53,660 nt of DNA from a virus, in IMG/VR virus record IMGVR_UViG_3300045988_124798, positions 1 to 53,660 of that record; one strand, written 5' to 3'. The position numbers and the translations under genes are program-made. Numbering within the stretch: the stretch's first letter is position 1; each line of letters opens with the position of its first letter. The notes beneath the pieces were generated by a model that had not been told where the DNA came from, searched no databases, and saw only the letters and a program-made list of their open reading frames with translations. Shown one piece after another: positions 1 to 53,660 of this stretch.

Positions 1-55
1 AAGCGGTTGCAAAAGAATAAAGAGGTGGTTTCATGTCAAGAATCCCAAATGATGA
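1..55. repeat. Terminal overlap: nt 1-55 identical to nt 53606-53660 (circular closure of the contig)
   Basis: Direct comparison of both ends. The ATG at 33 corresponds to 53638, just after the portal stop at 53625. Confidence 0.95.
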
Positions 56-653
56 ATTGCATACAGAGAAAATTGTATATGAAACCTATTTCGGCGAAAT
101 GGAAATATCTGACGAAGAAAAGAAAGAACGGCTTGAGTTGGCAAAAAAACTTGAGCCGATTTTTATTTCTTTTTTCTACGCTTTCTTGGAATCTGGAGAG
201 GATGAAGATAATTTCCTACAAAGTCTTTCTGCGGAATATGAGAAAGCGGCGTTGAAGTTTCTAAAGGTCAGAGAGCCACCAGCGTACATAAAGGAATACT
301 CGGAGAAAATCACAGAAGATATTGTCCGAACAACGATTGAAAATAAGGATATGCCATACTTTACATCTGTTGAGCGCGCCATGAATATTGCGGCGAATGA
401 AGCAAATACCATCGGCAACTACCGAGAATACACCAGAATGGTTAAGCAAGGCTATCAATACAAAACATGGATAACCATGAATGATGATAAAGTGCGGCAT
501 ACGCACGCAGAATCGAATGGATATAAAATCGGGATATTCGATTCCTTTCAAATAGGTGCATCTGAAATGTCCTTCCCTCGTGACTACTCTTTGGGGGCGA
601 GTGCGGAAGAAATTGTAAATTGCAGATGTAGCCTGAAATACACGAAAACTTAA
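33..653 (+). CDS. Head morphogenesis / minor capsid protein (SPP1 gp7 / Mu F-like domain)
   Basis: 206-aa ORF directly after portal. C-terminal HTHAESNGY...NCRCSL motif is typical of the family. RBS AGAGGTGG lies upstream. Confidence 0.8.
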   Translation: MSRIPNDELHTEKIVYETYFGEMEISDEEKKERLELAKKLEPIFISFFYAFLESGEDEDNFLQSLSAEYEKAALKFLKVREPPAYIKEYSEKITEDIVRTTIENKDMPYFTSVERAMNIAANEANTIGNYREYTRMVKQGYQYKTWITMNDDKVRHTHAESNGYKIGIFDSFQIGASEMSFPRDYSLGASAEEIVNCRCSLKYTKT

Positions 654-679
654 ACAGTCCGTTTGGGCTGTTTTTTGTT
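654..679 (+). terminator. Terminator-like hairpin inside the late operon
   Basis: acagtcc-gttt-gggctgt gives a 7-bp stem with one G.U pair, followed by tttttgttt. Confidence 0.45.
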
Positions 680-771
680 TATAAAAATTAAGCAGCTATG
701 CGGTAAATAGCAAACTCAGCAGGTGCGACCTGCGGTAACAAAAGCGTGAGTAAATGACAGGAGGTAATCAC

Positions 772-1329
772 ATGACAAGAGAACAGGTATTGAAACTTTT
801 TCCAGATGCTACGGATGAGCAGATTACAAATCTGTTAAACCAGAGCAACAAGGAAGTGCTGAACGAAAAAAATAAAATCGCACAGTACAAAGAAAAAGCT
901 GATAAGGCAGACGAATTACAGGCAAAGATTGACGAATTGGAATCAAACGGTTTGTCTGAAACTGAAAAAGCCAATAAAGCGTTGGAAACAGCAAATGCAA
1001 GAATCGCAGAACTCGAAAGGGCACAGACATTGGCTACACAAAGAAACACTGCGGCTGCGAAATTCAAAGTAACTGCTGAACAGGCGGCGCAGATTGTAAA
1101 GGATGACGGCTCTTTCGATTATGACGTTCTCGGACAGATTATCTCTGATAAAGAAACGGCTGCTGCCAAGGCGAAAGAGGATGAAATTGCAAACAACTCC
1201 CCTAACCCTAACGGAAGTAATGGCGGCGGCGAAACGCAGACGGAGGCTGAAAAAATTGCAAAAGACATCGGCAGTAGATGGTCTGATGCAAATAAAACGG
1301 CTGAATCTGTTTTAAAAGACTATATGTAA
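772..1329 (+). CDS. Capsid scaffolding protein (GP20-like)
   Basis: ATG at 772 lies 8 nt after AGGAGG. Coiled-coil, acidic, A/E/K-rich. N-terminus MTREQVLKLFPDATDEQI resembles the GP20 scaffold family. Sits between gp7-like and capsid genes. Confidence 0.7.
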   Translation: MTREQVLKLFPDATDEQITNLLNQSNKEVLNEKNKIAQYKEKADKADELQAKIDELESNGLSETEKANKALETANARIAELERAQTLATQRNTAAAKFKVTAEQAAQIVKDDGSFDYDVLGQIISDKETAAAKAKEDEIANNSPNPNGSNGGGETQTEAEKIAKDIGSRWSDANKTAESVLKDYM

Positions 1330-1342
1330 GGAGGCTGAAGAA

Positions 1343-1669
1343 ATGAAATTTAAAGAATCAAGCGTAACTACGCAAAAGGAAATTCTGAAAAGAAAATTGG
1401 GCGGCGAATTGTTCGTTCCTATAAAATTGGACGCATCGGCGTTTACAGAAGGTGTGTGCAAGGCTGGGAATCCTATTTCCGCAGAAGGAAAGAAGGTAAA
1501 TGACAATACGGCTATCGGCATTTTGCTTTCGGATACATACGATGAAAACCCCAACGGAACCATCATAAAGGCTTTTGCTTGCGTAAATGAAAAAAATGCA
1601 AATGCAAATGCTGGCATTACGATTGCGACCGAGGCAAAAACAGCCATGCCGCTGATTGTATTTGAATAA
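1343..1669 (+). CDS. Small head protein in the decoration-protein position
   Basis: 108-aa ORF with AAGGAGG RBS immediately upstream of an E-family major capsid gene, the lambda D/E-like order. No motif recognised. Confidence 0.35.
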   Translation: MKFKESSVTTQKEILKRKLGGELFVPIKLDASAFTEGVCKAGNPISAEGKKVNDNTAIGILLSDTYDENPNGTIIKAFACVNEKNANANAGITIATEAKTAMPLIVFE

Positions 1670-1683
1670 GGAGGTGTAAAGTA

Positions 1684-2751
1684 ATGAAAATTATAGATGT
1701 ATATAGCGCAAAGGCGGTTGCTCTTGTGCAGACAGAAGTAGCAAGCAATAGAAAGCGTTACATTGGCGAAGGTCTGTTCCCTGCGAAAAAGAAAATGGGT
1801 CTTGACTTGAAATGGATTAAAACGTCAAAAGGTCTGCCTGTTTCTCTGTCTCCTTCTAACTTTGATGCAGTTTCTACACTGAGAAGTAGAGAAGGATTTA
1901 AGATGACTGAGACAGAAATGGCGTTCTTCCGTGAATCCAGAATTGTCAAGGAAACTGACGAGCAGGAAATGTTGCGTGTACAAGAGTCAACAGACCCTTA
2001 TGTACAGGAGATATTAAGTAGAGTTTTTGACGATGTAAATGATTTGGTTGAAGGTGCGAGGGTTGTACCGGAAAGAATGATTATGCAGCTGTTAGCTCCT
2101 TCTGACGGTTCCCCTAAAATCTCCATTCAGGCAGACGGTGCTACATACGCATACAACTACGACCCTAACAACGATTACAAAACAAACAACTTTGCAGAGT
2201 TGTCTGGGGAAACTGATAAATGGTCTGACGTTGAAAACTCCGACCCTCTTGAAGATGTTTCTAATGGGCTGGATTCTGTTGAAGCCAAAACAGGCGAAAG
2301 ACCTTCTGTTATGATTGTTTCCAGACAGACCATGAACTATCTGAAAAAGAACAAGAAAATCAAATCTGCAATTCTGGCACAGAATGTAACGGCGAATATC
2401 TTTATGGATGATGCCAGAGTGAATGAACTCTTTTCTTCTGAACTGGGGGTAAATATTATCGTTTACGCTAAACAGTACAAAAATGAAGATGGGGTCGTTT
2501 CTAAATTCTATCCAGATGGTTTTGCAACACTGATTCCAGAGGGCGCACTGGGTAACACATGGTACGGCACAACACCAGAAGAACGTACGCTGATGGGAAG
2601 TAAGGAAGCGGATGTATCCATTGTCAATACAGGCGTTGCAGTTGCGGTAACGGTTTCTAATGACCCTGTGCAGACAAAGACAACCGTATCCGAAATTGTA
2701 CTGCCCTCTTATGAGAGAATGGACAGCACCTATGTTATTAAATGCTACTAA
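1684..2751 (+). CDS. Major capsid protein (lambda E-like family)
   Basis: 355 aa with strong RBS. Position and size fit. N-terminal ...GEGLFPAKK...DLKWIK... resembles the Phage_cap_E family. Confidence 0.8.
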   Translation: MKIIDVYSAKAVALVQTEVASNRKRYIGEGLFPAKKKMGLDLKWIKTSKGLPVSLSPSNFDAVSTLRSREGFKMTETEMAFFRESRIVKETDEQEMLRVQESTDPYVQEILSRVFDDVNDLVEGARVVPERMIMQLLAPSDGSPKISIQADGATYAYNYDPNNDYKTNNFAELSGETDKWSDVENSDPLEDVSNGLDSVEAKTGERPSVMIVSRQTMNYLKKNKKIKSAILAQNVTANIFMDDARVNELFSSELGVNIIVYAKQYKNEDGVVSKFYPDGFATLIPEGALGNTWYGTTPEERTLMGSKEADVSIVNTGVAVAVTVSNDPVQTKTTVSEIVLPSYERMDSTYVIKCY

Positions 2752-2767
2752 AAAGGAGGTCGGTTAA

Positions 2768-2986
2768 ATGAAATTCGACCATAAAGTAAAGCATAATGGC
2801 ATCTGGTATGAGCCTTTTGAGGAAGTACCAGATACTGACGGCAAGAGAACTTACACAAAAAGCGAAATTGCAAAAATGCCTGTCAATGAACTGCGGCAGC
2901 TGGCGTTGACCGTAGGTGTTGAGGGTGCAGAAGAAATGAACGGCACAGAACTGAAACAGTACATCCTGTCCGTATTCGGACTGTAA
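2768..2986 (+). CDS. Hypothetical small head-module protein (SAP/Rho-N-like C-terminal helices)
   Basis: 72-aa ORF with AAGGAGG RBS. Segment NELRQLALTVGVEGAEEMNGTELKQYI looks like a Rho_N/SAP helix pair. Confidence 0.4.
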   Translation: MKFDHKVKHNGIWYEPFEEVPDTDGKRTYTKSEIAKMPVNELRQLALTVGVEGAEEMNGTELKQYILSVFGL

Positions 2987-3000
2987 AGGAGTGATTGCTT

Positions 3001-3357
3001 ATGGCTGATTACAGCATTTTGGAACAAGTGAAAATCAGACTGCGGCAGTTTCACGTTGACGAGAATGATACTGTGATATTCGACAATAAGGAAGAAAATC
3101 CGCTCTTGAACCAACTGATAGAACAGGCGAAAAAGGAGATTATCGCAAGGCGTATGTATCCAGAATCATACACCGAAAGGGATATTTTGTCTGACTTAAA
3201 GAGGTTTGAAAACAATATCGTTGACTTGGCTGTGTATGACCACTCTCAAGCAGGAGAGGCTTACATGGAAAGCTATTCCGAAAACGGCATAAGCCGCACT
3301 TGGAAGAATAGAGAGGATTTGTTCTTTGGCGTATACCCATTTGTAAAGGTTCTGTAA
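3001..3357 (+). CDS. Head-tail connector/adaptor (gp6-like)
   Basis: ATG at 3001 lies 9 nt after AAGGAG. About 118 aa, in the position after the capsid gene, with the typical helical N-terminus of gp6-like adaptors. Confidence 0.55.
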   Translation: MADYSILEQVKIRLRQFHVDENDTVIFDNKEENPLLNQLIEQAKKEIIARRMYPESYTERDILSDLKRFENNIVDLAVYDHSQAGEAYMESYSENGISRTWKNREDLFFGVYPFVKVL

Positions 3358-3452
3358 AGGGGTTAAAGCAAACTGGCTTTAGTCGTTTTTAGTGCGTTGC
3401 CATTGGGAGCTTCAATAAATTTATAGAATTTTTTGGAATTTAATCGAAAATA

Positions 3453-3466
3453 AATGAAATTTCATT
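3453..3466. repeat. 14-bp perfect palindrome AATGAAATTTCATT in an AT-rich intergenic insert
   Basis: Read directly. Lies in the 238-nt non-coding gap 3358-3595. Confidence 0.9.
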
Positions 3467-3595
3467 AAAAATTCGCTTAATTTTTCTATTAAATTCGATA
3501 GATTTTATTTTTTTTAACGAAATGGCAGCAGGGGTGCATCGTATTATGTGGCGGTGGGCTGATGCACAATTATTAAGCAGAAAGGCGGTACAGAA

Positions 3596-3895
3596 ATGCA
3601 AGTCGAAATAGCATATCTCATAAGCATAGTATCTTTGGCATTTTCCGTCTTTTTCGGGTTGAAAAGCAGTAAGCATACAGACACAAAGGATATTGAGGAG
3701 CGTGTGAAGGATAACACAAGAATCAATATGAAACTGGATGCCATTGCCGGCACAACACAGGAAATAAAATCGGAAATATCCACAATGAGAGAAGAAATCA
3801 ATAAGCACAATGACAAGATTATTAAGTTGGAGCAGAGCCTTAAATCTGCGCACCATAGACTTGATACTCTTGAGGAACGAATGAATCATGAGTAG
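3596..3895 (+). CDS. Membrane-anchored coiled-coil protein (N-terminal TM; XhlA-like architecture, inverted topology)
   Basis: 99 aa. Hydrophobic IAYLISIVSLAFSVFFGL followed by heptad-rich charged helix. Preceded by the AT-rich gap. Confidence 0.45.
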   Translation: MQVEIAYLISIVSLAFSVFFGLKSSKHTDTKDIEERVKDNTRINMKLDAIAGTTQEIKSEISTMREEINKHNDKIIKLEQSLKSAHHRLDTLEERMNHE

Positions 3896-3906
3896 GTGGT
3901 TTTCAA

Positions 3907-4329
3907 ATGCTCGATATTAACAGACAAAAGATGTTCTATTCAAAACAAATCGGTCAAGTCCCTGTCTATGATACGGACGAGGATGGGAATTTGAAATACA
4001 TCACTGTGGACGGAAACAAAGTGCCGATAGAAACAGGAGAATACACAACTGGGTACGATGCACCTGTACCCTTCCGTTCTTCCATAAGCAATAAATTGAG
4101 CGAATCTCTTATTAAAGAGTTTGGTGTTGATAATTCAACGAATTTTGTTCAGATAGTCGATGACAAGGGAAAACTTCCTTTGTCTGTCGGGGATTTGGTG
4201 TGGAAGAAATCTGCGGTTCAGTATAAGGCGGCAATGGTCGATAAGACAAGCTGCGACTACATCGTCAAAGGCGTTGCGGATGAAGGGCTGACGGTTGATT
4301 TGTTTCTGCTACAAAAGAATGTAAAGTAG
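3907..4329 (+). CDS. Putative neck/head-closure protein
   Basis: 140-aa ORF in the connector block. Assigned by position only. Confidence 0.3.
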   Translation: MLDINRQKMFYSKQIGQVPVYDTDEDGNLKYITVDGNKVPIETGEYTTGYDAPVPFRSSISNKLSESLIKEFGVDNSTNFVQIVDDKGKLPLSVGDLVWKKSAVQYKAAMVDKTSCDYIVKGVADEGLTVDLFLLQKNVK

Positions 4330-4337
4330 GTGGAAGT

Positions 4338-4694
4338 ATGGAAAATAAAACTGTAAATATTCTTGGAGAGAAATACTCAATTATGTTTGTGGATGAATAT
4401 CCAGAACGATTTTCTGATTTTGAGGAATCAACGGACGCTCTGTGCAATTTCTATGACAAAGTTATTTATGTATTAAATCCAAAAGAAAAAGTCCTAACGG
4501 AAGATGGGAAAATCAACTTAAACAAAAAGAAACTTAGGCATGAGATAGTCCATGCCTTTCTTTTTGAAAGTGGTTTATCTTCCAATACGCATGGGATTTA
4601 TGGTGCATGGGCTGAGAATGAAGAAATGGTTGACTGGATTGCAATACAGTCTCCAAAAATATTTAAAGTGTTCCAAGAACTTGAAATTTTGTAG
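4338..4694 (+). CDS. Small HExxH metallopeptidase-like protein
   Basis: 118 aa with LRHEIVHAFLFESG (HExxH) motif. Similar in layout to the 106-aa ORF at 16830-17150. Confidence 0.5.
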   Translation: MENKTVNILGEKYSIMFVDEYPERFSDFEESTDALCNFYDKVIYVLNPKEKVLTEDGKINLNKKKLRHEIVHAFLFESGLSSNTHGIYGAWAENEEMVDWIAIQSPKIFKVFQELEIL

Positions 4695-4702
4695 GTGGTT
4701 CT

Positions 4703-5203
4703 ATGTCGAAGAAAATATCAATCAATATCATGTCCAATAAGTCCATCCAGAACGCCGTAAAAGAGGTTGAGAGCTACGCTTACGAATTGACTGATAAATG
4801 TAATGAATTGGCGAAAAAACTCGCTCAAGTGGGCGTACAGACCGCCAAAATGAAGGTCGCTCAATACGATGCTGTTTATACAGGAGAACTTCTTAGCAGT
4901 ATCAATTATGAGCAAGGAGCGGTCATCAAAAAAGGTGCAACGTGGATTGTATACACTGGATGTTCTTGGGCAAAATTTGTTGAGTTTGGTACAGGCATTG
5001 TCGGCAAAGAAAAACAACACAAAGCTATTGGCATTGTCGGTTGGAAGTATGACGTAAATGAGCATGGCGAAAAAGGATGGTTCTACTTTCGTGACGGCGA
5101 ATGGCACTGGACAAAGGGTATGCCCTCTCGCCCGTTTATGTATGAAACTTCCATAGAATTAGCAGAAAAGGTTGCGGAGGTTGCAAAGGAGGTGTTTGGT
5201 TGA
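4703..5203 (+). CDS. HK97 gp10-like head-tail joining protein
   Basis: 166 aa. The FVEFGTG motif and size are typical of the gp10 family. Confidence 0.6.
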   Translation: MSKKISINIMSNKSIQNAVKEVESYAYELTDKCNELAKKLAQVGVQTAKMKVAQYDAVYTGELLSSINYEQGAVIKKGATWIVYTGCSWAKFVEFGTGIVGKEKQHKAIGIVGWKYDVNEHGEKGWFYFRDGEWHWTKGMPSRPFMYETSIELAEKVAEVAKEVFG

Positions 5204-5610
5204 GTGATAATTCATGGGCTTATGACATTGGAACGGTTGTATTTTCAATCGTAAAGACAAAGGCTAAGCCAAAATTAGAGCCGAAGTATCCAACTGTATA
5301 CTTCACAAGTAACGGAAAGAAGTTAAGTGATGCCATTTTCCCTACCGTCTATATTCATCGTATGGCGACGGCTGAGCGTGGAGCAGACCTCGAGGGACTT
5401 TCCATAAACGCAACCTTGGAAACCTTCCAAGTGGATGTATTCACAAACACAAGCCAATCGGATGTAGGCAGAATAATGTCTGTTATAGCAGACGCATTCA
5501 AAGAAATGCGGTTCAAAGTTATTTCCCTTCCAGAATTTAATGAGGGAGATACATACAGAAGTACCGCAAGATTCCAAAGAGTAATAGGAGCAAATGACAG
5601 TTTAACGTGA
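5200..5610 (+). CDS. Putative tail completion/terminator protein
   Basis: 136 aa. TTG start overlaps the previous stop (TTGA). Sits immediately before the major tail gene. Confidence 0.4.
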   Translation: MSDNSWAYDIGTVVFSIVKTKAKPKLEPKYPTVYFTSNGKKLSDAIFPTVYIHRMATAERGADLEGLSINATLETFQVDVFTNTSQSDVGRIMSVIADAFKEMRFKVISLPEFNEGDTYRSTARFQRVIGANDSLT

Positions 5611-5637
5611 TAAAGCCATTTAGGGCTTTATTTTTTT
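5610..5637 (+). terminator. Hairpin plus T-run upstream of the major tail gene
   Basis: ataaagcc-atttag-ggctttat (8-bp stem) followed by tttttt. Confidence 0.6.
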
Positions 5638-5664
5638 ATGCAAAAAATAAAAGGAGGAATGAAT

Positions 5665-6138
5665 ATGGCAGTAGCAGGTATTTCCAGTTTGGGAATCACA
5701 TTCGGTTATGGCGTGGAAACCACGGCAGGAACAAAACCGACAATCTTCAAAAAGCTGACAAGAATAAACACTATCGGCGGCATTACTATTGAGCCAGAAC
5801 AGATTGACGCTTCCGCACTGGAGGATGAAATCACAAGATATGTAAAAGGCAGGGCTGATACAGGCGGTTCTTTCAATATCACTGTAAACCTTACAGATGA
5901 TACCAGAAAAGAATGGGAAAGTCTGATTACAGAATACAAAGGTCTGACAGGTGGCAAAAGAATGTGGTTTGAAACAATCGTGCCCGGTTTTGAAAACTCT
6001 TTCTTTGTTGTGGCGCAACCTCCCGAACAGATTCCGCAGCCAGAAATCAGCCAGAACGAACTTTTGACAGTTGAAATGCCACTGACGATTGAAGAATATA
6101 AGGGCATGGATGCTACGGTTGCGTTCTCGGGGGAATAA
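5665..6138 (+). CDS. Major tail protein
   Basis: ATG at 5665 lies 7 nt after AAGGAGG. About 157 aa. Sits upstream of the chaperone pair and tape measure. Flanked by hairpins. Confidence 0.7.
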   Translation: MAVAGISSLGITFGYGVETTAGTKPTIFKKLTRINTIGGITIEPEQIDASALEDEITRYVKGRADTGGSFNITVNLTDDTRKEWESLITEYKGLTGGKRMWFETIVPGFENSFFVVAQPPEQIPQPEISQNELLTVEMPLTIEEYKGMDATVAFSGE

Positions 6139-6223
6139 AACGCTATTCGCAGAATGAACAGGCTGTGACGGATAGCGAAGAAAACGCCAATTCAGCCGAA
6201 TATTACTACTAATAAAACATAGA

Positions 6224-6252
6224 GGGATGGAGAAAAAACCATCCCTTTTTTA
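6224..6252 (+). terminator. Rho-independent terminator after the major tail gene
   Basis: gggatgg-agaaaaaa-ccatccc followed by tttttt. Confidence 0.7.
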
Positions 6253-6269
6253 TTGTTCAAAAAGGAGAT

Positions 6270-6599
6270 ATGCAAATGAAAAACTTTACCATTAACAGCA
6301 AAGTGTATAAGGCAAAAGAATTTGATTTTAACCTTGTTTGCGACTTGGAGGATGAAGGTATTTCTCTTGAGGTCATGCAGGATAAGCCTATGTCCATGAT
6401 GAGAGCTTATTTCGGCATCTGCGCCGGAATCGGAAGAAAAGCGGCTGGGGAAGAAATGCAGAAACACATTGTTTCCGGCGGAAGTTTTGAGGAAATGGCA
6501 GAAGCTATGTCTGATGCTATGGAACAGTCTGATTTTTTTCGGGCTGCCAACAAGACAACGGAAGCGGAAACTGCGGAAAATCAGAGCGAAGCGGAATAA
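6270..6599 (+). CDS. Tail assembly chaperone (gpG-like)
   Basis: 109 aa with an acidic C-terminus. Directly precedes the tape measure region and contains the slippery heptamer. Confidence 0.75.
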   Translation: MQMKNFTINSKVYKAKEFDFNLVCDLEDEGISLEVMQDKPMSMMRAYFGICAGIGRKAAGEEMQKHIVSGGSFEEMAEAMSDAMEQSDFFRAANKTTEAETAENQSEAE

Positions 6600-7006
6600 G
6601 AAAAAAATACAAATCGTTTCGTGAATTGTTGATTGCTGAATGGTTTCCACAGGCATACGCTATCGGGGTTTCGTGGGATGAATTTTGGAGAATGAATCCG
6701 AGAATATTGTCTGCGATTGCAGAAGGATACAACCAACGTTTCAGAAACGCAGATTACATGAATTGGATAAACGGACAATATACGCTCGCCGCAGTTACTG
6801 TCGGTGTAGAGCGGAATTTGGCAGGAAGAAAGTCTAAGTCAGAGTATCCCAAAAATCCGTTCTTTGAAGAAATCGAAAAGCAGAACAAACCCCTTTCCGA
6901 TTATGAGTTACAAAAACAGCGTGAATTGTTTGTTGAGCGTTTAAAAACTATGCAGTCAAACTTTGAAATCTCTCACGGGAAGGTGGTGGAAATGAATAAT
7001 GAGTGA
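6270..7006 (+). CDS. Tail assembly chaperone frameshift product (gpGT-like)
   Basis: A -1 shift at 6533-6539 enters the frame of ORF 6626-7006. I translated 6539-6628 in that frame and found no stop. Confidence 0.7.
6533..6539 (+). promoter_or_regulatory. Programmed -1 ribosomal frameshift site T_TTT_TTT
   Basis: X_XXY_YYZ heptamer in the zero frame (gaT TTT TTT c), 60 nt before the gpG stop. Confidence 0.7.
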
Positions 7007-10000
7007 AATAGATAAACTTGAAATAAAGATTGTTGCGGATGCGAAGTCTGCGGAGAAATCAATCAAGAAGTTAAGCGAGACTATTGAGGGTATTGGGAAA
7101 ACAGGAGATTCCACAAAACAGATTCGTGAAATTAAATCTGTTTTGGAAAGCATTAAAACACCGGAAATAGAGATTAACGGCATAAAAGAATTTGCGAAAC
7201 AAGCAAGAATCATAGCACACAACTTTTCAAAAGCCGCAAAAAGCGCAAAGGAAATCGGTATTGCGTTAAAAGGCGTGAATCTCGGACAACTCACAAAAAA
7301 GTCAAAAAAAGAATCTGCACCTGTTGAAGATTATAGTCATTTGAAGGACATTCCTATTTTTGACATAGGCAAGCAGATTAACGGAAAGCCGATACAGGAT
7401 GCCGCAGAATCTATGTCTGATTTAACGAGCGAAACAAGCAGTGCCGTTTCCGTTGCAGGGCAGCTTGCCGCCGCAATGGGACGCGTTTCTGAAAACGCCG
7501 CAAAAACAGACAGATTTTCTGGAATAGAAAAGGAGATTTCAAAAAATCTTGGCATGACAGGCGTTCTGGATATTGATAATGGGAAATTCGCTGAAACCAT
7601 AGAGGAATCAAAAAGCCTTATCAATGGATTTAGAGTTGACTTAGAAAAACTCGGACTTAGTGAAATTAAGTTTCCAGAAGTCGAAAAGGCAGAACGAGAA
7701 TTTAAAAATATGGAAAATACGGTTAGAGTTCTGACCGAAACCATAGAAGAATTAAAGTCTGCCGGTGGAAACGCCAAACAGATGAAACCGCTTGAAAAGC
7801 AGTTGGAGAGAATAAGCCAAAAATCAAAAATAGCAAATCTTAATCTGAAAGATACTATTGCACTTGCACGTTCTAAAATACCAAATATTCAAGAGGGGTT
7901 GCAGGAAAATCAGGGCAAAAAAACGCAACGAGAAGGACAAAGGAAACGCTCAAATAAATCTCGTGGTCGTTCATCCGGTGGGCTTTTTGGTCGCTCTGGC
8001 GGTCGAAATAGTTTTTCTTTGCCTAAAATGGTTGGTATGTCTGTGCTGTACTCCACTGTATTTCAGCTGATTTCAACCATACAATCTGCATTTGCAGAGG
8101 GTATGCAGAGTTTAGCACAGTACAGTCAATCGGTAAATGCAAACATTTCCTCTATGATGTCCGCTTTAATGCAGTTGAGAAACGCATTTGCGGCGGCGTT
8201 TGAGCCTATTCTTTCTGTTGTCGCACCCTACCTTGCTACTTTCATTAGTTGGCTTGCAAGGGCAATCAATATGTTGGGTCAGTTCTTTGCTGCACTGACA
8301 GGAAAAGGATATGCAATACAGGCTAAGAAAGTGCAAATGGACTACGCGAAAAGCCTGAAAGATACAGCAAGCGGCGCAGGAAAAGCGGCTAAGGCATTAA
8401 AGGAAATGCAGGACTATACACTCGGATTTGATGAATTGCACATCATAGACACCAAGCAGAACGATAGCGGCGGTGCTGGTGGCGGTGGTGCTGGCGGCGC
8501 AGGAGACCTTCTCCCTACCGATATGTTTGAAACTGTCGAGATTGATTCCAAGATAAAAGGTCTTGCTGACAGAATAAAAGAAGCGTTTAAAACGGGGGAC
8601 TTTTACAGCCTTGGTGCTGATTTAGGTCAGAAGATACAAGATGCACTCGGCAGTATTGACTGGGATGCAATATATGAAAAGGCAGACAAATTCGGGACTG
8701 GCTTGGCAACATTCTTAAATGGCTTAATATCGCCCGATACATTTTCTGTTTTAGGGGCAACAATAGCAGGCGCATTGAACACCGCATTGCATTTCCTTGA
8801 TTCATTCGGCACTAAATTTGATTGGTCTAATTTCGGGCTGTCCATAGCAGCTGGAATTAACACGTTTTTCTCCACTTTCGATTTTGTCCTTGCCGCAGAT
8901 ACGGCTAATAAATGGATAAACGGTATTTTAACCACATTAATAAAAGCCGTACAGGGTACAGATTGGGCAATGATAGGAGAAAAAATTGGAACATTCATAA
9001 AGGAAATTGATTTTGTCACCATTCTGTCCAATATCGGAACGCTGATATTTGAAGCAATATCGGCGGCACTTGAAGCGTGGAATGGTTTTGTTGATGTTGC
9101 GCCGATAGAATCAACTATCATAGCCGCTGTTGCGTTATTGAAATTTACTGGTCTGGGTGCTTCAATAGCCAAAGCAATCGCAGCACAGATAGCAGGCTCG
9201 GAGATTGTTACTGGTATAGGAACTGCGATTGCTGGTCTTGGACCGAAGATTGCAGGATTTATATTAAGTCCTTGGACGCTTGCCATAGGGGCGGCTATAT
9301 TAGCCGTTTTTATGACTATAAAGCATTGGGATGAGATAAAAGAGTTTCTTGCGAAGTTGTGGGATGGTATTAAGAAAACAGTAGTCGAAGTATGGGACTC
9401 TATTAAAAATTTCTTCAAAACAACATGGGATGAGATTGTAAGCTACTACCCGGAGAAATGGAATGAATTAAAGACGGCAACCTCTGAATTGTGGGAAGCC
9501 GTCAAAACAACCATTTCTGAAAAATGGACTGCAATTAAGAATTTCTTCACGGAAACAATACCGCAGATTATAAGTGATATTGTTGGTTGGTTCTCTGAAT
9601 TGCCATCTAAAATTGGCACTGCAATTTCAACTTTAATATCCTCCATCTTCCCTACATGGGGAAATGATATCTCAACTTGGATTTCATCTTCAATACCAGA
9701 AAAAATCAAAATGATTATCGACCTGTTTAAAGGAATACCACAGGGCGTATACAATGCCGTAACATCCATGGGTCGGAAGATTGAAGAAATCGGCAAGTGG
9801 ATGTGGAAGGGCATTAAAAAAGGTTTGCTTTCTTTAGTGCCTTCTGGCGTGAAGGAAGTTGTAAGTGGAATACTTAGCGGTACAAAGAGCGCGGCGGAAA
9901 TTCACTCTCCTTCTAAACTGTTTAAGCGAGAGGTCGGTGCTTATCTGGGCGCAGGTATCGTTGAAGGTATGGAAGAATCCGTCAAAGGTGCAGGCAGTGT

Positions 10001-10718
10001 TATTGATGAAATCGTAGACAAAGTATCTGGCGGTGGCAGTCTTGCGCCTGTTGTATCGGTCGAAGCACCAGATATTTCACAGTGGGATGCGACATGGGCT
10101 ACATTGAGAGAAAATTTTACAGTGCTAAAGGAAGATATCATTTCAAGTATGAATACATTCTATTCGAGCATAAGTGCTATGACAACGAATTTCGGTACGG
10201 TTTCCAAGGCACAGATAACGGCGTATCTGCTGAAAGTTTACGATAACATTTACAACACGTTTGATGCTATCAGACAGACCTTGCAGCAAGTATCTGATGA
10301 GGTTACAAGGATGCTGAACCAGATGGTTTCCGATGCAAACTCACTGGCAGGATTGACTGGTAAAAAATACAGTCATGTCGGCGGCTACACCATGCAACAG
10401 GCGCAGCGGTTCAACATAGAAATGTTTGCGAATGGTGGTTTCCCTCGGTCTGGCGAGTTGTTTCTTGCAAGAGAGGCAGGAGCAGAAATGGTCGGCAGTA
10501 TTGGCAGCAAAACAGCCGTTGCCAACAATGACCAGATAGAACGTGCCATTTTTAATGCTGTTTTAACAGCTATGTCACAGGCAATGGCAAATGGCAGCAG
10601 TCAGCCAATCGAACTGAATCAGAAGATTGAACTGGATGGAGACGTTATTTATAACAATCAGCAGAAAGTATCCGCAAGACGAGGGATAAACTTCGGTCTT
10701 GGCGCATTTCAAAGGTAG
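6999..10718 (+). CDS. Tape measure protein
   Basis: 1239 aa. Coiled-coil N-terminus, multiple hydrophobic/G-A-rich central segments, position after the chaperones. Confidence 0.9.
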   Translation: MSEIDKLEIKIVADAKSAEKSIKKLSETIEGIGKTGDSTKQIREIKSVLESIKTPEIEINGIKEFAKQARIIAHNFSKAAKSAKEIGIALKGVNLGQLTKKSKKESAPVEDYSHLKDIPIFDIGKQINGKPIQDAAESMSDLTSETSSAVSVAGQLAAAMGRVSENAAKTDRFSGIEKEISKNLGMTGVLDIDNGKFAETIEESKSLINGFRVDLEKLGLSEIKFPEVEKAEREFKNMENTVRVLTETIEELKSAGGNAKQMKPLEKQLERISQKSKIANLNLKDTIALARSKIPNIQEGLQENQGKKTQREGQRKRSNKSRGRSSGGLFGRSGGRNSFSLPKMVGMSVLYSTVFQLISTIQSAFAEGMQSLAQYSQSVNANISSMMSALMQLRNAFAAAFEPILSVVAPYLATFISWLARAINMLGQFFAALTGKGYAIQAKKVQMDYAKSLKDTASGAGKAAKALKEMQDYTLGFDELHIIDTKQNDSGGAGGGGAGGAGDLLPTDMFETVEIDSKIKGLADRIKEAFKTGDFYSLGADLGQKIQDALGSIDWDAIYEKADKFGTGLATFLNGLISPDTFSVLGATIAGALNTALHFLDSFGTKFDWSNFGLSIAAGINTFFSTFDFVLAADTANKWINGILTTLIKAVQGTDWAMIGEKIGTFIKEIDFVTILSNIGTLIFEAISAALEAWNGFVDVAPIESTIIAAVALLKFTGLGASIAKAIAAQIAGSEIVTGIGTAIAGLGPKIAGFILSPWTLAIGAAILAVFMTIKHWDEIKEFLAKLWDGIKKTVVEVWDSIKNFFKTTWDEIVSYYPEKWNELKTATSELWEAVKTTISEKWTAIKNFFTETIPQIISDIVGWFSELPSKIGTAISTLISSIFPTWGNDISTWISSSIPEKIKMIIDLFKGIPQGVYNAVTSMGRKIEEIGKWMWKGIKKGLLSLVPSGVKEVVSGILSGTKSAAEIHSPSKLFKREVGAYLGAGIVEGMEESVKGAGSVIDEIVDKVSGGGSLAPVVSVEAPDISQWDATWATLRENFTVLKEDIISSMNTFYSSISAMTTNFGTVSKAQITAYLLKVYDNIYNTFDAIRQTLQQVSDEVTRMLNQMVSDANSLAGLTGKKYSHVGGYTMQQAQRFNIEMFANGGFPRSGELFLAREAGAEMVGSIGSKTAVANNDQIERAIFNAVLTAMSQAMANGSSQPIELNQKIELDGDVIYNNQQKVSARRGINFGLGAFQR

Positions 10719-11093
10719 GTGGTTTTTGTGGCAGTAATCAAATATAACGGCATAGAAATTACCTGCCCTTCTGTGCAAGACTACGAAGGTCAGCAGTTAG
10801 TTGACAGTGGCAGAAATGCAAACGGCGTTGTGGTGGCTCAAAAAATAAACCGCCGCCAAGTGAAACTGAGTTTAGAGTGGAAGGTTATTTATCCGAAGGA
10901 ATTACAGAAGATTTTGGAGTTGATTGAAACCTTCATAGGTAAAGTAACCTATTATGACCCAAAGGAAGGTAAATTCATCACAAGGGAAATGTATTGGGGA
11001 GATTATTCCGTTTCTACATATTGGGTTTCCGAGAATGGCACACCGAAAATGTTTACAGGGTTAAAGGCTTCTCTTATCGACACAGGGAAATAG
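10719..11093 (+). CDS. Tail component in the distal-tail-protein position
   Basis: 124-aa ORF abutting the TMP stop. GTG start at 10719 or 10728. Assigned by position only. Confidence 0.4.
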   Translation: MVFVAVIKYNGIEITCPSVQDYEGQQLVDSGRNANGVVVAQKINRRQVKLSLEWKVIYPKELQKILELIETFIGKVTYYDPKEGKFITREMYWGDYSVSTYWVSENGTPKMFTGLKASLIDTGK

Positions 11094-11108
11094 CGGGGCG
11101 GTGGTTTT

Positions 11109-12887
11109 ATGTATCCAGTAACAGCAAAATGGAAAGAAGAAACAGAGCAAACGCTCCGCAATCCTTCTTATGTGAGAATTGTATTTGGCGTGACAGACCC
11201 AGACGCGCCGAGGTTAAGCAGACCAACAGATAATGGACATTTGCCTTACAGTGATATTGATAGCGTGGATGTTGGGACAACTGCCCCATCCACATATCAA
11301 ACCATGGAGCGTAACCGCTTTGTGTTGGATGGCAAGAACCCGTTGCCGAGAGAAGTAAACCCGATTTATCAAGGGTATGTCGGTACGGAAATCAGTGGCG
11401 ATACAGGCGTATACGCTATACAGCCATGCGTAAAGGTTGCGTTTGATGACTATGTGCAATTCCCGGGGCTAACCTTTCAGTTTGACGAAAGCATGGGGGA
11501 CTATCCGAGTAGTTTTCGTATCTTGGCGAAAAAGGATGGCGTTTCTGTTTTTGACAAGACATTTTCTCCAGATACGCCATATTGGGAAATGTCCGAGCAT
11601 ATTCCGATTTGCAACGAAACACAGTTCTTTTGGATAAAATCAAGCATACCGCACCGTAGGGCAAGACTGCTTTCTTTGATTTATGGTTTGGTAAGCAGAT
11701 TGACTACCGATGATATTACAAGCTGCTCCTCCACCAAAGAGATTGACCTGTTGACCTCTAAAATTCCAAAGCAGGAATTTGAGTTTACGTTGATTGATAT
11801 GCAAAGAAGATATGACCCAGAGAATCCACAGGGCGTTTGGGAGTATTTGGAAAGCAGACAACCTGTCAATTACCAGTACGGCTATGAATTGTCGGACGGC
11901 TCTATTGAATGGATACCTTGGGGGTTGTCCTATTCCTCTGGGGACTTTGAAGTATCCAAGCAAGGTATTGTGGCAGAGGTCAGCATAAAGTGTGTCGGGT
12001 TGGCAGACCATTTGACAATGACCTATGATGAGGGCGTTTATTCCCCTTCTGGTCGCAGTTTGTTTGACCTTGCAACCGATGTTATGAGGTTTGCTGGATT
12101 TGAAAATACAATTCAGCTTGATAACGCATTGAAGAATATTTATACGCACAATCCCCTGCCCTCCTCCAAAGTGAATGAGTGCTTGCAGCTGATAGCAAAT
12201 GCAGGGCGTTGCATTATGAGCCACAGTAGAGGCGGCTATATTCAAATCCTTAGAGAAAACGCAGAAACAACGGGGTTTGACATGAATTTTGACAAAATGA
12301 CGGATACGCCAACAACAACAAAGATACCGCCCCTTCGCAACCTATCAGTCGAGTATAACTCCATCAAGGTAAATTCCGAATTGACGGCGGCGGTCAATGC
12401 TGCTGAAATATCAGCTCCTACCGCACATGAGTACACCTTTACCCATCAAGCCTTTACAAATCAGAAGGTAGAAGTAAGTAGCGGCTTGTCTATTGTCGGC
12501 ACGCCGAAATACTATGCCTACAAAACCGTAGTAACGCTTAAGGGGAACGGTACAGTAACGGTAAATGGAAATAGCCTAACCGAAAACAAAATCGAATACA
12601 AGGCAAAATACAGTGATGTGGGCGAGGATTTGAGCGGAGTTAGCAACTCTCTGATTGACAATAGGGAGGATGCTGTTGCATACGCGAATTGGGTGGCGGC
12701 GGTAACGCTACGCAGGAACACTTACACCGCACAGGACAGGGGATATCCAGAGTTGGATGTTGGGGACACAGTAAGCCTTACAAGCAACTTTGCGAATCAA
12801 ACGCCTGTCACTATGGTTCAGCAGAAATTGTCCTATAATGGCTCAATTAAGGGCGAGTGCCAATATATTATTGGGGGTGGTGGATGA
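11109..12887 (+). CDS. Tail tip / baseplate hub protein (Tal position)
   Basis: 592 aa, second gene after TMP. Confidence 0.5.
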   Translation: MYPVTAKWKEETEQTLRNPSYVRIVFGVTDPDAPRLSRPTDNGHLPYSDIDSVDVGTTAPSTYQTMERNRFVLDGKNPLPREVNPIYQGYVGTEISGDTGVYAIQPCVKVAFDDYVQFPGLTFQFDESMGDYPSSFRILAKKDGVSVFDKTFSPDTPYWEMSEHIPICNETQFFWIKSSIPHRRARLLSLIYGLVSRLTTDDITSCSSTKEIDLLTSKIPKQEFEFTLIDMQRRYDPENPQGVWEYLESRQPVNYQYGYELSDGSIEWIPWGLSYSSGDFEVSKQGIVAEVSIKCVGLADHLTMTYDEGVYSPSGRSLFDLATDVMRFAGFENTIQLDNALKNIYTHNPLPSSKVNECLQLIANAGRCIMSHSRGGYIQILRENAETTGFDMNFDKMTDTPTTTKIPPLRNLSVEYNSIKVNSELTAAVNAAEISAPTAHEYTFTHQAFTNQKVEVSSGLSIVGTPKYYAYKTVVTLKGNGTVTVNGNSLTENKIEYKAKYSDVGEDLSGVSNSLIDNREDAVAYANWVAAVTLRRNTYTAQDRGYPELDVGDTVSLTSNFANQTPVTMVQQKLSYNGSIKGECQYIIGGGG

Positions 12888-13357
12888 TGGCTTGGATAAC
12901 ACCTATCTTTGACAGAATCGTTGAGGATACCGCAAGTGCAAGAATAAATCAAGGAAATGCCGAAAACAACAAAGGTGCGTTAAACTACCAAGACTTGAAC
13001 CGCATTGAAGGAAACCATAAGGAATTGATGAAATGGCTCAAAAGTAGCGGTTATTATCTTCCTCGTTCATACAGGGACTACAAAGAATTTAACGGCAAAA
13101 CATACACAGATTGGCAGGAAGAAAACATACCTTGGCTGTCCGAAATCAACCGTATCCGAGCGAATTATACCGCATTGGTGCGGTTGTTTTTGGTTGGCTT
13201 GGATTTACCTGTATTTGCGGAAAGTGATTACCTTGATTGGCAGGAAGTTAACGATTGGGAACGAGTTGCCGCAGTCGGAAAGGAAATGACAGAAAACATG
13301 AAGCAGGAATATATCCCCTGCGGAACGATAAATAGCGGAGGTGAACGGTTGCTATGA
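12884..13357 (+). CDS. Tail fibre-associated protein
   Basis: ATGATG overlaps the previous TGA. N-terminus WITPIFDR...YQDLNRIEGN is common in Firmicutes phage fibre modules. Confidence 0.4.
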   Translation: MMAWITPIFDRIVEDTASARINQGNAENNKGALNYQDLNRIEGNHKELMKWLKSSGYYLPRSYRDYKEFNGKTYTDWQEENIPWLSEINRIRANYTALVRLFLVGLDLPVFAESDYLDWQEVNDWERVAAVGKEMTENMKQEYIPCGTINSGGERLL

Positions 13358-13701
13358 AGGATTTTTTAGATAGAATCCCGACACAGGCAGGGCGGAGAAA
13401 AATCACCCATGCGGACGGGACAAACGAATATGTAACGGTTGAAATGGCTGACAATCCTACTGTTGTCGGCACACAGCTGAATCGTGAGGCGTTTATGGCG
13501 TTGCAGGGCTTTGAAGCAAAGACTACCGTATTCAATTCTGATGGCAGTATTACGGAAACCAATGCGAACGGCGATAAAAAGGTAACTACCTTCCTGTCCA
13601 ATGGAAACATTCAGGAAAAATTCACTGGCGCAAGCGGTCTTTCGATAACAAAAACAACAACATTCAAAAGTGATGGTAGCATTTCGGAGGTGATTTCATG
13701 A
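13354..13701 (+). CDS. Hypothetical tail fibre module protein
   Basis: 115 aa, with start and stop overlapping both neighbours. Confidence 0.35.
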   Translation: MKDFLDRIPTQAGRRKITHADGTNEYVTVEMADNPTVVGTQLNREAFMALQGFEAKTTVFNSDGSITETNANGDKKVTTFLSNGNIQEKFTGASGLSITKTTTFKSDGSISEVIS

Positions 13702-14360
13702 GTGTTTGGGCAGAAATAAAGAACGCATTGAACAGCACTCTTGGGACAAGTGATTTTTTATCTTTGGATAAGATAATACAGGCACATGGAGTGCAGACCT
13801 TTACCAAGAATGGCACGTTTACCGTTCCTGCTGGCGTGACAAAGATTTTGGTTACTGCTTTTGGTGCTGGCGGCGGCGGCAATCATAGCGGAGGACAGGG
13901 TGGAGCCAGAATAATTAAAAAAGCATATTCTGTTACGCCACAAACAAGCATTCAGATTACAATAGGCATCGGCGGCACAGCAGGCAATGACGGCGGTGCG
14001 ACTGTAATTGGTAATTTAGTTACACTGGAAGGTGGAGGGAGCAAGAAGTTTAAAGAACATCATAATGGGGCACTTGGCGGTGTATACGGTGCAAAAGCAG
14101 GCACATATAGTGAAAACGGTCAAGATAGTCCTGAATCTTATGGCGGCAAAGGCGGTTATAACAGACCAAGCACAGGCGGCGACGTATATAGTGGTGGCGG
14201 TGGCGGCGGTGCAGGATTTGGACGAGGCGGAGACGGCGGCGATGGTGACTACGGTTCTAAGGCAGGTAAAGATGGAGGAATCGGTGCTGGCGGGGGCGGC
14301 GGCGGACAAGGCGCAAGCAGCGGCTCTGGCGGCAATGGTATTGTTATTATCGAATGGTGA
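13698..14360 (+). CDS. Glycine-rich tail fibre / receptor-binding candidate
   Basis: 220 aa. FTVPAGVTKILVTAFGAGGGG followed by many GGxGG runs, as in glycine-rich-domain phage fibre proteins. Confidence 0.55.
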   Translation: MSVWAEIKNALNSTLGTSDFLSLDKIIQAHGVQTFTKNGTFTVPAGVTKILVTAFGAGGGGNHSGGQGGARIIKKAYSVTPQTSIQITIGIGGTAGNDGGATVIGNLVTLEGGGSKKFKEHHNGALGGVYGAKAGTYSENGQDSPESYGGKGGYNRPSTGGDVYSGGGGGGAGFGRGGDGGDGDYGSKAGKDGGIGAGGGGGGQGASSGSGGNGIVIIEW

Positions 14361-14369
14361 GGTGAGAAT

Positions 14370-14690
14370 ATGAAAACTTATGCAATGATTTTACAAAACA
14401 GAGTGATTGACGTTCTGAAAGACCAAGAAACAGAACCCTACTATCCACCCGACCCTTCGGGCAATTCTGTGACTGCCATTCCTTGTGACGATACGGTTAC
14501 GCTTGGCATGATTTATGACCCCGAAACAGGTACGTTTTCGGAATACACACCACCCGAACCCGAACCCATGCCCGAACCACAACCAACCCAGCTTGACCGC
14601 ATTGAGGAGCAGTTAAACGCCCTTACTGCGGACAGCGTGACAATAGAGAAATTAAATGCGGCAATCAGTGAAGGGGTGAATGAGGTATGA
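14370..14690 (+). CDS. Hypothetical (PEPEPMPEPQP linker)
   Basis: 106-aa ORF after the fibre gene. Proline/glutamate linker. Confidence 0.3.
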   Translation: MKTYAMILQNRVIDVLKDQETEPYYPPDPSGNSVTAIPCDDTVTLGMIYDPETGTFSEYTPPEPEPMPEPQPTQLDRIEEQLNALTADSVTIEKLNAAISEGVNEV

Positions 14691-15121
14691 TGGAAACGAT
14701 TAAGCACATGGCGAAGTTAGCGGCGCAGGCGGTACAGGAGCGCGCGGAAACCATGACAGGGACGGAGCTGAACGCTGAGGACAGGTTTATCCCAGATTTC
14801 CAGACGGCTTGTGAAAAAGAAAATATGCTGAACCGCCCTGTCGGCTTTGTCTGCAAGAGTACCGCAGGCAGAGTGGTAAAGCTGCTACAGAAATATGACA
14901 GCACCATTTACACCGCCGAACCCGAGGAATTGCCTGCACAGTGGGGTTTTGTATGGAGTGACAACCCCGAAAAGGCGAAGCCGTTTATCGCGCTCGCAAC
15001 GTCCCCTTACATGAAGGGAAATTGCTGCACGGAGGATGGCGCGGTGTATCGTTCTCTTATCGATAATAATACATGGAGCCCGACAGAATACCCTAGCGGA
15101 TGGGAAAAGGTAGAAGCATAA
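14687..15121 (+). CDS. Hypothetical with CBM5/12-like C-terminus
   Basis: 144 aa. C-terminal AVYRSLIDNNTWSPTEYPSGWEKV resembles chitin-binding-type carbohydrate modules. Confidence 0.35.
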   Translation: MMETIKHMAKLAAQAVQERAETMTGTELNAEDRFIPDFQTACEKENMLNRPVGFVCKSTAGRVVKLLQKYDSTIYTAEPEELPAQWGFVWSDNPEKAKPFIALATSPYMKGNCCTEDGAVYRSLIDNNTWSPTEYPSGWEKVEA

Positions 15122-15136
15122 AGGAGGCTTGATGAA

Positions 15137-15490
15137 ATGAGACAGATTACATTCTTAATGGAAAACTGGTACTTAGTGGTGGCACTTCTGGCGGTTGCCT
15201 GCGTGATTGGTATGTGTATCGGCAGATTTCTGAATATGCCCACCGAAACACAGCGCGTCAAAGTGAAACAATGGCTGTTATGGGCGGTTATGCAGGCGGA
15301 AAAGGAATTGGGCGGCGGCACTGGAAAATTGAAACTGCGCCGCGCCTATGATTTGTTTGTGCAGAGATTCCCTGCTATTGCTATAGCGGTATCATTCGAT
15401 ACCTTCTCTGCGTGGGTGGATGAAGCACTGGAAGAAATGCGAAAAATGCTGAAAGAAAACAAGGCGGTCAAGGAGATTGTAAAGGGATGA
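15137..15490 (+). CDS. Holin (LL-H family-like)
   Basis: 117 aa with one N-terminal TM (WYLVVALLAVACVIGMCIG) and a helical tail. Sits before the endolysin. Confidence 0.6.
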   Translation: MRQITFLMENWYLVVALLAVACVIGMCIGRFLNMPTETQRVKVKQWLLWAVMQAEKELGGGTGKLKLRRAYDLFVQRFPAIAIAVSFDTFSAWVDEALEEMRKMLKENKAVKEIVKG

Positions 15491-15494
15491 TTAT

Positions 15495-16064
15495 ATGGCG
15501 AAAAAGATGAACGCCGAAAAATGGGAAAGATTAAAAGAAGAAGGTCTTTCCTCGTATTATGTTAGTAATTTTGGAAGGATATATAACGAAAAGAAAAACA
15601 AACCTGTCCCTATTCAGAAGAATAGGAGAACGGGTTATTTTTTTGTCTCTCTATGGAATTATGATAAAAAGAAGGGAGAAAAAAGATATGTTCACAGATT
15701 GGTTGCAACATATTTTATATCAAATCCAGATAATAAAAAATATGTAGACCACATTGATACCGATAAATCTAACAATGTCTGTCAGAATCTGAGGTGGGTT
15801 ACGGCAAAGGAAAATGTTAATAATGTTTTGACGATAAAGCACATGAAAGAAAACCATGCGAATGTTTTCGGGAAAAAAAATTCATTCTATGGCAAAAAGC
15901 ATACAGAAAAATCCAAAAAAGAAATGAGCGAAAAAAAGAAAGGGGAGATGAATCCCTGCTATGGGAGAAGCGGTTCTAAACATCCTATGTTTGGAAAGGA
16001 ATCCCCGACAAAAGGAAAGAAAAGATATTTCAATGAAGAAACAATGCGATACTATTACGCTTAA
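15495..16064 (+). CDS. HNH homing endonuclease (NUMOD4 / HNH_3 / NUMOD3 repeats)
   Basis: YVSNFGRIYN..., HRLVATYFI..., VDHIDTDKSNN...NLRWVT.KEN, then repeated G(K)KHxxxxK NUMOD3-like motifs. Confidence 0.8.
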   Translation: MAKKMNAEKWERLKEEGLSSYYVSNFGRIYNEKKNKPVPIQKNRRTGYFFVSLWNYDKKKGEKRYVHRLVATYFISNPDNKKYVDHIDTDKSNNVCQNLRWVTAKENVNNVLTIKHMKENHANVFGKKNSFYGKKHTEKSKKEMSEKKKGEMNPCYGRSGSKHPMFGKESPTKGKKRYFNEETMRYYYA

Positions 16065-16079
16065 CGGAGGTGATGGCAA

Positions 16080-16715
16080 ATGGCAAAAATGACTGGAAAA
16101 GAACTGGTAAAGTTTTGTAGAAGCAAGGTCGGCACTGCCTATGTCTGAGTTTACGGTATGAAAGGCTCTGTAATGACAGAAGCAAACTACAACTATCTGA
16201 AAAACAAATATGGCAATATGGTATGGAACAGTGACCGAAAGAAAATCGGCAAGGTTTGTGTAGACTGCTCTGGTCTGATTTCGTGGGCGTGCGGTGTGAA
16301 ACTCGGCAGTACCCAATGGAAAGAACGGGCAAAAAGCGTAAACCCTATTTCTACCATAGAAAAAGCACCCATCGGGGCGTTGGTCTGGATGAAGGGGCAT
16401 ATCGGTGTTTACACTGGTATGAAGAACGGCTACCCTTACTACATAGCAGCTGACGGCTCGGCTTACGGTGTGCGTGAAGTCCCTCTGCGGTGCAACAAAT
16501 TCACACATTGGTTGCTTGTAAATGATATTTTCGACTACGAAACGGAGGATGAAGAAGTGGTAGAGAAGTGCAAGGTTATTATTGACGGCAAAGAACACAT
16601 AGCAGAACGGATTTTGAAGGACGGGACAAACTATATTAAGATTCGGGATGTTGCGGATGCCATCGGGTATAACATCACAAGCAAGGGGAGTATTGCGGTG
16701 CTGACGAAAAAATAA
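16080..16715 (+). CDS. Endolysin: NlpC/P60 peptidase plus Cu-amine-oxidase-N-like wall-binding domain, interrupted by an in-frame TGA at 16146-16148
   Basis: ATG at 16080 after GGAGGT encodes MAKMTGKELVKFCRSKVGTAYV, then TGA, then in frame VYGMKGS...VDCSGL...GHIGVY. The C-terminus is KVIIDGKEHIAERILKDGTNYIKIRDVADAIGY. Confidence 0.8.
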
Positions 16716-16796
16716 CCATTGTGTTGACCTCAACAAAATGGTATAATAACAGTACACCCTTTCGTAGATGCTTCAATCCAAAGCTACACAAAAATT

Positions 16797-16831
16797 GGGA
16801 GTATATCAATTTCGGTATACTCCCTTTTTTT
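16797..16831. terminator. Terminator hairpin between convergent late (+) and cargo (-) transcription
   Basis: gggagtata-(10-nt loop)-tatactccc followed by ttttttt. Confidence 0.75.
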
Positions 16832-17150
16832 ATGCCGTTTTGCGAATTTCCCCGACCATCATATCTACCATATCGAACACTTCATCCCCATAAGTAGCCA
16901 CAAAGTCACATAAAAATTCCTCTTGTTCCAATGGGATATGTATGTCATAGGACATACAGACTGCATGGCATAATTCGTGTATAAGCACCTTCCTCTTAAA
17001 GCCGCCTACAAGCCGATTTGAAAGGCAAATACAGTGGGTGGTATTATCGGTCACACCAACCGTAAAACTCCCGTCAGAGCGGCGCAGACAGTCAGAGGAT
17101 GGCATAACGGAAACAACGCTCCACTTTACATTGTTTATCTCAAACACCAT
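16830..17150 (-). CDS. Small HExxH metallopeptidase-like protein (second copy of this architecture)
   Basis: 106 aa with a VLIHELCHAVCMSYD motif. Last gene of the minus-strand unit. Confidence 0.5.
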   Translation of the reverse strand: MVFEINNVKWSVVSVMPSSDCLRRSDGSFTVGVTDNTTHCICLSNRLVGGFKRKVLIHELCHAVCMSYDIHIPLEQEEFLCDFVATYGDEVFDMVDMMVGEIRKTA

Positions 17151-17207
17151 TTTGTTACCACCCCCATTTAAAAAAGATAGGGGTGTTTTCCCCCTATCCG
17201 TTTTATA

Positions 17208-17870
17208 TCAGCCGATTTTCTGCAAAAGTGTTGTCATTTTAGCCTTCAAAAGAGTACGTTCTTCTGGTGTCATATCCGAAAGAATCTCTGTCACATCACC
17301 AGAAAGCTCCTTCATGTATGCTTCAAGGTCGCGCATCTTTTGCTCTTTATCAGACTGAGAATTTCCCTTGTGCATTTCCTTACTTTCTGTGTAGTGGCGT
17401 TTTGCCTTATCGTAGCCGCTCATCGTGGGTTCGGTATAATACATTCTACCGCCCATACGGTCTAAATCTCTGCCACGCTCCGCATCACTCTTGCTATCCC
17501 ATTCGTGATACATATCGGGTGTCTGGAAGTAATAAGGCGGTTCTGTATAGCCTCTGCGTGTTCCTCTGCCCTTTGGTGCAAATCGACCGTCAGCGTATCT
17601 ATAATGGTCGTAGAAACGCCTGTCTCCGTCCTCGTAGTATTCTGATTTCAACCGTCTAAGGATTTCCTTATCTTCTTCTTCGTCCTCTTTCTCTGCTTTA
17701 TGCATAGCTTTTGTAATGACCGCTTTGTATTCGGCATCGTTTAAGTCTTTAATCATATCGACAACCTGACCCATTTCGGCGGTACCAACACATTCCAGAC
17801 CTTTTTCCATTTCAGACCATGCCTTTTCGCAAAGACACTCAATCATTTTGTGCATTCTCTCAATGTGCAT
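17208..17870 (-). CDS. Hypothetical Y/R/D/E/H/K-rich protein (cargo cluster)
   Basis: 220-aa ORF. Low-complexity charged/aromatic middle (YYEDGDRRFYDHYRYADGRF...). No motif recognised. Confidence 0.5.
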   Translation of the reverse strand: MHIERMHKMIECLCEKAWSEMEKGLECVGTAEMGQVVDMIKDLNDAEYKAVITKAMHKAEKEDEEEDKEILRRLKSEYYEDGDRRFYDHYRYADGRFAPKGRGTRRGYTEPPYYFQTPDMYHEWDSKSDAERGRDLDRMGGRMYYTEPTMSGYDKAKRHYTESKEMHKGNSQSDKEQKMRDLEAYMKELSGDVTEILSDMTPEERTLLKAKMTTLLQKIG

Positions 17871-17873
17871 AAA

Positions 17874-18278
17874 TTATTCACCTCCGTCCGTTGTTGCAGG
17901 GGCACCTTCTCCGTTGATAGCAGATAATCTGTTGTCCGGAGAACAGCAGGGTTCCCCTATCATTCTGAATAAGCCAGAATTGTCCGTTGTCTCAACTATG
18001 GTTTTGTATCTGGTTCTTGTTCTCAAGCCAGATGCTACAACCTGTCTACAATTACGCTTCATAAGCGGATACTGCACAGTACCGCCGCCAATCGTAATAA
18101 AAACAGGAGCATTGATTGTAGTGGTATCGGGGATTTTTTGAGCCACCACAATACAAACTTTTCGGCAGTCTGCATAACTGCCAGCGGGTAAATCTATAAT
18201 CAGATTTCCACCTGTAAAATTCACTGACTGCGACATAATGAAATTATCGCAAAGTCGGCACACGTTTTTGCAAGCCAT
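17874..18278 (-). CDS. Hypothetical Cys-rich beta-type protein (cargo cluster)
   Basis: 134 aa with 8 Cys, including N-terminal CxxxCxxC and a CC pair near the C-terminus. Confidence 0.5.
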   Translation of the reverse strand: MACKNVCRLCDNFIMSQSVNFTGGNLIIDLPAGSYADCRKVCIVVAQKIPDTTTINAPVFITIGGGTVQYPLMKRNCRQVVASGLRTRTRYKTIVETTDNSGLFRMIGEPCCSPDNRLSAINGEGAPATTDGGE

Positions 18279-18331
18279 AAAATAACACCTCCTAAAAAAA
18301 TAAGGGTAGACTTCTGCCTACCCTCTTTGTA

Positions 18332-18550
18332 TCAACCACTGTGGGCGAAGTCTGATTTAATATCAGATAGCATTTTTAGTATTTCCTTCTGGTCTTTCAT
18401 TATCTTATCCAGATAATACCCATCCTGCCTATGCAATTCTTTCAGTAGTGTATCGTTCGATACTTGCTGACACGTTACAAACTGTAAAAACACAGACAGG
18501 ACGGTAAGCATATCCAAATAAGATAACCCTTTATTTTGGTTGTCTGTCAT
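18332..18550 (-). CDS. Hypothetical small protein with a hydrophobic segment (cargo cluster)
   Basis: The ATG at 18550 overlaps the upstream TAA (TAATG). About 72 aa. Confidence 0.45.
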   Translation of the reverse strand: MTDNQNKGLSYLDMLTVLSVFLQFVTCQQVSNDTLLKELHRQDGYYLDKIMKDQKEILKMLSDIKSDFAHSG

Positions 18551-19344
18551 TAGCAACCACAACCACAACCGCAACCGTTACCGTATCCAGAATAAGGATA
18601 AGGAGCAGGGACGCTATACGCAGGGACAGGCATAGGGTTGATTCTTCTAATCAATTCAGCTGTCTGTGCATCCTGAGTTGCTGTGATGTATGCGTTCTGT
18701 GCGGACTGAGACGCAGCAAGCTCCAGTTTCTGAACCTTGTCTCTCAAATCCGCATTTTCCTTAGCACACAGATAGTCAAGGATTGCTCTTGTTCCTGCGT
18801 TCTGACTGTCGATAATGTCTCTGGTGTTTGTGTTCATTGTGTTCTGCAATGCACAAGTGTCCTTAGCCATATCGTATCTTACCTGTGCGATTGCCTCTCT
18901 GTTCTGGCAGCAACAATCCGCAAGCTGTGCCTGCAATGCGTTATGACCCTGCATCATAGCCACGTTAGCTGTATTAAACCCCTGCTGTGTCTGGTATCCA
19001 AGATTGCAGATAGCGTTATCAACACTATGGAAACCATTCATCAGAGTTGTGTTCTGTGCATAGAAACCATCGCACATACCGTTGGAGATACCATCCAGTT
19101 TGCCAATGATAGACTGTGTATCAAAGCCTCTCTGAATATCCGCCTGTGTAGCTGCTGTTGCTACATAGCCGCCGCCATTACCGCCGAAACCGCCGAAACC
19201 GTTATTGCCCCATCCAAAAAGCAAAGCAAAAACTACGATTATCCACAGCCAGCCGCCATCGTTGAACGCACCGTCATTGCCATAACCGCCAGTTGCCGGC
19301 ATTACAGGCATAGTAAAAGGTGTATTGTTTGTAGAGTTGAACAT
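18550..19344 (-). CDS. Hypothetical single-TM G/N/Q-rich protein with C-terminal GCGCGCGC (cargo cluster)
   Basis: 264 aa. GGWLWIIVVFALLFGW TM flanked by G/N/F runs (YjcZ-like look). 11 Cys including CCC. Ends ...YSGYGNGCGCGCGC. Confidence 0.55.
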   Translation of the reverse strand: MFNSTNNTPFTMPVMPATGGYGNDGAFNDGGWLWIIVVFALLFGWGNNGFGGFGGNGGGYVATAATQADIQRGFDTQSIIGKLDGISNGMCDGFYAQNTTLMNGFHSVDNAICNLGYQTQQGFNTANVAMMQGHNALQAQLADCCCQNREAIAQVRYDMAKDTCALQNTMNTNTRDIIDSQNAGTRAILDYLCAKENADLRDKVQKLELAASQSAQNAYITATQDAQTAELIRRINPMPVPAYSVPAPYPYSGYGNGCGCGCGC

Positions 19345-19422
19345 ATTAGATTCCTCCTTTTGATTGATTATTTTTATTCATAAAGAGGCACCAAGGTTTT
19401 TGCGCGCAACCTCTAATATGTC

Positions 19423-19653
19423 TTACATTCCAAACTTATCTTTCATTTGTTGAATCATTTCGTCAGGGTTTACCCCTTTCTCTTTGCAGAGGTTTCTTGC
19501 CATCTGCTCTACGCCTTTGGCATCCCCCTTCTGCATCATTTCGATGGCATTTTTCGCCATAGGGTTTCCCATCACTTGACTATTGTTCATCATTCCTTGT
19601 AAAAACTGTTGCGGATTCTTTATGCCGCTAAATAACTGAAACAAGTTTTTCAT
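19423..19653 (-). CDS. Hypothetical small helical protein (cargo cluster)
   Basis: 76 aa. The ATG overlaps the upstream TGA (ATGA). Confidence 0.45.
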   Translation of the reverse strand: MKNLFQLFSGIKNPQQFLQGMMNNSQVMGNPMAKNAIEMMQKGDAKGVEQMARNLCKEKGVNPDEMIQQMKDKFGM

Positions 19654-20159
19654 TCTGCATCCGCCTTTCTCTTGGTCGATTGTGTACTGGATTTTGAAGC
19701 GGTTTTATTTAAAGAAAGTTCCAACTGCTCTAATCTTTCGGAAAGTTCATCAAACCTATCCATGAAAGCCGAAACTGTACCGTCCGACAAGTCAATTTTT
19801 AAATTCTCTTTGTTTTGGATTTCGCTTTGAGGAACAGTCTCATTTATCGGCTTGAAGATTACGGTTTTGATTGTGCCGTCAGCGTTCCATGACTTAGCCA
19901 ATATTGCACTCATATCCTGCATTGGAAAGAACGCCGCCGAGCCATCCATAGGTACGTCATTTGCTGTTATCATTTCCACAGACTGTACCACTCGACCATT
20001 TATGCCGCTCTGTAACTGCTGCTGAAACTGATTTGCGGTCTGCAATGGCTCTATCTGTGGTTGCTGCATCCTCGGTTGTTGGAAGTACGGATTATACCCA
20101 TACTGCTGATATGCTGGTTGGATATTATAGTTCATGCTCTGATAAGGATTTGGTTGCAT
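19650..20159 (-). CDS. Hypothetical protein with Q/N/Y/P-rich N-terminus (cargo cluster)
   Basis: ATG at 20159 lies 9 nt after AAGGAGGG. The first ~55 aa are Q/N/Y/P-rich, followed by a globular part and a coiled coil. Confidence 0.5.
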   Translation of the reverse strand: MQPNPYQSMNYNIQPAYQQYGYNPYFQQPRMQQPQIEPLQTANQFQQQLQSGINGRVVQSVEMITANDVPMDGSAAFFPMQDMSAILAKSWNADGTIKTVIFKPINETVPQSEIQNKENLKIDLSDGTVSAFMDRFDELSERLEQLELSLNKTASKSSTQSTKRKADAE

Positions 20160-20292
20160 AGTCAATTCCCTCCTTTTCCAATACCTCTTGCACTGCCCGA
20201 ACCATAACGGACTGATACGTCAGAGGTATCTTCATTACATCTTCCCTACTGAAAATTTTTTCTAATACTTCATCTGAAAACATTTCCATCAT
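20125..20292 (-). CDS. Hypothetical small protein, first ORF of the cargo cluster (start uncertain)
   Basis: Three candidate ATGs (20292, 20289, 20283) after AGAGAGG. Overlaps the next ORF by 35 nt. Confidence 0.3.
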   Translation of the reverse strand: MMEMFSDEVLEKIFSREDVMKIPLTYQSVMVRAVQEVLEKEGIDYATKSLSEHEL

Positions 20293-20302
20293 CCTCTCTA
20301 TA

Positions 20303-20331
20303 AATATATTTTCGCATAAAAAAAGAGCCAA
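20303..20331 (-). promoter_or_regulatory. Candidate promoter for the cargo cluster (TTGGCT-17-TATATT)
   Basis: Read on the minus strand. The spacer is exactly 17 nt. Confidence 0.35.
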
Positions 20332-20390
20332 AAGTGTCATCTTTCGCTCAACTTTCTATCATGTATTTTTTTGTTTTGTATGGGGCTTTT

Positions 20391-20670
20391 CTACACCAAT
20401 CTTACACCACTACACCAATTTTACACCAATTTTCTGAAAGTTATTCATTGGTTTTGAAAAGTTATTCAATGTTTATAATTTTCGTATGAATTGCTTGAAA
20501 CCATTGAAAATAAAGTTATTCAAGAGTTTTTAAAGTTATAACAAGATATTTGATTGTGATTAAAAAATCATCTCTTTAATTACCTCAAAAAAGGAGTACA
20601 TCTCTAAAAATCCTTTATTTATCAATAAAACTTTACTCTTGTATTTTATTTTACACCATTTACTACACCA
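20391..20670. repeat. attP-type arm repeats: six TACACCA(AT) and four AAGTTAT(TCA) direct repeats next to int
   Basis: TACACCA at 20392, 20403, 20411, 20422, 20652 and 20664. AAGTTATTCA at 20438, 20459 and 20513, and AAGTTATA at 20533. All are in the same orientation. Confidence 0.55.
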
Positions 20671-21787
20671 ATTTCAAATTTTCCTCTATCATTTCCATTT
20701 CTTCCATCTTGGAATCTTCGGTAACATGAACATACAAATTCATCGTCATTTCGATTTTGCTATGTCCCAGAATTGCTTGAAGAGTTTTCGGACGCATACC
20801 GTTTTCAATGCACCTTGTAGCGAATGTGTGCCTCAATAAATGTATTGAAAAACGCCGTATTCCTGCCCTATCGCACGCCGCGTATATCCCCTTGTTGTAT
20901 GCGTATTTTGGAATTGGAAAGCCTTTTGAATTGACAAAGATGTAATCTGTATATTGAATTGGGACAATTTTGTTTTGGCTGTTCTTTTCTTTCTGCCGTT
21001 TCAATATTTCGATTGCTTCTTTTGTAAGCGGTATTTCTCTTTTTCCGCTCTCTGTTTTTGTATTTCCGAATACAAACCCCCGCCCATCTATCCATGCCGC
21101 ACTTCTTTCTACTCTCATTTTCCTGTTTTCAAAATCAATATCAGACCACTTTAAGGCGGTGAGTTCGCCAACTCTAAGACCTGTTTGCAAAACAAAAGAT
21201 AACCCATTGTAGTAAACGTACCGACTCGATTCTTGCAGAAATAGTTTCTGTTCCTCCAATGTAAGAGCCTGCTTTCCTGCCGTTCTTTCTCCTCCTGCTA
21301 CTTTTGTTCTTTCGACAGGGTTCTTTTGGATGAAATCATTTTCAACAGCACACTCGAAAACAGACCACATCAAAGCCCTGTACGTCTTAATAGTGCTGCT
21401 CTTATGATTTGCGGCTAAATCGTTTAATATTTTTTGACAATGGATGGGTTTTACGTCTTTTAATTCCATGTCTCCTATCGCTGAATAAGCTGAATTTTTC
21501 CATTGGTTTTCGTAGTTATTTTTTGTTGAAATTCTAATTCCATTCCCCTTTACTTCTTCGAGCCAATACTCAAACCACGCATTGACCGTTGGAGAATCAG
21601 AAAAGAAAACATCCCCATGCTCATCCTCAAATTGTGCATCTGCCATCCACGCTCGACACTCCTGCAACTTATGAAAGTATTTTTGTTTTCGCTTTCCAGA
21701 CTTCGTTGTAAATCTCCCTGTATACATTCCGTCTTTTCGTTGGCTGATACCAACGCCTAATTCTTTTCCCTTAAGGTCTTTCCCCAT
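20663..21787 (-). CDS. int: Tyrosine integrase
   Basis: The N-terminus MGKDLKGKELGVGISQRKDG is typical of Firmicutes phage/ICE integrases. HLLRHTFAT and LGHSKIEMTMNLYVHV are catalytic motifs. ATG at 21787 preferred over 21823. Confidence 0.9.
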   Translation of the reverse strand: MGKDLKGKELGVGISQRKDGMYTGRFTTKSGKRKQKYFHKLQECRAWMADAQFEDEHGDVFFSDSPTVNAWFEYWLEEVKGNGIRISTKNNYENQWKNSAYSAIGDMELKDVKPIHCQKILNDLAANHKSSTIKTYRALMWSVFECAVENDFIQKNPVERTKVAGGERTAGKQALTLEEQKLFLQESSRYVYYNGLSFVLQTGLRVGELTALKWSDIDFENRKMRVERSAAWIDGRGFVFGNTKTESGKREIPLTKEAIEILKRQKEKNSQNKIVPIQYTDYIFVNSKGFPIPKYAYNKGIYAACDRAGIRRFSIHLLRHTFATRCIENGMRPKTLQAILGHSKIEMTMNLYVHVTEDSKMEEMEMIEENLKLV

Positions 21788-21813
21788 TCTATTACACTCC
21801 TTTCGATTTGAGA

Positions 21814-21851
21814 AAAGCCCCATACAGTTTCATACTACCATACGGGGCTTT
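21814..21851 (-). terminator. Hairpin between the xis-like gene and int
   Basis: aaagcccc / ggggcttt 8-bp stem with a 22-nt loop, followed on the minus strand by tct. Weak U-tract. Confidence 0.3.
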
Positions 21852-21858
21852 ACGTTGT

Positions 21859-22260
21859 CTACAATTCGATACTTCCTTCAATGAATTTATCAAATTCCTT
21901 TCTTTTGATTAACTTTTTTGTTCCTACGGTCAGAACAAACGTGCATCTTGGGTTGTTAGCCAATTCCCTTATCCTTGAAGTCCCGATACTGCTATATGCG
22001 GACGCTTCATCAATCGTCATTGTTACTTTCTGCCAAACTGGCACTTCTGGCTTCGACATATCCTCAATCCTTTCCATTTTCTTATAAATCTTCCGCAAAA
22101 TACGATTTACCGTAGATGATGATATTTTCATCGTGTCCGCTATATAATCAATAGGGGAACCGTTGCTGGACAGTTGAAATACCATCATCTCATCCTCGGT
22201 AAAATTGGCATTCTCTATGATTTTTCGCAATTCTGGCTTTGTCAAATTACGCAAAGCCAC
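21859..22260 (-). CDS. Sigma-70 region-4-like HTH fused to excisionase-type (MerR-like) HTH; probable Xis / recombination directionality factor
   Basis: N-terminus: FTEDEMMVFQL...IADTMKISSSTVNRILRKIYKK. C-terminus: MTIDEASAYSSIGTSRIRELAN...LIKRKEFDKFIE. Directly upstream of int. Confidence 0.6.
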   Translation of the reverse strand: MALRNLTKPELRKIIENANFTEDEMMVFQLSSNGSPIDYIADTMKISSSTVNRILRKIYKKMERIEDMSKPEVPVWQKVTMTIDEASAYSSIGTSRIRELANNPRCTFVLTVGTKKLIKRKEFDKFIEGSIEL

Positions 22261-22275
22261 TTAGGAATACCTCCT

Positions 22276-22638
22276 TTATGTATCCTCATTAGACCAAAGC
22301 AATTTTTTATTTCCTTTCTTGTCGGTCTGAAAAATGGTATCCTCTGTCATTTCGATTCCAATTTCAGCCTTTACTACTTCCTCAATATCATCAAGCGAAA
22401 GGTGCTTGTCCCCAACATCAGCCCAAAGCTGTTCAAAGGCAACTAACGCTTTGGCGCAACGTTCTGAACCGAATCCGAATTTATCATGCAGGACTAGCAA
22501 CATAACCAGTTCCATTTGAGAAGAAAGCCCTCTATCAATGATTTTCTGCATATTTTCAATAGCTTCTGTCTTTGCTTCTTCAATAATTCTTTTCTGCTTC
22601 TGATACCGCTTTCTCTTTTCAATCTGATTCAGATTCAT
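22276..22638 (-). CDS. Hypothetical protein
   Basis: 120-aa ORF overlapping the upstream gene end. Confidence 0.4.
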   Translation of the reverse strand: MNLNQIEKRKRYQKQKRIIEEAKTEAIENMQKIIDRGLSSQMELVMLLVLHDKFGFGSERCAKALVAFEQLWADVGDKHLSLDDIEEVVKAEIGIEMTEDTIFQTDKKGNKKLLWSNEDT

Positions 22639-23047
22639 CTTTCACACCACCCTTGTAAACCGCAGAAATAAATTTGTCTACCCTTTTCTGCAACTCTGGC
22701 GGAAGATTTTCGTAAAAGTTAATTTCTTTGACTTGGTATCCGCATCTTTCTTTCATTCTCTCCATAGCCTTGATGGCAAGAAACACGCCGTTGATAGCTA
22801 CATGATACGCAGCAGGCAGTCCGCTTTCTTCATCTCGCGCGTCATGGTCTTTCTGGTAAGATACCGTGTGCCGCAGTAGAGCGGCTAACAGTCTGTCATC
22901 AGAGATATTTCTCCATGACTCAATACCTTCAACACCGTATTTCTCAACGGCAAACTCACGAACTCTTGCTAATGGCTCTAAAATCTCCAAGGGTACAAGG
23001 TTGAGCTGCGCTTTTCCTTCATCGGATTTTACGATTGGCGTTTTCAT
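22619..23047 (-). CDS. DUF5664 / dATP-dGTP diphosphohydrolase-N-like protein (tentative)
   Basis: 142 aa. The pattern L.LVP...L...A.V..F...KYG...W......RLL.A.LRH......D..D.ESG...A.H matches my memory of that family. Confidence 0.35.
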   Translation of the reverse strand: MKTPIVKSDEGKAQLNLVPLEILEPLARVREFAVEKYGVEGIESWRNISDDRLLAALLRHTVSYQKDHDARDEESGLPAAYHVAINGVFLAIKAMERMKERCGYQVKEINFYENLPPELQKRVDKFISAVYKGGVKDESESD

Positions 23048-23069
23048 AAATTTTCCTCCGTTCTGGCTC

Positions 23070-23744
23070 TTATCTGATACTCATTGCTTTTATCTTCTCC
23101 AATTCTGCATGAACGGTGTCCATAACAGAATCGCTTACTACTCTTTCCTTCTTCTCCTTGCCTTCAATCAGTAATTTGCTCTTTTCGTCAAATGCATTAG
23201 AAAGTTGCTTAATCCTATCCTGCATTTCTATTCTGGCAGGATTTTCATTATTAGAAATCAAATTCTGTGCTTCTACGGGCAACTTTGCGCTTTCGTCTTT
23301 CTGCATCAGCACCAGTCTATATGACCTCTGGAAATTACTCATGACTACTGTCTCGTTATAATCTTCATCCGTAGCCCAAATATTTAGCTGTTCTGGCGTT
23401 CCGATTGCACGTTGAATGATTGTAGGAAGTTTCAAAAATTCCTCAGTATATCTGTATCCGCTATTTCTGATTGCCTTACTAACCAACGCCCACGCTTCCA
23501 TTTCGTTCAATTCCTGCGGCTTGCTGATAGAATAAACCATGTCAACCAACTGCCCTATTGTCGGTGCAAATCCGCTTGTGTCGGACAGGATATAGGATTT
23601 CAACGCAACGGAGATTTGCTTGTATGAATATTCCGATAACATCATATTCCATACATCTATGGTCTCCGAAAGATTGCTTGGCTTGAAATTTGCAAAGCAG
23701 TCACATATGATACGAATGATTTGTACCGTTTCTTCACGCTTCAA
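23070..23744 (-). CDS. Replicative helicase loader (G39P-like, tentative)
   Basis: 224 aa immediately after the replisome organizer. The N-terminal region resembles loader/inhibitor of G40P. TTG start. Confidence 0.45.
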   Translation of the reverse strand: MKREETVQIIRIICDCFANFKPSNLSETIDVWNMMLSEYSYKQISVALKSYILSDTSGFAPTIGQLVDMVYSISKPQELNEMEAWALVSKAIRNSGYRYTEEFLKLPTIIQRAIGTPEQLNIWATDEDYNETVVMSNFQRSYRLVLMQKDESAKLPVEAQNLISNNENPARIEMQDRIKQLSNAFDEKSKLLIEGKEKKERVVSDSVMDTVHAELEKIKAMSIR

Positions 23745-23910
23745 TGTTGCTCACTCCGTTCTCAATGACAATCCAAATACCACTTTCTCCATCCTTCTCA
23801 TACATAAAATCTGTTTGATATCCAGCAGATATGAGTGTTTTCATGTAAGAAAAAGCTTCTTCCGCATCTTTGCATTTTATGGTATCTCCAACCTTTAAAC
23901 TTTGCCCCAA
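23734..23910 (-). CDS. Possible small ORF (58 aa, TTG start)
   Basis: Open frame LGQSLKVGDTIKCKDAEEAFSYMKTLISAGYQTDFMYEKDGESGIWIVIENGVSNIEA. Below the ORF-track cutoff. Confidence 0.25.
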   Translation of the reverse strand: MGQSLKVGDTIKCKDAEEAFSYMKTLISAGYQTDFMYEKDGESGIWIVIENGVSNIEA

Positions 23911-24647
23911 TTTATCTCGCCTCCTGTCGCAACTCCACTATTCTTCCCTATTTTCTCCCAAACAATACCTTGATAGCCGCTCGAAATGCTTTCGTTTATT
24001 GCCGTTGACACCGCCGTATCTCCGTATTGTGTTGATTTTTCCGATACGGTTTTTAAAAGTGTCCGCAAACCTCTTTCTTTGTACTTGAAATTTCTTTCTC
24101 CCTTGTATGCAATCCAATCCTGTACCGATTCCAACAAGTAGTCAGAAATCCCAAACTCTAAAATCATGTCATTCAGCATATCCGCAGAAGATACTTTCTT
24201 TGCAGAAGCGGAAGGAATACTTTTCGGTTCTTCTTCTGTCTGGCAATTATCCGCACCGCCCCTGACTTTATTTACCGTATCAATAACGTACCGCCTAAAA
24301 TCATCGGACTTAATATGCTTTGCCACATTCTCAACTCCTGCAAGCGTTTTCTCTGATTTGCTCCAGTTGTACTTATGCCAATTCAGAATCAACACTTCCT
24401 TTGTTTCTGCACAGTACCGAATCACGCCATGCACGTTTTCAAAGCGGCTAATCAATCTTGAAATTGTATCCTTCGTGTATCCTGTATGGTGCGACATTTG
24501 ATTAAAACTGACCTCGTAGCAGCCGCAGATATTCGTCTGTGGGTTTGTCAGAAGATAAGCATAGAAATACTTATCCTCTGGTGTGAAATCGTCCTCGACC
24601 TTGCTGTCCGTCCAAAACGATATGTGTAAATTCCTGTATATTGCCAT
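23895..24647 (-). CDS. Phage replisome organizer / DnaD-like replication initiator
   Basis: MAIYRNLHISFWTDSKVEDDFTPEDKYFYAYLLTNPQTNICGCYE... is the Phage_rep_org_N signature. ATG at 24647 preferred. Confidence 0.8.
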   Translation of the reverse strand: MAIYRNLHISFWTDSKVEDDFTPEDKYFYAYLLTNPQTNICGCYEVSFNQMSHHTGYTKDTISRLISRFENVHGVIRYCAETKEVLILNWHKYNWSKSEKTLAGVENVAKHIKSDDFRRYVIDTVNKVRGGADNCQTEEEPKSIPSASAKKVSSADMLNDMILEFGISDYLLESVQDWIAYKGERNFKYKERGLRTLLKTVSEKSTQYGDTAVSTAINESISSGYQGIVWEKIGKNSGVATGGEINWGKV

Positions 24648-24663
24648 AAACAACACCACGCTC

Positions 24664-24837
24664 TTATTTATTGTTGATTTTCTGCTTGTATTCTTTCTTC
24701 TCTTTTTCTGTTTTCTCCTTGCAATTCGCACAACGAATGGTAGGTGCATTTTCAATCGCACTTGCGACCATTGCAGGATAAAAACCCTTCTCTTTTATCA
24801 GAACTTCTTTCAAAGCATCTGCATCAATCAGTCGCAT
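24664..24837 (-). CDS. Hypothetical small protein
   Basis: MRLIDADALKEVL... is a common small phage ORF type. Start at 24837. Confidence 0.4.
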   Translation of the reverse strand: MRLIDADALKEVLIKEKGFYPAMVASAIENAPTIRCANCKEKTEKEKKEYKQKINNK

Positions 24838-25451
24838 AAATCCACCTCCTTCGGTTTCTCGCACCGCTCAAATTCGATAACCCATACCCAAGGATTTGCG
24901 TCCCATCCGTAACGGTCAATGTCGGATTTCTTGATGGTACTGTCCCAAATTTTTTGAAATTCCATTCTTAATGCGTCATGGAAAGCGTCATCACTTATGT
25001 ATAAAATAGCGTCCTGTGGGGTTACAATGCCCTCTTTTTCAATATCAATACACCATCCTTCTCCGCATTTCTGCAACCGTTCCACCCTAACATCCGTTAC
25101 CTTTAGCCAGATACGAGCAGCTTCTTTCGGCATGTGAATTGATGGATGCCATATATGGCTATCATTTTTAAAGCCAATTTCCGCTATCTTATCTGCTCTA
25201 AAAACATACTGTTTATCTGAATTTAAGGAAATCGGATGTCCCCATGTTTCCCGAACATACAGAATGTCTCCCTGCTGGTACGGAGGTCTCTTTATTCCGC
25301 CGAGATACATAAATCCGATATCTCCGCTTTTTCCAACCGGTCTACCACTCATATTTTTCGGCAATTTGATAACTCTCCGAGTGCAGGTTTTCCTCCCATC
25401 CAGAATCGCTTGCACCATTTCTGTGTTAAATAAAATCGGTTTCACTGCCAT
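24828..25451 (-). CDS. ASCH/PUA-like domain protein (tentative)
   Basis: MAVKPILFNTEMVQAILDGRKTCTRRV is a typical ASCH N-terminus. RBS GGAGGA. Confidence 0.5.
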   Translation of the reverse strand: MAVKPILFNTEMVQAILDGRKTCTRRVIKLPKNMSGRPVGKSGDIGFMYLGGIKRPPYQQGDILYVRETWGHPISLNSDKQYVFRADKIAEIGFKNDSHIWHPSIHMPKEAARIWLKVTDVRVERLQKCGEGWCIDIEKEGIVTPQDAILYISDDAFHDALRMEFQKIWDSTIKKSDIDRYGWDANPWVWVIEFERCEKPKEVDLCD

Positions 25452-25453
25452 TT

Positions 25454-25639
25454 CTATTCCTCCTTGCAATTCGGGCAGAAATGTTCCCATTCTCCCTCAT
25501 CTTTGTCATAGTGCATTTTCCATCCGTTGTATTTAATACCACGTTGACATTCGTTAAAACTGTCATATTCATCCGAATATTCATAACAGCAGTCGCAGAC
25601 GGCATGGTATTTATTGGTTTCTTTGTTTTTCTCAATCAT
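25454..25639 (-). CDS. Small Cys-rich (zinc-ribbon-like) protein
   Basis: 61 aa, CDCC...C...CPNC. RBS AGGTGGAG. Confidence 0.45.
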   Translation of the reverse strand: MIEKNKETNKYHAVCDCCYEYSDEYDSFNECQRGIKYNGWKMHYDKDEGEWEHFCPNCKEE

Positions 25640-26118
25640 TTCTCCACCTGTCTTTCCAAGCAGTCCTTTAACGCAGCCATTACCGTGTAATCTAAAATAT
25701 TGATGTCCTGCGGCTTATGCTCTTTTCTATAGTTATACTTGAAAATCTCGCTTTCCAATGCACTTTGCAACTTGAGAGGCTCTAACGGATTGCTTATTTC
25801 ATTCAGATATTGCAACTCCATTCTTGCTTTGTATTCCCGCAGTTCTTCCAGTTCCTTTCGCAACAAAACAATCTCATCCGCAGCCTTTCCGAGCCAATCC
25901 ATACGTTCTCCATCCTCAAAACAATGGTCGTATGTTTTTTGGTAATATGGGCATTGCTCTTTACCTACCGAAACTGGATTTTCCATACACATAATAAGAT
26001 TTTCTCCAGATTCCCATCGCATCATATTTTCCGAATCCTCATAGCAGCATCCTTCTCCGTCTTGGCTGCCAAGGCAACGTAATGCCTTTGTTAAATCGTC
26101 CTCATATTTCTGTTTCAT
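25636..26118 (-). CDS. Hypothetical protein
   Basis: 160-aa ORF with RBS, coupled to its neighbours. Confidence 0.45.
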   Translation of the reverse strand: MKQKYEDDLTKALRCLGSQDGEGCCYEDSENMMRWESGENLIMCMENPVSVGKEQCPYYQKTYDHCFEDGERMDWLGKAADEIVLLRKELEELREYKARMELQYLNEISNPLEPLKLQSALESEIFKYNYRKEHKPQDINILDYTVMAALKDCLERQVEK

Positions 26119-27566
26119 TTCTCCACCCTCATTCTTTTCGCAATTTCATATATGACTGGCACCGTCACGCCGTTTCCTGCCTGTTTATACAACTGACTGT
26201 CACTGTTTATCAATTCAGCCCTATCGAAATATTCATCCGACCATCCTTGCAGCCGGAAACATTCTCTCGGTGTCAGTTTGCGGATAGCAATATAGCACTG
26301 ATATTTTTCGTACCAAACAGCATACACGGTAAGAACATCGGATATTTTTACAAACAAACCATCTTTTTCTTTGCCCTCTCTCACTTTAACAGCAAGCGAA
26401 TTATCTTTCTGGACGGTCGATAGGGTGTTAACTATCCCATCTTCTCTTATCTCGCTTTCAAGAAATTTATGTCTGGAAATATCGATTTTTCCTGCTTCAT
26501 AATCTTTCCGAATTTTCTTTCCGTATTCCGTCCTAACATTCCGCAAAATCCATGCAATTTCAATTCCGATTCCGTGTCTGTCCTGCCCTGTAAGCGTAAA
26601 CATCGGCTCTCCGTCGTCTTTAAACCTTCTGCCGTTCTGTCTTTTCTCTCTATCCGGAGTAAGTACAGGAACGCATACACCACTTGTTTCAGCTTTTCTG
26701 TTGCAAGCACCCTTGCTATATCTCGCTTGCAAACAAAACGCCTTATCATAGGTTTGTATTCCTGCACTTTTTGACATATCACAGAATACGGGGATTGGAA
26801 TACATGGTTCCAATCCACCGCCATCCATTTTAGAAAGTGTTGGAGAAATACCGTCCACACTATATACACGATAACGATTCGGATTGTCTCGTTTTTCGCT
26901 TTTTATATTTCCAATTTGTTTTATTTGAACACTATTTTCTCTGTCTGCTCTTTCGATAGGAAATACTTTTGCGGTACTTCTCCCTCTAAGATGTCCGATA
27001 ATGAAAACTCTTTCTCTGTTTTGTGGGACATAATCGGCAGAATTGATAACCTGCCATTCTGCATCGTACCCGCTTTCGTCCAGCGCAATGAGAAGTTTAA
27101 GGAAGTCCGCTCCCCCATTAACGCTAAGTAGGTTTTTAACGTTTTCAATGAATAAGTATGTGGGTCTATCCTTTTCTTCGAGGTCTTGCACAAGTCTGAT
27201 AACTCTGAAAAATAAGCTGCTTCTTGCTCCGTTAAAGCCAAGCTGTTTTCCGGCAACGCTGATGTCCTGACAGGGGAATCCGAAACAGAAACAGTCTGCT
27301 CTTGGAATTTCCTCGGCGAAAATCCGTCTAATGTCATTTGCATACCATTCTCCATGCCTGTACTCCTCCTTTCCTGCTTCCGTTACTCTTTTGTTTTTTG
27401 GCAACGTTCTTATGTACTCTCGCTCCTGTTCTGTCATAAGGTGCATGGCGGTGTAGCTTGCAACTGCAAATTTATCAAATTCACAGAATCCCACGCATTC
27501 ATGTCCTGCCAGCTCCATCCCTCTACGGAATCCGCCGATTCCAGAGAAGAAATCAATAAATTTCAT
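26115..27566 (-). CDS. DNA (cytosine-5)-methyltransferase with a very long variable region
   Basis: Motifs FSGIGGF (I), FPCQDIS (IV), ENVKNL (VI), QNRERVFIIG (VIII) and GNGVTVP (X). About 270 aa lie between VIII and X. Confidence 0.9.
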   Translation of the reverse strand: MKFIDFFSGIGGFRRGMELAGHECVGFCEFDKFAVASYTAMHLMTEQEREYIRTLPKNKRVTEAGKEEYRHGEWYANDIRRIFAEEIPRADCFCFGFPCQDISVAGKQLGFNGARSSLFFRVIRLVQDLEEKDRPTYLFIENVKNLLSVNGGADFLKLLIALDESGYDAEWQVINSADYVPQNRERVFIIGHLRGRSTAKVFPIERADRENSVQIKQIGNIKSEKRDNPNRYRVYSVDGISPTLSKMDGGGLEPCIPIPVFCDMSKSAGIQTYDKAFCLQARYSKGACNRKAETSGVCVPVLTPDREKRQNGRRFKDDGEPMFTLTGQDRHGIGIEIAWILRNVRTEYGKKIRKDYEAGKIDISRHKFLESEIREDGIVNTLSTVQKDNSLAVKVREGKEKDGLFVKISDVLTVYAVWYEKYQCYIAIRKLTPRECFRLQGWSDEYFDRAELINSDSQLYKQAGNGVTVPVIYEIAKRMRVEK

Positions 27567-27569
27567 GAA

Positions 27570-27878
27570 TCATCCCTTCTTATGCTCGTAAATTTCAATT
27601 CCTTTTCCTTTGGCGAAACCGTATTCTTGGTTTGCTCCTTTGCTGCTTTCCCATCCTTCCAGCATATAGATTGCATCACAAATATCGAGCAACTCAAAAG
27701 ACATTCTCATGTATTCCTCATGTGTCGCATCTTTCGGCATGATATCATTCAACCTCGCAGGATTTACCGTATCGTGTCCCATTGCAATCAGTTCCTTTTC
27801 TGCCTCAAGGAATCTTTCTCTGAAATCCTCTGTGCCAGTAATAGCACCGCTTATGTAAATTCTCAATTTATTCACCAC
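27570..27878 (-). CDS. DUF4406 / nucleoside 2-deoxyribosyltransferase-like protein
   Basis: 102 aa. IYISGAITG...VNP...CDAIYMLEGWESSKGANQEYGFAKGKG is the DUF4406 pattern. Confidence 0.6.
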   Translation of the reverse strand: MVNKLRIYISGAITGTEDFRERFLEAEKELIAMGHDTVNPARLNDIMPKDATHEEYMRMSFELLDICDAIYMLEGWESSKGANQEYGFAKGKGIEIYEHKKG

Positions 27879-28452
27879 CTTTCATCAACTCCATAAATTT
27901 CTCATACTGCCGTTCTGAAATCTTATTACCCCTCTTATCCGCTCTGATTTCGATTGTGAGGTGTTTTTCGGCAATATGTGATAATTCCTTCGCAAGATTT
28001 TTTCTGCCCTGCTCCAAGCCGTCACGATAGCCCTTCGCCGCTTTGTATTCCGCAATCTGCGATTTTCCCTCGCCCTGCGAACCGCTTGTCTTGTTTCGCA
28101 ACTGATAACCGCCATCGGCGTATTTCTTTATCCAGTTCTGTTCGGCTTCGTCCAGTTCGGTATCTTTGTAGAGCAGAAATCCGATTTTCCATCCGTACTG
28201 ATTTGTTTCGGCATCGTATAAGCCATGTTTTTTCAACGATAAGTCGATATGCTGATACCCTACAAGGTGTTGTGCAAGCCTTGTCAAAATATGTACCGCT
28301 TGCCCGATATATGCGTATTTGAATCCGTTTTCGTCAATTCTCGTGAGGAAGTAAATACCGCTGTCCTCATTCAGTTTTGGATTGACTTTCAGCAAGCGTT
28401 CCTTGTTTTTCTTCTCGATAGCCTTCGCTTTCTTGAATTTCTGATAGTCCAT
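27868..28452 (-). CDS. GIY-YIG nuclease (free-standing homing-endonuclease-like)
   Basis: GIYFLTR...YAYIGQA...RLAQH...E..WIKKY...GYQLRN. Preceded by a 111-nt ORF-free gap. Confidence 0.65.
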   Translation of the reverse strand: MDYQKFKKAKAIEKKNKERLLKVNPKLNEDSGIYFLTRIDENGFKYAYIGQAVHILTRLAQHLVGYQHIDLSLKKHGLYDAETNQYGWKIGFLLYKDTELDEAEQNWIKKYADGGYQLRNKTSGSQGEGKSQIAEYKAAKGYRDGLEQGRKNLAKELSHIAEKHLTIEIRADKRGNKISERQYEKFMELMKGGE

Positions 28453-28563
28453 CTTTCAACCCCCTTAGAAGTGCCTCTCCATTTATTTTTACAAAATAAT
28501 GATTTCGCATAACAAGCATTTCATCTTCTGTTTTTATATTTTTCAAATTCCATCCACCTCCAA

Positions 28564-28986
28564 TCAGAACGGCAAATCATCATCAGAAATGCTTTCGTTC
28601 ACAGGATAAAATCCGTTTCCGCTATCCTGTGGCATTTCATTTTTGCCTTGCTGTTGCGTGTTTCCGTTTGCAGATTTTTTCTCCATAAACTCAAAGGATT
28701 TGACAAGGAAAGAAACCTGTCTGACCTTGTTCCCCTCCCTGTTTGTGTATTCATCCTCTTTGGCTTCGCACTCAACCGCAATTTTCGTACCCTTCTTTAC
28801 AAACTTCTCCATCGTTTCTGCCGTTTTGCCGAAAGCTGTTATGTTGAAAAAATACGTTTTCTTCTTTTCGCCGTATCCAGATTCTACGGCAAGGCTCGTG
28901 TTCCCGACTGCCAACGGATTTGCGCTTTGCGTATACCGCAGTTCTATGTCCCTTGTGGTTCGCCCGATGAAAATGCACTTATTCAT
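28564..28986 (-). CDS. ssb: Single-stranded DNA-binding protein
   Basis: OB-fold N-terminus (MNKCIFIGRTTRDIELRYT...) and acidic tail ending DDDLPF. Confidence 0.9.
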   Translation of the reverse strand: MNKCIFIGRTTRDIELRYTQSANPLAVGNTSLAVESGYGEKKKTYFFNITAFGKTAETMEKFVKKGTKIAVECEAKEDEYTNREGNKVRQVSFLVKSFEFMEKKSANGNTQQQGKNEMPQDSGNGFYPVNESISDDDLPF

Positions 28987-29230
28987 AATTTCCTCTCTTT
29001 CTTTCCGCTCTGCGCTTTTGCAGATAATCTTTTCTCCTATAATCTGCTTGCCGTTCTATGTATACCTTCTTTTGAATCTCCCTTTTGTTTTTCTTATGAT
29101 TTTCGCTCCAAGCGCCAAATTTTTCGCAGGAAGGATGACATTCGGCAGTCCTTTCTTCGCACTGATAGCAAGGACAAATGCCATCCTTTCCTTTAATGTC
29201 TGCGTTCAAACAAAAACAAACCTTACCCAT
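28979..29230 (-). CDS. Small Cys-rich basic protein
   Basis: 83 aa, C.C....C.C..C....C...C followed by a K/R-rich tail. Confidence 0.4.
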   Translation of the reverse strand: MGKVCFCLNADIKGKDGICPCYQCEERTAECHPSCEKFGAWSENHKKNKREIQKKVYIERQADYRRKDYLQKRRAERKRGNYE

Positions 29231-29942
29231 TCCTTAACCACCACCCATCATTACGTTCTGCAACGTACACATTCGCCGCAGGACACGCTTTTTTCATGCG
29301 CTCGATGAATTTATCGGAATCGGCATTATCGGCTGACAAATGGCACATTATGACATTGTGCAAGTTGTCCGAATTATTCGCCTTTACAAACTCGCAAGCT
29401 GTATCAATCTCCAAGTGACCTCCGAAAATATGATTCTTTTTCCCTTCGTTATCGGGATAAATCATATCCTTGTCATAATTCACGCCAAGGAGAATGTGGT
29501 TGATATTTTTGAACCGCCATTTGACAACGGCTGCATCCGTTATATAAATCATTCTCCCCATTTCCTTGTTTTCAATAAGGAAACCATAACAAGGGCATTC
29601 CGTTCCGTCTGCATCTGTGTGTGTCCATCTGCCATCAATCGTTGTAAGGTCAAATGCCTGTATTTTGAATCCAGAATACTTTTTTACAAAAGTTTCTGTA
29701 TTTTCATACGGCTTGAAAACAGGTATCCCCATTCGTTCAAAATCCTTGACCGATTTTGAGTGGTCGGCGTGTTTATGCGTAACAATTGCACCGATAACAT
29801 CGGAAATTTTCCACCCGATTCCCTTCTTAATCTTCTTTTCGTTCTCCCCCAAGTCCAAAAGAAGAATCTCTCCTGTGTCTGCAATTAGTGCATGGCAATT
29901 TCCGCTTGAACCTGTTGCTATCGTTTTTAACAGCACTTTCAC
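29223..29942 (-). CDS. MBL-fold metallo-hydrolase
   Basis: THKHADH (HxHxDH) motif. GTG start after AGGAGG. Typical partner of phage recombination modules. Confidence 0.75.
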   Translation of the reverse strand: MKVLLKTIATGSSGNCHALIADTGEILLLDLGENEKKIKKGIGWKISDVIGAIVTHKHADHSKSVKDFERMGIPVFKPYENTETFVKKYSGFKIQAFDLTTIDGRWTHTDADGTECPCYGFLIENKEMGRMIYITDAAVVKWRFKNINHILLGVNYDKDMIYPDNEGKKNHIFGGHLEIDTACEFVKANNSDNLHNVIMCHLSADNADSDKFIERMKKACPAANVYVAERNDGWWLRNG

Positions 29943-30007
29943 ACCTCCTAACGATTATTCAATCCCATCAACATGGTATCTTCCTATTGCAATACATTTT
30001 AATTTCG

Positions 30008-30373
30008 TCAAGAACAACCTCCACAACATCCATGTCTCACGCAAGAATTAAAAACAAAATCTATTTCTATTGCATACTGACGGTATTGTTCCGGCAATTT
30101 GTTTAAGTATATTTCCCATTCTCCTGAGTGTGAGCAATATTCTTTATCTATCCATCCGCCAGAGTGCCAAAACGAATCATAATTAGAATCATTAAATTTT
30201 GATGTTTTCAAACAATAATCCTTATAATCATGACCGAATTTAACTATTTCGCCGTCAATTTTTAAAGTCAATACCCCTCTGCATAAATTAGGGAAAGAAC
30301 CTGTATAATTGACAAATTCAACATGTTCTGTTTTTGAGATATACTCTGTATTTGTATCGGCTATCATCATCAC
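30008..30373 (-). CDS. Hypothetical protein (C-terminal HGCCGGCS)
   Basis: 121-aa ORF. Confidence 0.4.
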   Translation of the reverse strand: MMMIADTNTEYISKTEHVEFVNYTGSFPNLCRGVLTLKIDGEIVKFGHDYKDYCLKTSKFNDSNYDSFWHSGGWIDKEYCSHSGEWEIYLNKLPEQYRQYAIEIDFVFNSCVRHGCCGGCS

Positions 30374-30651
30374 ACCTCGCTATCCTGCGGAAATCGAAAT
30401 ACTTTGGGATAATCAAAGGCGAAATAAAACGTTTTGCCTCTCACTACTCTGTAGCCCCCGTATTCTGCCCTCAACTCTTCCATAGCCTTTTCGGCTTTTT
30501 CTTCTGTGGAATATTCTCCCATCACGCAAAATAGTCTATCGGCATTTGTCAGCGGCTTTGCGATAACTTGTCCCCTGTTTATTGCGTGTGTCGATATTGC
30601 AACAAGTTCATACGGCAAATCAAATCTTCCATCCTGACTAATAATTCTCAT
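30370..30651 (-). CDS. Hypothetical protein, paralog of the 46504-46734 product
   Basis: Both start MRI(I/L)SQD(G/R) and share G(E/K)Y(S/R)..E.A...(L/M)E...A.Y and F(R)(F/M)P. Confidence 0.45.
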   Translation of the reverse strand: MRIISQDGRFDLPYELVAISTHAINRGQVIAKPLTNADRLFCVMGEYSTEEKAEKAMEELRAEYGGYRVVRGKTFYFAFDYPKVFRFPQDSEV

Positions 30652-30655
30652 ATTT

Positions 30656-30844
30656 TTACCCCCTAACCAAAAGCCAAATTGCGCTCGCTATCGTAAGAAC
30701 AGGAGCAACAACAATGCAAACGAAAGCAGACAACGCAGAAGGTTTGTTTTCCAGAACATAATAAGATAAATCCCTATTCATACCTTTTTTCTGATTTCTA
30801 ATGTATAACCAAACAGCCCTACCAGATGCAAGGATGAAAATCAT
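30656..30844 (-). CDS. Small membrane protein
   Basis: 62 aa with two hydrophobic segments. Confidence 0.35.
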   Translation of the reverse strand: MIFILASGRAVWLYIRNQKKGMNRDLSYYVLENKPSALSAFVCIVVAPVLTIASAIWLLVRG

Positions 30845-30880
30845 CCAGACGGCAATCGTTACTTTTATAAGAATCGCTGT

Positions 30881-31879
30881 TTACACCTCCTGCACGATTT
30901 CCCCATCAATGATGTTTTCCTCGTCAAAATCAACAGAATTTGCACTTTCCGCAACATCATCCTGTGTCTGACGGTATGTATCATCCAATTCAATTTGTGC
31001 TTGTCTTGCCATCTGGTCATAATTTTTTGGGTATTTCCTTGTTGCGTTGTTGCACATTTTCCGCTGAATCATGCTCTCTGGCATATCCAGCCATGCACCG
31101 CTGATAAATTGTCTGGCAATTTCACATTCCAACATATCATCAACCGTAGCGCACGCTCTCAATGCGTTCAGAATTTCATCCTTCTTCTCCTTGATTTTCT
31201 TCTTCTCCGCGTCCGTAGCCTTGTATCGGTCGGCGCAAATACCGAATGTAGCGTTCATCATATTCTGTTTAACGTGTGCCAACAAATTGACCTTGACACT
31301 TGCCCTGTCTGCTGTCAGATACGTTACTGTGCCATCCGTCAGTTTGACTGGATAAACAACCCGAACCGCTTTATCGGATAATCCGTTTTCTTCCCATTCC
31401 GGCGGTGTCAGTTCCAAACCTCTGTGTTTGGGCGGAATGTATGTATCCCCCTCCTTGACTACCCAATATGGATAAACCTGTGCAACATCCTTGCCGTAAT
31501 GAGAAAGAAGGGAATCATATCCTGCACCCTCGATACCCATTTCAACAACCTTTACCCACTCGTTCCCACGCTTTACATTTCTAAGCTGGAAATAACATTC
31601 TCTCGGATATGCCGCAGGGTTCAATTTCAGCCCTGCACAATTTTCAACGATGCCCCTCAAGTTGCTTTTGTCGAGAGAGTTCATGTTCGCTTTTCCGTCA
31701 TTCCTCACAAGGTTGTAAATGCTGCCGACTGCCTCCATAGCGCATTTTCTGGAATATTCATCAAAAACAACGCCGCAAGCATCATAGTCTTTTGTAATCA
31801 ATCCTGTAATTTCATTCGACCACTGACTTAATGCTGTTGTAAATTCCTTCTTTTCTGCCAACTGTGTATTTTCAGCCAT
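30881..31879 (-). CDS. RecT-like single-strand annealing protein (tentative)
   Basis: 332 aa with an acidic C-terminus. Sits between the SbcC-like ATPase and the MBL/SSB genes. Confidence 0.5.
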   Translation of the reverse strand: MAENTQLAEKKEFTTALSQWSNEITGLITKDYDACGVVFDEYSRKCAMEAVGSIYNLVRNDGKANMNSLDKSNLRGIVENCAGLKLNPAAYPRECYFQLRNVKRGNEWVKVVEMGIEGAGYDSLLSHYGKDVAQVYPYWVVKEGDTYIPPKHRGLELTPPEWEENGLSDKAVRVVYPVKLTDGTVTYLTADRASVKVNLLAHVKQNMMNATFGICADRYKATDAEKKKIKEKKDEILNALRACATVDDMLECEIARQFISGAWLDMPESMIQRKMCNNATRKYPKNYDQMARQAQIELDDTYRQTQDDVAESANSVDFDEENIIDGEIVQEV

Positions 31880-31881
31880 AA

Positions 31882-32340
31882 TTATTCCTCCTCTAACGGT
31901 CTATTCCAACATTCTACGCATCCTTCCGATTGGTCTGGTCTGCTTCTCCATATCGGGCAGACGTTACATGCATATGTTCTACAGATTCTATCCTTGCATT
32001 TCAGAAACTCCAACGCTGTCATTTCAGACATGCTGCATCGCTCCTCACATGCTTCATATGTCTGCTCGAAAATGTCTGGTTTACAGGGGTAAAGCTCTCC
32101 CTTCACTCCGCGAATCACATAGTCCCCAACACTCACATGATGCGTTCCCTCTAATGTATCAATATAGAGTTCATCTCCATCTACACTATCAAATTGAATG
32201 GTACTATAATACATAATGCCATTTTCAAAGGCATTTACAGCCCAATCGGGGACATAATATTTACCATCGGAACCTTTTAAATCTCCATCGTATTTGAACG
32301 CTTCAATTGCAACGGGCTTCTTTCTGTATTTCATAACCAT
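31882..32340 (-). CDS. Hypothetical protein
   Basis: 152 aa. KYRKKPVAIEAF...GDYVIRGVKGELYPCKPDIFEQTYE is a common phage family of unknown function. Confidence 0.45.
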   Translation of the reverse strand: MVMKYRKKPVAIEAFKYDGDLKGSDGKYYVPDWAVNAFENGIMYYSTIQFDSVDGDELYIDTLEGTHHVSVGDYVIRGVKGELYPCKPDIFEQTYEACEERCSMSEMTALEFLKCKDRICRTYACNVCPIWRSRPDQSEGCVECWNRPLEEE

Positions 32341-34268
32341 TCCTCCACCTTACATACTTTCAAAGTTTCATCATCCGTTCTGCGAATAACAATTAACTGG
32401 CGGCTTACATCTGGAATCCTGTTTTCGTCCAAGGATTCTGTATCATCAATCCAAATCGTCAGTTTGATTCCGTTCATGTCCTGCAATCCTTTTAATAGGA
32501 AGATTTCCGCAAGGATTCTGTCTCCGTGGTTCAATCCGTTAAAATAATCAACGCCATTCACATTGATTCTCAGCGTTTCTTTAATATCTCCGCTCAATGT
32601 TTCTTCGCTCATTTTGATTTTGATAAACTCAAATCTACTGTTTACCATATTTTCCAGAGCCGCATTTTTGGCAATGCTGAAATCCTGCAACATATCAATC
32701 CGACGTTCAACGTCTGCCGTTTTCTGCGCCTGCTGCTTAACGGATTCCTTCAACAATTCAATTCGTTTTTCTGTATTTTCGGTATCTCTGATAATAGCTT
32801 TGATTTCAGATTCTTTCTGAGAAAGGTCAGCCTTATAGTTGCTGATTCTCTCCGTTACTTGCCGCCATAAATCGGTTGATTCAAAAAGTTTAGAGGATTC
32901 TTCCTCTGCTTCTTTGAGCCGTTTTTCAAGCGTTTTATATTCTTCCGTTTTCTCAAAGCCGATAGAAAGCAATTTTTCAAATTCAATCTCCAAAGACTTT
33001 CTTGTTTCTCTTTTATCAAAAACCTTTTCAGCCCATTCATTTGATTTTTTATTAAAATCTAAATATGTATCAGTTTCTGCTTTGATTGCGGATTCAAGAA
33101 TATCAACCTTGTCTTTAAGTTCACATAAAGCATCTTCTTTTTCCTTGTATAATTTTTCTTTTACAACCTCTATTTCTTCTGAATTGAACCCCCTGCCGCA
33201 TTTCGGGCAAACATAATCATCGCCGTACCGCAACCCGTCCACGATAGAATGGGAGTCTTTCAATACAGTGAATTTCGATTTTAAGGAAGAAATTTTCCCA
33301 AAAACTTTCTCGGCTGATTCATTGTACTTTGTAACTTTTCCAGAAAAGTTATCAATATCCGCATCGATAGCCACTATAGTTTTTTTCAGAGTTTCGACTT
33401 TCTCGTTTTTGGCTTTCTTTTGCTCGTCCTCAATGGCTGACATCTTCTTTTTCAAGTCATCAACCAGACCGACAAGATATGTATATCTGTCTATGGAAAT
33501 ATTCAGCGTTTCTTTCAGATTCTCCATACTATCAATATTTCCGATAATAGTCGCTTTCTCGGATTCCAATTTCTGCAAATCAGAATCATCCGACCTGTCA
33601 AGTCTGCGCTGCTCGTAGTCCAATTCAACATTCAGCCTGTCCAGTTCTCCGTTTTCGACAGAAAGGCGTTTTTTCAGTTGCTTCAATACGTCCTCCGTTT
33701 TCTTTCCTGCGGTCATTTCGTAAATGCTCTGGTATTCTGCATTTTCCTTGCAAAAACGCTCCACATCGAACCCAGAAAGGCTCTCAACGGCTTGTCTGGC
33801 ATCCGCAGTCGATTTTTTCAAGGTCGACAAAAATACAGACGCATTGGAACACATTGCAATCGTTTCTGGCGGTGCGATACCAGACAAGAAATCATTGACT
33901 TCCGCTGCTTTCGCAGATACGCCATCAAGAATATAAACAGTTTCATTTCCGATAAAAACGCCCTTGCGATACTTTCTTTTAGTCACTTTTCTAATTTCGT
34001 GTTCAATTTCGTTTATTTCCAAAGTAACCGCTCTTTCGATTTCCTTTACAGGCTTTTCCTCGCCGTTTTCATCCACAGGACAAATATTAGTCGGTGCTGC
34101 ACCATTCGCAAATTTCCCCGTCATAACGTCAAAATAGGCGTTCATCAGTGTTGATTTTCCGCATCTGTTTTTACCTCTGATTTCCGTTTTCTCGGAAAAG
34201 TCAACCTCCACATTTTCAGCACCCATGTAATTTTTGAGGCTGATTTTTTTCAATAACACTTCCGTCAA
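32331..34268 (-). CDS. SbcC/Rad50-like AAA ATPase
   Basis: Walker A GKNRCGKST, long coiled coils with a central CPKCG hook-like CxxC, and a C-terminal IWIDDTESLD (Walker B/D-loop). Confidence 0.75.
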   Translation of the reverse strand: MTEVLLKKISLKNYMGAENVEVDFSEKTEIRGKNRCGKSTLMNAYFDVMTGKFANGAAPTNICPVDENGEEKPVKEIERAVTLEINEIEHEIRKVTKRKYRKGVFIGNETVYILDGVSAKAAEVNDFLSGIAPPETIAMCSNASVFLSTLKKSTADARQAVESLSGFDVERFCKENAEYQSIYEMTAGKKTEDVLKQLKKRLSVENGELDRLNVELDYEQRRLDRSDDSDLQKLESEKATIIGNIDSMENLKETLNISIDRYTYLVGLVDDLKKKMSAIEDEQKKAKNEKVETLKKTIVAIDADIDNFSGKVTKYNESAEKVFGKISSLKSKFTVLKDSHSIVDGLRYGDDYVCPKCGRGFNSEEIEVVKEKLYKEKEDALCELKDKVDILESAIKAETDTYLDFNKKSNEWAEKVFDKRETRKSLEIEFEKLLSIGFEKTEEYKTLEKRLKEAEEESSKLFESTDLWRQVTERISNYKADLSQKESEIKAIIRDTENTEKRIELLKESVKQQAQKTADVERRIDMLQDFSIAKNAALENMVNSRFEFIKIKMSEETLSGDIKETLRINVNGVDYFNGLNHGDRILAEIFLLKGLQDMNGIKLTIWIDDTESLDENRIPDVSRQLIVIRRTDDETLKVCKVEEWL

Positions 34269-34447
34269 TCACTCCACATCCTTTCTATACATTCGCTACA
34301 GCCAACGATTTCTCCGTCATCCCTTTTATAAAGGTATTCATATTGCGTTTCTTGGCAGTGCGGACATTCTTCCTGCTCTTTTTCGCAGTATCCGCAGCTG
34401 TCACATTCATTCTTTATCCCTATCCTGCATGGGTAAGCCATCATCAA
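34265..34447 (-). CDS. Small Cys-rich protein
   Basis: 60 aa, C...C..C....C..C........C..C. Confidence 0.4.
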   Translation of the reverse strand: MMMAYPCRIGIKNECDSCGYCEKEQEECPHCQETQYEYLYKRDDGEIVGCSECIERMWSD

Positions 34448-34586
34448 CTCCCCCTAACATAGACAAAATTTCTCTCGAACTGATGTATGTAGACGCTTTC
34501 AGATAGGCAACAGTTGCCTTAACCCTGCCGTTCATTTCCCATAATTCCTGTAAATCGTTTTCTGGTGTTAAAGTCATTTTTCCCAT
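34407..34586 (-). CDS. Possible small ORF (59 aa)
   Basis: MGKMTLTPENDLQELWEMNGRVKATVAYLKAS.... Overlaps the next ORF by 41 nt. Below the track cutoff. Confidence 0.3.
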   Translation of the reverse strand: MGKMTLTPENDLQELWEMNGRVKATVAYLKASTYISSREILSMLGGVDDGLPMQDRDKE

Positions 34587-34671
34587 TGATTTTTCCCTCG
34601 CTTTCTGGTATCTTGGTTGCGTGTATTATTTCCTTTGTCCCCAGAGGTGCGCCAACACCAAAGGGGATATT

Positions 34672-35085
34672 TTATTTTTCGGATTTTCTTATAAACGAAA
34701 CCGCTTTCCTATAAGTTGCCAAAATCGAATCTTCTACTTCGGCATCTGTCACGTCACATTTTCTTGTTTTTTCTAAAGTTTCCGCAATAACCAACATCAA
34801 TGCCGCCAGAATGTCAGCCGTGCCTCCGCTCGTTTTAAAATTACAGTTCTTGTCAGTAACAACAATTTTAATTCTTGCTTTATGGTTATCATCATCTTTC
34901 CCCCTTCCGTAAAACTGATTTCCAATCAACAGCGAAACAACCACGCCGAAAACCAGATAAAAAATCATCCTGCTGTCTGGATTTTCCAAAACGAACACAG
35001 TGCCGCACAGGGCAAGCAGCGTTCCGAAAAACATGACCGCCCAACGAATCAAGCCCCTGCGGATGTAGAACAACGTCCGTTTCAT
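34672..35085 (-). CDS. Membrane protein (two N-terminal TM helices)
   Basis: 137 aa with hydrophobic segments WAVMFFGTLLALCGTVFVL and IFYLVFGVVVSLLIG. Confidence 0.45.
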   Translation of the reverse strand: MKRTLFYIRRGLIRWAVMFFGTLLALCGTVFVLENPDSRMIFYLVFGVVVSLLIGNQFYGRGKDDDNHKARIKIVVTDKNCNFKTSGGTADILAALMLVIAETLEKTRKCDVTDAEVEDSILATYRKAVSFIRKSEK

Positions 35086-35318
35086 GTTTTAACCACCTCT
35101 CCACTTTTTTCAAATAACTGATTGTATCTGAATGATTCTGTGTATCCGCCCTTAAAAATCGCAGTAAAAATATGTGGATAAAGACCTGTTACCGTTCCCG
35201 TTCTTCTTTTTCGCAGGACGTTCGCTCCATGCCTATCCTTGCCGAACTCAAGCACCTTAACCTTCTTGCCTACAAACAGTTTCTTTTGCGCTGTTTCTCT
35301 GATTTGTTCGATTTTCAT
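35082..35318 (-). CDS. Veg-like small protein (tentative)
   Basis: ATG at 35318 after AGGGGTG. ...RKRRTGTVTGLYPHIFTAIFKGGYTESFRYNQL parallels B. subtilis Veg (GRRKT.ERSGIL.ETYPSVF......ERVSYSYADI). Confidence 0.4.
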   Translation of the reverse strand: MKIEQIRETAQKKLFVGKKVKVLEFGKDRHGANVLRKRRTGTVTGLYPHIFTAIFKGGYTESFRYNQLFEKSGEVVKT

Positions 35319-35466
35319 GTTTTGCACCCCTACCTTTGCTACACTCCTGGCAATAATAGCCCTTTTGGGTATCCTGCGTTGCGGCAACGTTCCAAACCTT
35401 ACCACAGATATTGCAGGCTACTACTCTTTTATTTGTTGGCGTTCTACGCGGCAACCCGATTGACAT
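35257..35466 (-). CDS. Possible zinc-ribbon ORF
   Basis: CNICGK...CQEC. Overlaps the Veg-like start by 62 nt. Confidence 0.25.
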   Translation of the reverse strand: MSIGLPRRTPTNKRVVACNICGKVWNVAATQDTQKGYYCQECSKGRGAKHENRTNQRNSAKETVCRQEG

Positions 35467-35484
35467 TTCCTATCCCTGCCCTTC

Positions 35485-35580
35485 TTACTTCTTCTGGTTA
35501 AAAATGGCATACAGGAAAATCAGAATCATTTCCGATGCGATTGTCACGAAAACGCATGCTACAAATGGATTTACATACAT
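35485..35580 (-). CDS. Possible 31-aa hydrophobic micro-ORF
   Basis: MYVNPFVACVFVTIASEMILIFLYAIFNQKK. RBS GAGGTG lies 5 nt upstream. Confidence 0.3.
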   Translation of the reverse strand: MYVNPFVACVFVTIASEMILIFLYAIFNQKK

Positions 35581-35593
35581 CTTCAACACCTCG

Positions 35594-35743
35594 CTAACAG
35601 ACTGCATATTTCAGAATTGTGCAAATAAGCCATAAAACAGTCCAAAATCCCAATTCTTTGCTTTCGTTTTCAATGCAACTTAATATACACATTGCAAAAA
35701 GCGAATATTGCAATACAATTAAAATGATTTTTATTACAATCAT
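35594..35743 (-). CDS. Possible 49-aa membrane micro-ORF
   Basis: ATGA overlap with the upstream ORF. MIVIKIILIVLQYSLFAMCILSC...WTVLWLICTIL. Confidence 0.35.
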   Translation of the reverse strand: MIVIKIILIVLQYSLFAMCILSCIENESKELGFWTVLWLICTILKYAVC

Positions 35744-35880
35744 TCCTTTTCCTCCGCATCTTCTTTTTTCTGCTCCGCCATGCTCTCAACTTTTCCAAGG
35801 ATATAACCCTTGTCAAAATCGGACATCTGGGGAATTGCTTCTTTCAGCTTTTCTACTACCTGTTTTTCCTTTTCGCTCAT
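35740..35880 (-). CDS. 46-aa acidic small protein
   Basis: Strong RBS AAGGAGGTG. MSEKEKQVVEKLKEAIPQMSDFDKGYILGKVESMAEQKKEDAEEKE. Confidence 0.5.
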   Translation of the reverse strand: MSEKEKQVVEKLKEAIPQMSDFDKGYILGKVESMAEQKKEDAEEKE

Positions 35881-35894
35881 TTCCTGCACCTCCT

Positions 35895-36668
35895 TTAAAC
35901 TGTTTTATCCACGCTCAAGATTTTCTTTCTGATTGCATCCACACCCTTTTGATAAACAAGTGTTTTCGTTGTCACGCAAGGTTCACCCTGTCTGGTGTAT
36001 TTCTGCTCGATAACTCTAAACCATCCGCAATCAATATATCTTTGATATGGCACGTTCCACCTATCCAAAATCCCATTGTTACGCAGGAACTCAAAAAGAT
36101 TGTTTCGTCCATATCCCTTAATGCCAAGGACTTTTGATACCTCATTCATTGAGATTGCAGTTCGGCTATCGGCTACGGCATCGAAAAACTCTGCCTTTGG
36201 CTTCATTTGCTCAATCTGCTTGTCCTTTTGGGAAATGATATTCTGCGCTACGATTAAAGCATTTGCTACAATCTGCTCTGGCGTAAGGTTTTCTTGGTTG
36301 GCAATATAACCGCCATTCTTTCGGATAGAGGGAAGTACCTCTGACGTGACCCATTTGCGGAAGGATTTCAACTGTTCTTGTCTTTGTTGAACATACTCTT
36401 CCGTAACGCCGCGAGCCTTTTCTGGCTGCATCGCAAATAATGTTGTGTATAATCCCGCTTCGTTAACAACGGTCATAGACTGCATACCTCCAGGGGTGTC
36501 TATTTGTGACACACCCTTTTCATCATCATCCAACCGCCCAGAAACGCGCCTGTAGTTCGTTTCTCCGAAAACCGTACACACGTCTTTCAGCACCCACCAA
36601 GGTTCGCCGTCCTTCTGTATGGTTCTGACCTCGTTGCCGTTGTAGTTAAAAATCTGCAAATCGTTCAT
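35895..36668 (-). CDS. Antirepressor (Bro-N domain plus KilAC domain)
   Basis: N-terminus: LQIFNYNGNEVRTI.KDGEPWWVLKDVC..FG. C-terminus: FFDAVADSRTAISMNEVSKVLGIKGYGRNNLFEFLRNNGIL. Confidence 0.85.
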   Translation of the reverse strand: MNDLQIFNYNGNEVRTIQKDGEPWWVLKDVCTVFGETNYRRVSGRLDDDEKGVSQIDTPGGMQSMTVVNEAGLYTTLFAMQPEKARGVTEEYVQQRQEQLKSFRKWVTSEVLPSIRKNGGYIANQENLTPEQIVANALIVAQNIISQKDKQIEQMKPKAEFFDAVADSRTAISMNEVSKVLGIKGYGRNNLFEFLRNNGILDRWNVPYQRYIDCGWFRVIEQKYTRQGEPCVTTKTLVYQKGVDAIRKKILSVDKTV

Positions 36669-36685
36669 TGCACCATTCCTTTCTG

Positions 36686-36694
36686 TGTTATAAT
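36686..36694 (+). promoter_or_regulatory. Extended -10 element TGTTATAAT
   Basis: TGnTATAAT, 33 nt upstream of the ATG at 36727. Confidence 0.5.
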
Positions 36695-36696
36695 TT

Positions 36697-36714
36697 CCTT
36701 ATCAAATGATAAGG
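36697..36714. promoter_or_regulatory. 18-bp palindrome CCTTATCA-AA-TGATAAGG (operator candidate)
   Basis: Perfect 8-bp arms. Lies between the antirepressor start and the divergent plus-strand gene. Confidence 0.55.
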
Positions 36715-36726
36715 AGGTTTGTATTT

Positions 36727-36906
36727 ATGAAAAAATGTCCGTTGAACAATTTTTCATCGTGCCAAAATGATTGTGCTTGGTATCTTCCGAAATCACAGTG
36801 CTGCTCTGTCGCAAAATTGGCAAAACTAAACAGTTTTGACGCACTTTCGGAATTAAAAGCAATTCAGAGAAATCTTTCGAGCATCGAAGAACGAATCAAT
36901 CGTTGA
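36727..36906 (+). CDS. Small Cys-containing protein (59 aa)
   Basis: AAGGAGG RBS. MKKCPLNNFSSCQNDCAWYLPKSQCCSV.... Its 3' end overlaps the convergent ORF 36896-37060. Confidence 0.5.
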   Translation: MKKCPLNNFSSCQNDCAWYLPKSQCCSVAKLAKLNSFDALSELKAIQRNLSSIEERINR

Positions 36907-37060
36907 TTCTAATCAAAATCGTATTTGCGATTCTGTCGATTTCTCCTGCAATACGGATTTTTACATGAACATCCTGTGTCTTTTTGCCTTCCTCTTCCAG
37001 TTCTTTCATCTGCCGGAAGAGGATTTCTTTTACATCCGAATCAATTTTTCTTTCTTCCAT
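36896..37060 (-). CDS. Small acidic helical protein (54 aa)
   Basis: Strong RBS GGAAGGAGGTGA. MEERKIDSDVKEILFRQMKELEEEGKK.... Confidence 0.5.
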   Translation of the reverse strand: MEERKIDSDVKEILFRQMKELEEEGKKTQDVHVKIRIAGEIDRIANTILIRIND

Positions 37061-37084
37061 CGTTTCACCTCCTTCCCTGTTTTG

Positions 37085-37093
37085 TGGTATAAT
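37085..37093 (+). promoter_or_regulatory. Extended -10 element TGGTATAAT
   Basis: TGnTATAAT, 25 nt upstream of the ATG at 37118. Shares GTGGTATA with the element at 52108-52115. Confidence 0.5.
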
Positions 37094-37117
37094 CCCTTTA
37101 AAAAGGAGATTTTCAAA

Positions 37118-37477
37118 ATGTTTCATGATTACGATAGAATCAATAAAATAATGCAGAGCAACTTAGATGCCATGTCCCCAGATTATGAAGAAGGTAAAAG
37201 CCCTCTTGAAATGATGGAACACCAGACGGCTTTTCTTGAGAAAACATCTCATGAACTCCGCAATCTTGCTGATTCTGCAAAATCTCAAGCTGAATCTGCC
37301 AAAGCAGTCGCGGACAGTTCAAAAATTCAAGCTGATGCAGCCATCGAACAATCCAAATTAGCGAAGGAAACGGCGGAATCGTCCAGAAAATATTCCAACA
37401 TTTCTGTCATAACATCCATTGTTTCCATCACAATTAGTATCGCAGCCATCATATTACCCTTGATATTGAAATCATGA
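37118..37477 (+). CDS. C-terminally membrane-anchored coiled-coil protein
   Basis: 119 aa. A/S/K/E-rich helix (ADSAKSQAESAKAVADSSKIQADAAIEQSKLAKETAESS) followed by the TM ISVITSIVSITISIAAIILPLIL. Confidence 0.55.
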   Translation: MFHDYDRINKIMQSNLDAMSPDYEEGKSPLEMMEHQTAFLEKTSHELRNLADSAKSQAESAKAVADSSKIQADAAIEQSKLAKETAESSRKYSNISVITSIVSITISIAAIILPLILKS

Positions 37478-37532
37478 AGGCTACAATAGAAACCGCTAAT
37501 GCAACCAAAGAAAAGTAAAATACTTTTTTCAT
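37449..37532 (-). CDS. 27-aa hydrophobic peptide (Fst-like type I toxin candidate)
   Basis: MKKVFYFSLVALAVSIVAFMISISRVI. RBS AAGGAGGTGGTGGG. Downstream of a consensus promoter. Its 3' end overlaps the convergent gene by 29 nt. Confidence 0.4.
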   Translation of the reverse strand: MKKVFYFSLVALAVSIVAFMISISRVI

Positions 37533-37568
37533 CCCACCACCTCCTTATTTCGTTTACCTTGTAAACAT

Positions 37569-37597
37569 ATTATAGTCCCTAAGAAACCTAATGTCAA
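37569..37597 (-). promoter_or_regulatory. Consensus sigma-A promoter TTGACA-17-TATAAT (leftward, early)
   Basis: Read on the minus strand. The spacer is exactly 17 nt. Confidence 0.7.
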
Positions 37598-37606
37598 TAC
37601 TAAATG

Positions 37607-37635
37607 TTGACTTGGTAAATATTTTGTTGTATAAT
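37607..37635 (+). promoter_or_regulatory. Promoter TTGACT-17-TATAAT (rightward, repressor)
   Basis: Back-to-back with the leftward promoter. The two -35 hexamers are 9 nt apart. Confidence 0.7.
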
Positions 37636-37657
37636 GGATATGAAAGGAGGGATAGAA

Positions 37658-38023
37658 TTGAACGAAAGAATCAAAACATTAAGAAAAGAGTTGAAAATGA
37701 CTCAAGATGTATTCGCTTCTAAAATCGGCTTGTCAAGGAATTTCATTGCACAGATTGAAATTGGAACGAAAGTTCCGTCTGCCCGAACAATTTCGGACAT
37801 TTGCAGGGAATTTGATGTAAATGAAAGCTGGCTAAAAGATGGTACTGGAGAAATGTTCATCGAAAAAACAAAAAGCGAACAAATTTGGGAAATGCTTTCG
37901 GATGTAACGAAAGAGGATGAAGATTCTTTTAAGCATCGTCTTGTTGCAGCTCTTTCAAATCTTGATGAATCTGGATGGATTGTATTAGAAAATTTAATAA
38001 ACGACATTCAGAAAAAAGGGTAA
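37658..38023 (+). CDS. XRE-family (cI-like) repressor
   Basis: HTH ...LKMTQDVFASKIGLSRNFIAQIEIGTKVPSARTISDICREF. TTG start 6 nt after AAAGGAGGG. The ATG at 37640 is an alternative near-leaderless start. Confidence 0.75.
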   Translation: MNERIKTLRKELKMTQDVFASKIGLSRNFIAQIEIGTKVPSARTISDICREFDVNESWLKDGTGEMFIEKTKSEQIWEMLSDVTKEDEDSFKHRLVAALSNLDESGWIVLENLINDIQKKG

Positions 38024-38028
38024 AAGAA

Positions 38029-38061
38029 AATCGAGGGTAATGTACAAACCCTCGATTTTTA
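38029..38061 (+). terminator. Rho-independent terminator after the repressor gene
   Basis: aatcgagggt-(9 nt)-accctcgatt followed by ttt. Confidence 0.75.
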
Positions 38062-38074
38062 TGTAAAGAAATAA

Positions 38075-38206
38075 TTATAAAAAAAGGTTCTTAACCGCCG
38101 TGTATATCGCCTTCAAAAATTCCCTGTTATCGCAATTCTTTGTCATTTTAATGATTTCTTGTCTATAAAATTCGTTTGTTCTATGAATATTATCATTTCT
38201 TGTCAT
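38075..38206 (-). CDS. Possible 43-aa ORF
   Basis: MTRNDNIHRTNEFYRQEIIKMTKNCDNREFLKAIYTAVKNLFL. Weak RBS. Confidence 0.25.
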   Translation of the reverse strand: MTRNDNIHRTNEFYRQEIIKMTKNCDNREFLKAIYTAVKNLFL

Positions 38207-38278
38207 AATCTTAACGCCCTTTCTACTTTTTCGACATTTTTCTCTATGGACTTTTTTTTTTCAAGGTTTACAATAGAT

Positions 38279-38333
38279 ATTGGGCGGCGAGAACGCCAAT
38301 CCAAACGCCGCCCAATAACCAGAACTGCGGCGT
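38279..38333 (+). other. GC-rich hairpin with an alternative pairing partner
   Basis: attgggcggcg (38279-89) pairs with cgccgcccaat (38306-16). The same 3' arm region (acgccgc, 38305-11) can instead pair with gcggcgt (38327-33). Confidence 0.4.
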
Positions 38334-38444
38334 ACCTGTTTTTTAGGTACAAGCCAATTATACCAGAGGGGAGAAGGATTCCATTGCAGTTGACTACCAA
38401 ACATTCAGCAAAACTTTCCATTCAACTACAAAATAGAAAGGTGT

Positions 38445-38759
38445 GTGAATTATGGGGTAAACCCGGGGCAATGTATATCAAATCTCAAAACCGAGTTATG
38501 CCGCGCAATGCTTCTAAAGGGGTGGAGCATCGCGCAACTTTCCATCCAGTGCGATTTATCATACAAGGCTATGTATAACATCATCAATGAGGAAACGGAA
38601 GATATGCGGCTGTCCACATTCGTTAGAATCTGCGACAATGTCGGTATATCTCTGGTAAAGGTTCTGGAAATTTCCAATTCAGAAATCGTTTCTGACGAAA
38701 TCTCTAAGGCAATCGTAACTTGTGGCGGCAATCAATATCTATTGAAACAAATACTTTGA
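38445..38759 (+). CDS. Second XRE-family HTH protein
   Basis: ...LLKGWSIAQLSIQCDLSYKAMYNIINEETEDMRLSTFVRICDNVGISL. GTG start after GAAAGGTG. Confidence 0.6.
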   Translation: MNYGVNPGQCISNLKTELCRAMLLKGWSIAQLSIQCDLSYKAMYNIINEETEDMRLSTFVRICDNVGISLVKVLEISNSEIVSDEISKAIVTCGGNQYLLKQIL

Positions 38760-38765
38760 CTGAGG

Positions 38766-38800
38766 GGGGCTTTTCAAACAAGCCCCTTCTTCTTTTTACC
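38766..38800 (+). terminator. Hairpin plus T-rich tail between convergent genes
   Basis: ggggctt-(7 nt)-aagcccc followed by ttcttcttttt. Confidence 0.55.
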
Positions 38801-39467
38801 TGTAAGTCATCCGCTCGATGCGGTCAAGGATTTTGTCTGCATCCTGCTCTAACTCTGGGAAGTGTTTTACAATGTCAATCGGGTAATCTGGATACCTCCC
38901 GACCTCATTTTTGTAAATCTCCCTTGCTGCATTTAAATCGTACCTTTCGGAAAGTCCGTTCAGAATACAATGATAAAGATAGCTGTAGCTGTTTCCGCTG
39001 TATCTGCACAAGCGGTAAATCCTGCCCTTGTTCCGCTCGTACCAATCAGATACAATCGGTACTCTCGGCGTGAAATCCTCTGCAATCGGCTCTTTGTAGT
39101 ATGGCTCTTTCTGTACCTCTCTGACCTTGAAATAAGCGTTCACAAGCTGTCTCTGTACCTTCCAAGATAAATCATCGGTAAAGGACTTCGCTATAAGCAA
39201 ATATCCGCTTTCGGTTAATAGGGTTATGCCCCTTGTCGGAACATCAATATTCAAAAGTGACAAATTGTCCCCTTTGAGTAAATCCCTTGTCGCAATAACA
39301 AAATCCTCGTTTTCAATAAAGTGCTTCTTGTTTCTTGTAAAGTTTCTTTTTGCAGTTCCCGACTTGTTTCCATGGACTGCGTCAATGTCCTTAAAAGTTA
39401 CAACTCTTTCTCCGTTGTACTCTCTGATTTGCATTTCGGTGTTTTCGATTGTGATAACGTCATTCAT
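38796..39467 (-). CDS. ORF6N (KilA-N-related) DNA-binding domain protein, antirepressor-like
   Basis: MNDVITIENTEMQIREYNGERVVTFKDIDAVHGNKSGTAKRNFTRNKKHFIENEDF. ATG at 39467 lies 9 nt after AAGGAGG. Confidence 0.65.
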   Translation of the reverse strand: MNDVITIENTEMQIREYNGERVVTFKDIDAVHGNKSGTAKRNFTRNKKHFIENEDFVIATRDLLKGDNLSLLNIDVPTRGITLLTESGYLLIAKSFTDDLSWKVQRQLVNAYFKVREVQKEPYYKEPIAEDFTPRVPIVSDWYERNKGRIYRLCRYSGNSYSYLYHCILNGLSERYDLNAAREIYKNEVGRYPDYPIDIVKHFPELEQDADKILDRIERMTYR

Positions 39468-39579
39468 TTCAATAACCTCCTTCAATCTTAACTTGAAAGA
39501 GATTTCCCTTTATGTTAAAATATTCCATAGAGAGAAATCTCCGTTTTAGAGTAGTCAGATACCTCCAAGTAATCGTTGA

Positions 39580-39753
39580 CTACTCTTTTTCTTTTGCCAA
39601 AAGAAGAAGTATCCCCCTTCTGATTGCTTCGCCTTTGGTAACGCCGTATTTCTCACAGTATTCCTTCAACCTGTTTTCTGTTTCGGCATCAAGACGAATG
39701 CTAAATCTGTTAGACTTAGGATTTTCTGCTTTTGGTCTCCCAGCTGGTGACAT
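39580..39753 (-). CDS. Ribbon-helix-helix (CopG/Arc-like) regulator, copy 1
   Basis: MSPAGRPKAENPKSNRFSIRLDAETENRLKEYCEKYGVTKGEAIRRGILLLLAKEKE. RBS AAGGGGG. Below the ORF-track cutoff. Confidence 0.65.
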   Translation of the reverse strand: MSPAGRPKAENPKSNRFSIRLDAETENRLKEYCEKYGVTKGEAIRRGILLLLAKEKE

Positions 39754-39770
39754 CAAATCGCCCCCTTTCT

Positions 39771-39811
39771 TGTCACACCTTTATTATATTTATGTCACAC
39801 CTAAAAGTCAA
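39771..39811 (-). promoter_or_regulatory. Promoter TTGACT-17-TATAAT with two AGGTGTGACA operator repeats
   Basis: -35 at 39806-11 and -10 at 39783-88 (minus strand). TGTCACACCT at 39771-80 and 39793-802. Inverted TGTGACA at 39863-69. Confidence 0.6.
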
Positions 39812-40006
39812 TATTTTTTTTGATTTTTTGTGCGTCCGTTTTTTGGACGCACAAATTTCTAATGTGACAATTTGTCCCATTAGGATTTTCTTTAGTCAGA
39901 GAAAAATAATTTACTTGCTTCCGACGAATTTCGTCAGATATAATCTACTTCCCCGATAAAGTGTTTTTGTTCCTGCTAAAATTCCTTCTTGCAGTGCTGG
40001 CTTTGT

Positions 40007-40183
40007 TTATTTGTTTCTTTGTTCGTACTGAATTTCAATCCCTTGCCTAATTATTTTAGACCTATCAGAATTTTGTTCAGCAGCTAAATAATCTAATTTT
40101 TCTACCGTCTCCTTATCCATTCTAACTTGAATCAACTTGTTTTTTGGCTTATCCGTTATCTTTTGTCCCATCTTAGGCGACAT
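40007..40183 (-). CDS. Ribbon-helix-helix (CopG/Arc-like) regulator, copy 2
   Basis: MSPKMGQKITDKPKNKLIQVRMDKETVEKLDYLAAEQNSDRSKIIRQGIEIQYEQRNK. RBS AAGGTGGTGA. Confidence 0.6.
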   Translation of the reverse strand: MSPKMGQKITDKPKNKLIQVRMDKETVEKLDYLAAEQNSDRSKIIRQGIEIQYEQRNK

Positions 40184-40203
40184 TTTTTCTCACCACCTTC
40201 CAA

Positions 40204-40245
40204 TTTGTAATTACATTTTGATTTTAACTTTGTAATTACATTTTG
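40204..40245. promoter_or_regulatory. Two copies of TTTGTAATTACATTTTG (palindromic core TGTAATTACA), operator candidates
   Basis: Copies at 40204-40220 and 40229-40245, 25 bp apart, immediately upstream of RHH copy 2. Confidence 0.6.
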
Positions 40246-40282
40246 TCAAGTGTTTTTTGTTTTTTTGATAAAGAAAGAAAAT

Positions 40283-40312
40283 AAAAAAGGGATTTCTGAA
40301 AAGAAATCCCTT
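40283..40312 (-). terminator. Rho-independent terminator after the lipoprotein gene
   Basis: On the minus strand: agggatttc-ttttca-gaaatccct followed by tttttta tttt. Confidence 0.75.
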
Positions 40313-40321
40313 TAATATATC

Positions 40322-40984
40322 CTACTTGTAACTTTTAATTAACTCATTCAGTTGGCTTTCGTCTACAGAATAATGAAATTCATAATTTGAACCGTCATAT
40401 TCTCCCATCATGCTGTTTAATTTTTCTGCCACGGATGCGCCTACCGCGCTTCCTTTTTTCTCCCAATCATCGTTAGAGTTCCACGCTTCTTTTACGCTTT
40501 GCCGCTCATAAGTACTGAAAATTTTGTTCCATTCCTCCCCTGTTCCTTCGTAATATATCTGTATTTTGCTTTCTTCCTCTGGATGCAAATATCTTAGCGA
40601 AACATCATAGACGCACTTCATCGTATTAGGGAAGTATACCGCCTGTATGCCGCTGGAATTAAAAGTGGTGTTCGCTATTTCCTCAATTCCATTTTCAAAA
40701 ATAATAAATTTCACTTTAGAACTACCAACAATGCAGGAGAAATCGGACAAATCCGTTTTATATTCGCTCCCATCGGCTTCGTATTCGGAAAGGATATATA
40801 AAACCTCATTTTTCCCGTTGTATTTAGTTAATTTTACGCTATCATCTACAATCTCATAATCATAATCAGATAATGCAGCTTTAGCTTCAGATACTAATCT
40901 GGCTGTTTTTTCTTCCTCTGTTTCTGTGCTCCCACAGCCTGTAAATATCAAGCAAGCAAACAATAAGACAATAGTTTTTTTCAT
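40322..40984 (-). CDS. Lipoprotein (possible LRR_5/BspA-like repeat)
   Basis: MKKTIVLLFACLIFTGCGS signal with lipobox. Central FIIFENGIEEIANTTFNSSGIQAVYFPNTMKCV. Confidence 0.65.
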   Translation of the reverse strand: MKKTIVLLFACLIFTGCGSTETEEEKTARLVSEAKAALSDYDYEIVDDSVKLTKYNGKNEVLYILSEYEADGSEYKTDLSDFSCIVGSSKVKFIIFENGIEEIANTTFNSSGIQAVYFPNTMKCVYDVSLRYLHPEEESKIQIYYEGTGEEWNKIFSTYERQSVKEAWNSNDDWEKKGSAVGASVAEKLNSMMGEYDGSNYEFHYSVDESQLNELIKSYK

Positions 40985-41025
40985 TCTAAAATTCTCTCCT
41001 TCGCTATGTAAATATCCATTGTTTT

Positions 41026-41457
41026 TTATTCTTTTCTGTTTTCTTCTTCCGCTCTTTCTCTGCCCTCAACATATTTATTGCAGGAACTTATAAAACTTTT
41101 CATTGCCGGGGATATATAACTGCTGTCGGGGTCTACGCGGCAACAAAAATCATCACTGTTTGTATTATTGCTTTTTTCAATTCTCTTTTTGATTTCCGCC
41201 CTTTGTTCTTGCGTCAGTCTATTCTCCTTATTCTTTGAAACATTTTTTCTGTTCTCTTTTTTCTGTATGGCTTTTTTAATTATCAAATATAATCCATAGG
41301 TCATTGCAAGTGTAGTAACAAGACCGAGTATAGCAGGAAAAAATATACATAATGCAATCCCCGCTGAACAAATCAGTAGGACAACCAAACAACCCTTCAA
41401 ATGGTCGATAAATCTAACGCAAATGAACAATACTATGGCGGTTATAAACCAAGCCAT
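41026..41457 (-). CDS. Membrane protein (2-3 TM) with a charged C-terminal tail
   Basis: 143 aa, hydrophobic for the first ~60 aa, then K/R/E-rich. Confidence 0.5.
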   Translation of the reverse strand: MAWFITAIVLFICVRFIDHLKGCLVVLLICSAGIALCIFFPAILGLVTTLAMTYGLYLIIKKAIQKKENRKNVSKNKENRLTQEQRAEIKKRIEKSNNTNSDDFCCRVDPDSSYISPAMKSFISSCNKYVEGRERAEEENRKE

Positions 41458-41460
41458 TTC

Positions 41461-42120
41461 TTATCCTTCGTATTTTGTTTGCAACCATTCTATTTCATTT
41501 TTTGGTATTTCTACAGTTCTTCCGTCAGATGTTTTGTATTTATAAATGCCAAATTGCACAATAGATGTACCGTTAGAATATAGCTGCCAATACTCAGAAT
41601 TTTCCGATTTTTTCTCTAATTTTTTGATGTAGTAATAGTTATATGGGATGCTGTCTACGCTCTCCCCATAAGCGTCAAAACAGTTAATATAAATATCAAA
41701 TCTATCGATGTCATAGTTTGTGTTGTTTTTGAAATCGAGGTACAGTTTTGGCAATCCATATTCATAATCTAATGTTGCACCTGTTATTTCAATATCGTTG
41801 TTTTTACCATCTTTTGTTTTTGATGCAGATGTATCCGCAGGCTTTTCTCCAAGATAAACCGTTTTCGTTGTGCCATCCCATGTAACATCTTTACCAACTG
41901 CTTCTGCTACTGCTCTGACTGGCAGGTATGTTGTTCCGTTGTATGTAAACGGTTCTTTGCTTGTGGAAAGCTGTTTCCCATCAACAATAATCTTGATGTT
42001 GCTGAATGATACAGGGATACTTGTGTTTGCCACCTTAGCAAATGCCACCGTTCCAGAACACAAAACCATTGATGCAACCGCAGCACCGCAAACCATGTCT
42101 TTTAATCTTTGAAATTTCAT
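41461..42120 (-). CDS. Secreted protein with a Cu-amine-oxidase-N-like (wall-binding) domain
   Basis: ATG at 42120 after AAAGGAGGGG. Signal MKFQRLKDMVCGAAVASMVLCSGTVAFA, then IKIIVDGKQL...YNGTTYLPVRAVAEAVGKDVTWDGTTKTVYL. Confidence 0.6.
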   Translation of the reverse strand: MKFQRLKDMVCGAAVASMVLCSGTVAFAKVANTSIPVSFSNIKIIVDGKQLSTSKEPFTYNGTTYLPVRAVAEAVGKDVTWDGTTKTVYLGEKPADTSASKTKDGKNNDIEITGATLDYEYGLPKLYLDFKNNTNYDIDRFDIYINCFDAYGESVDSIPYNYYYIKKLEKKSENSEYWQLYSNGTSIVQFGIYKYKTSDGRTVEIPKNEIEWLQTKYEG

Positions 42121-42337
42121 ACAAACCCCTCCTTTATTTTTTGTCCTTCCATCATATAACACGCCTTTATTTTTTTCAATATCTTTTCGCCTTTTTGTGC
42201 ATTTTGCCTTTTTGGTGTGGTTTTCCTTCTTAGGTCGAAAAAATTTAAACACAAAAAAATTTTGCCCCCGTATTCGCCCATTTAAGACGCTTTTTGTTCT
42301 GCTTGACCGATTGACCGTCGAAAAAAGAAAACGCCCC

Positions 42338-42628
42338 TCACAGGTCGCAGAGGGGCAGAGAAAGCATTTCCTTATTCAGCTTTTCGAGGTCGAATTTTTC
42401 AAGCCTTGACAGGTCGAAATAGTCCAGTTTTTCTATACATTCCTTCCTTGTTTTTCCGTAAACGCCTATTAACATATCACTTTTTTCTTCCGTCACGCCC
42501 CAAGAACCGCCAGAGCCGCAGACATAAAAAACAAATTCGCCACGTTCTACTCTGTATCCTTCCGCCTGCACACGTTCCCTTTTTCGCCCTGCAAGCTGAC
42601 GGACTGCGAAAAACTTTTCTTTTTTCAT
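42338..42628 (-). CDS. Hypothetical protein
   Basis: ATG at 42628 after GGAGGTG. 96 aa. Confidence 0.4.
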   Translation of the reverse strand: MKKEKFFAVRQLAGRKRERVQAEGYRVERGEFVFYVCGSGGSWGVTEEKSDMLIGVYGKTRKECIEKLDYFDLSRLEKFDLEKLNKEMLSLPLCDL

Positions 42629-42694
42629 GTGGTTGCACCTCCATTTTTTACGCAGCAAAGCCGCAGAACGTCAAGCCCTGCGGATGCCTTTTTA

Positions 42695-43060
42695 TTAAAA
42701 GTACGCTTTTTCATAACACACTTTCTTTAGGTAATGGATTTTTCTTTCAAGTCCGCCATCTAAGTCCATTGCATAAAGCATTACATTCAACGGAACAGCA
42801 TTTAACAGTTTTTCATACTGTTTTATCTCCGGCATAGAGTTTAACCACTGTTCCCATTTTTCATGCTGTACATTAGCCGTATGCTCAATTTTTAACAGTG
42901 CATCAGATGGTACATATCCTACAGGATTGACATACCATGTAATTTTCCCACATTCCGCAATGTGAGCAACACTTTTATAATCTCCATTTTCCTCTACGGC
43001 TTTATTGCAAACAATAAAGCCGTTACCCAAATGACCCATAAACAATTCAAATTTTTTCAT
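42695..43060 (-). CDS. Hypothetical protein
   Basis: 121-aa ORF. RBS GAAAGGAAAG. Confidence 0.45.
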   Translation of the reverse strand: MKKFELFMGHLGNGFIVCNKAVEENGDYKSVAHIAECGKITWYVNPVGYVPSDALLKIEHTANVQHEKWEQWLNSMPEIKQYEKLLNAVPLNVMLYAMDLDGGLERKIHYLKKVCYEKAYF

Positions 43061-43161
43061 GATTATCTTTCCTTTCTTTTTCTCATGCCCCTTTTTCCTG
43101 GGCTTGTCTCATCAGTTGGAAGGTTGCCGCCCTACCCAAGACCGCCCGAAGGCGGTTTCGA

Positions 43162-43386
43162 CTATTTCACTTGTTCCAAAATCTGTGCATATATAGACTT
43201 TTTCGACTTGTCAACCTCTTTATAGATACATCCGCTATATACTTTGTTTTTCGAGCCATTGCAGGACTTTTTAATTTTTTTGCAGTTGTAGCACATTGGG
43301 TTATATTCCAATGATTCAATGTCTTTTCTGCGTGCCTTGCTTCTTTCTACCTGTTCATCTGTTGTAACCATGATATATTTTCCCAT
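43162..43386 (-). CDS. Hypothetical small Cys-containing basic protein
   Basis: About 74 aa. CYNCKKIKKSC...C. Confidence 0.4.
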   Translation of the reverse strand: MGKYIMVTTDEQVERSKARRKDIESLEYNPMCYNCKKIKKSCNGSKNKVYSGCIYKEVDKSKKSIYAQILEQVK

Positions 43387-43477
43387 GTTCAAAACCTCGC
43401 TTTCGTTTCGTGTAGTCTGCCATCGTCAGAGCCGGGAGACTATCCCACGGCTGACGGTCATTTCTGACCGTTTCGGC

Positions 43478-43639
43478 TCAATCCTCAAAAATTATTTCTG
43501 TAAATTCCTTCGGTGTAACAGATTCAATTGCAACATTTTCGTTTTTCAAATCCGCAAATCTTTTGGCGTTGCTATATTTTTTAAAAAATTTAACGCCATT
43601 AAATCCATAGTTTAAAAATACGATGTGAACCTTTACCAT
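43478..43639 (-). CDS. Small protein (53 aa), first gene of the leftward envelope-island operon
   Basis: Strong RBS GAAGGAGGAA. MVKVHIVFLNYGFNGVKFFKKYSNAKRFADLKNENVAIESVTPKEFTEIIFED. Confidence 0.45.
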   Translation of the reverse strand: MVKVHIVFLNYGFNGVKFFKKYSNAKRFADLKNENVAIESVTPKEFTEIIFED

Positions 43640-43682
43640 GTTATTTCCTCCTTCGTTGTCCCTTGTTGTTTTCTATGGTCTT

Positions 43683-43711
43683 ATTATATCGCTAACGTGT
43701 TATTATTGCAA
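43683..43711 (-). promoter_or_regulatory. Promoter TTGCAA-17-TATAAT (leftward)
   Basis: Read on the minus strand. The spacer is exactly 17 nt and contains a partial AACACG box. Confidence 0.6.
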
Positions 43712-43873
43712 TATGTAATAATAGCCAAAATAACACGATAACACTATATATTTATTGTGCAAATTATATATCGTTATCGCTATAAATATGTAACGATAAC
43801 ATTAACACGATAGCACTAATATGTTGACACGATAACATTATTATGATATCGTTATAATAAATAACACGATAAC
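43694..43873. repeat. Iteron/operator array: (A)ACACGATAAC boxes in both orientations
   Basis: Direct: 43733-42, 43794-800 (CGATAAC), 43805-14 (ACACGATAGC), 43827-36 and 43864-73. Inverted: 43771-79 and 43849-55. Partial: 43694-703. Confidence 0.7.
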
Positions 43874-43891
43874 AAAAAAGGAGGTCACAAG

Positions 43892-44419
43892 ATGACTACA
43901 AGTAAAGCCCATATAAGGGCAACCGCGAAATATGAAAAGAACAACTATTTTAAAACCCTTGTCAGATTTAAAAAGGAGGACGAAGAACGAATCAGAAACG
44001 CCGCAGGGGACAGTCTGAACGGATTTATTGTTAAATGCGTATTAGAAAAGCTGAACGGAGAAGAATCTACAGAAGTAGCAGACACTACACCAGATACAGC
44101 AACAGCGGAGATTGCCCCTGTAGAGCCAGAAATACCAGAACCGACTAAGCCGCTACCAGACACAGAAACGCCCGAAAACGGCTTAAAACCACTAACAATC
44201 GAGGATATCCAGGCCATGATTGATAACAGGAAAGCGGACGAAATCAGGAGGGAGAAAGAAAGGCAGGAACGGAAACAACAGGAGGAGCAGGAACGGCGCA
44301 AGCTGCTAGCAAATCCAGAATACGCCGCCACATACGCCCAGCTTATGGCAATGGAAACCGCAGAGAAGGAAAAGAAACGAGCCGAAACACTCACAAGAGC
44401 AAGACTGGAAACAATTTAA
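43892..44419 (+). CDS. Arc/RHH-like DNA-binding protein with a long P/E-rich linker and coiled-coil tail
   Basis: KAHIRATAKYEKNNYFKTLVRFKKEDEERIRNAAGDSLNGFIVKCVLEKL is an Arc-family pattern. AAGGAGG RBS. Confidence 0.55.
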   Translation: MTTSKAHIRATAKYEKNNYFKTLVRFKKEDEERIRNAAGDSLNGFIVKCVLEKLNGEESTEVADTTPDTATAEIAPVEPEIPEPTKPLPDTETPENGLKPLTIEDIQAMIDNRKADEIRREKERQERKQQEEQERRKLLANPEYAATYAQLMAMETAEKEKKRAETLTRARLETI

Positions 44420-44422
44420 TTT

Positions 44423-44449
44423 ATAGCCGTCAGAAATGGCGGCTATTTT
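44423..44449 (+). terminator. Weak terminator hairpin
   Basis: atagccg-(10 nt)-cggctat followed by ttttaatt. Confidence 0.45.
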
Positions 44450-44510
44450 AATTGACAATTTTCTATCTTTTTTAAGATACATTTTTATGTCTAAAAAAAG
44501 TTATATCCTA

Positions 44511-44539
44511 TTGACCTTATTATTCAAAAATAGTATGAT
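44511..44539 (+). promoter_or_regulatory. Promoter TTGACC-17-TATGAT
   Basis: The spacer is exactly 17 nt. Upstream of the HTH gene at 44570. Confidence 0.55.
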
Positions 44540-44569
44540 ATATGAAAAAAAGAAAGGAGATTGATAAAC

Positions 44570-44782
44570 ATGATTAGATTCAAATTTTCGGTTTATGAAG
44601 CATTGGAAACAGCTGGTATTACGTCATATACTGCAATTAAATCCGGTGTATTTTCACAAGAAACATGGCGGAAAATCAAGAGAAACGATACTAATATTTC
44701 TATGAAAACATTAAACAATATTTGCAGGGTGTTGAATATGCAGCCGGAACATCTAATAGAATATGTACCAGACGATAATTGA
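44570..44782 (+). CDS. Small XRE/HTH_26-like DNA-binding protein
   Basis: MIRFKFSVYEALETAGITSYTAIKSGVFSQETWRKIKRNDTNISMKTLNNICRVLNMQPEHLIEY. Confidence 0.6.
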   Translation: MIRFKFSVYEALETAGITSYTAIKSGVFSQETWRKIKRNDTNISMKTLNNICRVLNMQPEHLIEYVPDDN

Positions 44783-44870
44783 CAACTGTATATCTGAAAA
44801 TGTATAGCTAATTTTAGATACCGATACCCCATGTAAGCATCTGTATACTGTTTTATTAAAATTGAATCTT

Positions 44871-44980
44871 ACTAGTAATTAAAAACAAAACTAGTAAATT
44901 TAAAATTCATAGTTGTAATTAAATTTAACTAGTAATTTATAGTATAACTAGTAATTTAATCTAAAAACAGAAAAACTAGT
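44871..44980. repeat. Five ACTAGT(AA) boxes in two 19-bp-spaced pairs plus one, upstream of terS
   Basis: Starts at 44871, 44890, 44928, 44947 and 44975. The pairs are offset by 57 bp. Confidence 0.75.
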
Positions 44981-44994
44981 TTTTAAATTTTATA

Positions 44995-45023
44995 TTGACA
45001 ATCAGAATAATTTTTTGTATGAT
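44995..45023 (+). promoter_or_regulatory. Promoter TTGACA-17-TATGAT (late / packaging operon candidate)
   Basis: The spacer is exactly 17 nt, with TG immediately upstream of the -10. Confidence 0.65.
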
Positions 45024-45130
45024 TATTTTAAATCAAAAAAACAATTTAACGGGCGTTGACCTGCTGCCGTTGCGGTTGGCGTTCCGGCAGGTAAGGACGG
45101 CACCCCAGTTTTTCACGCAGATACCAACAC

Positions 45131-45170
45131 GCCACAGAATGAGAGTAAAATCTTTTTCTGTGGCTTTTTT
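45131..45170 (+). terminator. Rho-independent terminator inside the terS leader
   Basis: gccacagaa-(16 nt)-ttctgtggc followed by tttttt. About 140 nt downstream of the predicted start and 38 nt before the terS ATG. Confidence 0.75.
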
Positions 45171-45208
45171 AATTTACCAGAGTAGGACGAAGAAAGGAGG
45201 CGCGGAGC

Positions 45209-45844
45209 ATGGAAAATAAAATTTATGATTCAGAAATCGAGGCGTGCCTAGATTCATTTTGCGCTGAAAAGGGAATTGCGGACATGTCCAAGGAATCCCA
45301 GAGCGTCTGGAATGCGGCGCTGATGTATATTAAAAAAATTGTATTCCCAGATGTTAAACAGTTAAAATCTAGTATTTTATTCAAGAATGGTATAGGAGCA
45401 ATGAGTAATTGTAATGCCTATAACTATGAGCTTGTAGACCATATCTGCGATATATATATTTATTTATCCCTGATGAATGATAAAGAAGTATCTATCAATG
45501 GGTTTAGTTTTTTAACAGGGATAAGTAGAGATGCAATAAAAGAATGGGGAAATGGTAATAAAAAACTAAGTGATAAAGCTTTCAAAATCTACAAAAAGCT
45601 GGTAGATGTAAGGCTTGAGAGTTTATCGGGTAAACTAGCCACAGGAAAGCAGAACCCTGTAGGCGTTATCGCAATCCTGAATCACTTTTACGGCTGGAAT
45701 AGCCCATATTCGCCGGATGCAAACCGACATCGAACCGCCCTATCCGCTGCCGAACTTCCGAGGCTGAACGAGGTTAAAACTGTTGAAGTTGCACAAGATG
45801 CAGGAAATCTGATAGACGATGAAAACGGCGAAATCAATATATAG
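45209..45844 (+). CDS. terS: Terminase small subunit
   Basis: 211 aa. ...SINGFSFLTGISRDAIKEWGNGNKKLSDKAFKIYKKLVDVRLESLSGKLATGKQNPVGVIAILNHFYGWN matches the HTH plus oligomerisation pattern of the Terminase_2-type TerS. Confidence 0.6.
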   Translation: MENKIYDSEIEACLDSFCAEKGIADMSKESQSVWNAALMYIKKIVFPDVKQLKSSILFKNGIGAMSNCNAYNYELVDHICDIYIYLSLMNDKEVSINGFSFLTGISRDAIKEWGNGNKKLSDKAFKIYKKLVDVRLESLSGKLATGKQNPVGVIAILNHFYGWNSPYSPDANRHRTALSAAELPRLNEVKTVEVAQDAGNLIDDENGEINI

Positions 45845-45880
45845 CGTTAAAATAATTCTTGACACAATATGTTGGTTGCA

Positions 45881-45914
45881 ATTTATTCGCATAACTTTTA
45901 TTTTGCGAATAAAT
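45881..45914. repeat. 11-bp perfect inverted repeat (atttattcgca / tgcgaataaat)
   Basis: Read directly. 12-nt loop. No U-tract on either strand. Confidence 0.8.
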
Positions 45915-46088
45915 ATAAAAAATAATAACCAATGCAGACGAATAGCGGTTGTTATGGCTTGAATGATTCCGCTGCTAAAAACGGATGGGGGGGTGGGGGT
46001 CTAGATGGGAACGAAAAAACACCTGCCTTAGTCCCATAAATATCCGCAAAAACAAAAAGCCCCCTATCTGCATAAAGGAGTGAACAAT

Positions 46089-46331
46089 ATGTTTTCTTTA
46101 AATCCGTTTAGAAGAATTAAGGATTTAGAATTTGAGATTGAATCGAAAGACCGTAAAATCGAAGACCTGAGAAATGTGATTGATAGATTAGAATCTCCTA
46201 CAAAGCCAAAGTATCATCCAAATGCAACCTGTACTGACTGCGAATATTGCATTGTTGAGGAGCAGATACACTATAAAGGCTATTATTGCAGACTCAATAA
46301 TAACTGCGAAGATTACACTTTGAAAGAATGA
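46089..46331 (+). CDS. Hypothetical (coiled coil plus Cys cluster)
   Basis: 80 aa. RBS AAAGGAGTG. ...CTDCEYC......YYCRLNNNCEDY. Confidence 0.45.
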   Translation: MFSLNPFRRIKDLEFEIESKDRKIEDLRNVIDRLESPTKPKYHPNATCTDCEYCIVEEQIHYKGYYCRLNNNCEDYTLKE

Positions 46332-46348
46332 GTGGGCGGTGACTGAAA

Positions 46349-46498
46349 ATGTACGATGAAAAAGAATGTTGTGCTAAGTGCAGATATGCCAGTGTAGACC
46401 GTGAGTTGCTTTTTACTTGCAATAACGAGAATAGCGACTATTACACTGATTATACGGAATATGATTATGGCTGCGATTATTTTGAGCAAAAGGAGTGA
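46349..46498 (+). CDS. Small Cys/Tyr/Asp-rich ORF (49 aa)
   Basis: MYDEKECCAKCRYASVDRELLFTCNNENSDYYTDYTEYDYGCDYFEQKE. Below the track cutoff. Confidence 0.35.
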   Translation: MYDEKECCAKCRYASVDRELLFTCNNENSDYYTDYTEYDYGCDYFEQKE

Positions 46499-46503
46499 AC
46501 GGT

Positions 46504-46734
46504 ATGAGAATTTTAAGTCAAGATAGAACGGCTTCCGTTGATGAAAGCGGAGTATCGCTGTTGGTTTCTGAAAATTATGTTGCAGCTGTTTTTCCTATCC
46601 AAGAAGTTGGTTTTGTACGTCTTGGAAAATACAGGAGCAAAGAGCGAGCAATGGAAGTTCTTGAGGATATTCATGCTATGTATGAAGAACTCCCCTTCTC
46701 TGGCAACACAGTTTTCCGCATGCCGATGGAATAA
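46504..46734 (+). CDS. Hypothetical, paralog of the 30370-30651 product
   Basis: ATG after AAGGAGTG. MRILSQDRTAS...GKYRSKERAMEVLEDIHAMYEE...VFRMPME. Confidence 0.45.
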   Translation: MRILSQDRTASVDESGVSLLVSENYVAAVFPIQEVGFVRLGKYRSKERAMEVLEDIHAMYEELPFSGNTVFRMPME

Positions 46735-46858
46735 ACACCGATATGCACCCTGTTTGTTGCGCTTGCCTTTGAGTGGTTTAGTTCATGACTGTACGGCGAT
46801 TATGGCAAGAAACAAGGCGGCTATAGACGCTGATTTTCGGACGCAGGGTCTTATATAT

Positions 46859-46930
46859 GCACCAGTAGTTTAATGGCGAGAACGTCAGACTTCCAATCTA
46901 ACGGCGTGGGTTCGATTCCCATCTGGTGCT
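46859..46930 (+). tRNA. tRNA-Gly (anticodon UCC), probable
   Basis: Manual cloverleaf: acceptor gcaccag/ctggtgc, D gttt/gaac, anticodon arm tcaga-cttccaa-tctaa (one C.A mismatch), T gtggg-ttcgatt-cccat, discriminator U. Confidence 0.7.
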
Positions 46931-47109
46931 TTTCATCGGGTTTGGACATTTTCCCGATGGATAACACGACCTTTCACCCACTAGGGGAATCCTGTTAAGA
47001 GCCATCGCACGGCTCGGTGGGATTTTGGCTTGCATGCCGATGGAGCCGGCAGCAAGACCAAACACTAACTTCATATTTGGGGCGTTTTAACGGCATTGCG
47101 CCCCATTCC

Positions 47110-47183
47110 GGATTCTTAGCTCAGCTGGTCAGAGCATCCGGCTCATAACCGGACGGTCCTCGGTTCAAGTCCGAGAGAATCCA
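47110..47183 (+). tRNA. tRNA with CAU anticodon (elongator Met or Ile2)
   Basis: ggattct ta gctc agctggtca gagc a tccgg ctcataa ccgga cggtc ctcgg ttcaagt ccgag agaatcc a. All stems are perfect. Confidence 0.9.
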
Positions 47184-47410
47184 TTTGCGGTCTTTCGGTA
47201 TCGTGGGTTATCGCGCCCATTGATTTTGCTGACTGACCGCGCCCCATACAAATTTTTATCCCCTTCTTGTCAGTCCGTTTTTCTGGTTTCGTGACTGACG
47301 TTAAACTCAAAACTGAAAAATCATGATGGGGATTGGATAGAAACTTGATTTAGGTGAGGTCGATTCGGATTTCACTATTAGAGATGGTGTCTTTTAGGTC
47401 CCCATCCTCT

Positions 47411-47502
47411 GCCAACATACCGAAACGGCTATAACGGCGTGGTCTTGAAAACCATTGTGTCGGTTAGAATCCGACATGGGGGTTCAAATCCCTCTGTTGG
47501 CG
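47411..47502 (+). tRNA. tRNA-Ser (anticodon UGA), long variable arm
   Basis: Acceptor gccaaca/tgttggc, anticodon arm gtggt-cttgaaa-accat, variable stem gtcgg..ccgac, T-loop ttcaaat. Confidence 0.8.
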
Positions 47503-47661
47503 ATTGGGTTCACGATAAAAGCCCAGTGCGCAACCTTATGGGTTAAAATCGTTGTAAAAATGCGTGGTCGAAAGCAGTCTTTTAGGTCTGCGATAAAGCG
47601 GACCGGTCTCGAGTTATTAGCCTGTGAGTAGACATGGCATAATTCAAAATTGAATTATGGT

Positions 47662-47784
47662 AGATGGTGGCGGAATAGGTATACGCTTGGAGTTCCCATT
47701 ATGAATAATAATGCCAAGAAAGCACTCCCAACGGGACACAGGGAGATAGGTCTTTCATGCGTGGTGCAAATCCACGCCCATCTA
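47662..47784 (+). ncRNA. tRNA-like element with an oversized central insert (uncertain)
   Basis: agatggt...cccatct acceptor-like pairing, D-like gcg-gaataggtata-cgc, T-like cgtgg-tgcaaat-ccacg, but about 70 nt where the anticodon arm should be. Confidence 0.25.
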
Positions 47785-47847
47785 AGAGGTCTGGTAGCAC
47801 CAGAATAGAGTGTTGGTTGCATGAATCCCACTTGAATTAAAAAAATG

Positions 47848-47886
47848 CCGATAAGCAGATTGGTTGTTGCCTTTTCTGCTTATCGG
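47848..47886 (-). terminator. 11-bp hairpin that reads as a terminator only on the minus strand
   Basis: ccgataagcag / ctgcttatcgg. On the minus strand it is followed by cattttttt. Confidence 0.5.
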
Positions 47887-47935
47887 AGGATGCACAGTTT
47901 ATTCAGATTTTTTTATAAAAAAGGCGGTGTTTGCA

Positions 47936-48205
47936 ATGGCGAAAGGCGTAAAAACCATAAACAAGAGAAAATTTTTTGAAGCGTTTGAGGATTTTTGTAG
48001 CGGTCGCATAACGCTGTCCAAAGCTGCAAGACATATCGGCATTAGCGTCCCTACTGCATCAAAATATTTCAATATGCACATAAAGGGAGAGCCGTTTCCA
48101 GATACACTGTTCGGGGATGAAAAACGTCAGAATGAACTTGAACAGTTCGAGAAATTCAGCTCTGATTTAAGAAAAGTATATGACCGCAGACTATTCGGCA
48201 AGTGA
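47936..48205 (+). CDS. Small HTH protein
   Basis: 89 aa. ...GRITLSKAARHIGISVPTASKYF.... Confidence 0.5.
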   Translation: MAKGVKTINKRKFFEAFEDFCSGRITLSKAARHIGISVPTASKYFNMHIKGEPFPDTLFGDEKRQNELEQFEKFSSDLRKVYDRRLFGK

Positions 48206-48246
48206 TAACGAATGATGAATATTTGCGATTTAAGGAGTTGTGAACA

Positions 48247-48522
48247 GTGAGACATGAAAAAGAATGGTACACTTGCGATAGATGCGGTTCTGGATTTGAC
48301 AGGTTGCCAGAAGATAGAAATTGGTTCAGTAGAAGACTAATGTCTCCTGCCGAACTTGAAATGATATATGAGGAATCAACAGGATTTGTTTCGGATAAAT
48401 ACAGAATAAAAAAAGACACTTTATCTGTTGAGATAAGAGAATGTTTTTCAAGAAGAAATAAAACACTTCACTTATGCCCTAAATGCAGGAAAGATTTTGA
48501 GAGGTTTATGGACAATGAATAA
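48247..48522 (+). CDS. Zinc-ribbon protein
   Basis: 91 aa, CDRCG...CPKC. GTG start 10 nt after AAGGAG. Confidence 0.45.
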   Translation: MRHEKEWYTCDRCGSGFDRLPEDRNWFSRRLMSPAELEMIYEESTGFVSDKYRIKKDTLSVEIRECFSRRNKTLHLCPKCRKDFERFMDNE

Positions 48523-48658
48523 CTGCGATTTCATAACTTGTAGATACAACAAAGACAGTAAATGCACCGATACTGATAAACGAAAAGAATGTGTTAAAAT
48601 TGCAAAACTGGTATTATGCAAGGATTTTGCCTATGAGAGAGAAATCGATAACAGGTAA
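48515..48658 (+). CDS. Small Cys-motif ORF (47 aa; C..CRYNK..C....RKECV family)
   Basis: MNNCDFITCRYNKDSKCTDTDKRKECVKIAKLVL.... The motif is repeated in the 48818-49048 product. Confidence 0.35.
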   Translation: MNNCDFITCRYNKDSKCTDTDKRKECVKIAKLVLCKDFAYEREIDNR

Positions 48659-48818
48659 ATACATAGGGAACGCAATAGGATACTGTCACTGTAAGGCTCA
48701 TACTGGGGCGTTAAACAAGGAGCTTGCTTATAAGCATAAATGTATCGCAAAGCGGTGCAAATGGCTTGAGAAGTACAATGATGAAGCGTGGAGAAGAAAA
48801 GAAAGGTATGTGCGGTAA
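48633..48818 (+). CDS. Hypothetical Cys/His-containing small protein
   Basis: MREKSITGKYIGNAIGYCHCKAHTGALNKELAYKHKCIAKRCKWLEKY.... Confidence 0.35.
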   Translation: MREKSITGKYIGNAIGYCHCKAHTGALNKELAYKHKCIAKRCKWLEKYNDEAWRRKERYVR

Positions 48819-49048
48819 TGAAAAGTAAAACACTTGAAGAATTGGTAGAAGAAGCTGTTGATGATGCGCTGAGCAACGTTGAAATTAGCGGCGTTCATTT
48901 CAGAGAGTTTGTTGAAAAATTCGGAAACGCCCACGAAAATACGAAATGCAATTTATCTATTTGTAGATATAACAAATGTAGAAACTGCATAGACAATGAA
49001 GCCCGCAAGGAGTGTGTAACTACATTAAAATCTCTTTTTGGAATTTGA
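48818..49048 (+). CDS. Hypothetical (C-terminal CRYNKCRNC....RKECV motif)
   Basis: TAATG overlap with the previous ORF. 76 aa. Confidence 0.45.
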   Translation: MKSKTLEELVEEAVDDALSNVEISGVHFREFVEKFGNAHENTKCNLSICRYNKCRNCIDNEARKECVTTLKSLFGI

Positions 49049-49067
49049 AATAAACGGAGGAAATGAT

Positions 49068-49457
49068 ATGAAAAAATTATTCGTAAGCGTACCGATGAAA
49101 GGCAGAACAGAGGAAGAAATCAAAGCAAGCATTCAGAAAATGAAGAAAATTGCAGAAATATACGAAGGCGAAGAATTTGAATTGATTGATAGTTATATTG
49201 AGGACAATCCACCTAAAGGAAATAACGAAGCAATATTCTATCTTGGAGAAAGCATTAAGAAATTGGCACAAGCAGATGTATTTATTGGCATTTGTCAATT
49301 TCATGACTGGAACGGATGCGAGATTGAAAGAAGCGTAGCTTTAAGATACGGAATTAAGACCTATGAAATTCCGGCAAAATATGTAATTGCAAATTATAAT
49401 GCCATTTATAACGCCATTCTTAATAAATTGCAGAACAATTTAGTGCCGAAAGATTAA
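49068..49457 (+). CDS. Nucleoside 2-deoxyribosyltransferase-like / DUF4406-like protein (second copy of this fold, tentative)
   Basis: MKKLFVSVPMKGRTEEEI...LAQADVFIGI....WNGCEIERSVALRYGIKTYEI. Confidence 0.4.
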   Translation: MKKLFVSVPMKGRTEEEIKASIQKMKKIAEIYEGEEFELIDSYIEDNPPKGNNEAIFYLGESIKKLAQADVFIGICQFHDWNGCEIERSVALRYGIKTYEIPAKYVIANYNAIYNAILNKLQNNLVPKD

Positions 49458-49464
49458 AGAAATT

Positions 49465-49489
49465 GTAGGTTCGATTCCTACTGACTGCG
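49465..49489 (+). other. Isolated tRNA T-arm/acceptor-like fragment
   Basis: gtagg-ttcgatt-cctac followed by tgactgc g. No convincing D or anticodon arms upstream. Confidence 0.4.
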
Positions 49490-49504
49490 TCAAGGAAGGA
49501 GAGT

Positions 49505-49807
49505 ATGATGCACATGAAAAAAAGAATTATTAGTCTGTTCGCAATCGCTTGTATTTTGGTTTGCACAATAATTGGAGCAACTGGTTGTTCAACCATTGAC
49601 AGAACAGTTGTAAACATTAAAAGCGACATATCTGGAGGGTTGCAGAGAACCATTACTGTGTATACAGCGGATGGAAAGAAAATAGCAAATTATGAAGGGA
49701 AAATCGATATTGATACAAACGACGGCGGTTATGTTAAATTTGATTTTGATGGGAAAAGATATATTTATTACAACTGCTTTGTGGAAACCATTGCAGACAT
49801 AAACTAA
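49505..49807 (+). CDS. Small lipoprotein
   Basis: MKKRIISLFAIACILVCTIIGATGCST signal with lipobox. Sits directly upstream of terL. Confidence 0.6.
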   Translation: MMHMKKRIISLFAIACILVCTIIGATGCSTIDRTVVNIKSDISGGLQRTITVYTADGKKIANYEGKIDIDTNDGGYVKFDFDGKRYIYYNCFVETIADIN

Positions 49808-49911
49808 AAACAATTACCGACTAACAACTTGGAAGTTAGCCGCTAACCCTAAACATCTGAGGGCAAAGGATTTTTGCACCTTTGCTTATTTGAGCGGAGG
49901 TGCTTTTTTTA

Positions 49912-51654
49912 ATGGCAAGTTTTGAATTGATGAGTGCCGTACAGGAATACGAAGAATATATAAAAACAAATGGAATCGATGAGCGAGTTATTGATGCGTA
50001 TTGCGAAGCTGTCAAAACCGCTGTTGTAAACGAGAAGGATATTGAGTACGGGCTTAAAATCTCAAAAAGGTGTAAGGAAATCATTGAAACATTTTGTATT
50101 ACTACTTCTGGCGGTACAATTTGGGATTTGGAAAAATACTCCTTCAAAGAAAAAGTAAGCTATGAAATTATAGAGAAATTTTATTCCATCTTGCTTATAG
50201 AGGCACAGAATAAGGTTGTTGATAGTTTCTTTCGGTATATCGAACACAAAAGAGAGCCGAAAGAACGATTTTATATGCCGAGAAGAAAACAGTTTTTGAA
50301 AATCGGTCTGATGGATGCACTGCAAGGGATGATTGATGATAAGTATGATATTTTGTGCATCAGTCTAATTCCTGGCGCTGGGAAAACAACTATCGAGAAA
50401 TTCTTTAATGCGGCGGTCATTGGTTGGTTTCCGAAAGATTTTAACCTCTTTTATTCTCATAGTGGGGATATTACGAGGATGTACTACGATGGCGTATACG
50501 ATATTGTCACAAATGTGGACGATTACGCATGGAACGAGATATTTCCAAACCTACACGTTACCGGCACAAATGCAAAGACAGAACAATTCAATGTCGGGAA
50601 GTATAAGCCGTTCCCTTCTGTACAATGCACATCCGTAGGAAGTAAAAATGCCGGTAAGGTAAGAGCATCGAAGTTTCTTCTGGTTGACGATATGATAGGC
50701 GGCATTGAGGAGGCTATGAATCCAATTATCCTTGATAAGCTATGGAATAAATACTCAGTTGATGCGAGACAGAGAAAAATACAGGATTCCGAAGGTAAAA
50801 ACTGCAAGGAAATACATATTGCTACACGATGGTCTGTACATGATGTTATCGGACGTATCCAAAATATGTACGTAGGAAATCCGAGGGTTAAAACAATAGC
50901 GGTACCTGATATCGACCCGATTACGCAAGAAAGCAATTTCGATTATGAATTTTCTGGGTTCACAAAAGAATTTTTTGAGGACCAGCAGCTATTAATGGAC
51001 GATATTTCGTACCGCTGCCTGTATAAGCAGGAACCCATTGAGCGTGAGGGGTTGGTTTTCCCCGAAGATAAGATACGAAGATACCTAAATCTCCCACATG
51101 GCGAGCCGGAAATTATTACTGCACAGTGCGACACAAAAGGAAAAGGAACGGACTATTTTGTTCTGCCAATCCTGCAAAAATACGGAGATGACTATTACTG
51201 CGTTGATTGCGTTTGCGATAATACTGCGGACTATGAAATGCAGTATGAAAATGCTGCTAACGCTTTGGCGAATAACAAAGTGCAGGAGTGCGAATTTGAG
51301 CGAAACGCAGGCGGAGATAGGGTTGCTATGGAAGTGAATAAGCGTGTAGAGGCTAAAGGTTGGATTTGCAATATTACAGATACGCCCACCGAAACGAACA
51401 AAGAAGCAAGAATCTTCCAGTGTTCCAACTGGATATTGCAGCACGTTATTTTCAAGGACGAATCCATGTATTCCCCAAAAGAGCCTTACGGAGTAATGAT
51501 GTCACTTTTGAAACGATATTCTGTAAGCAGCAAGAAACAGTTTGATGACGTTCCAGACGTTTTTTCCAACTTTGCGGTAAGAATCACAAAGGGAAACAGG
51601 ATTGCGAAGGTAGAGGCAACCAGAAATCCGTTTAGAGGAGGCGTATATTATTGA
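49912..51654 (+). CDS. terL: Terminase large subunit
   Basis: ATG at 49912 lies 10 nt after GGAGGTG. Walker A-like SLIPGAGKTT, Walker B LLVDDMIGG, C-terminal nuclease-size domain. Confidence 0.85.
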   Translation: MASFELMSAVQEYEEYIKTNGIDERVIDAYCEAVKTAVVNEKDIEYGLKISKRCKEIIETFCITTSGGTIWDLEKYSFKEKVSYEIIEKFYSILLIEAQNKVVDSFFRYIEHKREPKERFYMPRRKQFLKIGLMDALQGMIDDKYDILCISLIPGAGKTTIEKFFNAAVIGWFPKDFNLFYSHSGDITRMYYDGVYDIVTNVDDYAWNEIFPNLHVTGTNAKTEQFNVGKYKPFPSVQCTSVGSKNAGKVRASKFLLVDDMIGGIEEAMNPIILDKLWNKYSVDARQRKIQDSEGKNCKEIHIATRWSVHDVIGRIQNMYVGNPRVKTIAVPDIDPITQESNFDYEFSGFTKEFFEDQQLLMDDISYRCLYKQEPIEREGLVFPEDKIRRYLNLPHGEPEIITAQCDTKGKGTDYFVLPILQKYGDDYYCVDCVCDNTADYEMQYENAANALANNKVQECEFERNAGGDRVAMEVNKRVEAKGWICNITDTPTETNKEARIFQCSNWILQHVIFKDESMYSPKEPYGVMMSLLKRYSVSSKKQFDDVPDVFSNFAVRITKGNRIAKVEATRNPFRGGVYY

Positions 51655-52079
51655 CAAAGGAAATATTGAAACAATACACAGACCTCCAACAAGAATGTGA
51701 CGAGGTAAGAGAAAAGATAGCAATTCTTGAGCGGCAGATTATAAAGATTGAACAGGAAGGAACCGTTCTTGACAAAGTGTCTGGCGGCGTTGGGGGATTG
51801 GAAACATTTGTCATTGAGGGTTTCCCTTATCCAGAATATAACAGGAAAAAAGCGTTGCTTTACTCAAGGAAAGCTACACTGTGCGAACTTGAATTAGAAC
51901 TGTTGGAAACGATAAACAAAGTTGAATCTTTTATAGCGGATATAAACGATAGTCACATGAGGCGAATTATCCGTCTTAGATTTGTTGACGGTCTGTCTTG
52001 GGCTGATGTTGCAAGAAGGGTTGGCGGCAATACAGAGGATAGCGTAAAGAAAATGTTCTACCGCTTTCTTGAAAATTAG
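51651..52079 (+). CDS. Sigma-70 region-4-like HTH protein with N-terminal coiled coil (late transcription regulator candidate)
   Basis: C-terminus MRRIIRLRFVDGLSWADVARRVGGNTEDSVKKMFYRFLEN is a region-4.2-type HTH. TTG start overlaps the terL stop. Confidence 0.55.
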   Translation: MTKEILKQYTDLQQECDEVREKIAILERQIIKIEQEGTVLDKVSGGVGGLETFVIEGFPYPEYNRKKALLYSRKATLCELELELLETINKVESFIADINDSHMRRIIRLRFVDGLSWADVARRVGGNTEDSVKKMFYRFLEN

Positions 52080-52108
52080 AAAGTTGTCCCGAATGTCCCG
52101 AAAAAGTG

Positions 52109-52117
52109 TGGTATATT
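52109..52117 (+). promoter_or_regulatory. Extended -10 element TGGTATATT
   Basis: TGnTATATT, preceded by TTGTCC at 52084-89 (spacer 22, so the -35 is doubtful). Confidence 0.35.
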
Positions 52118-52144
52118 TATAATAAAGAAATATGCAAGCAGACG

Positions 52145-52181
52145 AACACCGATTTTTGTCGGTGTTTTTTGTTTTGTTTTT
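52145..52181 (+). terminator. Rho-independent terminator between the sigma-like gene and portal
   Basis: aacaccga-tttttg-tcggtgtt followed by ttttgttttgtttttt. Confidence 0.7.
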
Positions 52182-52197
52182 TATCGGGAGGTGCCGT

Positions 52198-53625
52198 ATG
52201 AATAATAGAATGACGTTTCAAGAGATTGTTCGCGGACAGTATGGAAGAAAAATTGCATACACGAATGTTGATAAAATAACGCCGGATAACATTGTTAGCG
52301 TTGTCGGGGGATGTATAGGCGTTTTCAATGCAAACAAAACAGCCATTGAATACCTTTGGAATTACTACAAGGGAGACCAGCCGATACGTTATCGCAAAAA
52401 GATTGTCCGAGAGGATATCGTAAATAAGGTCGTTGAAAACCACGCATACGAAATCGTACAGTTCAAGGTCGGTCAGACCTACGGCGAGCCTGTGCAGTTT
52501 GTTAGCCGCAAGGATGATGAGCGGATAAACAAGGCTGTAGATATTCTGAATGATTACATGGTGGATGTTGATAAACAGTCAAAGGATATTAAGTCTGGAG
52601 AATGGCAGTCGGCAACGGGCACATCATTTAAGGCTGCGCAGTTTTCGGATGGAGATATTAAATTTCGCATTGTATCCCCCACTCCACTGAACACGTTTGT
52701 GATTTATAACGCAAACACAGAAGAGCCGATTTTAGCGGTGCAGGAATCGAAGGACAGGAACGGAAAAATGTATAAGCGGTGCTTTACGGGCACACATTCT
52801 TGCAAAATATATGATTCTACTGTTACGGATTGGGAACTTCATGCTTTCGGTGGTATACCGATTATTGAATACCCGAATAACCATGAAAGACTTTCGGATA
52901 TTGAGCTTGTTATTGACATTCTGGATTCCATTAACAATATGCAATCAAACCGCATGGATTCCATTGAACAGTTTGTGCAATCGTGGATAAAATTTGTAAA
53001 CTGCGATATTGATTCGGAAGAATTTGAAAAAATGAAAATGCAGGGCGCATTGGTTGTTAAGTCGAACAATGGCGAAAACAAAGCGGATGTCGATATTATG
53101 ACACAGGAATTGAACCAGACGGAATCACAGGTCGCAAAGGATGACCTGTGGGACAACGCCCTTTCCATTCTCGCCATTCCGAATAAAAACAACAATAACT
53201 CTGGCGGAGATACGCAGGGGGCGGTGCAGCTTCGTAATGGTTGGGATTTCTCCAAGACGAGAGCGAAACTGAAAGACCCCATTGTAAAATCGGCAGAGAA
53301 ACGCCTTGCAAAAGTTGTGCTGAATATCATACGCATTAAGCATGAAGATTTAGGCATTACCACAAGGGATTTTGATGTGCAGATAAACCATAGTCCGCAG
53401 GACAATATGTATACAAAATCACAGACACTTTATCAGCTGTTGCAGGCAGGAATACACCCTCTTATCGCAGTTAAGACAGTTGGTCTGTGGGGAGATTCTG
53501 AAAAAACATTCCTTCTTTCTAAGCCTTATATGGATGCTTTGTGGCAGACAGCAGAAGAAAAGGAAGAACAGGAGCGTAAGGCAGCGGAGATTGTGAAACA
53601 GTCTCAAGCGGTTGCAAAAGAATAA
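52198..53625 (+). CDS. Portal protein (SPP1 Gp6-like)
   Basis: ATG at 52198 after GGGAGGTG. About 475 aa. ...AIEYLWNYYKGDQPIRYRKKIVREDIVNKVVENHAYEIVQFKVGQTYGEP is a typical Gp6-like N-terminal region. Confidence 0.85.
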   Translation: MNNRMTFQEIVRGQYGRKIAYTNVDKITPDNIVSVVGGCIGVFNANKTAIEYLWNYYKGDQPIRYRKKIVREDIVNKVVENHAYEIVQFKVGQTYGEPVQFVSRKDDERINKAVDILNDYMVDVDKQSKDIKSGEWQSATGTSFKAAQFSDGDIKFRIVSPTPLNTFVIYNANTEEPILAVQESKDRNGKMYKRCFTGTHSCKIYDSTVTDWELHAFGGIPIIEYPNNHERLSDIELVIDILDSINNMQSNRMDSIEQFVQSWIKFVNCDIDSEEFEKMKMQGALVVKSNNGENKADVDIMTQELNQTESQVAKDDLWDNALSILAIPNKNNNNSGGDTQGAVQLRNGWDFSKTRAKLKDPIVKSAEKRLAKVVLNIIRIKHEDLGITTRDFDVQINHSPQDNMYTKSQTLYQLLQAGIHPLIAVKTVGLWGDSEKTFLLSKPYMDALWQTAEEKEEQERKAAEIVKQSQAVAKE

Positions 53626-53660
53626 AGAGGTGGTTTCATGTCAAGAATCCCAAATGATGA

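Follow-up and report, generated by a model that had tools for sequence, protein, structure and literature searches.

A mobile gene module with a predicted membrane-anchored long-helix protein in phages of gut Clostridia

RESULTS

Seven coupled genes lie between the lysis genes and attP

The window, that is the whole stretch of 53,660 nucleotides analysed here, comes from a virus whose likely host is Anaerotignum faecicola. It carries seven co-oriented minus-strand open reading frames at 17208-20292, which we number P7 to P1 in reading order (Table 1). The ORF list of the window agreed with this arrangement as originally described, and the coordinates confirmed the tight coupling that had been claimed for it, with an ATGA overlap between P6 and P5 and a TAATG overlap between P4 and P3; P7 and P6 overlap by 35 nt. 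The compositions are as unusual as had been claimed when they are measured against a background made up of the remaining ORFs of the window. Gln, Asn, Tyr and Pro account for 65% of residues 1-52 of P6 (15.6% in the background), Gly makes up 60% of the P4 linker, and the middle of P1 consists to 51% of Arg, Tyr, Asp, Glu and His (23% in the background). P2 contains 8 Cys and P4 contains 11, with a C-terminal end reading GCGCGCGC.

P1-P7 are genuine genes, and so is the M78-like ORF next to them. Comparison with 12-39 relatives demonstrated purifying selection on all eight, with substitutions falling mainly at third codon positions. The codon differences in P7 were 369 synonymous and 2 non-synonymous (36 relatives), and those in P4 were 1957 synonymous and 345 non-synonymous. 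The profile scans agreed with the statement that no enzymatic or standard phage motif is recognisable in the cluster proteins: P1-P7 had no family match in Pfam, NCBIfam, PADLOC or PDB, and their homologues in annotated phage records are all named 'hypothetical protein'. A hydrophobic N-terminal segment is present in P4 and P3 only among the module proteins; P1, P2, P5, P6 and P7 have neither a signal peptide nor a hydrophobic segment.

Table 1. Features of the gene cluster and its surroundings (window coordinates)
Feature	Coordinates	Strand	Description
Eighth module gene	16830..17150	-	106-aa minimal HExxH (IrrE/M78-like) peptidase-like protein
Hairpin after P1	17175..17199	-	bidirectional, terminator-like (terminator scan)
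P1	17208..17870	-	helical N- and C-terminal segments around an R/Y/D/G-rich disordered middle; alignment A9
P2	17874..18278	-	134 aa, predicted beta strands; variable slot of the module; alignment A1
Hairpin + T-run	18302..18325	-	terminator-like (terminator scan); between P3 and P2, 5 nt upstream of the P2 ribosome-binding site
P3	18332..18550	-	72 aa; hydrophobic/amphipathic N-terminal helix, coiled-coil C-terminus; 72-aa gene in public assemblies
P4	18550..19344	-	core gene; PHROG 16490 at 1e-64
P5	19423..19653	-	core gene; 76 aa, Met/Gln/Asn-rich, helical, NP repeats; alignment A10
P6	19650..20159/20165	-	core gene; alignments A6 and A7
P7	20125..20292	-	55-aa acidic helical protein, no known family; mechanical ORF extends to 20340
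Candidate promoter	20303..20331	-	sigma-70-type TTGGCT-17-TATATT; consensus scan, 9/12 matches
attP region	20391..20670	-	core ~20585-20600 (CTCCTTTTTTGAGG); arm-type repeats TGGTGTAR x6, WATAACTTT x4
Tyrosine integrase	20663..21823	-	Pfam Phage_integrase 4.8e-35, PHROG 1; between the HTH gene and the module
HTH/Xis fusion	21859..22260	-	N-half (~22066-22254) probable GerE/sigma-70 region-4-type HTH; C-half Tn916-Xis-like excisionase

In this phage the cluster does occupy the predicted accessory slot between the lysis genes and attP, at the prophage edge, where it is convergent with the lysis genes. Six of the eight TGGTGTAR sites of the window and four WATAACTTT sites surround a junction near 20590, in a region that is nearly invariant across 11 relatives. 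Homology between the window and an integrated copy (L099) begins at window position 20596, the host side being the terminator of a 97-aa gene, and in integrated copies host genes (NUDIX and the 97-aa gene with its terminator) lie directly upstream of P7. In the circular form of this phage the early leftward operon has the cluster at its distal end, and the terminator scan predicted no strong terminator in the interval between int and P7. The promoter proposed upstream of P7 is present as a site, but such sites occur in the region at chance frequency (14 found against 14.2 expected from shuffled sequence); in the relatives its -35 hexamer is invariant and its -10 hexamer is TATAGG in most. The hairpin between P3 and P2 has ten pairs and a consensus energy of -16 kcal/mol and is invariant in 12 relatives, without covariation. 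It may be an attenuator that sets the stoichiometry of P7-P3 versus P2-P1.

P4 is predicted to combine a membrane anchor with a very long helix

P4 is the hallmark protein of the module, and its family comprises 2,268 clusters at 50% identity. The layout predicted for P4 is an acidic N-tail, a transmembrane segment (TM; residues 33-43), a linker rich in Gly, Asn and aromatic residues, a helix of 160 residues (76-235) and a Pro/Tyr tail ending in CxCxC. The helix shows hendecad (11-residue) periodicity with a hydrophobic periodicity of 3.6-3.67 residues and includes an invariant CCC at residues 144-146; the terminal Cys are conserved as well. An AlphaFold2 monomer model built from a 94-sequence alignment had a pLDDT of 80-96 at residues 140-240, with low confidence (46-69) for helix residues 76-140. 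The N-tail averages 0.44 Lys/Arg against 2.8 Asp/Glu over the 94 family members, a modest charge bias. Sequence searches of the PDB with P4 gave no significant match (best E 0.047); ATP synthase b (E 0.05-0.09) and apolipophorin III appeared below threshold and fit the architecture only. The linker and helix also gave a sub-threshold match to influenza HA2 (E about 1-2), and a Foldseek search of the PDB with the P4 model returned no match.

Partner genes of P4

Behind its Q/N/Y/P-rich N-terminus, P6 has a conserved domain of ~50 aa, and a coiled-coil helix forms its C-terminal end; the protein varies between lineages. It adjoins P4 in 18 of 20 diverse loci, and in these loci P5 always stands between the two. 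None of 2464 P6 homologues has a Pfam family or a name, and the PDB matches of P6 are coiled-coil peptides that cover the C-terminal helix only; P5 has no meaningful match in PDB or Pfam. Seven Cys of P2 are invariant (C3, C7, C10, C42, C77, C111 and C112). No Pfam family was found among 2531 P2 homologues, and P2 is homologous to a 119-aa protein of a C. perfringens phage (E 3e-6). P3 (cluster c10) occurs only alongside a P2-type gene, in the window and in L005, L096 and L097. The P1 cluster (c3) is present in 8 of the 20 loci, and elsewhere an R/D/Y-rich protein with DUF7841 takes the same position. P7 (cluster c12: window, L052, L083) is found only in lineages in which int-attP lies between the HTH gene and P6.

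Two further genes belong to the same module as these seven. The product of the gene at 16830-17150 contains HELCH and matches Pfam PF06114 (Peptidase_M78) at E 8.5e-4, with 19.6 bits against a cut-off of 22, and PHROG 1233 at 3.8e-12; a public record names an identical-cluster member of this protein 'IrrE N-terminal-like domain'. The gene accompanies the module in the window, L005, L012, L052 and L083, and in other lineages its place is taken by a protein of 117-157 aa in which Cys, His and Asp motifs were seen by eye. The HTH/Xis gene is split from the cluster by int-attP, and in other phages a homologous HTH gene directly precedes the module. The L012 homologue (L012:155-352) matched the window at E 1.6e-8 in tblastn and Pfam GerE at 3.9e-9 (36.4 bits; PF00196 cut-off 23.5). 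Precomputed Pfam annotation of an identical 133-aa HTH/Xis protein gives GerE (weak) and Tn916-Xis, and blastp clustering groups the gene (c6) with the HTH genes of L003, L012, L056 and L083.

The cluster is one copy of a widespread module

The co-occurrence of these families elsewhere, one of the checks originally proposed, was observed across 20 diverse loci and ~50 close relatives. The cluster represents one copy of an ancient module that moves horizontally between phages of gut Clostridia and their relatives and is common to thousands of gut Clostridia phages; for individual variants of its genes the number of public contigs ranges from hundreds to over 1,000, and most of these come from the human gut. 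It is made up of a GerE/sigma-r4-type HTH gene, the invariant triad P6-P5-P4, an interchangeable beta-rich protein, the R/Y/D-rich P1 and a small peptidase-like protein. The interchangeable slot holds P2 with P3 here and an unrelated protein 'X' of ~140 aa in other lineages, and the core order P6-P5-P4 is kept down to ~25-30% identity. The core was found in phages of Lachnospirales, Clostridium perfringens, Butyrivibrio and Megasphaera.

The carriers are temperate and, probably, also virulent phages. The module directly follows, or as here abuts, a holin-endolysin cassette in at least 8 lineages; L003, L004, L009, L010, L011 and L105 have it in this slot after the lysis genes. It is co-oriented with the late genes in L003 and L105 and stands among head genes in L056, and the timing of its expression may therefore differ between phages. 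In C. perfringens phages it lies among early genes near recombination and replication genes, 3.5 kb from the lysis genes, and one of these phages, in which the module is inside the early region, has no integrase. Butyrivibrio virus Ceridwen, which has been observed in the lytic cycle only (PMC7372960), carries it as well. The original label of cargo is thus doubtful in general, given Ceridwen and the early region of the integrase-less C. perfringens phage. Four things had been missed in the original prediction: the eighth gene, the P3-P2 hairpin, the HTH gene that goes with the module, and occurrences of the module outside prophage edges.

DISCUSSION

A proposed membrane-tethered assembly

We propose, with a probability of roughly 0.4, that the products of the module form a protein assembly which is tethered to the membrane of infected cells and may serve exclusion or organisation there. 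P4 would form an oligomeric rod of ~24 nm with an architecture like that of the ATP synthase b-subunit stalk. With its acidic N-tail, which has almost no Lys or Arg, facing outward, the rod would project into the cytoplasm. Docking on this rod and on the Pro/Tyr/Cys tail could involve the Cys-rich P2 and the coiled coils in P6, P3 and P1, possibly via shared metal-thiolate sites; docking and metal sites are conjecture, because the structure prediction of P2 failed (pLDDT 39). The resulting complex would be held at the membrane and would contain much low-complexity sequence. In its favour stand the conserved order of the module genes, the purifying selection on each of them, the modelled P4 helix with its periodicity and conserved Cys, the acidic N-tail, the coiled-coil matches of the P6 C-terminus and the lack of hydrophobic or signal segments in P1, P2, P5, P6 and P7; the monomeric state of the P4 model, its low confidence at residues 76-140 and the modest size of the charge bias count against it. 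Since the module is also present in integrase-less, probably virulent phages, we take it to work during infection. Its position beside attP makes expression in the lysogen from its own upstream region possible, and after excision read-through from the early leftward operon across int-attP could also reach it.

Because no module protein has a characterised relative, every functional step proposed here is an inference. For the assembly we tentatively prefer, as one possibility, a membrane-level control in phage competition, such as superinfection exclusion or the sensing of incoming phage, with specificity that would come from the swappable beta protein and from the variable P6. The known exclusion systems consist of one or two genes and the module of seven or eight, which counts against exclusion. 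A new exclusion or defence function had also been named originally, as the alternative to decoration of the host surface; we regard it as possible, PADLOC having given no match that would favour it. It is unlikely, but conceivable, that the phages build a new kind of intracellular structure, namely a forest of membrane-anchored 24-nm rods, cross-linked through Cys or metal, that nucleates a low-complexity protein phase at the inner membrane face. The prion-like, Q/N/Y-rich P6, the RGG-like P1 and the Met/Gln-rich P5 would be the components of this phase, and phages of anaerobic gut Firmicutes would use it as a compartment or barrier for their own cycle or for shutting out rivals.

Other explanations

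The module might instead organise replication or assembly of its own phage from a membrane anchor, in a way that resembles, by description only, p16.7 of phi29, a membrane protein. Nucleic acid or particles of the phage would then be held by the P4 rod, via the RGG-like P1 and the prion-like P6, in a factory or condensate at the membrane. This is consistent with the TM anchor and coiled coil of P4, with low-complexity partners rich in R/G/Y and Q/N, with the place beside recombination and replication genes in C. perfringens phages and at the end of the early leftward operon here, and with the presence in probably virulent phages. We nevertheless consider it doubtful, since in most temperate relatives the module occupies the post-lysis accessory slot and in some cases runs in the direction of the late genes, since its shifting positions (post-lysis, early region, head genes) and lineage-specific accessory genes are accessory-like behaviour, and since no DNA-binding domain was detected. 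An abortive-infection or defence system, in which the variable beta protein senses phage and P4 oligomerises into a membrane lesion, is improbable. Apart from a single match of P5 at E 0.027, PADLOC-DB 2.0 returned nothing, no nuclease, ATPase or NADase-type domain was found, one would not usually expect an abortive-infection system in phages that are probably virulent, and eight mainly low-complexity proteins are unlike the known defence systems. The points that speak for it are the accessory slot at the prophage edge, the swappable component, a membrane protein with a Gly-rich segment beside its TM, and peptidase-like and HTH genes that could form a switch.

The neighbourhood of the holin-endolysin cassette, the i-spanin-like layout of P4 (N-terminal TM, coiled coil and conserved Cys) and the HA2 match of its linker and helix would suit an accessory to lysis or release, with a spanin- or fusion-like P4 acting, or disrupting an outer layer, after holin and endolysin. 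This is very unlikely: the hosts are mostly monoderm, the module has no lipoprotein partner and no lipobox was seen in P4 or P3, and the putative topology of P4 puts the rod inside the cell. In addition, the Megasphaera locus L009 has, upstream of the module, a separate u-spanin-like gene (3489-3980; lipobox, coiled coil and C-terminal TM, as read from the translation), the module is convergent with the lysis genes in the window, and in C. perfringens it stands apart from them among early genes.

Lower still is the probability of the function originally suggested, in which a prophage cassette would decorate or remodel the spore coat, exosporium or cell surface of the host; its proteins would be made in the mother cell. 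The compositions are akin to those of coat and exosporium proteins (GerQ is Q-rich, CotC and CotG are Tyr/Arg-rich, and others are Cys-rich), which lack signal peptides too; many of the hosts are Clostridia, the cluster sits at a prophage edge and the associated regulator is a stand-alone GerE-type HTH, although GerE is merely the Pfam name of a broad LuxR-type HTH family. The evidence did not favour this suggestion. Scans of P1-P7 against Pfam and NCBIfam (E up to 1) detected no GerQ (PF09671), YjcZ (TIGR01732), Ena/DUF3992 (PF13157), BclA_C or Cot family, and homologues and X proteins from five other loci gave no spore family in Pfam. The search for sporulation-sigma promoters found 0 matches to sigmaE/K/F/G patterns in the 408 nt upstream of P7 and the P3-P2 gap; these regex patterns follow the Bacillus-type consensus, from which clostridial variants could differ. 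The module is not restricted to spore-forming hosts, as it is carried by Ceridwen and by a Megasphaera-binned prophage contig; Butyrivibrio and Megasphaera are not known to sporulate. The presence of the module in the integrase-less C. perfringens phage also counts against the suggestion, and display on the vegetative cell surface is unlikely given that signal peptides and hydrophobic segments are absent from P1, P2, P5, P6 and P7.

Significance and comparison with known systems

Despite their wide spread, all eight module families are still without a name, a Pfam model and a relative of solved structure. Phages of Clostridia, both temperate and probably virulent ones, have kept these six to eight genes and moved them between genome positions, and the set almost certainly performs a function that is absent from the biology of gut-anaerobe phages as currently understood. 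The carriers from C. perfringens and Butyrivibrio are isolated phages that infect cultured hosts, and the function of the module is therefore directly testable.

Among known systems, spore coat and exosporium proteins (GerQ, CotC/CotG, CotY/ExsY, YjcZ, Ena, BclA) share with the cluster their Q-, Tyr/Arg-, Cys- and Gly-rich composition, have no signal peptides either and likewise have a small GerE-type regulator in the vicinity; the cluster differs from them in family membership, in its lack of sporulation-type promoters and in occurring also in phages whose hosts are not known to sporulate. Spanins (Rz-type i-spanin) and p16.7-type proteins, compared by layout, resemble P4 in an N-terminal TM followed by a coiled coil, in conserved Cys of the helix and in adjacency to lysis or early genes. 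The hosts here are mostly monoderm, with no o-spanin and no DNA-binding domain found, and P4 is far longer and has five to seven dedicated partners. Morons and lysogenic-conversion cassettes, such as lambda bor/lom and the b-region ea genes that are read across attP, are matched by the cluster in its place between attP and the lysis genes, in its convergence with the late genes and in having its own upstream region, read-through from int across attP being possible in the circular form only. Morons have one or two genes, whereas the module has seven or eight that are co-conserved and is found in integrase-less phages and at other genome positions. The peripheral-stalk subunit b of ATP synthase is like P4, in architecture only and without significant homology, in that an N-terminal membrane anchor leads into a very long hendecad-repeat helix. 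Unlike subunit b, P4 adds the Gly/Asn/aromatic linker, the mid-helix CCC and the Pro/Tyr/CxCxC tail, and it is encoded in a phage module together with unrelated partners.

Coding status and composition of the seven ORFs

The seven minus-strand ORFs of the cluster, named P7 to P1 in the order of transcription, are present as originally predicted, and the ATGA and TAATG overlaps attributed to them are visible in the coordinates. Each ORF was compared with 12–39 closely related public contigs. Substitutions in all seven fell chiefly at third codon positions and were mostly synonymous, with 369 synonymous and 2 non-synonymous codon differences in P7, 323 and 165 in P6, 360 and 297 in P5, 1957 and 345 in P4, 431 and 104 in P3, 605 and 312 in P2, and 1041 and 229 in P1. 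The same pattern was seen in the neighbouring 106-aa ORF at 16830-17150 (712 synonymous, 135 non-synonymous). Judged by this substitution pattern, the seven ORFs are genuine genes. Their unusual composition was likewise confirmed against the remaining ORFs of the window: Q/N/Y/P residues make up 65% of the N-terminus of P6 (15.6% in the remaining ORFs) and R/Y/D/E/H residues 51% of the middle of P1 (23% in the remaining ORFs). The linker of P4 is 60% Gly; this protein contains 11 Cys and ends in GCGCGCGC. P2 contains 8 Cys.

Features of the window, in order of position
Feature	Position	Strand	Remark
Structural and lysis genes	up to 16715	plus
HNH/NUMOD3 homing-endonuclease-like ORF	15495-16064		within the following cassette
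HNH cassette	15511-16148		~640 bp
Region of the HNH cassette and the endolysin gene start	15495-16175
HExxH peptidase-like gene	16830-17150
Long leftward block	~43000 down to 16830	minus
Second hairpin	17175-17199		after P1
P1	17208-17870	minus
P2	17874-18278	minus
Hairpin	18302-18325		ten pairs and T-run; 5 nt before the P2 ribosome-binding site; invariant in 12 relatives
P3	18332-18550	minus
P4	18550-19344	minus
P5	19423-19653	minus
P6	19650-20159	minus
P7	20125-20292	minus
Clustered repeats	20391-20670
attP core (deduced)	~20585-20600
HTH/Xis ORF	21859-22260	minus	HTH is the N-terminal half
Hammerhead ribozyme match	43411-43478	minus
Three tRNA genes	46859-47503	plus
Terminase and portal genes	right end	plus

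Conservation and distribution of the module

The gene neighbourhoods of P4 homologues were surveyed by tblastn and blastp clustering in 20 diverse loci. The order P6-P5-P4 was kept in nearly all of these loci, down to 25–35% identity; the families thus do occur together elsewhere. The three genes are followed by one beta-rich protein, the family of which varies by locus. It is P2, accompanied by P3, in the window, in the loci L005 and L007 and in the C. perfringens phages, an unrelated protein of ~140 aa (X) in most other loci, and of other types in L008, L009 and L012. No relatedness between P2 and X was detectable. The next position is held by P1 or by an R/D/Y-rich protein with DUF7841. The small HExxH peptidase-like gene accompanies the module in the window and in L005, L012, L052 and L083; L004, L008, L010, L011 and L056 have instead a small protein of 117–157 aa with Cys/His/Asp motifs recognized by eye. 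A gene of 65–85 aa encoding a GerE/sigma-70 region-4-type HTH lies directly upstream in L003, L004, L010, L012 and L056, and a similar small sigma-r4-like HTH occupies this place in L009 and L011. The window carries a homologue of this stand-alone HTH fused to a Tn916-Xis-like excisionase in a single ORF, which the integrase and attP separate from P7; L083 is arranged likewise. A family link between P7 and the HTH was dropped, as only a 14-residue match was found (E = 0.03). At 90% identity the P4 family falls into >8,000 clusters, and at 50% identity (E up to 1e-3) into 2,268; P2 and P6 have ~2,500 homologues each. None of these homologues is assigned to a Pfam family or informatively named. 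The comparisons show this architecture and its co-conservation, and the cluster belongs to a larger, widespread module.

The module comes after the lysis genes in bajarodcaudo virus 5, in Butyrivibrio virus Ceridwen and in L009, L010, L011 and L105. It is located between a MuF-like head gene and a scaffold gene in L056, and within the early genes of C. perfringens phage vB_CpeS-17DYC, which has no annotated integrase or repressor. Only a lytic cycle was observed for Ceridwen, considered probably virulent by its authors (PMC7372960). These occurrences show that the module is not specific to prophage edges or temperate phages. Records of 4–6 kb labeled 'Bacteriophage sp.' that contain P4 were considered as miniature genomes, and proved to be prophage fragments whose ends carry host or head genes. 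The Megasphaera-binned prophage L009 has host dinB just downstream of the module. Between its holin-like gene and the HTH gene of the module lies a 163-aa gene (L009 3489-3980) that resembles a unimolecular spanin: its product combines a lipobox-like LLSC and a coiled coil with a TM segment at the C-terminus.

Genome setting and transcription signals

The window is the circularly permuted genome of a temperate siphophage. The placement of the cluster between the lysis cassette and int/attP, as proposed in the original prediction, was confirmed by integrated copies, by one junction sequence and by clustered repeats. Integrated copies in metagenome assemblies have host genes directly upstream of P7, in the order Peptidase_M16, DAP epimerase, HflX, an ABC/FtsX pair, PrsW, NUDIX and a 97-aa gene. 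The integrated copy L099 starts to match the window at 20596, and on the host side of this junction stands the terminator of the 97-aa gene, a hairpin with a T-run; together these observations locate the attP core. Six of the eight TGGTGTAR sites of the window, as well as four WATAACTTT sites, flank the core on both sides. Many IMG/VR provirus contigs terminate 250–300 bp upstream of P7. One member of the P7 cluster carries the NCBI name Anaerotignum faecicola, which makes this species the likely host.

Close relatives (L017–L054, compared with window 20560-21823) have module proteins that are 95–99% identical and integrases that are only 71–90% identical. The sequence flanking the att core also differs among them, for example in L021, L027 and L048. 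These differences suggest integration-module exchange and different attachment sites inside one phage lineage. In L001, a mechanical ORF (11-757 of the 4.9-kb record MT838775) runs in frame from the 3' part of a sugar ABC-transporter permease into a P6-type protein. This arrangement suggests that the prophage is integrated in the end of the permease gene; once more the module would lie at its outermost edge.

The promoter site proposed upstream of P7 is present, but sites of its kind occur here no more often than in shuffled sequence, and its -10 hexamer is unconserved. Apart from this hexamer, the 330 bp between the attP core and P7 are almost invariant. A terminator scan predicted no strong terminator anywhere in the int-P7 interval, so that in the circular form the early leftward transcript may cross attP and enter the module. 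The host terminator lies ~290 nt upstream in the prophage. Neither of the two hairpins inside the module region leaves room for a promoter, and P2-P1 and the peptidase-like gene are therefore probably transcribed by partial read-through, which would give them a lower dose than P7-P3.

Several features were recorded outside the module. The hammerhead ribozyme match is to the type II family of Rfam (RF02276; E = 1e-8; 55 bits, gathering score 37) and sits where the leftward early genes and the rightward genes diverge. The three phage-borne tRNA genes are Gly-tcc, Met-cat and Ser-tga. The HNH cassette stands in place of 50 bp in the HNH-less relatives L100–L102 and L104. At the start of its endolysin gene the window has a 6-nt insertion with an in-frame TGA after ~22 codons, so that the endolysin ORF of 185 aa starts downstream; the endolysin of the relatives has 210 aa. 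The cassette could be a homing event truncating the endolysin, or something intron-like.

Protein families and predicted structures

Scans of the module proteins with Pfam, NCBIfam and PADLOC gave no meaningful match. When homologues from five other loci were included and PHROG was added, only PHROG families of unassigned function were found, among them PHROG 16490, matched by P4. The names of ten proteins in public sources were 'hypothetical protein' only, with the exception of one QueC label: one source names a member of the 90% cluster of P2 '7-cyano-7-deazaguanine synthase in queuosine biosynthesis'. Profile searches did not support this name, which looks like an annotation error. Profile searches against the PDB detected nothing significant for P2, P4, X, P6, P5 or P1. 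A match of P5 to 'Gogy' (7bqq, E = 8e-5), which we take to be a small, de novo designed helical protein, was treated as compositional, and sub-threshold PDB matches of P4 (ATP synthase b, apolipophorin III, influenza HA2) echo only its layout. Two suspected resemblances, of X to a TNF/C1q/BclA-CTD-like jelly roll and of P2 to Ena, were unsupported by sequence searches.

The AlphaFold2 model of P4 was based on a 94-sequence alignment (35–99% identity). It has two helices, a short one at residues 33–43, which is the hydrophobic anchor, and a single uninterrupted one at residues 76–235; the Gly-rich linker between them and the Pro/Tyr/Cys tail are unstructured. The pLDDT is 80–96 over residues 140–240. 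Foldseek with this model found no PDB matches and only noise in BFVD, as expected of a single long helix. The 160-residue helix would be ~24 nm long. Its hydrophobicity, averaged over the alignment, has a period peak at 3.6–3.67 residues and not at 3.5; a period of 3.6–3.67 residues corresponds to the 11-residue repeat of hendecad coiled coils. C144–C146 and one terminal Cys are nearly invariant. The N-tails of the 94 family members contain on average 0.44 Lys/Arg and 2.8 Asp/Glu, and none contains two or more Lys/Arg. According to the charge-difference rule this bias favors an N-out, C-in topology, which would place the rod in the cytoplasm.

No hydrophobic segment fit for a signal peptide was found in P1, P2, P5, P6 or P7. 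In P6, a low-complexity N-terminus precedes a conserved domain of ~50 residues; for the helix at its C-terminus, the PDB matches were coiled-coil peptides only. Segments of P3 and P1 look helical by eye. Seven Cys of P2 are invariant, among them those of a CxxxCxxC at the N-terminus and a CC at the C-terminus; AlphaFold2 (30 close homologues) gave no reliable model of this protein, with a pLDDT of 39.

Possible functions of the module

We propose that the module is a self-contained accessory unit that, in the infected cell, would make a protein assembly tethered to the membrane. P4 would oligomerize into a rod, and the Cys-rich beta protein would dock on it together with P6, P3 and P1, which bear coiled coils. 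P5 may be a small helper for the P4 anchor, and the peptidase-like protein and the HTH would supply processing or control. We infer these interactions, the topology and the function. Because the module occupies an accessory slot, has a swappable component and includes a variable P6, we lean slightly towards phage–phage competition at the membrane as the function of such an assembly.

An organizer of replication or assembly ranks next, ahead of abortive-infection defence, help in lysis and spore decoration. A spanin role is opposed by the Megasphaera locus, where a separate gene is read as u-spanin-like. Decoration of the host spore or cell surface, the reading put forward in the original prediction, had amino-acid composition as its sole basis and now appears very improbable. 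The searches detected no spore families, no promoter pattern of the Bacillus sigmaE/K/F/G type was present upstream, and the partner proteins are without export signals. Against this reading, too, stands the presence of the module in Butyrivibrio and Megasphaera phages and in integrase-less phages.

The searchable literature yielded no description of the module, and none of its parts could be assigned to a family. Since isolated C. perfringens and Butyrivibrio phages with cultured hosts carry it, the module is directly testable. Compared with known systems, it is far from every kind described.

What the first reader, a model, noticed from the sequence alone, without database searches (positions are those of the whole stretch)
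46735..47935. 1.2-kb ORF-free, GC-elevated, hairpin-dense block: three tRNAs plus about 750 nt of unexplained structured RNA
Only 238 nt of this block are accounted for by tRNA-Gly(UCC), tRNA(CAU) and tRNA-Ser(UGA). The spacers (46931-47109, 47184-47410, 47503-47847) are full of perfect stems. Examples are catcggg/cccgatg, ggggcg/cgcccc, gatgggga/tccccatc enclosing about 60 nt, cataattca/tgaattatg, cattat/ataatg nested in cttgg/ccaag, and ctggt/accag. An exact 12-mer GTCTTTTAGGTC recurs at 47389 and 47576, and AGATGGTG...CCCATC recurs at 47382-47405 and 47662-47783. Large ornate ncRNAs of prophages (the ROOL and GOLLD classes) are known to sit beside or around tRNA genes, so such an RNA, or a new one, is a realistic possibility. 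I cannot recognise either consensus from memory. The tRNAs themselves may compensate codon usage or counter anticodon-nuclease defences.
Basis: partly seen in the sequence, partly recalled or inferred. Interest (0 to 1): 0.65.

Follow-up and report, generated by a model that had tools for sequence, protein, structure and literature searches.

The report
Phage tRNA array hiding tRNA-like RNAs
The 1.2-kb gene-free block is not one giant ornate RNA: it is a prophage tRNA operon of modular units holding three normal tRNAs plus two conserved, unannotated tRNA-like RNAs, a 57-nt three-way junction and a 125-nt tRNA shell with an exchangeable middle, whose function is unknown.

Summary
The block has three tRNAs, no credible ORF, raised GC, and spacers that fold better than shuffles (z -4.5, -4.3, -2.4).

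The ROOL/GOLLD idea fails. Rfam 15 gives only tRNA hits, even at E<=10 on isolated pieces. In 18 close relatives the spacers gain and lose whole modules independently.

Two real structured RNAs sit in the spacers.
1. 46970-47022(+) is a three-way junction with a (Y)CCUUUC leader and an invariant UAG...CUG-UUAAG core. It is present in most of this phage family's arrays, on the tRNA strand, in more than 119 viral contigs and in Lachnospiraceae/Bacillota genomes. Eleven of 16 pairs show compensatory changes.
2. 47661-47785(+) is a tRNA-like gene that ARAGORN and Rfam miss. It has a 7-bp acceptor stem, U8-G9, a tRNA-Leu-type D-arm, a 6-bp T-stem and a UGCAAAU T-loop (G at position 55). It has no usable anticodon arm. 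The shell covaries across about 19 acceptor-stem types, while its 45-120-nt interior is swapped, even between close relatives.

Every unit is followed by a hairpin.

Best reading: a CCA-less tRNA operon that also yields non-decoding tRNA mimics. Function and processing are inferred, not shown.

The parts
46859..46930 (+). tRNA-Gly(UCC); no CCA encoded
   Evidence: ARAGORN. Rfam tRNA, 64.2 bits.
46934..46959 (+). Trailer hairpin directly after tRNA-Gly (CATCGGG / CCCGATG)
   Evidence: MFE fold. One pair changes G-C to U-A in L003 and L004. A hairpin at this position, with a different sequence, follows the preceding tRNA in distant relatives.
46970..47022 (+). Conserved three-way-junction RNA motif. 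Leader CCUUUC 46970-46975. Pa 46977-46981 with 47017-47021. Pb UAGG-GGAAU-CCUG 46982-46994. Junction UUAA 46995-46998. Pc GAGCC-AUCGCAC-GGCUC 46999-47015. G 47016.
   Evidence: CM R1 scores 74.1 bits at 46966-47028. Covariation: 93.5% paired on A1 and 92.8% on A2; on A2, 11 of 16 pairs have two-sided changes, 0/500 shuffles reach the score, and slid controls pair at 35-42%. More than 119 viral contigs carry it. Invariant U.G and frequent G.U pairs fix the strand as +. No Rfam match.
47024..47061 (+). Long hairpin after the junction motif
   Evidence: MFE and alifold. Variation within the clade is one-sided only (C-G to U-G or U-A), so structure is likely but unproven. Sequences downstream of the motif are more structured than random windows.
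47078..47105 (+). Hairpin UGGGGCG / CGCCCCA just upstream of tRNA(CAU)
   Evidence: MFE. Invariant within the clade, so there is no covariation test.
47110..47183 (+). tRNA with anticodon CAU (elongator Met or Ile2); no CCA encoded
   Evidence: ARAGORN. Rfam, 70.7 bits. About 80% identical to tRNAs annotated Met or Ile in phages of Bacillus, Enterococcus and Latilactobacillus.
47186..47241 (+). Branched trailer hairpin after tRNA(CAU) (GCGGUC...GACCGC)
   Evidence: MFE, z -4.26 for the whole spacer.
47269..47298 (+). Hairpin GUCAGUCC...GUGACUGAC
   Evidence: MFE. Found only in the close clade.
47326..47407 (+). 80-nt long hairpin that is a clean presence/absence module. Its 3' half (AGAUGGUG-UCUUUUAGGUC-CCCAUC) looks like an internally deleted copy of the tRNA-like gene at 47661-47785.
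   Evidence: Absent in L002, L004, L006, L008, L017 and L018; present in the others. Repeats D4 and D8 link it to 47649-47669 and 47577-47588. Its status as a relic is inferred.
47410..47503 (+). tRNA-Ser(UGA), type II; no CCA encoded
   Evidence: ARAGORN. Rfam, 49.1 bits.
47505..47525 (+). Trailer hairpin after tRNA-Ser
   Evidence: MFE. Relatives keep a hairpin here with different pairs: UGGG..CCCA against AGGGUU..AACCUU (alignment).
47555..47660 (+). Clade-specific spacer with hairpins at 47585-47604 and 47638-47659, and a fragment (AUGCGUGGUCGAAA) resembling the 5' half of the T-arm of the tRNA-like gene
   Evidence: Repeats D7 and D8. nhmmer finds it only in the close clade. No covariation is available.
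47661..47785 (+). Cryptic tRNA-like gene. Acceptor UAGAUGG / CCAUCUA, U8 G9, D-arm GCG-GAAUAGGUAUA-CGC, interior ('cargo') 47687-47757, T-arm GCGUGG-UGCAAAU-CCACGC, discriminator A.
   Evidence: Found by nhmmer in about 60 relatives at 98-157 nt. A structure scan finds about 19 acceptor-stem types. Shell covariation: 94.7% paired, 12 of 16 pairs with two-sided changes, 0/500 shuffles. The interior is replaced wholesale in L003, L005-L011 and L014-L016, with compensatory C-G to U-A in the T-stem. Not called by ARAGORN or Rfam.
47791..47803 (+). Trailer hairpin after the tRNA-like gene (CUGGU-AGC-ACCAG)
   Evidence: MFE. In other phage groups the same position holds CCGGU...ACCGG.
47804..47850 (+). 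Nearly invariant block AAUAGAGUGUUGGUUGCAUGAAUCCCACUUGAAUUAAAAAAAUGCCG that travels with the tRNA-like gene
   Evidence: Alignment A3 with L092, L174, L023 and L165, where it also follows a tRNA-like shell and precedes tRNA-Glu. nhmmer hits.
47848..47886 (+). Perfect 12-bp hairpin CCGAUAAGCAGA / UCUGCUUAUCGG closing the array. Read on the minus strand it is a hairpin followed by a T-run, i.e. terminator-like.
   Evidence: Inverted repeat I3. MFE. A hairpin with partly different sequence sits at the same place in L092 and L174.

Best explanation
The block is the tRNA operon of a temperate phage of Lachnospiraceae/Bacillota. The phage carries an integrase, an antirepressor and RecT, and the block lies just upstream of the terminase and portal genes. 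The operon is a string of independent units, each followed within a few bases by a hairpin, and none encodes CCA.

Three units are ordinary tRNAs: Gly-UCC, CAU and Ser-UGA. Two more are tRNA mimics that cannot decode.
- The first is a 57-nt three-way junction. Its closing stem, its 4-bp UAGN/NCUG arm and its 5-bp arm with a 7-nt loop resemble acceptor stem, D-arm and T-arm with no anticodon arm.
- The second is a 125-nt RNA with a tRNA-Leu-type acceptor/D/T shell. It has a 13-bp acceptor-plus-T stack and G55. The anticodon and variable region is replaced by a 70-nt cargo that phages exchange as a cassette.

The rest of the spacers is trailer hairpins and relics of earlier copies of such genes.

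Inferred, not shown: the whole array is transcribed on the + strand. The host tRNA-processing enzymes RNase P, RNase Z and the CCA-adding enzyme then cut out the mimics together with the tRNAs. The mimics act through the tRNA-like shell, either as decoys or competitors for host factors that bind tRNA, or as a stable scaffold presenting a variable cargo.
For: **Shown**
- Three tRNAs.
- Phage context: TerL, portal, integrase, ANT, RecT.
- No Rfam family other than tRNA in the block.
- No similarity of the spacers to any of 50,697 GenBank phage records.
- Modular gain and loss of spacer segments among 18 relatives.

**Junction motif**
- 16 pairs, 92.8% paired across 42 distinct sequences.
- 11 pairs carry compensatory changes; 0/500 shuffles reach the score; slid controls pair at 35-42%.
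- Hits in 56 of the 63 sources searched, i.e. 55 of 62 family loci plus the window itself; 51 score at least 35 bits and five score 19.8-22.8.
- Always on the tRNA strand, usually 40-70 nt after a tRNA.
- True hits in Roseburia, Bariatricus, Lachnospiraceae and Bacillota genome contigs.

**tRNA-like shell**
- Acceptor and T stems covary: 12 of 16 pairs two-sided, 94.7% paired.
- U8 and G9 are invariant, and the G18G19-type GG of the D-loop is nearly so; the T-loop is UGCAAAU or UUCAAAU.
- The interior is swapped between close relatives while the shell is kept.
- Interiors differ in sequence and length, about 45-120 nt.

**Other**
- The 40 nt after tRNAs, shells and junction motifs fold better than random windows (mean MFE -6.9, -6.7 and -9.0 against -4.4 kcal/mol; p from 2e-4 to 2e-21).
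- Repeats D4, D7 and D8 link 47369-47400 and 47560-47588 to the shell gene.
Against: - There are no expression, processing or aminoacylation data. Transcription, RNase P/Z cleavage and any decoy role are inference.
- The shell set was collected with a filter that required most stem pairs. The percentage paired is therefore partly built in. The variety of pair types is not, and the same classes came out of a sequence-only nhmmer search.
- The '7/6' register rests on two invariant pairs (U1-A72 and the outer G-C of the T-stem), not on covariation.
- The D-arm/T-arm reading of the junction motif is a resemblance. Its second loop class (ACGNU with GCGAG) lacks the G18G19/U55C56-like bases.
- Most other hairpins in the block never vary within the clade, which says nothing either way.
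Confidence: 0.55

Rival explanations
1. All non-tRNA sequence here is debris: decaying tRNA pseudogenes and recombination scars left by turnover of tRNA cassettes, with no function of its own.
For: - Fragments of the shell gene occur in the spacers (repeats D4, D7, D8).
- Modules come and go among close relatives.
- Most clade-specific hairpins show no covariation.
- Relatives hold many aberrant 'tRNAs'.
Against: - Debris should decay evenly. Instead the junction motif and the shell keep their stems through compensatory changes across phages whose TerL is only 83% identical, and across other phage groups.
- Junction bases (UAG, CUG, UUAAG) and U8, G9 and the T-loop are invariant.
- The shell stays intact while the interior is replaced.

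This rival probably holds for 47326-47407 and 47555-47660, but not for the two conserved units.
Confidence: 0.15
2. One large ornate RNA (ROOL or GOLLD class, or a new one) spans the block and carries the tRNAs inside it.
For: - The block is ORF-free, GC-rich and highly structured.
- ROOL and GOLLD are known to sit next to tRNAs in prophages (established knowledge).
- The junction motif and the AAUCCCAC block are adjacent in some phages but 800 nt apart here, with tRNAs in between.
Against: - No ROOL or GOLLD match, even at E<=10.
- Segments of 80-160 nt are individually present or absent in near-identical phages.
- Only two short units are conserved outside the clade.
- No long-range pairing stands out beyond chance-level 9-mers.
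Confidence: 0.04
3. The three-way junction is a new small self-cleaving ribozyme, or a cis-acting processing or antitermination element of the operon, rather than a tRNA mimic. On this reading it would trim the neighbouring tRNA or let RNA polymerase read through the many hairpins into the late genes.
For: - Its junction core is invariant (UAG/CUG-UUAAG-G) and its leader is conserved, as in catalytic or polymerase-binding RNAs.
- It holds a fixed place early in the array, after the first tRNA and upstream of the terminase operon.
- Theta ribozymes show that gut phages do place ribozymes next to tRNAs (PMC10879173).
Against: - It matches no Rfam ribozyme family.
- It lies 40-70 nt from the tRNA end, not within 5 nt as theta ribozymes do.
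- No HDV-like nested double pseudoknot can be drawn. The best parse is broken by substitutions in L004, and the stem covaries as a plain hairpin.
- There is no hammerhead core.
Confidence: 0.15
4. The 125-nt element is a real decoding tRNA interrupted by a small intron or insertion that is removed after transcription.
For: - Many interiors start with a short stem followed by U-AAG-R or U-GAG-A, i.e. Leu anticodons with U33 and a purine at 37. The extra sequence begins about where canonical introns sit.
- After an artificial G55-to-U repair, some deletion variants are called Leu-AAG (L003 class, type B) or Gly-CCC (window class).
Against: - No single deletion makes the window element callable as a tRNA.
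- ARAGORN's intron mode finds nothing.
- Ghost anticodons differ between classes that share one shell.
- The interiors are far too short for group I introns, and Rfam finds none.
- Bacteria lack the splicing endonuclease for 37/38 introns (established knowledge).
- No RNA ligase or endonuclease was seen among 20 phage proteins scanned.
- G55 and the 13-bp stack depart from all elongator tRNAs.
Confidence: 0.08

Closest known systems
Phage T4 stable RNAs RNAC and RNAD (species 1 and 2), encoded in the T4 tRNA region
   Same: They are small stable non-tRNA RNAs encoded with a phage tRNA cluster. Their function is still called unknown (PMC9697503). From memory, they have tRNA-like termini and mature with the tRNAs.
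   Different: There is no sequence relation. The host phylum differs. The RNAs here have a full acceptor/D/T shell or a three-way junction. Processing here is untested.
Canonical type II tRNA (bacterial tRNA-Leu)
   Same: The 125-nt element has a 7-bp acceptor stem, U8-G9, a D-arm GCG-GAAUNGGUAGA-CGC, a long region before the T-arm, and discriminator A in the window copy.
   Different: It has no 5-bp/7-nt anticodon arm. The T-stem is 6 bp, giving a 13-bp acceptor branch instead of 12; 13 bp is otherwise known only for tRNA-Sec (PMC5389517). It has G at position 55 instead of U. The interior is 45-120 nt and interchangeable. ARAGORN and the Rfam tRNA model do not call it.
tRNA-like domains of non-coding RNAs: bacterial Y-RNA-like YrlA (PMC4201824), viral tRNA-like structures, and engineered tRNA scaffolds that carry a cargo in place of the anticodon arm (the last from memory)
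   Same: They retain the acceptor/T/D 'elbow' part of tRNA while the anticodon part is replaced by something else.
   Different: There is no Rfam match to Y RNA or any tRNA-like family. No Ro/Rsr gene was found among the 30 window proteins scanned; the window's other ORFs were not scanned. The cargo sits inside a complete cloverleaf-type shell.
Theta (minimal HDV-like) ribozymes next to tRNAs in gut phages (PMC10879173)
   Same: They are small structured RNAs embedded in gut-phage tRNA clusters.
   Different: Theta ribozymes abut the tRNA (within 5 nt) and have the HDV double pseudoknot with a catalytic C. Nothing here fits that. This phage family appears to use the standard genetic code, since the window's terminase and portal ORFs are intact under table 11.
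ROOL and GOLLD large ornate RNAs
   Same: Prophage location next to tRNAs; an ORF-free, structured region.
   Different: No covariance-model match. The elements here are short (57 and 125 nt), independent and modular, not one RNA of 500-800 nt.

Membership tests
ROOL (Rfam) / GOLLD (Rfam) | Match to the family covariance model | tested here: not met
   cmscan of the window at gathering score. Also run at E<=10 on 46300-48100, 47650-47860 and 46931-47109. No hit.
ROOL (Rfam) / GOLLD (Rfam) | One contiguous conserved RNA of about 500-800 nt | tested here: not met
   Modules of 80-160 nt are independently present or absent in relatives 83-98% identical. Only a 57-nt unit and a unit of about 190 nt are conserved outside the clade.
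Canonical tRNA (for 47661-47785) | 7-bp acceptor stem, U8, D-arm with GG | tested here: met
   UAGAUGG/CCAUCUA, U8 G9, GCG-GAAUAGGUAUA-CGC. Six of 7 acceptor pairs covary.
Canonical tRNA (for 47661-47785) | 5-bp T-stem with T-loop U54-U55-C56-R57-A58, giving a 12-bp acceptor branch | tested here: not met
   The T-loop is UGCAAAU, with G at 55, in the window copy and in most classes (19 of 33 distinct shells in A4; 14 have UUCAAAU-type loops). The stem reads as 6 bp, so the branch is 13 bp. The register rests on invariant pairs.
Canonical tRNA (for 47661-47785) | 5-bp anticodon stem with a 7-nt loop (U33, purine 37) | tested here: not met
   The interior of 70 nt folds into two hairpins. ARAGORN, with or without intron mode, and Rfam do not call it. 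No single deletion rescues it.
Canonical tRNA (for 47661-47785) | Aminoacylation and use in translation | not testable with these tools
   Needs biochemistry.
HDV-like / theta ribozyme | Nested double pseudoknot (P1, P1.1, P2, P3, P4) with a catalytic C in J4/2, starting within about 5 nt of the tRNA end | tested here: not met
   My own descriptor scan of 46700-47950 gives only weak parses. The one next to tRNA-Gly is broken in L004, and the stem there covaries as a plain hairpin. No Rfam HDV-family hit.
Group I intron in a tRNA | Intron of at least about 200 nt with the P3-P9 core; Rfam Intron_gpI match | tested here: not met
   Interiors are 45-120 nt. No Rfam hit.
tmRNA | tRNA-like domain plus a tag reading frame | tested here: not met
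   ARAGORN in tmRNA mode finds none in the window.
Phage tRNA-cluster stable RNAs (T4 RNAC/RNAD type) | Encoded within the phage tRNA cluster, on the same strand | tested here: met
   Both units lie between or after tRNAs on the + strand, here and in relatives.
Phage tRNA-cluster stable RNAs (T4 RNAC/RNAD type) | Accumulate as discrete stable RNAs matured by tRNA-processing enzymes | not testable with these tools
   No transcript data.

The most novel reading that the evidence does not exclude
Lachnospiraceae phages encode two previously undescribed families of non-decoding tRNA mimics inside their tRNA operons. One is an anticodon-armless 'mini-tRNA' three-way junction. The other is a tRNA-Leu-derived scaffold with a 13-bp acceptor branch and G55, whose middle is a rapidly exchanged cargo. 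The host tRNA-processing machinery would release them, and they would act on host tRNA-binding factors such as defence nucleases, synthetases or T-box leaders. That would make them a natural counterpart of engineered tRNA scaffolds.
Probability: 0.3. Interest if true: 0.75.

Novelty: new variant of a known kind. Interest (0 to 1): 0.55.

Why it matters
Phage tRNA clusters are usually annotated as tRNAs plus 'spacer'. In this family a large share of the spacer is conserved RNA that tRNA finders and Rfam miss. One motif recurs in well over a hundred gut-phage contigs. A whole set of tRNA-shaped genes also keeps the parts of tRNA that processing enzymes recognise, while discarding or swapping the decoding part.

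If these RNAs are made and are stable, three things follow:
- tRNA mimicry by DNA phages would extend beyond spare or nuclease-resistant tRNAs.
- Two RNA families would be ready for covariance models.
- There would be a testable natural 'tRNA scaffold with cargo' in abundant human-gut phages.

For genome annotation, the result also shows that a hairpin-dense block next to tRNAs need not be a ROOL- or GOLLD-type RNA.

Tried and rejected
- **Rfam.** Searched at gathering score and at E<=10 on the window, on 8 relatives and on isolated pieces. Only tRNAs and an unrelated hammerhead came up.
- **ARAGORN.** Run with introns and lowered thresholds. Only implausible calls at 80% threshold.
- **GenBank phages.** blastn against GenBank phage records matched only the tRNA segments.
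- **HDV-like ribozyme.** Descriptor scan found no credible candidate.
- **Hidden intron.** Exhaustive single-deletion scan, with and without 'repairing' G55, recovered no consistent canonical tRNA.
- **Antisense targets.** Searched the phage genome for complements of the cargo, the junction motif and the spacers. Only chance-level matches of 11-15 nt.
- **Covariation within the close clade.** Too little divergence for the remaining hairpins.
- **Loop-loop pairing in the junction motif.** Considered and not claimed. The AAGUU loop variant keeps the same partner loop.
- **A minus-strand gene using GAAAGG as ribosome site.** Rejected. There are no consistent start codons, and the G.U pairs are only valid on the + strand.
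- **Genome-wide pattern scan.** Mostly chance matches. Only 10 of the first 100 loci pass the covariance model.
- **Literature.** Searches found no description of these elements.
Full report
**1. What the window is**

The window is a phage genome of about 53.7 kb.
- Large terminase lies at 49900-51654 and portal at 52132-53625.
- A tyrosine integrase (20663-21823, minus strand), a KilAC/Bro antirepressor, RecT and a C5 methylase mark it as temperate.
- Eighty IMG/VR contigs, mostly from human-gut samples, encode a terminase 83-98% identical.
- The block 46735-47935 sits about 2 kb upstream of the terminase gene, between two small + strand genes.

**2. The observation**

- ARAGORN and Rfam agree on tRNA-Gly(UCC) 46859-46930, tRNA(CAU) 47110-47183 and tRNA-Ser(UGA) 47410-47503.
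- There is no ORF above 58 aa.
- GC is 0.45-0.53 against 0.33-0.41 outside.
- The listed stems are all present. The 12-mer repeat is at 47389 and 47577.
- The three spacers fold better than dinucleotide shuffles: z -4.47, -4.26 and -2.41.

**3. Not ROOL, not GOLLD, not one large RNA**

Rfam 15 reports only the three tRNAs in the block. This holds at gathering score, and at E<=10 on the 1.8-kb region and on isolated pieces. Eight related loci likewise gave only tRNAs and a hammerhead elsewhere. GenBank phages share nothing with the block except the tRNAs.

Eighteen relatives (L001-L018) carry the block at 83-98% identity. Their alignment shows a mosaic:
- 47326-47404 is cleanly absent in six of them.
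- 46933-47048 is absent in L017.
- L001 and L003 have about 160 extra bases after 47242.

Profile searches with each module find only two of them outside this clade. A single folded RNA of 750 nt would not tolerate that.

**4. Unit one: a three-way junction at 46970-47022**

A stretch of about 57 nt was the only spacer sequence shared with more distant relatives.

The sequences fit this layout:
- leader (Y)CCUUUC
- stem Pa, 5-7 bp
- hairpin Pb: UAGN, a 5-nt loop, NCUG
- junction UUAA(G)
- hairpin Pc: 5 bp with a 7-nt loop, or 7 bp with GCGAG
- a single G
- Pa 3' strand, then U-rich sequence

Covariation supports this structure.
- On a hand-picked alignment, 93.5% of cells pair and 8 pairs have two-sided changes.
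- A covariance model built from it (R1) collected 42 distinct sequences. Of these, 92.8% pair, 11 of 16 pairs have compensatory changes, no shuffle out of 500 reaches the score, and sliding the partners drops pairing to 35-42%.
- The alignment was fitted to the model, and some positions were fixed by the search pattern, so invariant columns carry no weight.
- The covarying ones are clear: Pa as CCUCA/UGAGG, CCCCA/UGGGG, CCCAC/GUGGG, GCCAC/GUGGC and CCACAC/GUGUGG; the inner Pb pair as C-G, G-C, U-A and G.U; three Pc pairs.
- An invariant U.G and many G.U pairs are only legal on the + strand, the strand of the tRNAs.

Distribution:
- R1 gives hits in 56 of the 63 sources searched, i.e. 55 of 62 family loci plus the window's own copy. 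Fifty-one hits score at least 35 bits and five score 19.8-22.8.
- It always lies on the tRNA strand, usually 40-70 nt after a tRNA (Gln, Gly or Ile), with a non-conserved hairpin in between.
- In a scan of bacterial genomes most pattern matches were chance. The model confirms copies in Roseburia, Bariatricus, Lachnospiraceae and other Bacillota contigs, which names the host group.

Resemblance to tRNA, as a lead and not a test:
- UAGC matches tRNA positions 8-11.
- The Pb loop GGAAU offers a G18G19-like pair of G.
- The Pc arm has T-arm dimensions with xUCRxAx.
- Together this looks like a tRNA without its anticodon arm.
- The second loop class lacks these bases, so I hold this loosely.

**5. 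Unit two: a cryptic tRNA-like gene at 47661-47785**

The element reads:
- UAGAUGG (positions 1-7), U8 G9
- GCG-GAAUAGGUAUA-CGC, the D-arm of bacterial tRNA-Leu (from established knowledge of tRNA-Leu)
- 70 nt of interior
- GCGUGG-UGCAAAU-CCACGC
- CCAUCUA, then A

A profile of this segment hits about 60 relatives, often twice per locus, with lengths of 98-157 nt. A structure-aware scan finds about 19 acceptor-stem types.

Across 33 distinct shells:
- 6 of 7 acceptor pairs, all 3 D-stem pairs and 3 of 6 T-stem pairs show two-sided changes
- 94.7% of cells pair
- 0/500 shuffles reach the score

The scan demanded most pairs, so the percentage paired is partly built in. The same classes came from the sequence-only search.

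Three features separate these genes from tRNAs:
- The T-loop has G where every elongator tRNA has U55. This holds in the window copy and most classes; a minority have UUCAAAU.
- The T-stem reads as 6 bp, giving a 13-bp acceptor branch, which is known only for tRNA-Sec (PMC5389517). The register depends on two invariant pairs.
- There is no 5-bp/7-nt anticodon arm.

The window interior folds into two hairpins. One of them (CUUGG/CCAAG) changes to CUGGG/CCCAG in L012.

Most tellingly, close relatives (L003, L005-L011, L014-L016) keep the shell but carry an unrelated interior. Their T-stem shows a compensatory C-G to U-A change. The interior therefore behaves as an exchangeable cargo.

Many interiors begin with a short stem and U-AAG-R or U-GAG-A, a ghost of a Leu anticodon loop. 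However:
- No single deletion yields a tRNA.
- Only after also changing G55 to U do inconsistent ghosts appear: Gly-CCC here, Leu-AAG in other classes.
- No splicing or ligase gene was seen among 20 proteins scanned.

I therefore read these as tRNA-Leu-derived, non-decoding RNAs.

**6. What travels with it**

After the shell comes a short hairpin (47791-47803). Then comes a nearly invariant block, AAUAGAGUGUUGGUNGCANGAAUCCCACUUGAAUUAAAAAAAUGCCG (47804-47850), and a long hairpin (47848-47886). The same series follows tRNA-like shells in other phage groups, where a tRNA-Glu comes next.

**7. The rest of the spacers**

Each tRNA, the junction motif and the shell are followed within a few bases by a hairpin: 46934-46959, 47186-47241, 47505-47525, 47024-47061 and 47791-47803. 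Across all loci, the 40 nt after tRNAs, shells and junction motifs fold better than random windows, with mean MFE -6.9, -6.7 and -9.0 against -4.4 kcal/mol. That control does not correct for GC or relatedness.

Two of these hairpins keep pairing with changed bases.

I read the 80-nt indel module and part of 47555-47660 as relics of earlier copies. That is an inference.

**8. Mechanism**

Shown: the anatomy, conservation, covariation, strand and context.

Inferred:
- The array is one or several + strand transcripts of CCA-less units.
- RNase P, RNase Z and the CCA-adding enzyme release the mimics with the tRNAs, because the mimics keep exactly the acceptor/T/D parts those enzymes read.
- The mimics then either compete for host factors that bind tRNA, or use the shell as a stable scaffold for a fast-changing cargo.

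Cassette exchange of the cargo fits an arms-race role but does not prove it. No antisense target lies in the phage itself.

**9. Comparison with known systems**

- The nearest known parallel is the pair of stable RNAs of unknown function in the phage T4 tRNA region (PMC9697503; their tRNA-like maturation is from memory).
- Theta ribozymes (PMC10879173), ROOL and GOLLD, tmRNA and intron-bearing tRNAs were tested and do not fit.
- YrlA-type Y RNAs share the principle of a tRNA-like domain (PMC4201824) but not the sequence or the context.

**10. Verdict**

- The ROOL/GOLLD reading is wrong.
- The block is a modular phage tRNA operon that also holds two well-supported, apparently undescribed tRNA-related RNA families, plus relics and trailer hairpins.
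- Function is open.

Noticed in passing
window 43411-43478 (-): Type II hammerhead ribozyme, 55 bits against a gathering score of 37. It lies in the divergent region between leftward and rightward genes. The same family sits at matching places in relatives: L019 1162-1227, L024 1369-1436 and L080 669-738, all minus strand.
   Followed up: partly
L022 2684-2773 and 3221-3309; L024 5220-5308: Further aberrant 'tRNAs' of 89-90 nt. They share the acceptor stem CGGAACG of a normal tRNA-Ile(UAU) but have broken anticodon arms. This suggests that loss or replacement of the decoding part is a general habit of this phage family.
   Followed up: partly
L024 5790-5887 (15 copies in the family): A 98-nt class (UCGUGGA...UCCACGA) folds as an almost normal long-variable-arm cloverleaf with a standard UUCAAGU T-loop. 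ARAGORN and Rfam still miss it. It again has a 6-bp T-stem.
   Followed up: partly
L062 3802-3946: A tRNA-like shell whose cargo contains a second, canonical T-arm (GGGUUCGAUUCCC), i.e. a tRNA fragment nested inside a tRNA-like gene.
   Followed up: no
L264 1750-1809 and 1830-1895 (Bacillota MAG): Two copies of the three-way-junction motif in tandem, 20 nt apart.
   Followed up: no
window 46970-46975 and homologous leaders: The conserved single-stranded leader (Y)CCUUUC is the exact complement of a GAAAGG Shine-Dalgarno sequence. It also resembles the 3' tail of Bacillota 16S rRNA (from memory). Whether it binds ribosome-binding sites is untested.
   Followed up: no
window 29223-29942 (-): Protein with a metallo-beta-lactamase fold (Pfam Lactamase_B_2, E 2.6e-6), the fold of RNase Z and RNase J. 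It lies in the RecT/replication module, so it may equally be a DNA-recombination nuclease.
   Followed up: no
window 47848-47886 with the A-run 47839-47846: Read on the minus strand, this is a perfect 12-bp hairpin followed by TTTTTTT, a textbook intrinsic terminator. It faces a region with no minus-strand gene upstream, and it is conserved in other phage groups.
   Followed up: partly
window 47110-47183: The CAU tRNA is about 80% identical to tRNAs annotated either Met or Ile in Firmicute phages. It may be a lysidine-dependent tRNA-Ile2 rather than tRNA-Met.
   Followed up: no
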